Assembly: GCF_009914755.1 (NCBI RefSeq)
Contig: NC_060938.1
Length of the DNA: 64,000 bases
Strand: one strand, 5' to 3'
Source of the DNA: the human T2T-CHM13v2.0 reference genome, Homo sapiens
The notes under the pieces were generated by a model that was not told where the DNA came from, did no database searches, and was given only the letters and a program-made list of their open reading frames with translations. Of this stretch, positions 1-64,000 are shown piece after piece; positions within the stretch are counted from its first letter, which is position 1, and each line of letters starts with the position of its first letter. The position numbers were made by a program, and so were the translations under genes.

Positions 1-2581
1 AAGCCCACTCAGCACTGGAGGGAGTGACTGGCCCAGGCATCTGCCACCGGGGGCAAGGGTTCACCTCAACCCCAGCAGGGCTCAGATGGTACCTGGCTCC
101 CATCTCAAAGCAGCTCAGCTCCAGGCCTCTGAGCTGCATTCTAAGTTAAGTCCAACACACACCTGAGTGCTCAGGTGGGAGGCCCGCCCCAAGAGCCCTG
201 TGCTCCCATACTCGGCTTCTGCAGGTATCTGAGAAGGTGGGGTCTCCAATGCAGCAGAGCAGCCACCAGCTCTGCAAATGCAGCACTGTCCAAAGCCAGC
301 TCCAGATTCACTCAGCAAGCGTCTCTCCAACACCTCCCAGGGGCCAGAACTGCTCTACATGCTGAGAACATGCCCATGAAGACACAAACCAAACTCCTGG
401 GCCAGGGTTCCTCATCCGGTGGGACTCAGGAAAGCAGTGGTAGAAAGCAGGGCTCGTGCATCAGGCAGACTTGGGGCCACGTAGCCTGAGTGCTTAAATG
501 TTCTGAAACACCCCACGCCACCCGCCTCGTGAAAATGCTTGATGGGCACGATGCACGCTGCACACCTTCCATGGCTGGGCCCTGAGAGCCCCTCCAGCCT
601 CACCTCTCACCGTCCACCCAGACACACCAGGACCTTGTGGCCCTGACCTCAGGTGTCTCTCCTGCACGCTGCTTTCTCGGGCTTCCAGGCCTTTGCTCCT
701 GCCTCTGCCTGGCTCTCCCTGCTTGGTTAACTCCTAGCTATTTCAGGCCTCACTTTCAACAGCACCCCCACCCCCTGGCCCCAGCCATGTTTGGGTGAGG
801 CGCCCTCCTCTGTGACCCCCAGCACAGCACTGATGGTGTTGCATCCTAACCATGTGCTGCCTGCCTGCTTCCCTCCCCAGAGGCTAAGCCCTGTGGGTCC
901 AGCTGTCTCTTCCATGACTATATCCATGCTGCTCAATTAATGTCACCGCATGAAGAAGGCAAAGTCACTCACAATCGGAAAGGTTTCAAGTCTGGAAGAG
1001 GGACAAGGGAGGGAATCCCAAATTGTTCTAAGCATCCTATGAGGACTGAAGACGGTTTGCTAGGCTGTTGTAACTATTCCAATCTGAGAACAGGTGTCCT
1101 CCACCATTTATCTAATTCCTGACACTATGGGCATCCGAAGGGAGTACAGCTCACTCCTCTCAGCAGTGGCCTGGACTTAATCAACCATGCCCAATTCATC
1201 ACCTGCGTTGGCGGCTCAGTGTCTGCAAACCCACGTTTGTCTCACTACCTATCCCTGAGTAAATGTCTCATGCAGAGAGACACTATTTCTCTTTCTCTTG
1301 TGATTAATAAAGTGAATACGAAATCTAAGGCATTATAAATCTCATGGTAATTTTCCACTATGAAAGTCATTAATGTGAAAAATACTTGTCACTTCACAGA
1401 GGCATGACACTGGAGATGATGGAAACCTCTCTAAAACTCCAAGAACTCCCTGATGCAGAGGGCACAGCTTGTGTGTTTCTAGATCCTCTGCTCCTGGTGC
1501 AGCGCTCAGTTACCATGCAGGCGGGTGCTGGGCAGACGCGTCTATGTGACTGAGCGAGGATGCTCCCACAAGGTCAGGAACGAACACGGAGACGGGATCC
1601 CCAAACCCACCCTCCTCCACAAATCAGGGTGCAGGGTGAGATGTGGGAGTCACGTTCCATCCATGACCCCACTCTGGGGCTGCATGAGGTCCCCTATGTG
1701 CAGGAGGAGCTGCTGAGGTGGTTTGTGCATGACAGTCCCCAGCCCTCCCACCCGGGGCATTTCCAGTAAGCAATGCAGCCGTCAGAAGCTGCCCATGTTC
1801 TGGAACCCATCTGTGCCAGAGATTCGTGCCTCTCATAACCCAGAGAGCCAGTGGCCCATCTCCAGGACAAAGCTGAGAAACGGTCTACCCTCCCCACCCC
1901 TCGCCCAGGCATGGGCTGGCTTTGCACAGCCTTCAGGATGCTCCTCAGCAGGAGGTAAGGAGCCTTAGCATGCAAAGACACTCCCTGAGTGGGTCTGAGG
2001 AACAGACAGGTCCTCGCCACAGCCTCACCAACCCACCTCACCCAGTCCCAGAGCTTCCAGAGCCTCCAGGGCCCGGCTGCAGCACAGAACACGTAGAGAT
2101 CCTGGGCTCACAGCCTTCCCCGGCAAGCCCGACAGCTCCACGGCAGGGAGAGGGCAATACGGTGCTCTGCCTTCGGTGGCCTAAGAGGCCTTCTGGCTGG
2201 TAGGAGAGACGTTGGGATTATTTCTTAGCCTTGAACAAGTCCACTCAATGTGTGCCAGTATTCTGATTTCACTCAGCTCACGTTTTCTAACCACTTCCAG
2301 CCCCACTTGGAATAGGCAATGGGAAAAATTCCTAAATCCTCAGAAAAGAGGGTCCCGGAAGCTGCTACTGACATGAGGTTGTCAGGGTGAGTGGTCAAAG
2401 CATCAGAGACCTCACCTGGGTCTGGGTCTCCATGTAGCCTTGACCCTTTCACCTACATTTTTCCCAGAACCTTGATAAGATTTAAAATAAAGATAGAGTA
2501 GCCTCCACTAGCTGATGGCTATGGGGCTTGCCCAACACCAGTTACATCTTTGAAACCTCATAGAGCCATAACAATAATTCC

Positions 2582-2922
<341 letters not shown>

Positions 2923-3198
2923 TAGCCACAGAAATTGCAAGAAGTCTTTTAAAAGACGCACACGGATAGAAGGTGATCATAATGCCATGAGGTGGGGGCA
3001 GGAGAAACCCTGAATCACTGCCTTACATCAATCAATTACACTCCTTACCCTCCCCTGCTGACTGGGAGATGAAGAGGAGCAAGACGGGGGCCCTGGGAAG
3101 CCCAGGCAGGCTGAGGTGCCGGGGAAGCATCTGCTGAAACAGCTGTGGCTCCGCTCCTCCAAGCCCCCAAGGACAGGTCAGTCTGAATGTGCTTCTCA

Positions 3199-3432
<234 letters not shown>

Positions 3433-3577
3433 CTAGCTTAGGGCATCCTCTAGGAAGGGCAGAAAGGCCATTGCCCTTCTGCATGGTGTCTCCACGACGG
3501 CCCAGGACAAGCCAGCTCCTGGTGGCCGGGGGCCTCCATGTGCCACCACCACACGGGATCTCCACCTGCTGTCACTA

Positions 3578-3946
<369 letters not shown>

Positions 3947-4518
3947 TTATGGGGCCTGCAAAAATGTTACTGACTCAAAATTCTTTTCTTTTCATAAGTT
4001 TGCAACACCGGCCCTTAAACTATGTCCATCCGCCACTCAGGTCTCCCTCCCTGTGTGTGGGGCAGGTAAGGAGACCCCAGCGGCAGCTGTACCACCCCAC
4101 AGCCAGGCTCCACAGGTGACATCCATCAGCTGCAGGAAACCTGGGAGAACAGGCTCACCAGATTGGAGGGAAGGAGGGGCACCTCATCCCTCCAGCCAAG
4201 AAAACACATCAGGTGTGGTCGTCCCGGCCCCAAGCTGGAGCTGAGCGTGGACTGGAGGCTGCTTCTGTGGACAACTTGCACCGTCTGGACGGGAGGAAAC
4301 CCTGAAGACCGGGAAGAATCCCCGCCCCCATCCCTGTGCAGGCCTCAGAAGGGGAGGCAGCTAGTCCGAGGTCAAAGAGTAAGCTCAGGGCAGACCCCAG
4401 CTGACTCCGGGGCACACGTCAGAGCTGTGCCATTGGCAGCACCACACATGTGAGTCGACACCACACCAGAAACATGTCTGCAACACACACAAAGGTAGGA
4501 GAAGCAGCCGGGGACTCA

Positions 4519-4746
<228 letters not shown>

Positions 4747-4879
4747 TTAACCAGCACAACGCCTGAGCTTGAACAGGGTGAAGAAACCGCCAAAAGACAG
4801 ATATTTCAGCGGAGACTAAGAAACGAGGAGGAAGGTGGGAAAAGGCTGGCATGGGTTTTGAAAAGAGGTGAAATATTTA

Positions 4880-5323
<444 letters not shown>

Positions 5324-6047
5324 TCACACTGCAAACAGCATCCCCTTCCAATCAACCTTACTAATCCCTCAGTGACAAATTTACGGTGGCCAGCAAAAGG
5401 GTGCCCTACGCAAGTGTGGCCAAACCCTTCAGCAGAGCCCTGTTCATACGAACCACTTCTGCTTTCAGAACTGGGTCAGAGAGGACGCTGATTTTCAAAG
5501 GGGACCAGAAAGCACGCCTCACAATTATTTCCCTATAGGGTCCTGGGATAAGATATCTTCATTGGAGCTACATCAATGTAGAACACAAAGAAGGAAAGCT
5601 TCAGGGTGAGAGGGTGAGGAAAGGGACTGTATGTTACTTCTTAAAATCTATGCAAACAGCAAAAATATTAATCTTATGTCAGAATGTTGTGTACAAAGCA
5701 ATCTTGGGTTGTTTTCTGGATCTATTCATAAACAGTTTTCAGGGAAGGGTGCATCTCATTCCCACGGGCCACAGAAGACAGCCTCTTTGTGCCCCTTTCA
5801 CTGGCCAGGGAACGGAGATACACAGCTCTGTCTACGTGAAACAGCCTCTCGACGCACACCCCCGGATCTGCCACAGGAGACAGGATCCATTTCGAGCTCT
5901 TCTCCTCTCAATTTTGGAAGAAAGATACCATAGTGCTCAGGCCTCAAAAGAGGAAAACAAAAACAATGAAATCAGGGGTATCTACTCTGAAACACACCCA
6001 AAGAAGTCTTTATTCAATCAACAGAGATAGAGAAAACAAAAAAACTC

Positions 6048-6270
6048 AGCTTGAGCAACCTAGTAAGACCCCATCTCTACAAAAAATTTAAAAATTAGCC
6101 GGGCGAGGTGGCATGCACCTGTGGTCCCAGCTACTTGGGAGGCTGGGGCAGGAGGACCACTTGAGGCCAGGAGTTTGAGGTTGCAGTGAGCTATGATCAC
6201 ACCACTTGTACTCCAGCCTGGGTGACAGGCTGTCTCTAAAAAAAAGAGACCCTGTCTCTAAAAAAAGACA
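6048..6270 (+). mobile_element. 5'-truncated AluJ with duplicated 3' end
   Basis: End of left arm, linker, right arm; CTGTCTCT-A(n)-GA occurs twice. Confidence 0.88.
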
Positions 6271-7546
6271 AACCCATAAAATAAAAAGCAGACAGAACCC
6301 TGTCAACAAAGGCCCTTCAATTTCTCAAAATTTGAAGAGACACCACCTTCTTACCTCTCCCCACCTTAAAAGGCCGAGTTTGGATACAGGTGATCTGAGA
6401 ATTAGGAGAAATCTTATCCCATGATTCAGAGCACCCTAAGGGCACAGGATTGAGAGGCCGGTTCTAGGCCTGGTCCAGACCCAATGCTGGGGAAACTCCT
6501 TGGACATCTCGGGGCCTCTGTAAAGGGTGGTGTGGCTGGGCTTCAGGGGCTCAGCCTGGCTGCACCACAGCCACTTGCTGAGCTTTTATTGAAATGCTTA
6601 TGCCCCCTCCTCCCCCTGAGTCTGACTCAGTGGGTCTCTCATGGGGCCCAGCACCCAAATTTTAAAAAAGCACCCAGGGAATTCTGAAGCCCAGGCCCAA
6701 TGGCCCCAGCCAGCTGTGGAAGCTGGTAGGCCCAGCTACAGCTTCTCCCCAATATCAACCCAGGGAGTCCTGTGCTCAGCTGCCTCTGCCAATCACACAC
6801 CAGCTCCTGTGCATGCAAATCTTCATGTATTTATCTCATCTGTCCAATGACACTGACTGCTGAACCCAAATCCCCTAAGGTAATTAAAGCACACAATGCT
6901 TATTTTGGAAGGAGTGTGGAAGTGGAGGTCAGGAAAGTAAATTTCCACCTGGATACCGCCCCCCAGGGTGGGCGGCCTCCTTAGCTGATACCACCTTTGC
7001 CAACATCAATGGCAAAGGGCCGGGAAGGTCAGGCCTCAAAGGCCAGGGGCTCCTCCTCCTCCACTCCGCTGACGCTCAGTGCAGAGCCCTCCCGGCCCCT
7101 CGCTGGGGGGCCTGAGTTGGGGCTGGGCCAAGTCTCCCAAGGCGGTCTTTCTGGGACTCGCTGGTTTTGATTCCCAAGTGGTGTCAGCTTGTCTCTGCCA
7201 TGTCACTGACAGAAGCAGAGAATCTCTCTATTCTATAAAGATCAACTGTTCAAAGCAGGGTGACATTTGCCAGAATACATTTTCAGGGCCTGTAAATCAA
7301 ACTCTGGGCCTCAACCAGTTGACAGCTCTTAAAAATAGTCTGAGTCCATATAAGGCAAAAAGAAGGAGACAAAAGATGACTTGATTGAGGTGTTTTTTTT
7401 TTTTAATTTTTATTTTTACCCTCATTTTATTTTAGCTGGCTGATTGATGGCTATCTTTCCAAATAGAATCAATGTGTCTGTGGTGTCTGAAACCTAAGAT
7501 TAGCAAAATCGTAATGGGTGATGTATTCTTCAAACGTTTCCACTCA

Positions 7547-7819
<273 letters not shown>

Positions 7820-7871
7820 TCATAACTAAGAACGCTCTTGTCCTCCTACCAGCCTTACACTGATGTGTCTC

Positions 7872-8040
7872 TAGTGGTTGCCAGGACCACTTACATCAGA
7901 ATCACCTGGGGAGCTTGTTCTTAAAACTCCCATCCGTAAGCCCCCACCCAGATTGAAAAGACCAGGGTGGAACACAGAACGCTTCATTTTAAACAAGCTC
8001 TCCCGGTGATTCTTAAGTACAGAAAGACGGGGGACACCTG
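7872..8040. mobile_element. MER5-family (hAT-Charlie) DNA transposon fossil
   Basis: catcagaatcacctggggagcttgtt...attttaaacaagctctcccggtgattct motif. Confidence 0.7.
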
Positions 8041-8047
8041 GTTTAGG

Positions 8048-8570
8048 CCAGGGTGGGGCAAACTTCATGTGTAAAAAGCCAGATGGTAAATATTTTAGAC
8101 TCTGTGGGCCATTTGGCCTCTGTCACAACTACTCAGCTCTGTCGCTGTAGTGGCAAACCAGCCACAGACAATATGTAAAGGTGGGCATGAGGCTGTGTTC
8201 CAATAAAACTTTATTTGAGAGAGGGTCTCGCTGTCACCCAGGCTGGAGTGCAGTGGCATGATCATGGCTCACTGCAGCCTCAAACTCCTGCACTCAAGTG
8301 ATCCTCTCGCCTCAGCCTCCCGAGTAGCCGGGACTACAGGCATGCGCCACCACACCCAGCTAATGTTTTCTATTTTTTGTAAAGATGAGGTCTCACTATG
8401 TTGCCAAGGCTGGTCTTGAACTCCCGACCTCAAGCGATCCTCCCCCACCTCAGCCTCCCAAAGTGCTGAGATTACAGGCATGAGCCACTGCACTCGGCCC
8501 AATAAAACTTTATTTACAAATACAGGCAGCAAGTCAGATCTGGCCCACAAGCTGTAGTTTGCAGATCCTT
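8048..8570. mobile_element. MER58A-like DNA transposon interrupted by an Alu
   Basis: ggcaaactt...ccagatggtaaatattttag...ccaataaaactttattt...ctgtagtttgc. Confidence 0.8.
8217..8499 (-). mobile_element. AluJ inserted in MER58
   Basis: 16-bp TSD CAATAAAACTTTATTT at 8201-8216 and 8500-8515. Confidence 0.9.
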
Positions 8571-8840
8571 GTTCTAGTGATTCCTACGCTGGGGACGATT
8601 TGCTAATGGTACCCTGGCCTGAGGGATCCCCATCTCGCCTCCTGCCCAAGGTGCCCTGGTACTAGAAACAGCTGCCACGTAAAACAATGGCCACTCTCTT
8701 CCAGGAACCCAGCGGCCTTCTGTCATATTGGACTGAAAGGAGCATCCTCCCACCTAAGCTAAGGGCTCGGTCAAGTCCCGCAAACCCAATATGAGATGGC
8801 TGGGGTAGGTCCCTCTGCTGCAGCCCTGCCCAATCCCTAC

Positions 8841-8899
8841 CTGGACAGCACAGCCCAGCACCAGCAGCAGCACCTTCTTGATTTCCTCCATGCTCTTCC
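8841..8899 (-). CDS. CCDC88C: CCDC88C exon 5 (59 nt), (G)KSMEEIKKVLLLVLGCAVQ
   Basis: Acceptor ctctcttgatctag|GG; donor CAG|gtaggg; completes the split Gly codon of exon 4; LLLVLGCAVQ is the HOOK-domain signature. Too short for the ORF track. Confidence 0.95.
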
Positions 8900-9065
8900 C
8901 TAGATCAAGAGAGCAACACATTTAACTCAGCTCAACTGCTGATATAATTTCAGTGACATGTTTACCGTAGGGAAAAAACAGATAAAAAAAAATCATCTCT
9001 CTACTCTGTGACATTCACTTAGGTATACACACTCCATCGATCTTCCATGTGTGGCTTTATTTACT

Positions 9066-9362
9066 TTTTATTTTATTTTGAGACAGGGTCTCACTCTGTC
9101 ACCCAGGCTGGAGTGCAGTGGCAGGCCCACAGCTCATTGCAGCCTTGACCTCCCAAGGCTCAAGCGATCCTCTCACCTCAGCCTCCCTAGTAGCTGGGAC
9201 TACAGACACATACCACCATGCCCAGCTAATTTTTGTATTTGTTGAAGAGATGGGTTTTTGCCATGTTGCCTAGGCTGGTCTCAAACTCCTGGACTCAAGT
9301 GATCCGCCCACCTCAGCCTCCCAGGTTGCAGGAATTACAGGTGTGAGCCACCATACCCAGCC
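9066..9362 (-). mobile_element. AluJ
   Basis: Dimeric Alu; TTATTTACTTTTTA on both flanks. Confidence 0.9.
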
Positions 9363-9739
9363 TTATTTACTTTTTAAACCAAATGAGAATTCTGTACATA
9401 ACTATTTGAAGCCCCTTCCATTCAAATATGTCGTAAGTATCTCCCCATGATAATTAACAAACCATAACATCAGCATCCCTTTTTAGCGCGTAAGCAAAGT
9501 ACACAATGGGAGAGAACAACTCCCACAGGAAATACTGAGTCAACGCTAAAATAAGGCTGTATACAACCTTCCCCTTTTTATTATGCAAAATTCCAAACAG
9601 ACACGGGAGGACAGTATAATGAACCTCCACAATACACTCAGCCTCACATTATCAACATTCTGCACCTCTCACTCTACCTGCCTCCTCCTTCCCCCTTTTA
9701 AGTTTGTTTGGCTGGAGTATTCTAAAGTAAATTCTATAA

Positions 9740-10729
<990 letters not shown>

Positions 10730-11059
10730 TTAAAATATTTCAATCTAAACAATGTTATAAAGAATATCATGGTAGCTAATTCTTTATGCATTCCCTTTTT
10801 AAGCTTTTCATATTGACAAACTGCCCTGCAGACAGGCTCTGCCATTTCACCCTGGGAAATGTGTGGTGATTCCCATTTTCCTACCCTTGATCAACATTTA
10901 CCTCACCACTTTCCCAACTTTGTCAATCAGGCCAAAAATCCTGTTTCGTCATTCTGAGCTGTGTCTCTTTGATTGTGCTTGGGGCTGAATGCATCTTCAC
11001 CTGTTTATCTATCTCAAACACTTAAACAGCAGCAGAACACCTGCGCCTAGACGATGGGC

Positions 11060-11170
11060 TTGGTCACCCAGGAACTGTGTGTCCCAGACAAGCCATACTC
11101 TGTCTCCAAGCCTCAGTTTCCACATCTATAAAATGGCCTGGGTAATGTGCAGGGTTCCCTTTCAGGTTCA
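11060..11170. mobile_element. MIR fragment
   Basis: agcctcagtttccacatctataaaatgg MIR core. Confidence 0.7.
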
Positions 11171-11827
11171 AAAAAAAAAAAATCTATGTGTTCTTTTTCG
11201 TTATATCCTATTGTATTGAGGAAGAAAGGACATGCCAGAAATAGCTTTCTTCTCTTAAAAGACTTAACCAACTCACACACTGGGCTACAGTGTCCCAAAG
11301 TGTCAAAGACTGCCGGGATGAAAAAACCAAACCGCCGTCCTGAGAACCAATGCTGCGGTTCATTTCAGATCCCTGGGTATAAGTAGTGAATGAATATGCG
11401 ACCTCCTCCTAAGACCCCTCAACTGAGAAATAGCTAAAATTGGCTTTCCTTGAGATAATGACATCATTGTCAAGCCTCAGAACTGGGAACTGGGGGTTCA
11501 CTGAACCAGAAACACACCCCGCCCCCCAGCCTGAAGGCAGGGCAGGGAGAGACTGGTGGGTTGGACCACAGGGTCTAAGGCCACTTTCCTGCTCTGGAGG
11601 ACACACCTGAGAATAAGGCTCAGCGTTGCAAAGCAATCTTCTAAGGTTAAATCCTTCTCCTGCTAGTAAGTGTAGAAATTCATCAATATTTGAAATGGAA
11701 AAATTCTCAAAATCTTAGGATTTTTTTTTTTTACTTGAGATCTTTTATTTGGCCCAAGATACTCTAATCCATAGAATAAATATCACCACAGTGACTCACT
11801 TCCCTATTAACGTGGAGCTATTCATCA

Positions 11828-12190
<363 letters not shown>

Positions 12191-12675
12191 TCAGTCTTTC
12201 TGACAGTGCTTGCCGGCTCAGCCCAAGTCACCCACCTCCCCCTTTCCCTTTTGTCGGCCCACAGATCACTGGCAAGTGCTCATCACATGCCCATGCTGGA
12301 TATAAGAGGCACAGACCCTTCCCAGCCGTCACTGGCTTGTCTTCCTACAATGAGACTCACTTTTTGAAAGGCCACTCACCTGGTACTGTACCCACCACAG
12401 GAGCTGAAACACTAAGAAAGCACTTAAGGGCCTGAGATCAGCCCAAACAGAAGTCAGGGTTTGCACAGAAAATCTTTATGTACTCTATTCGCAGCAAAGT
12501 CCCCAAATAAACTAATTACATCACACTGTAGAATCATTTGGACAACTCTGGTGATCCATTTCCCCAGCCCAAAGCACATTACAACAGCAAATTAAAAGGG
12601 AGGAAAGTGCTAGAGAGGCTCACTGATGGTGTTCTGAGAGCAAGGAAGAGACCAGAAACCTTGCACACACACTAG

Positions 12676-13794
<1,119 letters not shown>

Positions 13795-15373
13795 CTACTC
13801 TCTCAGCACCCTGCAATCACACACAATGACAACCCTGAGTTCATTCATTCCCTCATTCATCCCAACACCCATTAGACATCAAGAAAACAATCTGACCCAC
13901 AGCACAGGTTAGAAGAGTATGGATTCCTGTTTGCTAAGGTTTGTAACAGGAGGGAAAAAGGCTTTAAAGGTAGAGAATTAAGTTTAGAAAAATATTCATG
14001 AAAAAAATAAACTCTTTGGTGATGAACAGGTTACTAAGAAATTCACCTCTGCCCTCATTCAAATGAAGCAGAGTGATGCTTGCTCTCACCAGGCTGAGTG
14101 AATAGAAACATTTGCTTATTAACAAAAGCATCCTGTGATCCCCACCCCTACAGATTCCTACAAAATTTTTTTTTAAAAAGCGCCCAGGGCGGGAAGCAGA
14201 AGTTTCCTCATTTCTCATGAGAAGCCGATGCCCAATTTCTTTCAGGATTTCAGTCATAAGAAAAACCGCTATTTCCATAAATCTACCAGATTGTGGGTTT
14301 TGAATAGTTTCAAAACACAGCAGAAGATTCCCTCCTGGGTCCTTGCCAGTAAGACTGGCTCAGTGACACAGTCAAGCAGGCCAAGATCAAACAAACCTAC
14401 AGACAGCTCCCTGCCAAGTACCTACTATGTGCTGGGAGCCAAACCAGCAATCAGAAAGCTGATAAATGCTATGGGAACCCGGGAAAGGAACTTCTAATTT
14501 GCAGCAAGGCCCAGGGCAAGGACTCTAAAGGGAATAACCTTTGAGCTGAGTTCCACAGATAAGGAGGAGACAGACTTATCGGGTAGGCAAGTGTGGGCTT
14601 TCCAGGCCCAGGGAACAGCACATGCGAAGGCCAAGAGGTAAGAGAGCACGCTGCTTGTCAAAGTATAAGTGCTTTATGGTTACACTTACTCGAGCTGCTG
14701 TTCAGAGGGAGAAACGGGGGCAGGTTATAAAACGACGTGAATTTCTACACCAAAAAAGTCACAAGCAACCACTGCGGGCGGGGATCGAGAAACATCAGAC
14801 CGGACACACTCCACACTTAACACAACTACACTCTGTTGAGAATAGGAGAACCCCTGGGGGAATCCCAGGACGGCCTGAGTCAATAGCTGAGTCTAAGAAA
14901 AACCTTACCTTACTACCTGCTTCCTGGAGTCTTGACACAAAGAAATTCACCCCAGCCTTTCTTAGCAGAAATGCAATGCAGGCAGGCCAACATAAGCTAT
15001 ATAGAAAGCTGCAGACGTTAACAGTCATAAGCTTCCAAAACAAAAGGGAAACTGCCTGATAGCACACGTTTCTAAGGGCAGAGGTGAGGATAGAAAAGTA
15101 GTTGCACAATTAAAATACACCATCCTCTAAAATGTGCATTATATCAAGGTTTGAAAATTCCCCGACTTGCTAACTCTGAGTCCATGGCAGACATGATTAG
15201 TCAATCACAGCACTTTCTGACTTAGGGTGGAACTAGGCCTCAGAATCCTTCTGAACACAGCCCTCCACAGACTACCAGTTAATGGAAGTTAACACATGGA
15301 ACAAAACCTATCTTCCTTCCATGACTGGTACATAATGTGTATAGTCCTTTTTGACTCCACTCTGGTTCTTTAA

Positions 15374-15714
<341 letters not shown>

Positions 15715-18700
15715 TGATTTCTGGATACAGGAACTAATTCTTGTTGTGTATAAACAATGACTGAGGTGTGAAGCTGGGGATTTAAGCAATGGCAGGCAAG
15801 CATCCCTTTCCCTTCCTGCCCCAAACTGCACACTCTCTGCCCTTGCTGGGGTCAAAGGCACAGTGATGTCTCTCCACAGACGAACAGGGGTCAGAGATAA
15901 AGCAGTGAAACTGATTCCTCTGTCTTGCTAACTCAGCTCCCCACAACCACAGAGGCCCAGGACCTGCAAATGACCAGCCAGGCTCAGGTTTAACCCTCAC
16001 AACCTGGAAGGACTGACCATATTCCATAGAGTAATTCTGCCCTTCCCTCCTACAGACCACCATTACTGCACCTTAATATACGGCATGCTACCATGTGACT
16101 TAATTCTAAAAGCAATCCCCCGAGGACGGCATGATGACTCCATCTCAGAAATAGAAGGATGCAGCTCAGAAAGGCTGAGTCACAGAACTAAGATCTGTCC
16201 CCGGGTCCACCACTACCTACCATCTCCTAACTTATTTATGTTTCCTTCCAAAGCAGGGAGCTATGTGGTTTCGCTTCTGATCCCGGTGGTCCCACGCAGG
16301 TTGTTTAACCAGCGTTTGCTGACTGAGTGAGGTTAACTGTTAGCATCAAGTACCTGGGTTAGAACCGCAAAGAGAGCAGTTTCAGTTTCTCTCTTCTACG
16401 GCACGTATGTGTGCTTACTTATTCTACATTCTCTTCTCTTCTGGCTTACATGCTGGTGTGAACCACTAACTGCTTTCCCTGGTTTTGTACTTAAAAACCA
16501 GTTATTTCATAAGGATGCTCACGAGGCTGTCACAGTGATTTGAAAACAGCAGTGCACTGAACACGACCCTGTTGTCTCTCCTCAGTACACGGGCACACCC
16601 CAACACTCACTCACATGGGCACGGCTCTGAGGGCCCTCCTGAGGGCTCAGCTTACAACGAGAAGAGCTGTTTATTATTATTTTAACAGTTGGGGTACTTC
16701 CTAGGCACTGCCGAGGAATACTCAAGGTGGAGAGTTCCCCGTGGGTGGGCACATGGGGATGCTCCATCATATGTGTCCCCACCCATGGGGAAGGAGGCAG
16801 GCACCTCTACGCACGGGCTCACATTCTGGGGAGCGGCCCCTGTGGAATCCTCATGTCACCACGTGCCCCCACCCCCCGGCATTAACATAACCAGGCACAC
16901 ATATTTATCAAACGTGGACTCTGGCAGGCGCTAAGCTGCATGCCTGTGTGGAATGGTGCAGGAGCCTCCCGGGGGCACTCTGACTAGTGGCCCTTTACTC
17001 TAGTGTCTCTCTGCTGCCCATGTCAAGTCAGTCCCACCCCCACAGATACCCCAGCACCACCACGCACAACAGACGACAGCTACCCCCAGGTCATGTAGAA
17101 CACTTTGAAATATCAGCCCCTCGGAGCACCCTCACCCCAAAAATGACCTCCTACCCCACCTGCCTGCCACGCCTGCAGAAGCTGAGAGCGAATTCATTTC
17201 CCAGCACCAAACAACTGAAGACCAGAAAAGCAGAATCAGCCACAAGCCTGCAGCTTGAGACTCAAGTTTGCCCTGGGAAGGGGCGAGGAGCTAGGGCAGG
17301 CAGGGGACGCTCTGGGAAAGGGTCCCTCCCAACCACCACGTGGAAAACTCAAACATAAAGACCTTTGACAAATAGCATCTCTTCCCTCCTCCGCAGACGG
17401 CGGTGGCCACAGAGAGTAGGGCTGCTGGAAGCCATGGTGTGGCTGTTGCAGCCAGCGGCGTTCTCTGTGTGCCTGGGCCATCGCTAGGAAGTTTACTAAC
17501 AAAGTCTGGTCTCCAGGCAGATCCGCGGGTGCTTGGAGGCCGGCGTGTGGGCCGCACTGTGACGCTCGGCTGGGCTTGGTGTCAGCCAAACTCTGCACCT
17601 TCCTAGGAAAGGAAAGCCTCGGCTCCTGGCTTAAGTGCCCCAGCACCGCACGTGGACTGGAGCCCTCATTTCCGGATCCAACAAGCAGCACAGAAGCAAA
17701 GAAGCAGGATAGAAACGGGGTAGTTTAAAACAGCATTTGGTTGCTTTTCTGAACCTTCTCTCTCAAGGATGAAAGAGGAAATTTTAGAACAATCAAAATG
17801 CCTGCAAGATTAGCTTTTTCTTATTTCTTCCCTCCCATTCAAACGCCCAAAACGTTTTGCAAATATGAAAATTATATATATATACACACACACATATACA
17901 CTTATACACAGGATTAGAGAATTATGGCCAGGAGAAATAAAATAAAAACAACAGGGGTAGGGGAAAAGAACACAAGAATGGCTCATGAAGCCTGAGTGGC
18001 CGACCCTCAGCCTCCACACCACACGGTGAGCAGGCATGGAGCCAGGGGCAGGACTGGGAGGGCCGCAGGGCCAGGAAGACAGGGCTTTTGATTTTTAAAA
18101 GCACCATCTCTGCAGCAGGAGGACTGTTCCTCACAAGCCGGACTCTGAGCCTGTGCCTGGGTTGCCAGGATGGAGGTCAGTAAGCCTGGGGCACACCCAG
18201 CCCTCACAAGTTCCCCGGGGCCCCCGAAGGAAGGCAGGGCTGTGCCGTGTGGGCTACGAGAGAGAGGTTTCCATGGGATCTGAAAAGCACTCCAAGGACA
18301 CACTGGCAGGAGAGCAAATCAATACTGAGAGGGTTAAATATTAAATTCCAAGGAGTTTCAGGAGGTCTGTTTCCTCTGGCCCATGAATCCTAAACCTCAG
18401 CTGTCACAGAAGGCCTCCTCCTTGCCCCAGGCTTGCTGATCCTCATGAGACTTCCAGCAACTTGCACTCCCCTGAGCTCGTTCCACCTAGAACACCTTTC
18501 CTCGCTTTCTCTGTCCGTGGCTTGCCCAGATATTGCCTCCTCCAGGAAGCCTTCCTGGCCTGCCCAAGCAGAACTCATCAGCCCCCTTGCACTGGCTGTG
18601 AAGCACATTCTTGCACCATCTTCTGTCCTAGAATAAATGTCGCAGGACTCTGTCTTCCCTTCCTGCCTCAACCCAGACTGGGGGCTTCCTGAGCAGAGGC

Positions 18701-19944
18701 GGCCTGTTCATCTCACCAGCAGAGGGGAGCTAAAGGAGGGGCTTGGGCTGAGCTCCTTTTGTGAGCCTCTGGCTGAGGGGCAGCCAGCTAAGATGAGGAA
18801 GGATGAAAAGGTACTCCAGTCTTTTATTTGGGGAGGTCAGAAGTCGGGCCTTCTGGCTTCCTCAGCCGGTGCAGTAGATAGAGTTCTGCACTCAGCTGAG
18901 AAGGAAGGTCGGTCACAGCATTTTGTGCGCACAGAACCTTGTCTCTTCAGGGTGCTTCCTCTGCTGCTGGAATGCGCACCCTCTGTAACCATCATAAGAG
19001 AGAGAAAACATAGGACAGAGGGCCAGGCCGCTGAACGGCAATTAATGAAACCCCAAGGCTCTTCTCAAAGGTTCCAGGGGCATTCAGACAGGACCCTGTA
19101 GGGTGTGCATATGCAGTCGCAGCCCCTCCAGGGCTTCCAGGAATCCTGCTTGGCATTTAGAATGTAAGAAACATCAGGGCAGACCAGTGACAGTAACCCT
19201 CTTGCTTGGAACCAGTGGCTTACTGTCCACAAAAGTAACCATCTGTGCAATTTATGGTGTGAAATCCGTCTTGCGCCTATGGGGACCTCCATGCTGTGTG
19301 CCTCTGAATGAGCTCCTCCGCTCTCTGGGCTGGGCTTCTACACCTAAATGGCTCGTTCCCTTCCATTCTAAATGGCTTCGGTGGGATCGGCCATGTGTAA
19401 GTCTGGAAACCACTACTATACTTGGATACAAACCCTGGAAGAAAAAACAATGCTTTCTTCCAGTGCAACTGTCCTGTGATTCATCGCAGAAAGTAATTTG
19501 CTAACACCCTGGCTTCCCGTCAGACAAATCTAGTCTTTTCTTGTGCGTGTGGCACAGTGACAGGCCTGGCTGCTGAGCAAGATGCTGAGAAGCCAGAGCT
19601 GGAGGGACCCCGGAGCTGGTCTAGCTCCATCCAGCATCCTCCCTCACAGCACAGACGTGAGCTCTTGCTTCTCACAGGCTTCTTGTAGAAAACACTCACC
19701 AGTAACCGCGAAAGATATTTAATAGCTGTGCAGCTGGCAAGATGGTGAAGGCGGTTTTCAGGGAGTCATCTCAGGCCTAGGGGAGACAGACACGTGGTAC
19801 TGGGCAGAGAATGAATCTCACTTGACCCTGACCACTGACAACTGGCCTTCTTATCTATGAGAGCAAGTGGGTAACACCTGTCAGGGGCCCCAGCTTGACG
19901 GGAGAGCAAAGTGGAGAGAGGAAGAGAGAAAGGTGGGCCCCCTG

Positions 19945-20200
19945 CATGGATGCTGTATTTACTGAGCACCTACTACATGCCAGACACTGATCTAGGCATT
20001 CGAACGCACTGACAACAACAACAAAAAACCCCAGGATTCCTGCTGTCATGAGAGCGTGCACCCTAACGGGGGAAAAGTATGCAATGCCACAGAGGGGAAA
20101 AAATAAGTGAACAGTATAGGCTATTCACAGGTGCCAAAAGGTATGGAGAAGGGAAAGCAGAGCAGAACAAAGAAGACAGGGCGTGTGGCAGGAGAGACAG
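19945..20200. mobile_element. L2 fragment
   Basis: tatttactgagcacctactacatgccagacactg...ctaggc L2 3'-end motif. Confidence 0.65.
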
Positions 20201-21824
20201 GTGGGGCCACACTGAACAGGGGCTCACAGGAGGTGTTTACACAGCTCGCTGGCAGAGGGACCGGCAGGTGCACAGGCCCTAGTGCCCAGAGCGGGCTGCA
20301 AAATGACAGTCGGCTGACCTGAGGAGTGGGCTGCTCGGGCTGCCATGCTGGGAGCAGACTGCAGGGGGCAGAGGTGAGGACACTGCCCTGGGGAGCAGCC
20401 AGGCGGAAGCAGGGGAGCTGGTGGTGGTGAGGAGGGCTGCAGAGGAGAGCTCGGCTTCTGGGGGTGCACTGAGGGTAGACCCGGGACGCCAGGCGACAGC
20501 GCAGACACGGGTAAGAGGGAAGGATAAGGATGGCTGAGGGGAAACAAGGCGAAGGACGCTCTACGGCACTCAGGCCCCAGAAGCCTGCACACCGCCTCAC
20601 TATGGGGGCAGGCTCTTATAAGAGCCGTCATATAAAAGTGAGGGCGGGGTTCAAGCAGGGTCCAGCCAGAGCCCAGGCCGTGCTCGGAGAAGCAGAGACT
20701 ACAGCAGTGAGGCACCAGACAGACCCTCCCCTCCCCGGGGGCGTGGGTGCAGCTGAGAGTGAGCTGCAAAACCACAGCACCATCAGAGCAGAAATCCAGA
20801 GACGGTCCCAGGGCAGACACAGCGTAAGGGAGTGAGGAGTTTGGGCCGGGACGGGCAGATGCTGAGGAGAGATTTCAAAAGCAATTTTCAGTATACGAAG
20901 TACTGTTTCATAGTTACTGCACTGTCCTTGACTTCCACCCAGGATAGGAAGAGAGTGAACACCCTTCTGTCTGATGGGTGTGGGGGGTTAAGTGAGACAT
21001 ACAGAAAAACTGTAAGTTGTGGCACCTCCCTTTTTTAGGTCAGAGAAAGGGGACAAATGCGTAGACTCTCAGGGTCTTTTAGTATCATTGTGTTGGGGAA
21101 CAGTGGGTGGACCAGATGCTCTGTTGGGATCTGGAATCTGGGAGCTTGTGATGCTATGTGCCCAAAACAGAAAAGTTACCCCAAACTATAAAACGTTATA
21201 AATAACAGTACAGTGTTAGCATCCATCAAAAAGAGTACAAAGCAAGCCCCTCACACACGACGGGGATAGATTTAGTCAAAAAGCACACACATGCCCCACC
21301 CCGGGCAACCATACAAATTAAAAAAACACCAACTTTGTTCTTTGTTTAAAAAGAAATGAAAAGAGCTTCACACATCTATTTTTACAATTTAAAACTGAAA
21401 ATGCTATTTCATAAATACATCCCTCTGCCCCTAGCACTGGTGTCTGCATCTTCCTGCTGGTGGATGTCCGCTGCCAGCCTCCTCTGCTCTCAGAGCACCA
21501 TGGGACCCCTGTCAAACCTACTCATCCGTGCACCCAGCTCCCCGTCCCCCAGCCCTGACACGTTGCCCTCTGTGTGCAGCCTGCCGAGGCCACCGTCTAG
21601 CATGTCAGTCAGCGAGGCCCGGGGCCCTCTGAGCCCTCGGTGATGGGTAGAGTTATTCCCGTCCTTCACTTTCCCAGCCCTCACTGTCCAGTTTCTCCAA
21701 CTCCACCTTCAGAGCTGGGACCAGCTGATCCATGTGGGCTGATTATATACCACGGGGGCCCCAGGGACATTCAATTCACCTGTCAACAGTCTAAAACCAG
21801 CTTCCTCTTAACATTCTAAAAACT

Positions 21825-21949
21825 GAATTGTGGTTAGGGTTTTACAGCTTTGTATATTTATGAAAAAAAATCACTGAATTATACACTTACAATGGGTGTG
21901 TTTTATAGCATGCAAATGATACCTCAATAAAGCTGTTAAAAAAAAAAAT
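21825..21949 (+). mobile_element. Old L1M 3'-end fragment
   Basis: cactgaattatacactta...atacctcaataaagctgttaaaaaaaa. Confidence 0.7.
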
Positions 21950-22492
21950 CAGCATCCACATCTTTACAGATGTTTCTGTTTGGCAGCAGACCTGAGATGC
22001 GGACCTATGTTCTCTGCCCATGGACAATCTCTGTGGTGTTGGGAGGTGCCTGATGGTAGTGGGGCAGAGAGGGCAGGCTTCCAGATGGTAGTGGAAGGGG
22101 AGACACCTGCAGGGATGAGAAGAGGGGGAGCACCAGCAGGAAGGTGGGCAAGCTATGCAGGTAACATTGGAGCTAAAGGGAGGGGTGAGAAAAGGCGGGG
22201 AGAAGGATGCGTTTAATATTAGGTTCAACCATATGCCATTTTTATAGGTCAAAAAAGACTGGATATTGGCAATTGCCTACAGTTAAACCTAACCCATAGA
22301 TGTCCATGTGTGACAGATGAAGAGGCTCAGGTTTGGGGGCGGACAGAGCAGGTTTCCAATCAGCCCCTCTGCTTACAGGCCAACTGGTCAAGGACATGGC
22401 ACCCAAGCCCTCGGAGCCTCAGTTCTCTCCCTATAAACGGAAATGGGCGCAGCCACACCACAGAAGCACGTTTTCATTCCTTTAAATACAAA

Positions 22493-22690
<198 letters not shown>

Positions 22691-22758
22691 CAGCACGCTC
22701 GGTCTTTCATTGCATTTGTAACGCACGTTCAGTGCCAAGCACAGGGTGGGCGTGCTAA

Positions 22759-22854
22759 GGAGTGGCTGTCCCCTCCTTTTGCTCCTCCACTGTCTCCAGG
22801 GCAGACGGAGTGGCTGTCCCCTCCTTTTGCTCCTCCACTGTCTCCAGGGCAGAC
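22759..22854. repeat. Perfect 48-bp tandem duplication
   Basis: GGAGTGGCTGTCCCCTCCTTTTGCTCCTCCACTGTCTCCAGGGCAGAC at 22759-22806 and 22807-22854. Confidence 0.97.
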
Positions 22855-23911
22855 AGAACAACAGGACTAAGCTACCGCCAACCTCTACAGGCATCACTCT
22901 CATCTCCTCCCGTAACCAGCCCCAAATAAACTAGGAAGGTGGCAGAGTTCTGCTCAGCAAAACAGGCTCCACTTCCCTGAAGTTACCAGAAATCATGAGA
23001 GTCCCCCGGTCCCTGGAGCCCAGGGCTGTGGCCAGCATGGACTGCATCTGGCGTCCCCGCCCTTCTCTGGGGGAGCCATGAAATAAAGCCGGAACACACA
23101 TGGCCCCATGGCAGAGCTGGCAGGGGAGCAGAACCAAAGGCCCCCTGCTACTAACACGGGAAGTGGGGGAGGGCGCTTGCTGCCGGGGGCCACCAGGAGG
23201 ACCAGGGGTGGCCTCTGCAGGGTCTCCATGTAAGGCGGTGAGTGCCCACAGGCCAGAGCACTGAAGACTATCAGGGGTCCAGGGATGCTCTTCCTTCTGG
23301 CTCATGCAAAGGCGGACACCTCAGCCAGCTGGAGCCCAGAAAGAGCGCCCCCACGGAACAAGGAAGCCGCTGCTGATGTTCTCAGGGCGGTGGCACTAAA
23401 AGAAGACTGCTCTCCTACCAGCTTTGTCCTCGGCTGGTTACTCAGTGAACTCTTCTAAAGTCTCAAGGCCACTAGCTACTGTCATACGGACAGGAGAGGG
23501 GATGGCCAGGCTGCAGTGAGACCAGGCTGAGGAGACGCCAACAGAGGAAGCCCGAGTCCCTTTTGGAAATGTCTCTAATGTTTAGGATTCACGGTTTATT
23601 ACCATCCTACAGGTGTGGCTTTTCCTGTGTTCCTTGACCCCTCACCTACTCCAGGAGGCCCCAGACCTAAGGTTTCAAAATGATGACAAGGTCTCCATCA
23701 GAACAAGGGAAGTCCTAGCCAGCGAGTAACTCTGTCCCTGGGGCCTGCGACTTCTGTCCACCAGCTATGGGTGCAGGTAAACACACACAGGTGAAAGGGA
23801 CGCAAGGCATTACTCCATTTAATGCACCAAGGAAGTTATCTGACAGGCAGAGATTAAGTTCTGACTTTCTGTAAGATGCCAGGAGGACATTTAATTTGGT
23901 CTTTCTTTTTT

Positions 23912-24045
<134 letters not shown>

Positions 24046-24401
24046 TGAGTCTTTCAAACTCACACTGAGCGTCAGAGACTGCGGGGACCTAGAACGCGTG
24101 CCTGCCAGGAGAGCTGAGTCCAACAGGGAGACATAAGACAGATCAATGAGCTCCGTCACCGAGCATGAACCTCGCAGGACCCCAGTGACAGATGTCAGTT
24201 CTCTAAAGAGATTCTTACTCTCTTGTCTAAGGTACCACACTCCCTGATGGTGTCAGCTGATTCCACACTTACTGAGGAGGTGAGTCCACCAGATGGTATG
24301 ACTCAGGCACCTAAACCCAAACTCATCTTCCCAGGAGGAACAAGGCGGTGGCCTCACTGGCCTCTGCACACACATCTGAGCGGTTGGGAGGCTTCATTCT
24401 T

Positions 24402-24675
24402 TTTTTTTTTTTTTTTTTTTTGAGACACAGTCTTGCTCTGTGCCCAGGCTGGAGTGCAGTGGCACAATCTCAGCTCACTGCAAGCTCCGGGCCATTCTCC
24501 TGCCTCAGCCTCCCGAGTAGCTGGGACTACCATGCCCAACTAATTCTTTGTATTTTTAGTAGAGATGGGGTTTCACCTTGTTAGCCAGGATGGTCTCGAT
24601 CTCCTGACTTCATGATCCGGCCGCCTGGGCCTCCCAAAGTGCTGGGATTACAGGCGTGAGCCACCGCGCCCGGCC
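24402..24675 (-). mobile_element. AluY with two small internal deletions
   Basis: 17-bp TSD TGGGAGGCTTCATTCTT at 24385-24401 and 24676-24692; gttagccaggatggtctcgatctcc diagnostic. Confidence 0.92.
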
Positions 24676-24875
24676 TGGGAGGCTTCATTCTTAAGGAAGA
24701 AATGTGCCCTTGGCTGAATGCCTCAGGGTAATGAACCCACTCTTTAAAATCTCACCAAAACGATCACGTGTTTTCACTGTGCTGGCCCAAGCTGGCAGCC
24801 GGAGCTCGATGGCCAGCAGCTGCCCAACGCCATGCCTCTGGCTGGGCACCACAGGGGAGAAGGGAGCGGCTTTCA

Positions 24876-25130
<255 letters not shown>

Positions 25131-25374
25131 CTAACTGTATTTCTGTCTTGATTGTTAGCAAATAAAAAGTATGCCTACAAGAGATTTAATGGGGTTATGA
25201 AAAAAGAAAAAGCATATTTAAAAAATAAAATGAAAGCTAAAGTTATGTCTGCATAGGTAGAGAGGTCTTGGAAAAAAAGGCAATAGATGACATGCTAGGA
25301 CAGCAGTATGATGTTTCTTTTTTAAAAGATACCCTTATTTTTATTGTATGGCTTGTGCAATTAAAAAATAAGGA

Positions 25375-25489
25375 GGCCAGGCGCAGTGGTTAATGCCTGT
25401 AGTCTCAACGCTTTGGGTGGCTGAGGCAAGAGGATAGCTTGAGGCCAGGATTTCGAGACCAAGCCTGGGCAACATAGCAAGACCCCATC

Positions 25490-25523
<34 letters not shown>

Positions 25524-25700
25524 TAAATTAGCCAGGTATAGTGGTATGTGCCTGGGATCCCTGCTACTTGGGAGGCTGAGGTGGAACAATCGCTTGAACC
25601 TGGGTGGTCGAAGATACAGTGAGTTATCACACCACTGCACTCCAGCCTGGGGAACAGATGGAGATCCTGTCTCCAAAAAAGAAAATAAGAAGAAGAAGAA
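25375..25700 (+). mobile_element. AluJ whose A-rich linker has become a (CA)n microsatellite
   Basis: Alu arms flank (CA)~14 at 25492-25520. Confidence 0.9.
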
Positions 25701-26098
25701 ATAAAGATTAAAGAGATGCTACTGAGCCTTTCTAATCTGATGGTTCAGGATCCAGCACTAAGCAGGTCTTTGGTACAAGTTATAAATGAGGAGACTTCTC
25801 TCATTTATAGCATGGGCTTCCTAAGCGAGGGATACATCAGAGCTGCTCTGCCCAGCCCGAGGTGGGGCACAGGCGATGAGCTGCCTTCCCGCCCTCACAC
25901 CCGTGGGCTTGGAGAGAAGGCCCAGGCATCAGCTATCAGTCATGCCCGCTCGTCTGGGTACAGGCTCTCCTCAGCGTGCCGGCTCACAGCCCAGTCTACC
26001 ACTTACATCCCCCTAAGTATTTCTTGGGGCAGATCAGTCTTCTGTGCCTAGATGCAGGACGTTGTTCACAAATAAGGAGATTTTAAAATTCCAGTTCT

Positions 26099-26376
26099 GG
26101 TGGGGCACGGTGGACACGCTTGTAATCCCAGCACTTTGAGAGGCTGAGGTGGGAGGCTTGAGCCTGGAGTTCAAGACAAGCCTGGGCAACACAGAAAAAA
26201 CTCGGATCTACAAAAATTAAGAATCAGCTAGGTGTGGCACTGAGGCCTTGTGGTCCCAGCTACTCGGGAGGATTGCTTGAGCCCAGGAGTTCCAGGCTGC
26301 AGTGAGCTATGTTGCACGAGTGCACTCCAGCCTGGGTGACGAGTAAAACCCTGTCTATAAAAAAAAAAAAAAAAAA
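26099..26376 (+). mobile_element. AluJ
   Basis: Degenerate dimeric Alu with A tail. Confidence 0.88.
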
Positions 26377-27173
26377 TCCAATTTTACGGAAGACAAAAAA
26401 GAGGGTGGGTTTCATAACTATTCTACAAGTGGCCACTATAGAAATTCTTCACCAAGAAAGCTCCTGTTAGGCCTTTAAAAATGTGTTTCTGTTAAGACAC
26501 AACTAGTTTCGTAAGTCGCTCTATTGCATAACATGCGGAATCTCTATATCCAGTGTGCTGCTAACTAGCACTCGAGAAGAAGAGGGGGATAATTACACAA
26601 CCCACATGGCCCGAGTGCGTATCTCAGACCATCTCTGAGTCAGATTAGAACGGGGGCCGAGGCCGCATGCCAGGAGAGGCCAGCACCTGCAGAGAACATA
26701 GAAGATGGTCTTCTCGTCCCTCCTTATTGTCTTTCTATGGCTCCTATCCACACTGCAGGAGGGGATGTTAAACCGTGAGGTGTACTCTACTCCTGAACAC
26801 ACCAACCCCCCTCCACTCAGTGCTGGAAATCACATTTCTCCATTATCCAGGGTCACATGTCACCGTGTCAGCAACGGCTAATGCTTTCTCAAACATGTCT
26901 CAGCTGGTAAATATCTGTACGTGTTGGACAATAGTGTGAGTTGTTTAACAGCCTCAGCCCTCCTTTAGGGCTTGGGAAAAGTCAATGTGAAAAAATTGTC
27001 TCTTAAATGCATGAGTTTGCCAAAGGGTTCCAACACCCTCGCCCTACCACCCCCGGCAAAATACACCAGTAAAATCAGTGAAATCTGCTTTCCAGCTAAT
27101 TTACTCAGTGAAAGGAGAGTGCCCAATGACATGAGCCTGTCCGTCACACAGCTCCCTCCCAGCCTCAAAACTA

Positions 27174-27506
<333 letters not shown>

Positions 27507-27816
27507 TCAACCCAAAAAACAAAGGTCATCACCAGCAAACCAGCCACAATCCCCTTTCCAACTCTTGGCTAGCTTTCTTCTGCCATTTGTCCAAGCTCAG
27601 CCCTGTATCAGGGTGAACGTGTTTATAAGCGAGATGCAATATGTGAAATCATCCTGTTTTGTTGTTTTGTTTTTTGAAATAATCTGAAGGTCACTGCAAA
27701 AAATGCAAATTGTTATTTTTATGTGAATGTTAATCTAAGCAAAACACTGCTAGAAATATTGCTAGAAAATGTATGTGTTCTCCTTCCAAAACAGGATGTT
27801 TAATTTTGTCTAATCA

Positions 27817-28186
<370 letters not shown>

Positions 28187-28338
28187 TTAGGAACAGACAA
28201 TATCTTTCTGAGTTGTTCCTTTCAAAACACCATGGTTCTCCTAAGATGTAATCCTATGGCCAAAGCTACTCTCGAGCCATTAACTGGTCCCCTTAAAGAA
28301 CCATCAATCACATTTCCAGCAAAAACTGGCTCAGATGC

Positions 28339-29010
28339 CAGGGCTGTCCAGCAATATACATAATTGAGACACATTAATTTCAAATTTTCTATTAGCCATC
28401 TTTAAAAAAGTAAAAAGAAACAGGTGAAAATATTCAACTTTAATTAAGCCAATATAACCAAAATATAATCATTTCAACCCATAATTGACATAAAAATGTA
28501 TTATTTTACTTTTTTTTTTTGGAGAGAGGGGGTTTCACCATGTTGCCCAGGCTAGTCTTGAACTCCTGGACTCAGGCAATACCCCCACCTCGGCCTTCCA
28601 AAGTGCTAGGATCACAGGTGTGAGTCACCTTGCCCGGCCTTTGCATTCTTTTTCCATACACTTTGAAATCAGTGTGTATGTTACACTTACAGCACATCCC
28701 AATTCAGATGCTAAATTTTCACTGGAAATACTTGACTGTTTCCAGATTTCACAAAATCTAGAGTTGAAAAAGTTCATTTGTTGGAGGTATAATATGCGAG
28801 ATTAAGAAAAAATAATAAAAAAAAATTTTTAAGAAAGAAAAAATAGACTTGTATTCCCAGGTTGTTCCAAACACATTTAAAAGTTTTCCTACAACTGAAC
28901 TGAGTACCAGTTTTTAAATTTAAATGAACTAAAATAAAAAATTCATTTCCACAGTCACACTGCGGTATCTCCAGGCCCTGAAGGCCACATGCGACTGGTG
29001 GCTACTGGGC
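28339..29010. mobile_element. MER33/Charlie1-family DNA transposon fossil containing an antisense FLAM (28509-28639)
   Basis: aaattttct..tagcca..aaagtaaaaagaaacaggtgaaa...acacttacagcacatc...gccacatgcgactggtggctac. Confidence 0.7.
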
Positions 29011-30053
29011 CCCAACACCAGGCCTTTGCCCTCCCCCGCGGGGAATGTGGTGGGGTGAGGGGCCTCTGGGCTGGCCCTCAGTCTGGCAGGGACGTGAGGA
29101 GGCTGCTGACGAGGGGACCCTCCCACGTGGCATCAGAACAGAAAGCCACTCACTTGGAGGCTGCAGCTGATGCTGTCCTGCCAGGGCACCTGGTCACACC
29201 CCAGCCAGCCACCTGTGAGGCAGGACCACACCAGGCTGGAGAGTGCAAGCCCAGTGGTGCTCTGGACAGGCCCCCACATTTGCCAGTGAGCCCTCCTTGT
29301 GCCACTCTAGTCTTTGCAATGGCAGAAACAAGTGCCAAGGCAAGCTTGAGGGACAAGGGACACACACCAGCCTCGCTGAGGCCTCTGTCTTGTCACCGGT
29401 CCTTGTGGTCTGATGGACAGGGAAGAAGAGGGTCAGGCTTGGCACATGGCCCTCCAAGGGAACCCCCTTCCGCAGAGCACATGGTAGGGGTGTGGCATTG
29501 CAATCCAGGGTAGATTGCACTCCTCCCCACTTCTCCTTTAGGTTTGCTTTCGGATCCTAAAATAAGATTTTGCTTTTCATAAATGACTTGCTTTTCAACT
29601 GCATCCTGGAATGACTCCTCGGCCAATTAAATGCTTTAAACAAACCAAAAGAAGTCAATGAACAAAGGGTCAGAGGCAGGTGCATTTGTGTTTTGGATAC
29701 TGCAGGGGCCACTGGTGTCCCTAGGGGTTGGGGGAGAGCAAGGCTGAAAAGCGCTTTGTAATCTCACAAGGGGAGAGGGCCCACCCACCTGACAACACCC
29801 TGGCCTCAAATCTAAAATCTAGGCTCTTATCAGTCACCCCAAGGGGGAGGGTTGGGGTGGGCCAGGACCCCCTCAGGAAGCATTTGTCACCCCGGCAGGA
29901 AGGTGGCAGGGGCAGCAGTTGTGTCTGCACACGGTGTCAACAAGCCTCCATTCCCAGCTCCCAACCCAGATCACAGGAAGCAAACTGAAGGTGGCCCAGA
30001 GCATGCTGCATCTCAAGGCCTGTAGCGGTGGCTTTCCAAGGTCACAGGCGTAG

Positions 30054-30224
<171 letters not shown>

Positions 30225-31338
30225 TAGCGGCGCCTGGTTAGGGAGTGACGCCCATGCTGGGTGGTGGGGCCACTGCAAACAAGACCAGCGTCCAGGCCAA
30301 TGCTGTGACGCTAAGCACTTGTCACTGCTGGCTCCAGGAGGCCACAGGCACCCTACGGTCCCCTCCAGCCTAAGTGCTCTCCTCCTCTCCTCCAACTCCC
30401 TCACCCCTCACCCCTCACCCCTCCCAGGCAGGTTTCACCTTGCTGGGGCTTCTGCCCTCCTGAGAGGCAGGACAGAATGAGAGGCAGGACAGAATGAGTG
30501 GCAGGCAGGTGTCTGGAGCCCATGAAGCAGGTAGGGACCAGGACGGGAAGGGACTAGGCTGGGAAGGACCCAAGGAAAGGGGTCTGAGCGCCTCCCTTCT
30601 CCACCTACGGTGGCCCCTCACGCCCCACATGACCCTGTATGGCTCCTGGGGCTTGTAGATGAAGCTCATTTTCTGTTTTGTCCAGTTGAGGCCATTAAAC
30701 TGTTAGGGGGACAGGCCGCCTCATTCCTTTTCAGCCAGTCTCTATCTGGGACTTAGAAATGGTGCATCCACTCAACCACGTTCACCACGGGCTCAATGTC
30801 TTGGAGACCCTGAACTGAGCCTGTGCTTTCTTTTGGGACCTCCACCCTTGGTTTGGCAACAAGGTACTCAGCTCAAGTACCTTAAATGACATCCTTAGCC
30901 CCGCTCTGAGAACAAGTATGTAGACCCCAACTCTGAGTCAACCATCTACTATGCAATCTGTCAACCACAGACTATTAAAGGCCCAAATCCTCCCCAAAAC
31001 TACAAAAGGAAGCATGAAAGAGGTGTGAGATTAGAGAACAGCACTCTAACAGTCTTGCTGCAAATTAACGCTGGGGAACGGTTCAGGACGCTATGGCCAC
31101 TCATCCCATTTAGGAAGGCAGCAAAGAGTGCTCAAAGGTGTAAAAAGATACATAATTGTATGTACAGTAGGAAATGGATGTTGAAAAAAGAAAACAAAAC
31201 CTCAAAGGAAATATATTACACTAAAATGACAGAATTTTCTTTATTAGAGTGATTAGGGCAAGAGCAAGTTTCCCCAGCATTTTCTAAATATTCTGTAAAG
31301 GTTCTCACAGAGACCATATAGTCAGAGGCATCTATTTA

Positions 31339-31827
<489 letters not shown>

Positions 31828-34294
31828 CTATCCAAGATGAGGAATGAAGTAGATTGCCATTTTAAATAATAGCCACAAAAAGCAAGCTGCACCTTCAAGC
31901 ATCTTCTCATCAGGAGAAGCCAAGCCTCTTGATTGGGAAGAACAGATGGGAGCCAGGAGCACCCAAGGGGTCTGTAACCAGTGAAGGGGGACGGGGTCCT
32001 GGGCGAAAGGCTGACTCTCAGGGTATAAGCCCTGTGAAGACAGAGCCTCAGAGGTCCCAGAAAAGGCCCACTCAACACCTGAGGCAAAGTAAGGGCCTCC
32101 TGAAAAGACTTAACAACCTGCCAGGGCCATCTCAACCACTGTGCCTGCTCCAACAAAAAGGTCATTTTCTCCGCAGGTGGGAGAAACATTACAGTCCTGG
32201 GAAAGATGCAGGTGGAAACACCGTTCTGTGCATGTGGCAGAGGTTAGCTTCAGTATCCACTGAAAACACTAGGACAGTTGGACCAAGAACAATGATTTCA
32301 CGAAGAAATGGGAAGAATTATTTTTCTCCTTCTAAGTGAAACTGAATCTCGCAGCTTGATATTTTACCAGGAAGGAAGAATAAACGCTGCCGAAAGCCAA
32401 GCGTTTAGGCCCACAGGATGCCCCTCATGTGGCTATGAATGGGAGCTGCTAATGCAGAATAAATGAGAGGGAAATCCCAGAAAAGTTAAGATGAACGCCC
32501 AGCACAGGCATTCAGGATGAAGGTGACGCTCACGGTTGCCAAGGAGACCAAGATGGTCCAAACAGCAAAGAGAGCCTTCCACACAGCCAAAGCAAAACCA
32601 CAAAGAATGCCGCTGTTGACCCACACACGCTAACAGTCAAGACTGAAATAGCAGAAGCATGAGTGACGTCGGCTTCGCAGGTGCACCCAGCACACCTCTA
32701 GACACCGTCTTCCCTGGTGCCCAAAGCCGGGGCATTTTCTACACCTTTAGGTCTGCTCTGGGGTTCAGATATTCAGAAGACACGTACTGTGTACACCTTG
32801 CAGCGAGCAGAGAACTCTCGGCCTGTCTGGGAGGGAGGTAGACAGTGGCAGCACAGCACAGGGAGTACTGCCAAACTGCCCAGACAAGTCTGGGAAGGCT
32901 TCCCAGAGGAGACAGCTTCTGAGCTGGGCTGTAGAGAATGCTTAGGAGTCTGACACGTGAGGGACAGAGCCAGGAAATGTATTAACTGCTAAGTGTGGGC
33001 AGCAAGTCAACCCTTCGGTTACCCTGAGCATCAAACTGAACTACCAACACTCTCTGCGCTTCCCACGAGGGTGCCCTTCCTCCCACAGCCCCATTACCAC
33101 CAGATTACCACCTGCCAGACCCTACTCGCCCTCCAAAGCTCAGCTAAAATGCCCCCTCCTCTAGGCAGCCACCTGATGCCGGATGATTTTTTTCTCCCCT
33201 GAACTCCTAATGCTTCCTCAGCCCCCTTCTGCGGCACTTTCTACACTGTGCCATGTCAATCAACTCCCCACTCCGAAGCAGCAAAAAGCTGCTAATAGTG
33301 ACAGTTGGGAAAATTAAATCAGAAAATATTCCTCAAAATATATATTGAGTACACAGTTTTTAAAAACCTCTTTTGTGGAGGAGGTGTCTTCTCTGTCTCT
33401 TCCATGTTGACAAGGGAACCAAGATCTGAAAACCTACTGTTCTGCTCTATCACTGCAATGAGGGTGGTTTCTCTGCTAATTCCTGTGCCTTGAAACCTGG
33501 AAAATCTGACACCATATTCCTTAAGATTCACAGCCTGTAGCTGTTAACAAAAGTTAAAAACATTTCAGAGGGAAAAAAAGCTTCGAATTTGTTTTAGAAT
33601 TTTCCATTAGAACTTGTGTAAGTGGAAGATTGAATATAGATTTTTAAAAACATTCCAAAGTGAACTGGTAATGCTGGCTTGAATATACCATGCTTTCCAA
33701 CTGTAAAATCCCAAATGCAATAGTTTTATGAGCAAACTAAGCAAAAGTAAATTAATTTTAAATTCCTAAACTACAGAAGTGACTTCAGACAGGAAAGGCC
33801 CCACACGTATTCCAGTGTTCCCAATGTCTAGTCCAGTGCTCTAGGAGGGGTGTCGAAACCCTGCATCGATTTAACACTTCCAGAAACGGCACGGTGCTGG
33901 CTGTGCTTCAGGCAGGTGGGATGCTTTTTGAGGGCCCCCAAGAGAACCCTGTAGTCAGGAGGGATATTCCACAGATCTCCTTTGCAGGTGTTGGAACGTC
34001 TACGCTCATGCCACTGATTAACTCTCCACAGGACACATCTCACAACCTCTTCCTGGATTTGGCCAGAAGCAGCCCCTGAATGCACCTCAACAACTTGATG
34101 GCCAAAACAAAAACCACCTGACGACCTGGCACTGGCAACCAGCCAACCTCAGGCCCCGTTACCAGAAACACCAGACAGTGAAGAGGTTCCATCTCCTTTC
34201 TCCTCCTTCCTCCCTGACATTCATGCGAGGTGGCCAGGACAAGAATTATGAGCATTTCCAGTGGGAGGGAACAGCCGCAGCACAATGTCGCTGA

Positions 34295-34810
<516 letters not shown>

Positions 34811-37800
34811 TAGCCACTGAGAGGAAAACCCAAGCAGTGGTTTGTCCTTGCTGCCTGCACAAAGCCCAGGCCCACATGCTTGTAACTCCATCTGCACAAG
34901 AGGCTCTCCTCTCCACCCAGTCCCTCTTCGGGGCGGGGAGTCCTGGCAAAACGAGTGGCAATGAAGTGCTTTTATGTTACGAGGCTGTCATGTAAAGCTG
35001 CTGATAGATTCAATCCATCTGTTCCACCTCATTTCGATTAATCCTGGGATCCCTAGGGCCTGAAACCAACTGCAATCTGCACAAGCCCAGGAGCGCCGGC
35101 TCCCCTAACAAGGCCACCCGTGTCTCCGTACCCAGGGACCAACTCGGCCCGGCCGAGGCTACCACGTCATCAGAAAACCCCCTCCCACGGAACACTTCCT
35201 AACTGCCTGTCCTTGTGGCTGCATTCACAGAAACAAACATAAGTCGGTTCTTTGTTCACAGAAAGGAAAACAAATATTTCCTTTGAGCTGACCCAGGAGG
35301 AGGAGAACCGCTGGGAAGGAGCACCTGGAAACTCAAACACCGCAGCATGAGGGCAGAGCCGCTAACTCCTGCCTCTGCCTGTAACCTACTGTGTGGCCTC
35401 AGGCAAGTCACAGTCCCTCTCTGAGCCACACCCTCATCTGTACCAGGATCAGGACTCCACAGTCTCTAAAGGACTTCAGTCTCCTTCAGAAGGGGGAAGG
35501 GAGGGGCTGGAAAAAGAGACGCTGCTGGCAAGAGAGGCACAGCACATCTTTATGGCGTTAACTCGGCTGCCAGCTCTCACCAGCAGGCAAGTGCCCACGC
35601 GTCCAGAAGAACTCAAGGAACCCGGCAGGGAGGGAACCAGAGGATGTTTCAAGTAACCCCAGGAGCTCCTGCCACCTTCCCTTTAGGGCTGGGTGATGCC
35701 CTGGATTGCTCTGTGGGCAGACCTGTCTTATCTGATGCCAGGAAGGGCCTGTTCTGAGCCCCTGAGCCAAAGAAGGGGGCGGGGGGCAGCCCCAGAAACA
35801 CGGGCAGGACACGGCATTCGACTCCTTGGAAGAGAACCTCTGCCCATAAACAGTAGTTCAGGAACCATTTTACAAGAGGAATGCAAGCCGGGTCTCTGCA
35901 TCGGGCTTTAGGAACGACCTGCTGCAGTGATGCCTCGGCAACCACAGGTGCGGATGGTGGGGGAGGGGAAGGCGGGTCAGTAGGTGGACACATCCGTGCA
36001 TACAGACCCCAACAGCAGAGGGATGCTGAGAATCTGCATTTTAAAACCAAAAGAGCCATCAAGATTATCCATAGAGTCAGGAAACTGAGGTCCGGAGCAA
36101 AAAATGACAGAGGCGTAGCCCCACATTCAGGTCTGGAAACCCAGGTCTCCTTGCACTCCGCCCTAGGGCTCCTTATGCCATACCAAGAAGCTTGTATCCA
36201 CTCAGCGGTGTCTGCTGAGTGCATGCCATGCCCTGAGGTGTGTGTTTGGGGTGAGGCAGAAGGACTTCAAGGATTAGGCTAAGGATGGAGAGAGCAGGAC
36301 CCTTTCCCCACAGGACAGCACCTGCAGCAGTTCTGGGCTGCCCTTTCCTCTGTCCCTAAGTCCACCCCTCCTGGCTAAAATGACAGCATCGGTGCTCCAG
36401 TGCTTGGAGTTGATATAAGGGCCCTGATTTTATGGCCGTGAGGGATCGTATGACTGTGACTTCATGGTGGTAGAGTACTTTTTTTTTTTAAGCTTCTTGG
36501 CAAAGTCAGTATTTTTGCTGATGGATGGAAAAGTCAGTAGTTCTGCTGATGGATAAGCAAGAAAGGGGCAGAGAAAGTGTGGCCAGAGGAAACTACGGTA
36601 TGCATGCAGGGTGGGCTGGGACAGGCATGACCCCCCCAGCCAGAATGAGTGTAGTGGTCCCATGGGAGGAGCCATGTGCTGTCCAGGCCCAGCCAACCTC
36701 ACCCGCCGGTGGCAGGAGTACAGAGGCCGGCGGTGGCAGGAGTACAGCACAGACCAAGACCACAGTCTTGGTCCCGAGGAGCCTGTGGAGTCACAGACTG
36801 GGACCAAGACTGCCTCCCACACCCTCCAGTCAGGGGTGGCTCTAGCTGATTTCCTGGGCAGGCACCTATCTGTCCTGGGCACACCCTCCCTAGCTCAGCA
36901 GAAGCAAGGCCTTCCTCGTCCCAGCAAGTAGCTGGGCTGGGGGAACGTGGCGCCTGCCCACACAGTGTCCCATGTCCCACTCCACCGCTCACCCACCCAG
37001 GCCCACAGGCACCTATGCCAGGGCAGGGCTGGGGCCACGCCACACCCTGGCAGCCCTCACCCGGTGGCCTGACAATGCCGCTTCACTCCCAGGCACAAGT
37101 CGGAGCAGGATGGTGGAGGGCACCTAGGAGCCTCCAGCGGTAGATGGCAGCCCAGACCACCCCAGCCTGCTGGGACCTGTGAGGGTGGGAAAGGCAGGCA
37201 GTGGGGGCAGCCAGCCCCCAACCTCACGCCCCAACCTGAGCCCAGGCCTCAGGGTACGAGCACCACAGCACAAGGGGTACCAGCACTCCCGAGTGACCAG
37301 GCCTCCTTGTCCAGTGTCCCAGGGCAGGCATCTGGAGGGCAGGGAGAGCTCCTTGAGGAAGGGCAGCCATTCCCTCTCTCATTTATGCCACACTTCCCGG
37401 GCACCTGCTGGGTGTCTGATGGCATGCCAGTTGGGAGGTGGAGGGTATGAAGCCAAGACTGCTACCCTCAAAGCCAGGAAACAAAGACAAGGAGGACAAA
37501 GCCTGTGGGATGGGGGACAGTGAGGGGCCCAGGGTGTTTGCTATAGGGCCAGGCCCTGTCCTGGGGAGCTCACAGCCTGATCCCACCAGCAAATCCCACC
37601 AGCAAGTCTGGCACCCTAACAGAGGGATGGCAGGCACCTGAGCTGGGGGCACTGGGAGCAGAGGAGAGCGGGGAATCCAGAAAAGCTCCAAGAAGGAGGT
37701 GGCCGGAAGCTGAAATGGGAAAGAACAAGGAGCAGGTGACATCCAGGTAGATGGCAGTGGTGCGGGGGGGGGCGGGCGGGGGGGGGAGGCGTGTGTTAGT

Positions 37801-39619
37801 GCAGGGAGGGCTAGGAATAAAGGAAAAGGAAGACACAGAAGGTGCCCCCATCTTGTGTCTCTGGCTACAGTCCCACGATGAAGGACAACTGAGAACCAGA
37901 TGTGCACAGAACCACCGTTCAGGGAGTCTGGACCCAGCCCTGTCTGCACGTTATCTAAACGGTGACAGCAGCAGCTTTGGAGTCCCCTCTGCCGGCTCCA
38001 CCACCACGTTGCTGCTGGGCCTCGGCATCAAGCCCTGCCAGGTGGCCAGAAAGGCAGGTGGCCGGGCAGGCAGGCATCACTTAACCTAGCGACAATCAAG
38101 CCTGTGCCTGGCATGAAGTCAGGCCCCCGGAGGTGCTGGCTGAACCTGAGGCCTTTCCTAGCCGTCAAGTTTTGCTGGGCACTGTGCTCTCAACATGCTC
38201 CGGGGCGACACACCATCCTCCCTCCTGCTTCAACACAGGGCAGCTCTGCAGGGGGCAAACACAGGAAGCCACAGTCACCACAGTGAGCCCATAAAGGAAG
38301 ACAGTCCCAGCTACCTGTGTGTGCGAGGAGTGGGGTCCATTCTAGAGATCCCCAGGAATGCACAAACCGTCCCCAGCCCCTGGGCTCAGGACCAAGGAGG
38401 AAGAACTGAGCTGGGACATCTGCTGGGGCCACCTTCTCTCTTCTCCCTCTGGCCTCAGGAGGGCCAAGAAAAACACACACGATACCAGTGCCCTATGGTG
38501 GTCTGGACTCAAGAGAGCTGGCTTGGACGCTATGCTGAGAACACTAGGGGCAGGTCTGGCCCTGGGAGCAAGTGTGCCACGGTTCATCAGTGACATCTGC
38601 CTGGGGCCAAGCAGAACTTGTGCTGGTCAAATAGCAAAGGATGAAGAGAAGGAAAAATTCTACACACATGGGAACCATGAGTCTCCAGCATGGATAAATA
38701 AGACTGTAATTACCCCTCCTTAGCCCCCACTCGCTCCTCCAAAAAAGCTTTCTGGAGGAAACAGACAGCAGAGCAGACATTTCATGCAAACTGGTCTCTT
38801 TTCATTACAGGAGTTTGCAGCAAAAGATCAGACTTCATCTAGAGAGCAAGAAACTCTCTATTCTATCACCAAGAATGTATTCTATAGCAGGAAACTGGGG
38901 GAGGGCATATCGGGACACAGTTGAAAAGCCGGGGAGGAGGAAGGTTCAGAAGTGACAAGTTTCTAATGACTAATATCTCGGCAGGAAGTGAAAATCTCAA
39001 AAGATGTTATCAACTTTGCAGCAGCTGTCCAAGTTGGGGGGTGGGCAGGGGTTGGAGGTGACCTGGCAGCCCAGCCGGTCCCCTGCCCACCCGCACCTGA
39101 CAAAATCCTCTCTGTCCAGCCACACTTGCCTCCAATGCCTTCCTCAAACCCCTCCGCCGGCAATGATCACTTCCTCAGCAATCAGTGCCCCCAGGCCCCT
39201 CTCTCGTGTCCCTGCCTGAGTCCCACACAGGGAACTGAGATCCTCAGGGTCCCCAGGGCAGATGCTGGAACATGCTCACCTCTGAATCCCCCCAGGGCTC
39301 TGCACAGTGTGGCCCACAGCAGATGCCTGCCAGCTGCTGGCTAAATGGAACTGGCTGCGGGGAGGAAGGCTCTGGTGAGAACAGAGGCTTTTTGGGACCT
39401 CCAACTAAACGCACCCTCCCCCATCTACAGTGTAAAGAACACTTTATTTCGAACAGCAATAAATCAGCATGCTGCATAAACCAGGAGCTTGGCTAGACAC
39501 ACTGTGTCTATTACCTCTCATCCTAACTCTTGCAGGCAGTAGCAGGGTTAAGTCCACCAGGTATCTGCTAATGCAAGGTCCATTTGATCAATAGGTATTT
39601 TTCATTGCTTGGAATATTG

Positions 39620-39900
39620 GAGTAAATGAGAGGGCTAAAGAGGTAAATATATGTCACATGTGTGTGTTAAGAAGCAAAATAAAGGAACATAGGAGGAAGT
39701 GACAGAAAACATAGCTCTTACAGACAGGTGGTCAAAGAGGGCCCTCGATGAATCGTCAGCTGAACAAAATGCGAGTGTAGGGAGGGTGTGAGCCAGGTGG
39801 ACGGGTGGAACTGGAGAATCCCAGGCAGAGGGAACAGCCAGGGGCAAGGGGTTACAGCCAGAACAGGCCGTGCAGTCCTGCTGAGCACAGAGCCTGGGGT
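39620..39900. mobile_element. L2 fragment
   Basis: gtggtcaaagaggg...agctgaac...ccaggcagagggaacagcc motif. Confidence 0.55.
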
Positions 39901-40480
39901 GGCCCAACCGACCTTTGAGGCCATTCCAACAGTCTGGCAGCATCTGCAGTGGTCTCTGCAGTCAGGCTCATTCCGAAGCCTCAGGAGGCACAAGGAAGTC
40001 TCACACAAGTAACTCACTGTGATCCCAGGGGTAGTTTAAGCTTGGGTTCCAGGCACAGATGACTGGTAGTGGTTACCTAGAGTTCTGTGTTGAGAAGGAT
40101 TCTGAGGCCAGATCTGGGCTCAGAGACAAAGAGGGCCAAGATCGGTCAATGGTGCCTGTCAGAGCCAGGAATGAAGATGTGGTGACACTCCCTTACGGAG
40201 CCCAATGGGACAGGCACTGTAACACGTATGTGGTATACAACATGCCGAGGGGATGTGGGCAAAACACCAGGAACTCTCTTCACTAGTTACGAAGCTACAG
40301 ACTGAGTTTCCTCTGCTAAACCAGCCTTACTCTTCGAGTCTCCTTCTTGGGCTGTGGGCTCCTGAGGGTGGTGATCTGGGCGGTCTCGCTCCCCAGGGCT
40401 CTCCCAGGGCCTGGCACACAGCAGGGCTCAGCCATCATTTGCCAAATGAGCTAATGAAGGGCCACAGGCCCCAGGGTTAG

Positions 40481-40535
40481 CATGCGCGCGTGTCTGTGTG
40501 TGTGTGTGCGCGCGCGCATGTGGGAGAGAGAGAGA
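40481..40535. repeat. Alternating purine-pyrimidine tract (CG/TG) followed by (GA)n
   Basis: catgcgcgcgtgtctgtgtgtgtgtgtgcgcgcgcgcatgtg. Confidence 0.9.
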
Positions 40536-41119
40536 CAGGCTGTGTGAACAGCCTGAATCTAAAGGACTGGGACAGAAACAATGCCCTTCAATTAGACCAA
40601 CTGGACCCCTGCTGTGTGAGGCTCCGACCTGAGGACTCCAAAAAAAATCAAATCAGATGAAGCTTATTCTTCCTTTTTTCCTTTAAGTAGGGAAGCTTTT
40701 CTTCAGATGTGGGTGAGGTGGGGAAGAGGGGGGTGGGCAGCGGAATCAAAGAGCGTTTTCGGGGAAGGAGGGAAGGGCAGGCGCACAGACCCGCCCCGGC
40801 ACCTGCTCACGAGGCAGACCAGCTGCTCTGGCTTCCCCGCAGGGCCGGCCGAGAGCCCACACTTCAGGCAAATAAAAGCACCCTCACCAGCTGTTCCCAT
40901 GGCCAAGCCAAGCAGGATGGCAGTCTGTGCCAGCCCTGCCTCGGCAGCAAGTGGACTCTTCCAGCCCAAGCCACGAGATGAGGGGAGACTCAACCCTGTC
41001 CGTGCCCGGAGCACCTTCCCTGTGCGAGGCTCCTCAGGGCGAGTGGGGGGCAAATGTCTCCTTCTGATCTGACCCTTTCCAGCAGGCATGCATCTTCTTG
41101 CGTTCAATGGGGCAGGTGC

Positions 41120-41280
41120 CGTAACTGTGCCCATTTTACAGAGGAATAAACTGAGATACAGACAGTAAGGATGTGCCCTGGGGTCACATGACTACAAGTG
41201 GCGAGGCTGGGGCTGGAAACGTAGACCTTCCAGCCCCGCGAGTTCACAGGAGAAGAGGCTTGAACCCAGTCAGCCAACAG
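41120..41280. mobile_element. MIR
   Basis: cccattttacagaggaataaactgagata...ggtcaca. Confidence 0.7.
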
Positions 41281-41584
41281 CCAGCAGCCCAAATGTATCT
41301 GCGGAGGAGACCTGAGGAGCTGGCAGGCGCAGAGGACCCTTTAGGCTGTGGCAGCCAGGAAAGGCCACACTTGTCACTCCCGCTGCTGCCCCCCAGGACA
41401 GGGTGACGATCATAGGTCAGGCTTCTCTCCTGTGAGCTCAGAGCCTCCTGAAACACCCAGGTGCTCGTCGCCGGGCATATGCATGTCTGGCTGGTGGTGG
41501 GGGCGCTGTCTGCTCCTGCTCCCTGACCTTGGTCGCCATCTTCTGCGCTTTGCACACTCATGACTGCCTCGATTTTATATCCAC

Positions 41585-41725
41585 TCATGTGTTCATTCAC
41601 TCACCCAACAAGCGTTTAGTGAGCCCCCGTCCCCTCAAGGCATGTGCTAGGAGCCAGGGCGTTATAGTGAATGGAAACAGATAGGACCCCTGCCCCCCAG
41701 GAACCACAGTCAAGGTAGTGAGGGA
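41585..41725. mobile_element. L2 3' end
   Basis: ttcattcactcacccaacaagcgttta..gagc...gtgctagg. Confidence 0.6.
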
Positions 41726-43859
41726 CTTTTATCCACCGCCGTCTCTGGAGAGCCCACAGGTGGGAACACAGCCCTGGTGGGGCACAGGGAGGCTCTAAAC
41801 AAACATTTCCTGCATGAACGCAGAGGTGAGAAGGAATGCCGGGAAGCCTGCAGCTGGGCATCCTGAGAGCCACCTGGCAGCAGAGGCAGAGAGCAGAGAT
41901 GCGGAAGAGTGGCTGGTGCTGTCTGTGGGGAGGCCCAGGGGTCCCCTGGATGGTGCCCTCCCATGGGGGCCACGCACCCCCAGGTAAGCCCAGTGTCGGT
42001 TCAGCCCCCAGCTGGCTGCCCACGACACCCAGGCCTGCCGAGGTAGGAAAGGATGTCTGTCTCTCAGTCACACTGCCGAGCCCCTGAGGTTAATATCCCA
42101 AAGTGACTGCCACAGCCCCGGCCACCCAGACCTGGGAAAGTGGGGCTGGCCCCAGGACATCGTGAAGAACTGCTCCGGGTGGGCAGACCAGCCACTCCAC
42201 ACCCACCCGAGCAAAGCTGCCTGCCCGCCCCCCCTCCCTAACCAACTGCCACAAAGTGGCTCTCACCCTGTGTCCACTGAGACACTGGTCTTGAAGAAAG
42301 GAGAAAAAACAAAGAGAAACAGAAACCATGAAAAAGCACCCCCACCTGAACAAACAAGCTCATCCCACCTCAGACTGCCTGCCCTGAGCTTTTCTCAGGA
42401 GGAGGGGGTGGCAGTGGCCACTGAGGGCTGGCAGCATCAGTTGCCAGGGACAGGGCATGGGTGCCACGCGAGCCCTTCCACCCATTCCTGTGTGGCAGGC
42501 TGAGACATGAGCTTACTCTTCCACCGCGGAGCTCCCAGCCTGAGGCCTGCTGTGAAGATGACAGTTCACGCGCATGAGAGCCGGAGCGATGGTGCTGAAC
42601 TGCTGACGATCTATGCCACTTAGCTCTGAGGTCGGCAGGCGCGGTTATTCACTCCCTGAACCAGCGAGCAAGTGGAGTTCAGGGGGTTAAGGGATGCACC
42701 CCGGCCACCCGAGCATGGGACGCATCATGGGACTCGTCGTCAGTTCTTGAGAGTCCAGATCTCTTGCTAAATGCAGATGGCCCCCCCCCGGTGCCACTTC
42801 AAGGTTCTGACTTTTTTAACCCACAGGATTCACAGTATAATCATTATGTACCCAGAAGTGCTAAGAACCATGGTGGGGAGGGTTACAAGATGCACCCCTG
42901 AGAATTATGTTCATCTGTGAGTAACAAAGACCTTAAAAATTGTGACTTACACAAGATTGAAGTTTCTCAGGAGACAGGCAGCCCAAAGCTGCTATACGAG
43001 CCCCCCAGTGCTGGGTGTCAGGGACCAGTCTCTGTCTGGTTGCCCCTCTGTGGGGACTGGACCTCCAGCCATTACGCTGCAGTGCGTGCAGCAGGAAGGA
43101 GGAAGGGGGAAGGGAGGCGCGCTGCCTCCTCCTTCTAGGAAGGCTTCCCAGGAGCACACGACGCTGCTCCATACATGCCATGCAGCCACATGGCACTGCC
43201 TAGCTGAGGGGAGACTGGGGGTTCTTTAAGTAAGGAAGAAGAGGAGAGTGGTACAGAATTGGGCAGAAATCTGCCACATTAGAGGAGATAAAACATGACC
43301 TCTGGCCCTGTGGAGATTACCAGCTCATTAAAAGACACACGCACATGTGGAAATGATTAGTGGGTGAGGCCATCTATAACAAGGCAATAATTGTGTGACA
43401 CAGATAGGAAACAGTAGTTGAGGAAGTGCAAAGCCGCAAGCTGGCAGAGGTCACTACAGCCAGCAGGCATCCTGAAGTGGGGAGGCCTGAGCTGGAGGGA
43501 CAGGGGGTGACAAGAGAAGCAGGGGAAAGAGTAACTGGAAAAGCAGACTCCACCCCCTCCCCCAGTGAACGCCAGGCCATCACAGCCTCAGCTAAACCAG
43601 CTTGGGGCCCGGGGAGCGCTGGGCCTGACATGCAGGGAACTGGGTTAATTGTTCATGGCAGTCCTTGGCTCGGGACACTCATCTTTGGTTTGCACATGGC
43701 CCACTTCCACTTAGTCACTTTTCACAATGTAATAACCACCTGCACACCCACCAGCTGAAACAAAGGCTAGGGCCTTGACAATAACCTACAGCCAACCAGA
43801 TGGCGCCCCCAGCACACTGCCACCTCCTGCCACCCAAGACACCAAAAACGGAATGAGAA

Positions 43860-44340
43860 GTACACATTCCCATGCTCTTTTTTATGTAGTTTTATTGCAC
43901 CTGTAAATTTTCCTAGAGAGTACAGTCATTGTAGTTGCTTTTAACTTTATTTTTAAAAGGCATAGTGCTGTAAGTCATCATTGGGAACATGCTATTTTTA
44001 CTAATATTTATGATATTGCCAGAATCCACCTACATCACTGAAGTTATGCTGCAGTTAATGTGTTTGGACAGCTGTATAATATTCCATTGTGTGATCGTGT
44101 CTTCGTGTATTCATCCCTTCTCCCACTGATGGGCATCTGGGTGGCTTCCAGGTTTCTGTTATTGTGTGCAGAAGGGCTGTGAAGTCCCAGGCATCCATGT
44201 GCAGAAGTTACTCCGGGATACCCTTAGGAGAGAAATCAGCTGGGCCACAGTACGGTGTGTGGATGTGGAACTTTAGGCTTTACTGCCGGAGAGTTTTTCC
44301 AAAGTCAGCACAGCAATTTGCATTCCCACCAGCAGCTGAG
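43860..44340 (-). mobile_element. Old L1M(E) fragment
   Basis: tataatattccattgtgtg...tgatgggcatctgggtggcttccag...caatttgcattcccaccagcag. Confidence 0.7.
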
Positions 44341-46776
44341 GAAAAGCAGAACAGCAAAAACTTGCGACACACTGGAGGCCCACGAGAGTTCTGATCCCTT
44401 CTCTGACCCCTCATGTTACTGGTCCCTTGACAGGGAGCAAACAGACGCACTATGACCCAGCATCACAAACTAATGTGTGGAAAGGCTGGGTCTTATCCCC
44501 GAGCCAACCTGACTCAAACCCCAAGCTCCTGGCACCAACGCCTCCCATGCCTCAGGGCAAGAAGCCACAGGGGGAGGCAGCTCTGAGAGGCAGAGGATGA
44601 GGTTGCAGTCAGAGGATCACATCAAGATGGACACCTCCAGAGGGTCAAGTTCACGGTCAAGGGCTGAAATGCAGACACTCCCAGACCTGTGTGTACAGGA
44701 TGTGGCCTTGGCCACCCGGGGCAGCTAGGAACTGGGCCCACACATGTGCTGTTGCAAGGTCTTCTACTCCGGTGTTTCTCACTCCATGTTTACTGCCTGA
44801 TTCAGGTGCCTCCAGGGGATCACACGAGCAGAAGTGGGACGCTGACGGTGCCTCCTGGGGTAGGAACTCCGGCCTCAAGCTCACCTTCTTCCACTCCGCC
44901 CCAGCACCCATTCTCCTTGCTGGCTGTCAGTGCCACTCCCAGAAGAGCCCACAGTGATGGCCTTCCATGGCCAGGCCTGGCAGCCACACCCCGTGCCCGG
45001 GCCTCCTGCGGGGGTGTCTTGTTCACTGTCCACTTCCACTGGGTTTGTTTGAAGCCAATGCGAAAACTCAAACGCTGTGTCTGCCCGCAAGAAGTTTAGT
45101 TACCGGAAAAAGGGTCTATCCTGAAAACAGGATGAGAAGATTTTACTAAAGGAAAAGGCGTTTGGGGGCTGAATACAGGCTCACTACGGGGATATCGAAA
45201 GGGGTAAAACTGTTGGGAACTGCGCGAGCCCACCGTGAGAACCAACTCCACGCTGAAGGTCCTTTCTCCTTACAGGGGTGTCTCCCTTGCCAGCTTCCGG
45301 AGCAGGGTCCTGAGACAGTCAGGGTCCCTCCCCCACCTCATTCATTTCCTCATATTTGTTTTCCCACATATATGTTCAATCAATATTTGTCTAGTAAAAA
45401 CAAAACTCACATTACTATTTATGCAAGAGTACAAATAACCTTTGTAAAACTGTTAATAATAGGATTCGGCTATCTTGGGGCGGCTGGACATACTGCAGCT
45501 TTTCAGAAAACCTTACATAAAGCACACCAGTGTTCAGCTAGGAGGCGGCAGCAGCAAAGTCCCAAGAACAAAGTGCTGGTGTAGGAGTCAGGCCCGCATC
45601 TCTCAATAGGTAAATCAGTTTTTAGAAGAGCGCCAAAAATTACATGCAAGCCAAAAAGTTGTCATTAGAATTCTATACACTTTAAAAACATTTTTATTGT
45701 GAAAAGTCTCAAATGCAAATAAAAGCAGACAGTACAATAAGCCCCTGTATACCCTCCAATTCAACAACAAGCAAGATTGGCTCCATCTATCTTTTTTCCC
45801 TTTGCTGTAAAGGGAAAGAATTTTAAAGCAAACTCCAGCATCATGTCATTCCACTTCTCCATCAGAATGTGCCTCTAAAGAATATTGGCGTTTTCTTACA
45901 TAACCACAATTACATGCTCTGAAGTTGTTTTTTTTTCCCCTATGTGCCTCTTAAAATGAAGGCCTCTGTATGTGTTTGGAGGCCAGCCCAGAAGTAGGAG
46001 ACAGAGGGAAGGGGCGGGGGAGACCATGGAGAGAGAACTGTGTTGGTGGAAGCTGCAGTCCCCAGGGAGCGTTTGTGATTTGCACGCCCCGTATCCTCCC
46101 TGTAGTCCTCCCTTCTGTGACTATAACCGCTAACCACCAGCCAAGGAGAATGGGAACTTGGAAGGCTGACAACGTGGCCCACCAATCCGGTAAGGGTGTA
46201 ATAGCATTGCTGGTGGAAAAATTTAAGTAACTCTTCTAAGTGCCAAACTGATGCCCCTTCCTGCAAGAAAAATGGACCACAAACAGGGCTGTGAAGCAGT
46301 GTGTGCCCTGGTCCACCCTCTGTTTAACCCACTGAAAGCCACTGGTCCCATTACAGGAAAGGTTACCTCCATCACTCAGGGGCTCCCAGAGAAGCACCTG
46401 TGGGTGGGCAGAACTGAAAGGTGTGGGGCTTTCCCGGTACGGTCTGAGTCTCCTGTCCCCCAGCTTGTCCTCTGAAGGAGACTGTGACCCACCAGACCCC
46501 TCACACATGCCCGTGAGGGGGTCAAACTCCAAATCTCAAACAACCTGTGCACAGGGTACTGGGGACACAGATGTGACCAACCAGCCCGCAAACTTGGGGA
46601 GGAATTTTTTGGGTTTAGGATGTGATCTTCTCTATATTCTCTATGCCCACGAAAGTTGCATCCTCTTCCTGCTACTGAAGAAAAATGCTTTAAAACTTGA
46701 CCCAAGAAGAGAGCAGGCAGCAACACTTTCTGCCCCAGGTGGCCCCTGCAGGGGACTGCAGACTGTCTTCCATTCA

Positions 46777-47086
<310 letters not shown>

Positions 47087-47269
47087 ACCGGCCCTTTCTT
47101 GCGAGACTCAGCTCACTCCTCTCTCCAGTCCGAGCCCACCTCCCTGCCTCCTTCTTGATGCCTTCCACGGTGTATTTTCTGAACAGCCCATTTTATCACG
47201 ACATCTTGTCTTCATTGTTTCACACTTTGACTCATCCTCTACTAGGATAGGTTCTGTAATGTCAGGGAA

Positions 47270-47400
47270 GTAGAAAGAGCACTGGGTTGGATCTCAGCAG
47301 CCTTAGGTTTAAGTTTCAGACCCGCCATTAAATACAGAGACAAGTCACAATTTCTCTGGGCCCTGGTTTTCTCATCTGTAAGATGAGAGATAGCAAACAC
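47270..47400. mobile_element. MIR
   Basis: gtagaaagagcactgg...caagtcac...ctctgggcc..gttttctcatctgtaagatg. Confidence 0.7.
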
Positions 47401-49396
47401 TGTGTATGGAGCGCTACTGTCCACCTCCTGCCCCCACAGCAGACATCACTAATTGATGAAGCACTCTTTTCCACAAATCTCAACGCAGAGGCCTCATAAT
47501 CCTTCTCAACACAGCCCTCTGGGCAGCCACAACCAATCAACTCAAGATTAAACCTATCTGCCACTCCCTGGACCAGGTGGTTTCCAGAGACCCTTTCAAC
47601 ATGGCGGGCCCCATGACACAGCACCTTGGAGATTATGCAAAACATGAGAACACAATCTTTCCCCAGCTTATCTGGACTCTAAATTGGCCTTCTTTGTCAG
47701 GAATAACAGACCCTGAAAGGTTCTTCAAAGTCAGGTCCCTAACAAAGCTGTTCCATCTCCAGCTCAGCGTGTTTCCCTTTGTTCTACAGGACATGGGTCC
47801 TACAGACACCATCTAGCAGGTGAGGCAGAGATGACCCAGAGAAGACGGAGAAATACACAACCACCAAAGCTGGGGATGAAATTAAATCTGACCTCAGCCC
47901 AAGAAGTAGGTACAGGCATGCATAGATGCTCCCAAGGACTACCTGGCCTCCTACAGAAAATTCAAGGGACGACCTTGTCTGCTTGGATTTTTGGCACAGA
48001 CTCAAGCGAACACTCCAAACCCAGGCTACGCACCCGCTTTAAAATTCTCTGCTTTATCTCCTGCAATATAAAGACTAGGGCCTCTCAGGGCCCAGGTGTC
48101 ATCTGATTGTGCCTCTTTAACAACCAGTGTCACAGGCCCCGGAAATCTGAAAAGCCCTGGGCTGTGACCCTCATCCTACTTACCCAGGAGGCTACAAAGC
48201 AGGGGCCTGTCAGTCACTATCCCTCCTTCCATCCTCCAACTCTGGGGTTGCTCCTGCCTCCCGCAAAGCCTCATCTTAAAGCCAGATCCTACTGAAGGAC
48301 CCCAGGGCTCCAGTGCACCCCTTCCCAGCACCTTCCAGCCCAGTGCCTTCCTGCATCACTGCAGCCTCCAGCTTTCTTATAGAGCCCTATTCTCCTCACC
48401 ATCTGTAGACTTGGAGCTGGGGAAGCTGCTTCTCAAAGGTAAGAGAGTCACCCCCTCGAACCCTGGCTCTGCCAGGCCTGGAGTGCCCAGGGCAATCCGT
48501 TCCACAGAACGGCTCATCTCCCAAGGAGACTGCCCAAAGCCCAGGCTGGCCATGCTGCCGTGGGGGGCCCAGCCAGGAATCTCAGGGGGCCATGAACAGA
48601 ACCCCCAAGAAAGACTGTCGTTGTTTCCACCAAACACCACTACTTTGATCAAGGCCTCCTCCCCAGCACCAAGGAATGAGAAAGCCCCTCCCTCTTTCTG
48701 CTTGGGCACTCAGATGTCCGGGAGCCAGGAGGAAGGGGGTGGAGAAAGTGGGGAGCCAGGGACACTCTGCCTCCTCGGAGGTCGCCAGGCACTTATTAAA
48801 CTGTCTCATCCTTGCTGGCTGAGGATACTCCACGAGGTATCGGTTTACTTTGCAAAACCAGTTCTTGCTGCTTAATAGTGTGGGGACCGGATGAATGGCC
48901 AGTTGGAAACCAGACACCCCTGGGAACAGCCCCATTCCTGGGGAAAGCAAGCACTGGGAAAAGACACAAGGACTCCCGCAGGTCACAAACCATTTTATTA
49001 CCCACATTGTGCTGTGACAGGGAGGGGTCTCCAATGAAGAGGACCTAGCACTGGAAGGTGATAGCCCCAGAAGAGAAGAGGCTTCTTTCTCACCGTGAGG
49101 CAGAAACAAATTTATCTGTATGTAAACTTTTCCAGTAATGGGTGATGCTGTGACACCTGCAGAAAGCAGCCTCCCTCTGTTACTACTATAAACGCCCATT
49201 CTGCAGGCAGTGTGAGGGCACAGCCTTCTGGAGTGCCACACCTGGGTACCACGGCACACTGGTGCATCCCGGGAAGATGTTCCTAGGGCACCACATCTGG
49301 GTACCAAGAGGACTGGTGCATCCAATTAGACCGAGGTGCAAAAGCCAATGCGTCAACATCCAAGCCATGAAGATTATCCAAAAACTCTCAGGTGGA

Positions 49397-49805
49397 GGCT
49401 AGGCGTGGTGGCTCACATCTGTAATCCTAGCACTTTGGGAGGCTGAGGTGGGAGGATCGTTTGAGTCTAGGAGTTCGAGACCAGCCTGATCAACATAGCG
49501 AGACCCCCATCTCTCTTTTTTTTTTTTTGTATTTGAAATTTTTATTTTAGGCTGCAAAAACAAAAACAAGCAAACAAACAACAAATAACTTGAAAATAGG
49601 CTTGTCAAATGATGTAAATTCATCCTTTCCAGGGAAGCGGAAGGTAGACCATCCTGCTTCACTGCTGCTTGCACTCTGTTGGGTTTTGATCCTTCTTTGG
49701 GTCATAGTCTGGATCATTTTCCTCATCTCCTCCTTCTTCCCCTTCCTCATCTGCTTCTTCACCTTCTTCATCATAATCATCACCCCATCTCTTAAAAATA
49801 ATAAA
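49397..49805 (+). mobile_element. Free left Alu monomer (FLAM-like) interrupted by the NAP1L1 retrocopy
   Basis: Left-arm Alu sequence 49397-49514, A-rich tail resumes at 49794; 19-bp TSD CCAAAAA(C/T)TCTCAGGTGGA at 49378-49396 and 49806-49824. Confidence 0.9.
49516..49782 (-). pseudogene. NAP1L1: 5'-truncated processed retrocopy of NAP1L1 (last ~40 codons, 3'UTR, poly-A)
   Basis: Encodes DDYDEEGEEADEEGEEGGDEENDPDYDPKKDQNPTECKQQ*, the NAP1L1 C-terminus with two substitutions as I recall it; AATAAA at 49541-49546; A13 tail at 49516-49528; 10-bp TSD CCCCATCTCT at 49505-49514 and 49783-49792. Confidence 0.92.
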
Positions 49806-50907
49806 CCAAAAATTCTCAGGTGGAAAAACTATGACCTTCACTATTGTGCTGCACACTACGCACTGGCACCGGGAGGAAAGAGTGGCCAGCCTACCCCAAC
49901 TGCACACCTGGGACGCCCATCAGCTGCTCTCTCCAACACGTGCGGCTGCTCTATGGTGCAGGGCCAGCTGGGGAACCAGGCTTGTCAATGTGCTGCGAAC
50001 AAGCCCAGTGTGCTGCTGGACTCCGGATCCTGGAGTCCTCCCCCACTCCCTTCCTGGCCACAGACAGCCCCAAGGGTGGATGAAGCCCACGGGTGATGCT
50101 CCAAACCCTGACCCTCAAATCCACAGCACGGGGGTGGTTCTTAGGGCACCATCCACCCAACGGCAAAGGATACTACAGTTCCCATCCTCTAAAGATGACA
50201 AACTTTTTCCTTCCAAAGCACATTCTCCCCATGAAGAAATGCAGTGTGATCCCTCAGATCCCTGGAAGCCTTTTCTAATGAGCCACATGGTGAGACCGGC
50301 ACTACCAATCCTTTTCTAAGACAGACAAGGTCCACCAGGACACAGCACGCTCAGGTAGTTTTACTTTGAGGTTTGGGTGTGCTGCTCTGCAAGACCCCAA
50401 AGCACACAGAGCCCACGTGGAAAGTGTCACCCACCGGCCAGGAGGTTTACCTAAGAAGTCTACCAATGAATGCCAGCCCACCGCAGCCAGGGCCCCAACA
50501 CACCTTTCCATCTCTACCCCAGACCCAGGGTTCTCTCACCCCACAAGTAACTTTAGCACAAGAAACGCCCTCACGGCATGTACTCCCCACCACCCCCACC
50601 CCATCAGGCCTCGATTCTGACAGACAGCAGCACCCTGACGCATATTACGAAGGTGGGAGCCTCCTACAGCCTCAGTGAGAAGGTTCCCAGGAGGAGGAGC
50701 TAACACAGTGCCAGATGTCTCGCAGCTTGCCCAGCCCTGGGAGGTGAGGGTTTCCGTGCCCACTTGGCCCACAGAAAACCTGTGTTTGGAGAAGGGCCTC
50801 AGGTCACAAGGTGGGCGGCAAGGCCAAACTCGGACATCAAAAGCTGGTTGCCCCTCTTTGGTAGTCCAGGGTGTGCCGAACAGGGGGCTAGATATTCCAG
50901 GGTTTTA

Positions 50908-51063
<156 letters not shown>

Positions 51064-51199
51064 CTAAAAGCCTGCTTTTGTCCTGGGTGGGGCACAGGGC
51101 TTGCTGCCTATGACACATCTCCACCTCCTAGGAGAACTGTCCACATGCATTTCTATATCAGAGGCCACACAGTACAGAGAAAAACATTGGGCCAGGAGC

Positions 51200-51320
51200 A
51201 GAATGGCCTGTATTCCAATTTCAGGTCTGACACTCACTAGCCATGTGTGACCCTGAGCAAGCCAGTTAACATCCCAGGGCCTCATTACCTATCTGTAAAA
51301 TGGGGACAATACTTCCTGAA
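51200..51320. mobile_element. MIR
   Basis: cactagccatgtgtgaccctgagcaag...gcctc...atctgtaaaatgggga. Confidence 0.72.
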
Positions 51321-51327
51321 CCATCTA

Positions 51328-51954
<627 letters not shown>

Positions 51955-53107
51955 TCAAATGGGAGGGAAGCCTTGTGGATTCCATCTTAGAGGCCAGCAC
52001 ACTTTCTCCTCACGCCCAGCGCCAAAACAGCCCTGGGCTCTGCATTCATGGGCTATGACCCAGGCTAGCCCCACTTTAGGGGCTTGGGACCAACTAAGTC
52101 ATCTCTGCCAGAGAAGGTAGCCAGGACCCACCACAATGAGGTAGTACTGGGCATCCTCTGTGATGAAATGCAAAAGTGGTGGTAATTGTTAATATTTGTG
52201 TACTAAGCGCCCAGCACCATTCTAAGTATTTTAAATATACTAACTTATTTATCCTCAGTCTAATCTAACCTTGTTGTGATTCCCACTTTATGAATGTGGA
52301 AAATGAGGCATAAAGATGCAGAGTGACTCGCCCAAAGTGGAATCAGCTTTTGGCGCAACTGTCCACATCCAAAACGCACAGCCTAACACAAGGACTTGTT
52401 CTGGGAAAAGAAAATCAACCACGGGGCTCTAAACACACAATGTTTACGCAAAGATAATTTAACTCCTTTATAGAACTGACAGTCAGTTTCAAGGGGCTGA
52501 GCTGTGTTACTGAACCTCTCAGCTCCGTTCCCACAACCACAGAACCTCTACGGGTTGTCATGGAGAGTGCCAACGTCCGGGCCATGGAGGTTTGGCGAAT
52601 TGGCTCAGATGACGGTTACACTCCGCTGCGTCTTCTTCCAAAGGCCCAGTCAGGCCAAGCTACCTCCGCAGCATGTGTGGCGGGAACCACACACGATATA
52701 GACAAAACTGCTCCCAGGAAGGCAATGACAGTTGCCGCCTATAAGAGCTCTCTTTCTGTTGCCCCCAGATTTCCAAAGCCAGATGGAAACTGACAAACCT
52801 GAACTCTCTTGCCTGCTGGGTTAGGCCCTGGACAAAGGCACTAGGAGGCAGACTAGACAGGCCTCCTCCCGTCGCTCTGACCACAAGAAGTGCACGGGCC
52901 AGCTGTCGCCACTCCAGGGAGTTTCCACAAGGCTTTATGCAGCCACAGGAAGATTCCTGGTTGATGCCTGACAGGGAAACAAGGAAAGGAGGGAAGGCAG
53001 CACCCTGAGAGACAAGAGCCGAGATGCTGATGGCATGGACAAAAACCACTTAATGGCCCATGTTTCAGTTTTCTTGTTGGCTAAACGAGGAGCAGCTTGG
53101 GCAGGAT

Positions 53108-53316
53108 CAGCAGTGCCCAACCCTGGCTGCACGTCGGAATCACCTCAGACAACGGCTTTTAAATAATACTGACAGCCAAGCCCACTTGGGCCAGTTAAAT
53201 CAGAAACCCTCACTCTACAAGGGGTGGGGTCCAGACAATGCATTTTAAGGGCTCCCCATTGGTTCTGCCTTGCGGCTGGGGATTCAGGTCCCTGCAAGCT
53301 TGAACATTCCACTGCT
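53108..53316. mobile_element. MER5-family fossil
   Basis: aaccctggctgcac..ggaatcacct...aatcagaa...tgcatttta..gctcccca. Confidence 0.65.
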
Positions 53317-54809
53317 GAGCGAAGCCACACACCATCAGGACTTGCTCTGAAACCATCCCCCTTAGAGTCACCATCAGCCTAAACACAGAGGAGCAGTTAC
53401 CACGCCCCAGCGATATCCCCACTGTGCTGCGGCCAGCAAGCGGGAGACGGCCAGGGTGTGAAGGGCCCTAACCAATGTATGACCAGATTTCTGTCATCTG
53501 TCACACAGAAGTGAGCTCCAGCTCTGCTATTAACTCACCATGTGGCCTCAGCCCACCCCCCGCTCCACCTCCCATGTAAAATGAGGGGACTGGGCCTCGT
53601 GGCTCTAGGCTGCCTCGGCCCAGCTTCTCAACGTTCTTGACACTGATGCTACAGCCTCCAGGCCTCAGGTGCTCAAGGCCCAGGCAGGTACCAGGTAGCG
53701 CCTGTTCTGGAAACGTCCAGGGCTAAGGTGTCTGCCATAGCAACACTAGATCCCTCTTTTCCTGAGTGACCTGAGCTATAGCAGCCTTGAGCAGACGGTG
53801 ACCGCGTCTGCTGCCCAGAGCTTAACTCAGACGCTCACAGTAAGCTCTCAAACTGATGTATAAACAAGAAACACACACAGCGAGCTGTCAGCCACTCGCA
53901 AAACAGCGAATGACTTAAAAAGGATCGAAACACTCAAACACGTGACATTTCAACCAAACACAGACTGAGATCCGCTCTAACTGTGGGCCATGACTCAAGC
54001 ACACTTGCAGCGAGGGATGTGAACTTCTCCCTTTGGGGCTGGTGGAAAGGACTTCCCTGGGTATTAATAGCCCTCAGCTGTCCCCACGAAAGCCACAGAT
54101 TCCCTTCCAAGGGAAGGGCCACAGGCTCCGCAGGGAACCCTGAAGCACCTGAATGTGCTGAGGTGGCAGGATGGTGCGTGAGTCTCTGTCTTCTTCAGAC
54201 CCCATCATTCATGTGACAAAAACAAAAGACAGAAAATAAAGCACCGAGGGTCCTGATTCTGCTCAGCCTGTCAGAATATTAGTCTGCACGCCAGCCCAAC
54301 ATGAGGTTCAAGGGAAACTGAAGTACACAGAGACACTCCTGTCCCCCACCTGAATGAGGAGCCAATTAGTTCATCTGAAGACCTGCCTGGCCCTTATGGC
54401 CTCAGCAGCTACTGGTCAAGTGGAGTGGGGGTAGTTTACAAACCAGGGAGGGACAGGTACGGTGAGGAGGGAAAATGGCTCCATCCAGGCTTCCTCCGAG
54501 TCCAAACGTTAAGAGAAAAGAGGGTCATGGGCCCTGACCTCTGCTCCATCCTCCTCCTGGCCTTCCCGGCTTCCCCAGGGGAAAAGTCAACAACTGCTCT
54601 TGAAGATGTGATTCCAAGTTCAAAGTCAAGGTCACTGACCCCAAAGGTTTCAAGTAGAAAGGGATGCTTCCGTGTCTGACAGTTTAGTCCTGCTTGATTT
54701 AAGCATGAGCTTCTAAAAAGCCTTGCTATCCTAGGACTATCCATCATCAACAGGAGTACCTTGGCTGCTGGGGCTTAAGAGGAATTGCTTTGATGTGGAA
54801 AAACCTCTA

Positions 54810-55394
<585 letters not shown>

Positions 55395-56524
55395 TTACTT
55401 TGTTCCCTCAGTGGAGCAAGTTGCTACTTTCAAGGCGGGGCTGGGGTTCCAAACCCCTTATGATGACTGTCACACACATTCTTAGTAGATGCCCGATTCT
55501 GCTCCTTGACACAGATTTAAGCACGGCGTCTGGCACATAGCCATATGTTCCACAGAAACCCTCCATCCGCTTAATTTATGCTTTTGGCATCTCCACCTCG
55601 TTATCAGACTGGAGAGGGTGGGGACTCTTCTCACTCAGTGCAACACCGAAAGTATGCCCCGTGCTCTGTGCTAAATGAAGAAAAACCAAGCTGGCATCTC
55701 AGAGGCGCTCCTGTTCATTAAAGCCTCCCATCACAGAGAACACTGGGGCAGTGACGCACAGGCTGCCACAGGGCCCTCACCCCTCCAGCCTCTGGGTTTT
55801 CTAACTAACTGTTCCAAGTCAGTGTTGTGGGTCACCAGGAGGCAAAGTCCATGGCCAGCCCACTGCACCTTCCCAGTGGCCAGTGGCCATACCAAAGTCG
55901 CCTTCCAGGTACACATGCGAAAAGCCAGTGGCTGGTCCCATCCTATTACAGGATTCCCAGAGCCTAAGGGAGTTACAAAGAAAAAAAAACCCAAACAACA
56001 GATTCCAAAGCCCAGAGAATGGGGTGGAAGCACCCCACTTCCTTTACCTGGTCTCCCATCACCTATCAGAACCAGAGAGCGCAGAGGACAGGGGTCTCCA
56101 GAAAGGAAGAACATGGATTCGGTCCTCAGGCTCACCACTTCCTTGTTTTAAGGTCTTGGGCTCTGGGACAAGGTTCCCAGGGTCCTTGGTTTCTCTGAAC
56201 TTCTGTCTCCTCATCTTTGAGATGAGAATAAATGCCACCTAGTGAAGGTGAAGACTGAAATGGGAAGGAAGTAAGGATTCTTAGCAGCAGTCCTAACACC
56301 CACTGCCTTCAACACCAAGCGCTTAACACAATGGCAGCCACACACCAGAATGTTCTAGAAGCCTGAGAAGCTTGCCCATTCACTGGCACCTGTGTGTTGA
56401 GCCTCATGCTGGACCCAGGGAATGCAGAACACAGTTCTTTTAGTTTACCATCATCCTCACAGTACAAACTCTCTTCCTGCTAAAAACAAAACAAAACAAA
56501 AAAAAAAACCCACTGGGTGCCCGT

Positions 56525-56705
56525 TTTTAATTGTGGTAAAATATGCATAACCTAAAAAAAAGCTTAAAATGGTTAAGTTTTAAGTGTACAGTTCAGTGGC
56601 ATTAAATACATTTATGCTGTTGTGCAACCATCCCCACCATCCATTTCTAGAACTCTTTTCATCTTGCAGAACTGAAATTCTGTACCCCTTACACAAATAA
56701 CTCTC
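56525..56705 (-). mobile_element. Old L1M(B) 3'-end fragment
   Basis: ttttaattgtggtaaaata...tttaagtgtacagttcagtggcatta...gttgtgcaaccatc...aactgaaattctgtaccc. Confidence 0.8.
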
Positions 56706-56723
56706 TGTGTTTCTTGCTTTTTA

Positions 56724-57081
<358 letters not shown>

Positions 57082-57155
57082 CTATATTCCTTTTTCTTGT
57101 TTTTAAAATTTTTACTCTACTCTGGAGCTGAAAGTCCGCTTTCCAGCTACTTTCT

Positions 57156-57211
57156 TTTTTTTTGGAGACGGAGTCTTGCTCTGTCGCCCAGGCTGGAGTG
57201 CAGTGACGCAA
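57156..57211 (-). mobile_element. Severely 5'-truncated Alu (about 48 nt plus tail)
   Basis: 14-bp perfect TSD TCCAGCTACTTTCT at 57142-57155 and 57212-57225. Confidence 0.9.
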
Positions 57212-57944
57212 TCCAGCTACTTTCTAAACTCTTTCCAACTAAATCTGAACATACACTTGGATCTCAAAGTTGCCTCATGAGTTCACTCCCTGGCTCCATT
57301 TGGCTGTTCCTGACTCTCTAGTGCCTCTGGGGCCTCCAGGGTAGCAGCTCCCATGGCCACCATGACAGCTGCTCCCACTGACCCTGTTCCCACGAACACG
57401 GCCACCTCCAGAGGTTCCAGCTCTCCCTTCCTGAACCTGTACCTAGGAGGAGTTCAAACAGACCCAGAACTTAACATGCTCTATAAACTCTGGCTTCAGA
57501 TCACCCTTTCCTACATGCCACCCCCAACCCTGCCAAAACAAAACAAAAGCAACAACAAAAATCCCTATCCAGGAAACCTAGAGGTGGGAGTCGGTGGACA
57601 TGGAGCTCCGAGGGGCTGGCTTCAACCACCCAGAGCAGGGAAGGACACCTTAATTAGGGCTAGAGGAGGAGAACCTTTTCAAGGGGAAAGAGAAACGAGA
57701 GAGGCTTCAGCTGGTCACATTTCCAATTCCTTTCTGTTCAAAAGGAATGAGATCAAAAGGCTTGTCAAAGTGGCTTTGCCTTTAGAAATCAATTTACCTC
57801 ATCTTTTAAACCCAGAGCCGATAATAACCCAGGGTTTCCATACCAGCGATGCATAAAAGAAGGAACATTTTAAAGCCCAGCCCAGCCCGAGGACCTGGCC
57901 CTTTGGAGTTCTTGAAGGCAGCACCAGGGACCCCAGCAAGGGCG

Positions 57945-58057
57945 GCCCCTCACTGCAACCCCTCACTGAGCCCCCTCACTCTCACCGCGCCCCTCACTCT
58001 CACTGCGCCCCTCACTCTCACTGCACCCCTCACTCTCACTGAGCCCCCTCACTGCAC
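57945..58057. repeat. Minisatellite, ~18-bp unit CCCCTCACTCTCACTGCG
   Basis: About four full and three partial units. Confidence 0.9.
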
Positions 58058-58838
58058 TTCCTGGGAGAGGCAGAGGCTGCCGGAGTCCCCGCCCTGAGTG
58101 AGTCTGCAATGTAGGGTGGGACACAGAGAAAACAAGTCAGGGCCAGGGGTGTGATGACAGCGATAATGATGTTAAATTCCAGAGAGTCCTCAAGGCCTCA
58201 CATAGCGAAAAAGGAAAGGTGCTGGGGAAGGAGAAACTGCAAGGACAGGACGTGTGAGGCAGCGGGAGAGGGAGAGACAGTACCGGAGTCCGCTCCCGGA
58301 AACGGCCCCTGGGCACTGGGCTGGGCATTTCCCAGGCACCAATCGCTCACTGGCTCTCTCAGAATCACTGCAACCCAGGGAGGGGAGTGCAGTCATCACC
58401 CCCATCTGACAAAAGAGGAACAGGCTAGGAGGGGTTGGGCCGCTTGCCCCAGGTCACACCAGTGTCAGGGCAGCCCTGGAGGACAAGAGGAGCTGCCCCG
58501 GGAGAGGCTGAGCTGGGAGATGACAGGTCCAGGTGCCAGCTATTCTGTCCGCAAGTAGGATGGGAGCCCCCCCACCCCCTAAACCCCCAGCCCTGCAGGC
58601 AGAGGGGCAGATGAGGCAGAGGCAACCTGAGCGAATTCTACCTCCCGAAGGAAGAAACAAGGGCAAGGTAGGAGAAGGGGTACAGACAGAAGCGCCCTCC
58701 CAGACGGCCCACACCTCAGCCCCGATCTGGCTTCCTCTGAAGGTCTGGACTACCTGTTTTGGATTAACTGCCCCAGGTGGTTATCAAAATAGCCCAGAGT
58801 TCTCAGAAACCACCAACGCTTCCTTCTTCTGGCATCTA

Positions 58839-59170
<332 letters not shown>

Positions 59171-62023
59171 CTAGAAGACCAATTGAGCACAAAAAGTGCC
59201 AGCTGCTCCGGAGTTTCTGTCCTTTAAGTAGCCACAATTCCACACTTTAAAGGCACGTAAATCTGACTTGCTGGGCAGAAGGTGAGCCTGTCTGGTTACT
59301 AAGGTTTGGAAAGGAGGCAAAAATTTTAGTCTTAAAATTTTAAAGTCATTCAGCCTAAACCTTAGAATGCTCAGGGGAGCCAAGCTGGCTAGACAAAGTT
59401 GAAAACAATCAATTTAATTTCCACCCCCCAGGGACTGAGCCTCCCAGTACCTGACATATGGCATTTCCATCAACAAAGCAAACACCACATGAAAAGCCTA
59501 CAGGTCTGCGTGAAAACAGTAGGGGAGCCCTAAGCTCCAGCCCAGCCCCCTCACTGCATTGCACCTCCATACCGGTTTACCCCTGTTTACCCTCTAAACA
59601 GTCAGGGTCTGGGTCCCTGCCATGTGTCAGGGACACAGAGGAACAAGGCAGGCCCCATCCTCTAATTATTCAACAGTCTAGAAAGGGCAGCAGGTCGGGG
59701 GCACTTTGCAGGGTCATTTTAACCTAGAGACAGGATTCCCGGCCCAGGCCTGGTGTGACACCGTGCTCCCTGATTGTAATGACTTATTCTCTGAATTATT
59801 TACTCCACTGAATGGTGGCCTCCGTTGTTATGTATCTTGTCATTAACACATGCTGACTGACGGCAGACACATTTCCATGCTGGTGTGACAGACAAACAGA
59901 AAGATTCAGTGCCTGCTTTTAAGGAATTCTATTGCTGGTGAGGGATAAAATCATGAGGCTTCCTTTGATGAGATAATATGTGTAAGTCACTCAGCTTAAA
60001 ATAAAACGATCATACAGGAGAAAAACGTGCAGGGCTAGAGACAGGCACACGTGCACACTCGCAAGATTAATCCAAATGAATCAGAGCGCATTACTCCGGG
60101 AGGGGTCCTTGGATAATCCGCTCAGTAACAAATGAACACAGAGTGGCCAGGGGACGGGCCTTGGGTGGGGGGCCTGCCTGCCACCCCTCTGCCAGACGGG
60201 TGGGCATCCTCCCCTCCCACCCACGTGTCCCCTGAGTACAAGGCCTTTGTAGAACCCCTCCTACAACCCTCCCAGGCTGGCACTATTAATATCTCCACTT
60301 TTCAAATAAGAAAGACTCTCAGAGATGAAGTAACTTACCCAAGGCCACAAATCTGAGGGGTACGCTCAAAGGAACCCACCATTCGACCTTGTGCCTCTGC
60401 AGATGGTGAGGCTCTTGGTTGTTTTTCCATTTCTATTTGGATTTGTGTCTCCTGCCTCCCAAGACCCCTACCTGCAAGTAACTGCCCCCTCCGCCTGCAG
60501 AATACAGGTGAACAAGTACGTCCCCTGCAGAGTCAGCCTGGGACCCAGAGCTGTCGCTATTATTATTCACTGATTAAAGAAACGTCTTGTGATCTCATTT
60601 GAGCCTCACAACCACCTATAAGGTAATTTTTACCCCTGCTCTACAGGTGAGGTTGGACGATGCACCCTAAGTCACACTGCTGGGAACAGTGAACACAAGC
60701 TTCTGGACCAGGGAAAGCGTTCAGGGACCCAAGCTGACACAGTGGCAGAGCTCTCATCATTCCTGCCTTCCCACCTCCCATTCCACCTTGTTCTCTGGCT
60801 TCACTTTTCTGGCCTTCGGGTAACCAAAGAAGTCACCCCACAGAGCTGGCTCACCCACTTCCACCAGGCAGTGGCTAACGTTATCCCCCAGCCGAGAAGG
60901 CAAACCTGCCTGCTCCCTCCCCAGGCCACCAGCCCCCAGGCCAGGATTGCCCAGCTGCAGCTAAGGAAAGCAACCAGAGGCTTCTCCCTAGAGCTGCAGT
61001 GTGCCCCATCTCTTCCCCTACAGAACACCCCTACATGTAGAATTACCACCCCTCAACCCTTAGCCTCCCCGAAACCCAATCCCAAACCAATAGAACCCTC
61101 CCAGTGGAACGTGGCAGCCTTGACTCTTTATCTGAAATCTCTGCCTCCCCCCTAAATACCACCAACTCAGAACTGGGGGTACAGAGTGCGGCCCCTTCAA
61201 CTTTTACAGTACTGGCTGAAACCACCAATTTAAGACCAGCACTTCCTCATCCTCCTTCCCTCGACATTCCTCTCATTACTAGAAAAATAAGACGACAATT
61301 ATATCGCGACAATTACATCTCGAAGGATCAAGGGGCCCTGGATGCCAAGGCGAAGCAGCAGAGAATCTCTGCCATTCCCCAAAGAAGAGCTGAATAACAA
61401 AAACTGTTACGAGCCCTGGAGGTGAGCCACGCAGCCGGCTTCACGGAGAGGCAGAGCCTGCCTGGGCAAGTTCTTCTTCAGAAACTCCTTTTGACAAACC
61501 AGTGAGAACATCAAACATGCTGATCCTGGCATCTAACACCAAACCCAAGGCAAAGGAGAAACCTCTGTTTTTTCTTTTTAACGACTTGAGAAATCCATTT
61601 CTCTCCTTTCTGTCACAAAAGGAACTGGTTCCTCCTGCCACTTCCTCCCACTTTGGCGTTTAGGGTATGTCCATAAAGTGAGCTGTGTTTCCAACCTTCA
61701 TTCACGCCCGCATCACTCGATTCCCACAACACTCATCACCCACAAGTGCAGCTTTCAATCGGAGCTGAACGAGAGCTAACTAAGAATGAGCCCGACAAGC
61801 ACCGGGAACACCAAGCACAGCTCACTCGCGGCTTCTGCAAGCTTAACATTCATCGTTTCAGCCATAATTTTTCCGGAAGCACAAATTCAGACCCCTTGCC
61901 CTCCGATCAGGGGATCACTCAGCTTCCACTCCCAGAAGCTTTGTTGCTTACTTTGTGCTCCCCAAGATGGGCTCATAAACACACATCTCTGTAAATAAAT
62001 GGCCATGAATTAAGAAACAACTT

Positions 62024-62273
<250 letters not shown>

Positions 62274-62678
62274 ACTTGAGCAAACGGTGAAAAAATCAAT
62301 ACTTGACATGGTAAGATAACCTGTATCAGAAACATGATTCTGGAACAAACACCAATAGGGGAGGGAGAGGGGCCTGGGGGAAGTCCCGATGTGTCAATGT
62401 CCAGAGGTGGGCAGGTCTCCAAGCAGACCCTGTGAGGCTGCATGTTCTGAGCATCTGGGCTCGGTGCTGTGCCCAACAGGCCCAGGCAAGGGGACAGCCA
62501 CAGGGGCCTGGGTGGCATCCCCAACACCAGGAGTGAAAGCAAGACTCCTGAGCCAAACCTCCTTCCCGCAAAGGCTGAGGAAATGATGGCCGCTCCTGAA
62601 ACAGGAGAAAAGCCCCAGCAAATCAAGGTCTTGACTCAAGTCCTAGAGAAGGAAGCCTCAGAGAACAGAAAGACTGTG

Positions 62679-62745
62679 TACACACACACACTCACACACA
62701 CTCTCACACTCACACACTCTCACACTCATACTCACACACACACAT
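62679..62745. repeat. Compound (CA)/(CT) microsatellite
   Basis: acacacacacactcacacacactctcacactc... Confidence 0.92.
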
Positions 62746-63556
62746 TCTCTCCATCTCCTTGCCCTGGCTGAACTCCAACTCTGCTAATTACATCAAACCC
62801 ACCTTTCGCCCTCTGCAACACCTGCAATTAACCCTGAATCTCTGCTTCCTGCCGCTCTGGGGTGAGGGGTGAAGTCTGAGGCCAGCTGCTCCCTGTTCCA
62901 CCCTCCGCCCAACCCCGGAAGTTTCAGAGGTGCCTGAAGCAACCCGGTCCCTTCCTCTGGGCTCCAGGCTGGTGTGAAGCCGGGTTATCACGGGAGCCCA
63001 CACTCCCAGCTGGGGGGCACACCACACGCAGCACCCCCACCCCACTGCGGGTGCAGATCCTGACTGGCCCTGCCAGCCTTTACAGGACAGCACGTCCACC
63101 TGCAGCAAGTTACCTCCCTACATGATTCTAGAAAGCCTGGCTTTTAGAAAGAAGCTTCTCCAAGCAGCTGATGATGAAGAAAACTTGCAGCTTTCCGGGG
63201 CTGTTTCCTGATCTTGCTCCATGAGCCTTGGTTTCCTAATCTATCGAATGGAGACAGTAATTTCTTCTTTATAATACCGAAGTAACAGTGAAAAATGACG
63301 AGGCTCTAAAGCCCCCAGCATGGGCACTCAGTAAAGGTTAAGCTCCCTCCCATTCATCTCTCAGCCTTTTGATTTGGGCACAGATCTGAGTCCCACAGTT
63401 CCTCGCTGCTATCTGATATGCCTGGACAGCATTTCTTCTGACAACAAAAAGGAGAGAAAAGAAAGGAAAACAAGTCCAACTGGCACTCTAACAGCTTACA
63501 GAAACCAAATCTGCCTCCCAAGAGGTTTGGGCGTTCAGCACACCACCAGGTCCTCA

Positions 63557-64000
<444 letters not shown>

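What the first reader, a model, noticed from the sequence alone, without database searches (positions are those of the whole stretch)
49516..49824. Alu plus NAP1L1 retrocopy build an in-frame terminal exon: candidate chimeric mini-DAPLE with an acidic tail and prenylation motif
SEEN: on the CCDC88C sense (minus) strand the FLAM tail reads tttttggtttattatttttaag|AGA TGG GGT GAT GAT TAT..., a U-rich tract plus AG (49792-49791). It is followed by 43 open codons (49790-49659) RWGDDYDEEGEEADEEGEEGGDEENDPDYDPKKDQNPTECKQQ-TGA, a short 3'UTR, AATAAA (49546-49541) and a genomic A13. The AG ends on a codon boundary. The host intron is also phase 0, since exon 4 begins with a whole GAA codon, so splicing from the exon-3 donor would be in frame. 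ESTABLISHED: antisense Alu tails are a common source of new 3' splice sites, and the NAP1L1 C-terminal CKQQ is a farnesyltransferase (CaaX-type) substrate. INFERENCE: two successive retrotranspositions created a primate-specific alternative last exon. It would encode the DAPLE N-terminus (about 90 aa by my recollection, part of the HOOK domain) fused to a very acidic histone-chaperone tail and a lipid anchor, about 133 aa in total. As a terminal exon it should escape NMD. Even with no stable protein, it could attenuate full-length DAPLE by intronic polyadenylation. Caveats: a second AG 2 nt downstream (aagAG|ATGGGGTGA) would give only MG-stop, and I cannot tell whether this isoform is already annotated.
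Basis: partly seen in the sequence, partly recalled or inferred. Interest (0 to 1): 0.9.

Follow-up and report, generated by a model that had tools for sequence, protein, structure and literature searches.

The report
NAP1L1 pseudogene fragment inside intronic Alu
A small dead copy of the NAP1L1 gene landed inside an old Alu-type repeat in an intron of CCDC88C and happens to sit in frame behind a weak splice-like signal, but nothing found here shows that cells use it as an exon.

Summary
Window 49782-49529 (minus strand) is a 5'-truncated processed copy of NAP1L1. It spans five parent exons without introns, has 4 substitutions and 1 indel in 254 nt, and carries an A13 tail and 10-nt target-site duplications. 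It sits in the 3' end of an antisense monomeric Alu in CCDC88C intron 3. The intron is phase 0 after exactly 90 codons.

The claim that it is a used terminal exon finds no support:
- The AG at 49792-49791 is weak: 10th percentile of 419 real acceptors, and 13.7% of sampled random AGs score as well.
- In 39 kb of the same intron, 33 AGs (this one included) combine an equal or better score, 20 or more in-frame codons and a poly(A) hexamer.
- RefSeq has no exon there.
- 0 of 39 short DAPLE N-terminal proteins in public databases carry the acidic/CKQQ tail.
- Cutting after residue 90 halves the HOOK domain.

The intron already has a strong, annotated alternative last exon (43876-45120). Read in phase 0 it gives DRPFFR-stop, which matches the catalogued 96-aa and 88-aa isoforms.

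Verdict: an ordinary nested retrocopy with latent exon potential. No RNA data were available, so use was not tested.

The parts
49378..49396 (+). 5' target-site duplication of the monomeric Alu (19 nt; its partner is 49806-49824, 1 mismatch)
   Evidence: the repeat finder family D2, 49373-49396 versus 49801-49824, 88% over 24 nt
49398..49515 (+). Body of a monomeric Alu-type (FLAM-like) element, antisense to CCDC88C
Evidence: Rfam Metazoa_SRP match, 58.6 bits, E 7.6e-14, below gathering score 70. Soft-masked repeat 49394-49591.
49505..49514 (-). 3' copy of the retrocopy's target-site duplication (AGAGATGGGG on the minus strand; this is Alu sequence)
   Evidence: the repeat finder family D3; shared end 49505-49514 and 49783-49792; sequence
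49516..49528 (-). A13 poly(A) tail of the NAP1L1 retrocopy
   Evidence: The parent has no A-run at this point.
49529..49782 (-). 5'-truncated processed NAP1L1 retrocopy: 7 nt + 31 nt + 52 nt + 47 nt of four coding exons, then about 121 nt of a 3'UTR exon ending at a proximal poly(A) site
   Evidence: Spliced match to chr12 76022682-76025618 with 4 substitutions and 1 single-base indel
49541..49546 (-). AATAAA hexamer inherited from NAP1L1. The parent's U-rich downstream element was not copied.
   Evidence: Retrocopies on chr9 and chrY end in poly(A) at the same site, so the parent uses it.
49659..49790 (-). Hypothetical coding part: 43 codons plus TGA. The first 3 codons come from the Alu/target-site duplication (and one junction base); the other 40 are NAP1L1 C-terminal codons with 2 amino-acid changes.
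   Evidence: No Pfam family matched.
49783..49792 (-). 5' copy of the retrocopy's target-site duplication. It contains the candidate acceptor AG (49792-49791) and the second AG (49790-49789).
   Evidence: Acceptor score 0.22 bits, 10th percentile of real sites. The second AG scores -3.26 bits.
49793..49805 (+). A-rich tail of the monomeric Alu. On the minus strand it reads as the interrupted T-tract in front of the AG.
49806..49824 (+). 3' target-site duplication of the monomeric Alu
   Evidence: family D2
49862..49863 (-). Junction of a stronger acceptor-like AG (AG at 49864-49863, first exon base 49862), outside both repeats and in the same frame. It would add 24 codons (67 in all).
   Evidence: Weight-matrix score 4.35 bits, 36th percentile; first-order model 45th percentile
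49757..49765 (-). Donor-like AAG|gtgaag (last exon base 49763) inside the retrocopy. It could turn the region into a 28-nt or 100-nt frameshifting cassette exon.
   Evidence: Donor weight matrix 3.13 bits, 37.5th percentile of 403 real donors; 3% of decoys score as well
43876..45120 (-). Annotated alternative last exon in the same intron (RefSeq: last exon of LOC105370624). In phase 0 it reads DRPFFR-stop.
   Evidence: (7.31 bits, 67th percentile). Gibbon 88-aa protein ends YYQDRPFFW and lemur ends YYQGGPFFQ. 96-aa and 88-aa variants are catalogued (PMC6702192 passage).

Best explanation
The feature is a nested pair of dead retroelements in CCDC88C intron 3. First, a monomeric Alu-type element inserted antisense to the gene. 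Later, a 5'-truncated NAP1L1 mRNA copy (last 40 codons, short 3'UTR isoform, poly(A) tail) was inserted by L1-type target-primed reverse transcription. It went in between the Alu body and its A-rich tail, in the sense orientation of CCDC88C. By accident the antisense Alu tail plus an AG lie directly in front of the NAP1L1 reading frame, and the host intron is phase 0. On paper this makes a 133-aa DAPLE(1-90)-acidic tail-CKQQ protein. Most likely the segment is simply removed with the 49-kb intron. At most it is a rare cryptic site. The alternative last exon this intron really uses is 43876-45120, 4.7 kb downstream. Shown: the origin, order and geometry of the two insertions. Inferred: that the exon is not used.
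For: Retrocopy identity:
- Intronless match to five NAP1L1 exons, A13 tail, 10-nt target-site duplication made of Alu sequence, and a T-run followed by A at the insertion point.
- Alu-type element with its own 19-nt target-site duplication enclosing the whole composite.

Acceptor strength:
- 0.22 bits on a weight matrix trained on 419 RefSeq acceptors of chr14. That is the 10th percentile of real sites, and 13.7% of the sampled decoy AGs (every 5th of 32,233) score as well.
- Exon 4 scores 10.22 bits (92nd percentile) and the exon at 45120 scores 7.31 bits.
- In 39 kb of the same intron, 494 of 2902 AGs score at least as well. 33 of them, the candidate included, also have a poly(A) hexamer and at least 20 in-frame codons.

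Annotation and databases:
- No RefSeq exon here, and the Gnomon lncRNA models splice across it.
- 0 of 39 short DAPLE N-terminal proteins carry an acidic or CKQQ tail.
- No paper was found.

Other points:
- The parent's downstream poly(A) element is not part of the copy.
- The coding part has 2 non-synonymous changes and 1 synonymous change, which gives no sign of constraint.
- Pfam HOOK_N has 146 positions, and residues 16-90 reach only position 78.
Against: - No RNA-seq, EST, long-read or 3'-end data could be consulted, so low or tissue-specific use is not excluded.
- The weight matrix was trained on gene-dense, GC-rich stretches and may undervalue T-rich Alu-type tracts.
- The 129 coding bases are 76% purine, the 99.98th percentile of 129-nt windows in this window, with 3 GAAGAA. 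Such purine-rich runs are known to act as splicing enhancers (recalled, not tested), so they could boost a weak acceptor.
- The AATAAA is a site the parent really uses: 3 independent retrocopies end there.
- Antisense Alu tracts do create terminal exons when hnRNP C repression is lost (PMC4666398 passages).
- 31 protein candidates known from samples alone were left out of the protein search.
- Supplementary tables of intronic-polyadenylation and hnRNP C studies were closed.
Confidence: 0.8

Rival explanations
1. Exon 3 splices to the AG at 49792-49791 and the transcript ends at the inherited AATAAA. This gives a 133-aa protein: half a HOOK domain, the NAP1L1 acidic tail and a farnesylated CKQQ end. 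Alternatively it at least diverts transcripts from full-length DAPLE.
For: - The frame, the phase and the 43 open codons are confirmed.
- The exon-3 donor is strong: 7.81 bits, 97.8th percentile.
- The exon body is purine-rich.
- The parent uses this poly(A) signal.
- CKQQ is farnesylated in NAP1L1.
- Alu-derived terminal exons exist, and retrocopy-derived 3' exons exist: 18 of 726 expressed retrocopies in PMC2584115.
Against: - The acceptor is weak: an AAG with two 5-T runs broken by purines, at the 10th percentile.
- A better AG lies 72 nt upstream, and a far better annotated terminal exon lies 4.7 kb downstream.
- It is not in RefSeq, and 0 of 39 database proteins have the tail.
- The HOOK domain would be cut at position 78 of 146, so a stable fold is unlikely. 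This is inference.
- In the passage read, a reporter ending in CKQQ was not processed by the CaaX proteases, so a membrane anchor is doubtful.
Confidence: 0.06
2. If this spot is spliced at all, the stronger AG is used (first exon base 49862). The result is either a longer in-frame terminal exon (67 codons, about 157 aa, same CKQQ end) or, together with the donor after 49763, a 100-nt frameshifting cassette ('poison') exon.
For: - Acceptor 4.35 bits, 36th-45th percentile, the best of 28 AGs listed with first exon base between 49741 and 49950.
- Donor AAG|gtgaag scores 3.13 bits, 37.5th percentile.
- 100 nt is not a multiple of 3.
Against: Neither is annotated. No database protein contains the extra 24 residues. 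Both scores are ordinary for decoy sites: about 3-4% of decoy sites score as well.
Confidence: 0.06
3. The segment is occasionally included in variants of the intronic lncRNA LOC105370624. That lncRNA starts at 62803-63667 or further upstream and ends at 43876-45120. There would be no link to the DAPLE reading frame.
For: The lncRNA's single intron spans the element on the same strand, so the same cryptic sites are offered to its precursor RNA.
Against: Both Gnomon models skip it. The acceptor weakness is the same.
Confidence: 0.04

Closest known systems
Processed pseudogenes (retrocopies) of NAP1L1, such as NAP1L1P1, P2, P3 and LOC100420981
   Same: Intronless copy of the NAP1L1 mRNA with a poly(A) tail and target-site duplications. 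The chr9 and chrY copies end at the same proximal poly(A) site.
   Different: This copy is only 254 nt (severe 5' truncation). It is not listed as a pseudogene in the RefSeq table for the window. It is nested in an Alu-type element and lies sense-oriented inside a host intron.
Type I retrocopy 'exon acquisition': a new 3' exon given to a host gene (Baertsch et al. 2008, PMC2584115; passages read)
   Same: A sense-oriented retrocopy in a host intron whose parental frame and poly(A) signal could supply a new C-terminus.
   Different: The published cases rest on spliced mRNAs or ESTs. No transcript evidence could be obtained here, and annotation is negative.
Alu exonisation that creates terminal exons and is repressed by hnRNP C (Tajnik et al. 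2015, PMC4666398; passages read)
   Same: The antisense Alu T-tract serves as the polypyrimidine tract of a cryptic 3' splice site that pairs with a downstream poly(A) site.
   Different: Those exons use long continuous U-tracts of dimeric Alus. Here the tract is a monomer's tail with two 5-T runs broken by purines. The exon body and the poly(A) signal come from a retrocopy, not from the Alu.
Catalogued short N-terminal CCDC88C variants V5 (96 aa) and V6 (88 aa) (PMC6702192; passages read)
   Same: Exon 3 joined to an alternative last exon within intron 3, giving a truncated HOOK fragment.
   Different: They use the exon at 43876-45120 (6 codons, DRPFFR-stop). It has a strong acceptor and related tails in gibbon and lemur proteins. 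They do not use the NAP1L1 fragment. Assigning V5 and V6 to this exon is my inference from 90+6 and 82+6; their sequences were not seen.

Membership tests
Processed pseudogene / L1-mediated retrocopy of NAP1L1 | Colinear match to the parent mRNA across exon junctions, without introns | tested here: met
   Five parent exon pieces abut in 49782-49529 at 97-98% identity
Processed pseudogene / L1-mediated retrocopy of NAP1L1 | Poly(A) tail that is absent from the parent locus, at a real mRNA 3' end | tested here: met
   A13 at 49528-49516. The parent continues with other sequence. The chr9 and chrY copies end at the same point.
Processed pseudogene / L1-mediated retrocopy of NAP1L1 | Target-site duplication and a T-run/A cleavage context | tested here: met
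   10-nt duplication at 49505-49514 and 49783-49792, preceded on the minus strand by five T then A. The L1 endonuclease site preference itself is recalled.
Monomeric Alu (FLAM-like) element | 7SL-derived sequence of monomer length with an A-rich tail and target-site duplication | tested here: met
   118-nt SRP-RNA match, E 7.6e-14. Tail at 49793-49805 and a 19-nt duplication.
Monomeric Alu (FLAM-like) element | Assignment to a named subfamily by a repeat library | not testable with these tools
   No Dfam or RepeatMasker here. The annotation file gives masked stretches without family names.
Alternative terminal exon of CCDC88C (retrocopy- or Alu-derived) | Spliced, polyadenylated transcripts that use the site | not testable with these tools
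   No RNA data. Indirectly negative: no RefSeq exon, 0 of 39 database proteins, and no paper.
Alternative terminal exon of CCDC88C (retrocopy- or Alu-derived) | A competent 3' splice site | tested here: inconclusive
   10th percentile of 419 real acceptors, and 13.7% of sampled decoy AGs score as well. The home-made matrix is biased towards GC-rich genes.
Alternative terminal exon of CCDC88C (retrocopy- or Alu-derived) | A poly(A) signal with a downstream element | tested here: inconclusive
   The AATAAA is present and the parent uses it, but the parent's U-rich downstream element is replaced by A13 plus antisense Alu sequence. No quantitative model was run.
Alternative terminal exon of CCDC88C (retrocopy- or Alu-derived) | Open frame continuous with the host | tested here: met
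   Phase 0 after 270 coding nt, then 43 codons to TGA
Alternative terminal exon of CCDC88C (retrocopy- or Alu-derived) | Frame and splice sites conserved in other primates | not testable with these tools
   No primate genomes were available. The only clue is that the coding part has 2 non-synonymous and 1 synonymous change.
CaaX-type farnesylated proteins | C-terminal Cys-x-x-x accepted by farnesyltransferase | tested here: met
   The hypothetical ORF ends in CKQQ, unchanged from NAP1L1. NAP1L1 (CKQQ) was recovered in prenylome profiling and CKQQ was fully prenylated by the human enzyme in yeast. This holds only if the protein exists.
HOOK-domain proteins (Pfam PF19047) | A complete HOOK_N domain | tested here: not met
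   Residues 16-90 cover profile positions 5-78 of 146. The human fragment P0019 shows the domain running on through exons 4 and later, to position 146.

The most novel reading that the evidence does not exclude
In some tissue or state (for example low hnRNP C), the exon-3 donor splices to 49790 or 49862 and the transcript ends at the inherited NAP1L1 poly(A) signal. That would give an ape- or catarrhine-specific DAPLE N-terminal fragment with a histone-chaperone acidic tail and a farnesyl group. It would be a third intron-3 terminal exon competing with full-length DAPLE, built from two nested retroelements.
Probability: 0.04. Interest if true: 0.5.

Novelty: new member of a known kind. Interest (0 to 1): 0.15.

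Why it matters
As it stands, this is one more 5'-truncated processed pseudogene nested in an Alu-type repeat. It matters mainly for annotation, because the NAP1L1 fragment is not listed in the RefSeq table for the window.

If the exon were used, it would be a neat example of exon birth from two stacked retrotranspositions. It would also add a primate-specific way of truncating DAPLE, a Wnt and dynein-adaptor protein.

The more useful by-product is that intron 3 already has a strong alternative last exon (43876-45120), with related tails in gibbon and lemur proteins. RefSeq assigns it to a lncRNA, yet in phase 0 it explains the catalogued 96-aa and 88-aa DAPLE variants. Any study of premature termination of CCDC88C should look there first.

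Tried and rejected
- Rfam scan of 48800-50400. It gave only the SRP/Alu match and one chance hit (E 0.82).
- Bacterial promoter and terminator scan. It is irrelevant to a human intron and I ignored it. It was a wasted call.
- Pfam on the 43-aa and 82-aa reading frames. No family matched, so the tail lies outside any Pfam model, the NAP domain included.
- Literature: 'CCDC88C' with 'NAP1L1' gave 8 papers, 7 listed, all gene-list co-mentions judged from titles and abstract starts. With 'intronic polyadenylation' it gave 1 unrelated review. With 'alternative polyadenylation' it gave 4 papers, 3 listed; the one I opened (PMC10701093) concerns an eQTL. With 'Alu' and 'exonization' it gave 0.
- I planned to enlarge the splice-site training set from 20 to 40 stretches.
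- I did not run a second protein search with the 82-aa open frame. The exon-3-anchored search already covers 77-243-aa chimeras.
- Dating: 4 substitutions in 254 nt is 1.6%. With a recalled neutral rate of about 1e-9 per site per year this is roughly 16 million years, and the Poisson range for 4 events gives about 4-40 million years. This is a rough inference only. Presence in other primates was not tested.
Full report
OBSERVATION.
- A T-rich stretch ends in aag, with the AG at 49792-49791.
- Then come 43 open codons, 49790-49662, with TGA at 49661-49659.
- A short untranslated stretch follows, then AATAAA at 49546-49541 and thirteen A at 49528-49516.
- The second AG two bases further on gives Met-Gly-stop.

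HOST CONTEXT. The RefSeq table shows that the select CCDC88C transcript has coding parts of 60, 101 and 109 nt in exons 1-3, which is 270 nt or 90 codons. The intron holding the feature (window 24951-73898, 49 kb) is therefore intron 3 and is phase 0. Exon 4 starts gcag|GAA.

WHAT IT IS. A search of the whole reference with 49529-49781 found NAP1L1 on chr12 in separate exon pieces, plus several NAP1L1 pseudogenes. Pairwise alignment to the parent shows what 49782-49529 is made of:
- the last 7 nt of one coding exon (the parent exon ends at a gtaagc donor);
- three whole small exons, containing the last codons and the stop;
- about 121 nt of a 3'UTR exon.
These are joined without introns and differ from the parent by 4 substitutions and one 1-base insertion. 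The parent has no A-run where the copy has A13.

The copy is flanked by a 10-nt direct repeat, 49505-49514 and 49783-49792. On the minus strand that repeat is preceded by a run of T then A. This is the usual signature of L1-mediated insertion; the site preference is recalled, not tested.

The duplicated sequence is itself part of a 118-nt element on the plus strand, 49398-49515. That element matches the metazoan SRP RNA model (58.6 bits, E 7.6e-14, below the gathering score). It is an Alu-type monomer. Its A-rich tail (49793-49805) and its own 19-nt target-site duplication (49378-49396 and 49806-49824, one mismatch) enclose the whole composite.

The order of events is therefore shown: monomeric Alu first, then the NAP1L1 retrocopy into the junction of Alu body and tail. 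The candidate AG lies within the 5' copy of the retrocopy's target-site duplication, so it was already part of the Alu. 'FLAM' as a subfamily name could not be tested.

With a recalled neutral rate, 1.6% divergence puts the second insertion roughly 4-40 million years ago. Presence in other primates was not testable.

IS THE EXON-LIKE LAYOUT SPECIAL? I built a 23-position acceptor weight matrix and a first-order model. The training set was 419 RefSeq acceptors in 20 stretches of chr14, set against 32,233 unannotated AGs. Real sites were scored by five-fold cross-validation, and decoy fractions come from every 5th decoy.

| Site (first exon base) | Weight-matrix bits | Percentile of real acceptors |
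|---|---|---|
| Candidate, 49790 | 0.22 | 10th |
| Second AG, 49788 | -3.26 | 2nd |
| Exon 4, 24950 | 10.22 | 92nd |
| Annotated exon, 45120 | 7.31 | 67th |

- 13.7% of the sampled decoy AGs score as well as the candidate.
- In the part of intron 3 inside the window, 494 of 2902 minus-strand AGs score at least as well. Of these, 83 have an A[AT]TAAA 60-600 nt downstream. Of those, 33 (the candidate included) also offer at least 20 phase-0 codons closed before the hexamer.
It is the one with first exon base 49862 (4.35 bits, 36th percentile), which is in the same frame.
- A donor-like AAG|gtgaag follows base 49763 (3.13 bits, 37.5th percentile of 403 donors). A 28-nt or 100-nt frameshifting cassette is therefore as conceivable as a terminal exon.

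POINTS IN FAVOUR OF USE.
- The exon-3 donor is strong (97.8th percentile).
- The 129 coding bases are 76% purine with three GAAGAA, the 99.98th percentile of such windows here. That is a composition known to enhance splicing (recalled).
- The AATAAA is a real NAP1L1 site. Retrocopies on chr9 and chrY end in poly(A) at the same base, whereas the chr3, chr1 and chr12 copies read through it. However, the parent's U-rich downstream element is not part of the copy.
- My matrix was trained on GC-rich genes and may undervalue T-rich tracts.

INDEPENDENT EVIDENCE ON USE.
- RefSeq has no exon at the site. Both Gnomon models of the intronic lncRNA LOC105370624 splice across it, from 62803 or 65379 to 45120.
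- A protein search anchored on exon 3 used a 139-aa open stretch with residues 56-95 scored, so candidates were 77-243 aa. It returned 39 short DAPLE N-terminal proteins from named sources; 31 candidates known from samples alone were left out.
- I read all 39 tails by script. None is acidic and none ends in CKQQ. For 5 of the 39 (fish, turtle and sturgeon) the exon-3 end motif was not matched, but these were still checked for the tail.
- Four literature searches found nothing on such an isoform. Supplementary tables, where intronic poly(A) atlases and hnRNP C-dependent exons are listed, were closed.

WHAT THE INTRON REALLY OFFERS.
- The annotated exon 43876-45120 read in phase 0 gives DRPFFR-stop. 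AATAAA hexamers lie within about 75 nt of its annotated end, the nearest about 15 nt from it.
- A gibbon 88-aa UniProt entry ends YYQ-DRPFFW, and a lemur entry (a cluster of 12) ends YYQ-GGPFFQ. A dog 97-aa entry ends YYQ-GRPSVHS; whether that tail comes from the same exon was not checked.
- PMC6702192 (passages read) lists Ensembl/UniProt variants of 96 aa and 88 aa 'within Daple's N-terminus'.
- The arithmetic fits: 90+6 = 96, and 12+70+6 = 88 with an alternative first exon.
- A truncated N-terminal isoform made by an alternative last exon in intron 3 therefore already exists in annotation and, given the lemur tail, predates the apes. This rests on arithmetic and on the non-human sequences; I did not see the human entries.

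THE HYPOTHETICAL PROTEIN.
- Pfam HOOK_N has 146 positions. Residues 16-90 align to positions 5-78, and a human fragment continues to position 146 through later exons. The fusion would therefore hold about half a domain and probably would not fold (inference).
- CKQQ is unchanged from the parent.
- NAP1L1 (CKQQ) was identified in prenylome profiling, although with a low predicted farnesylation score (PMC7902609 passages).
- CKQQ was fully prenylated by human farnesyltransferase in yeast, but an a-factor reporter ending in CKQQ gave no mating with either CaaX protease (PMC11152559 passages). 'Lipid anchor' therefore overstates it.
- The coding part has 2 non-synonymous changes (E to G, A to T) and 1 synonymous change. 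That is too few to test, but there is no hint of constraint.

COMPARISON WITH KNOWN KINDS.
- The object is a member of the NAP1L1 processed-pseudogene family: all three defining features were tested and met.
- As a possible exon it would belong to 'Type I exon acquisition, new 3' exon' of Baertsch et al. These were 18 of 726 expressed retrocopies (PMC2584115 passages).
- It would also belong to Alu-derived terminal exons held in check by hnRNP C (PMC4666398 passages).
- It differs from the latter in having only two 5-T runs broken by purines rather than long continuous U-tracts.
- For membership in either exon class, the defining feature is spliced transcripts, and that could not be tested.

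VERDICT. The evolutionary reconstruction is supported. The functional claim is unsupported and, on the indirect evidence, unlikely. Interest is low (0.15). The most novel reading not excluded is conditional use as a third intron-3 terminal exon, with a probability of about 0.04.

Noticed in passing
window 43876-45120 (minus strand): RefSeq gives this exon only to the lncRNA LOC105370624. Spliced from CCDC88C exon 3 in phase 0 it reads DRPFFR-stop. That fits the catalogued 96-aa and 88-aa DAPLE variants, the gibbon tail (DRPFFW) and the lemur tail (GGPFFQ). A dog 97-aa entry ends GRPSVHS, but its exon of origin was not checked. Its acceptor is strong (7.31 bits, 67th percentile).
   Followed up: partly
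It would give 67 codons ending in CKQQ.
   Followed up: partly
window 49757-49765 (minus strand): A donor-like AAG|gtgaag inside the NAP1L1 coding remnant (37.5th percentile of real donors). It could define a 28-nt or 100-nt frameshifting cassette exon.
   Followed up: partly
window 49551-49571 (minus strand): The NAP1L1 3'UTR remnant carries a strong acceptor-like motif, a T-rich run ending in gcag (6.42 bits), only 5 nt upstream of the AATAAA.
   Followed up: no
L005 (chr3:123.5 Mb), L006 (chr1:102.3 Mb), L007 (chr12:32.6 Mb), L010 (chr9:122.4 Mb), L014 (chrY:2.6 Mb): Other NAP1L1 retrocopies fall into two classes. The chr9 and chrY copies end in poly(A) at the same proximal site as this one. 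The chr3, chr1 and chr12 copies read through it. In the chr3 and chr12 copies the two halves of the query lie 0.7-1.0 kb apart, about the length of the parent's last intron (701 nt). This suggests they were copied from an intron-retaining or long-3'UTR isoform.
   Followed up: partly
P0001 (Homininae, 110 aa), P0002 (Cercocebus, 127 aa): UniProt primate entries continue from exon 3 straight into the intron (tail VRAVL...). These are read-through of the exon-3 donor, a second kind of truncated model for the same intron.
   Followed up: no
window 49394-49824: The RefSeq gene table for the window lists no NAP1L1 pseudogene here. Soft-masking covers only 49394-49591, so the coding remnant (49592-49790) is unmasked and unannotated.
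   Followed up: no
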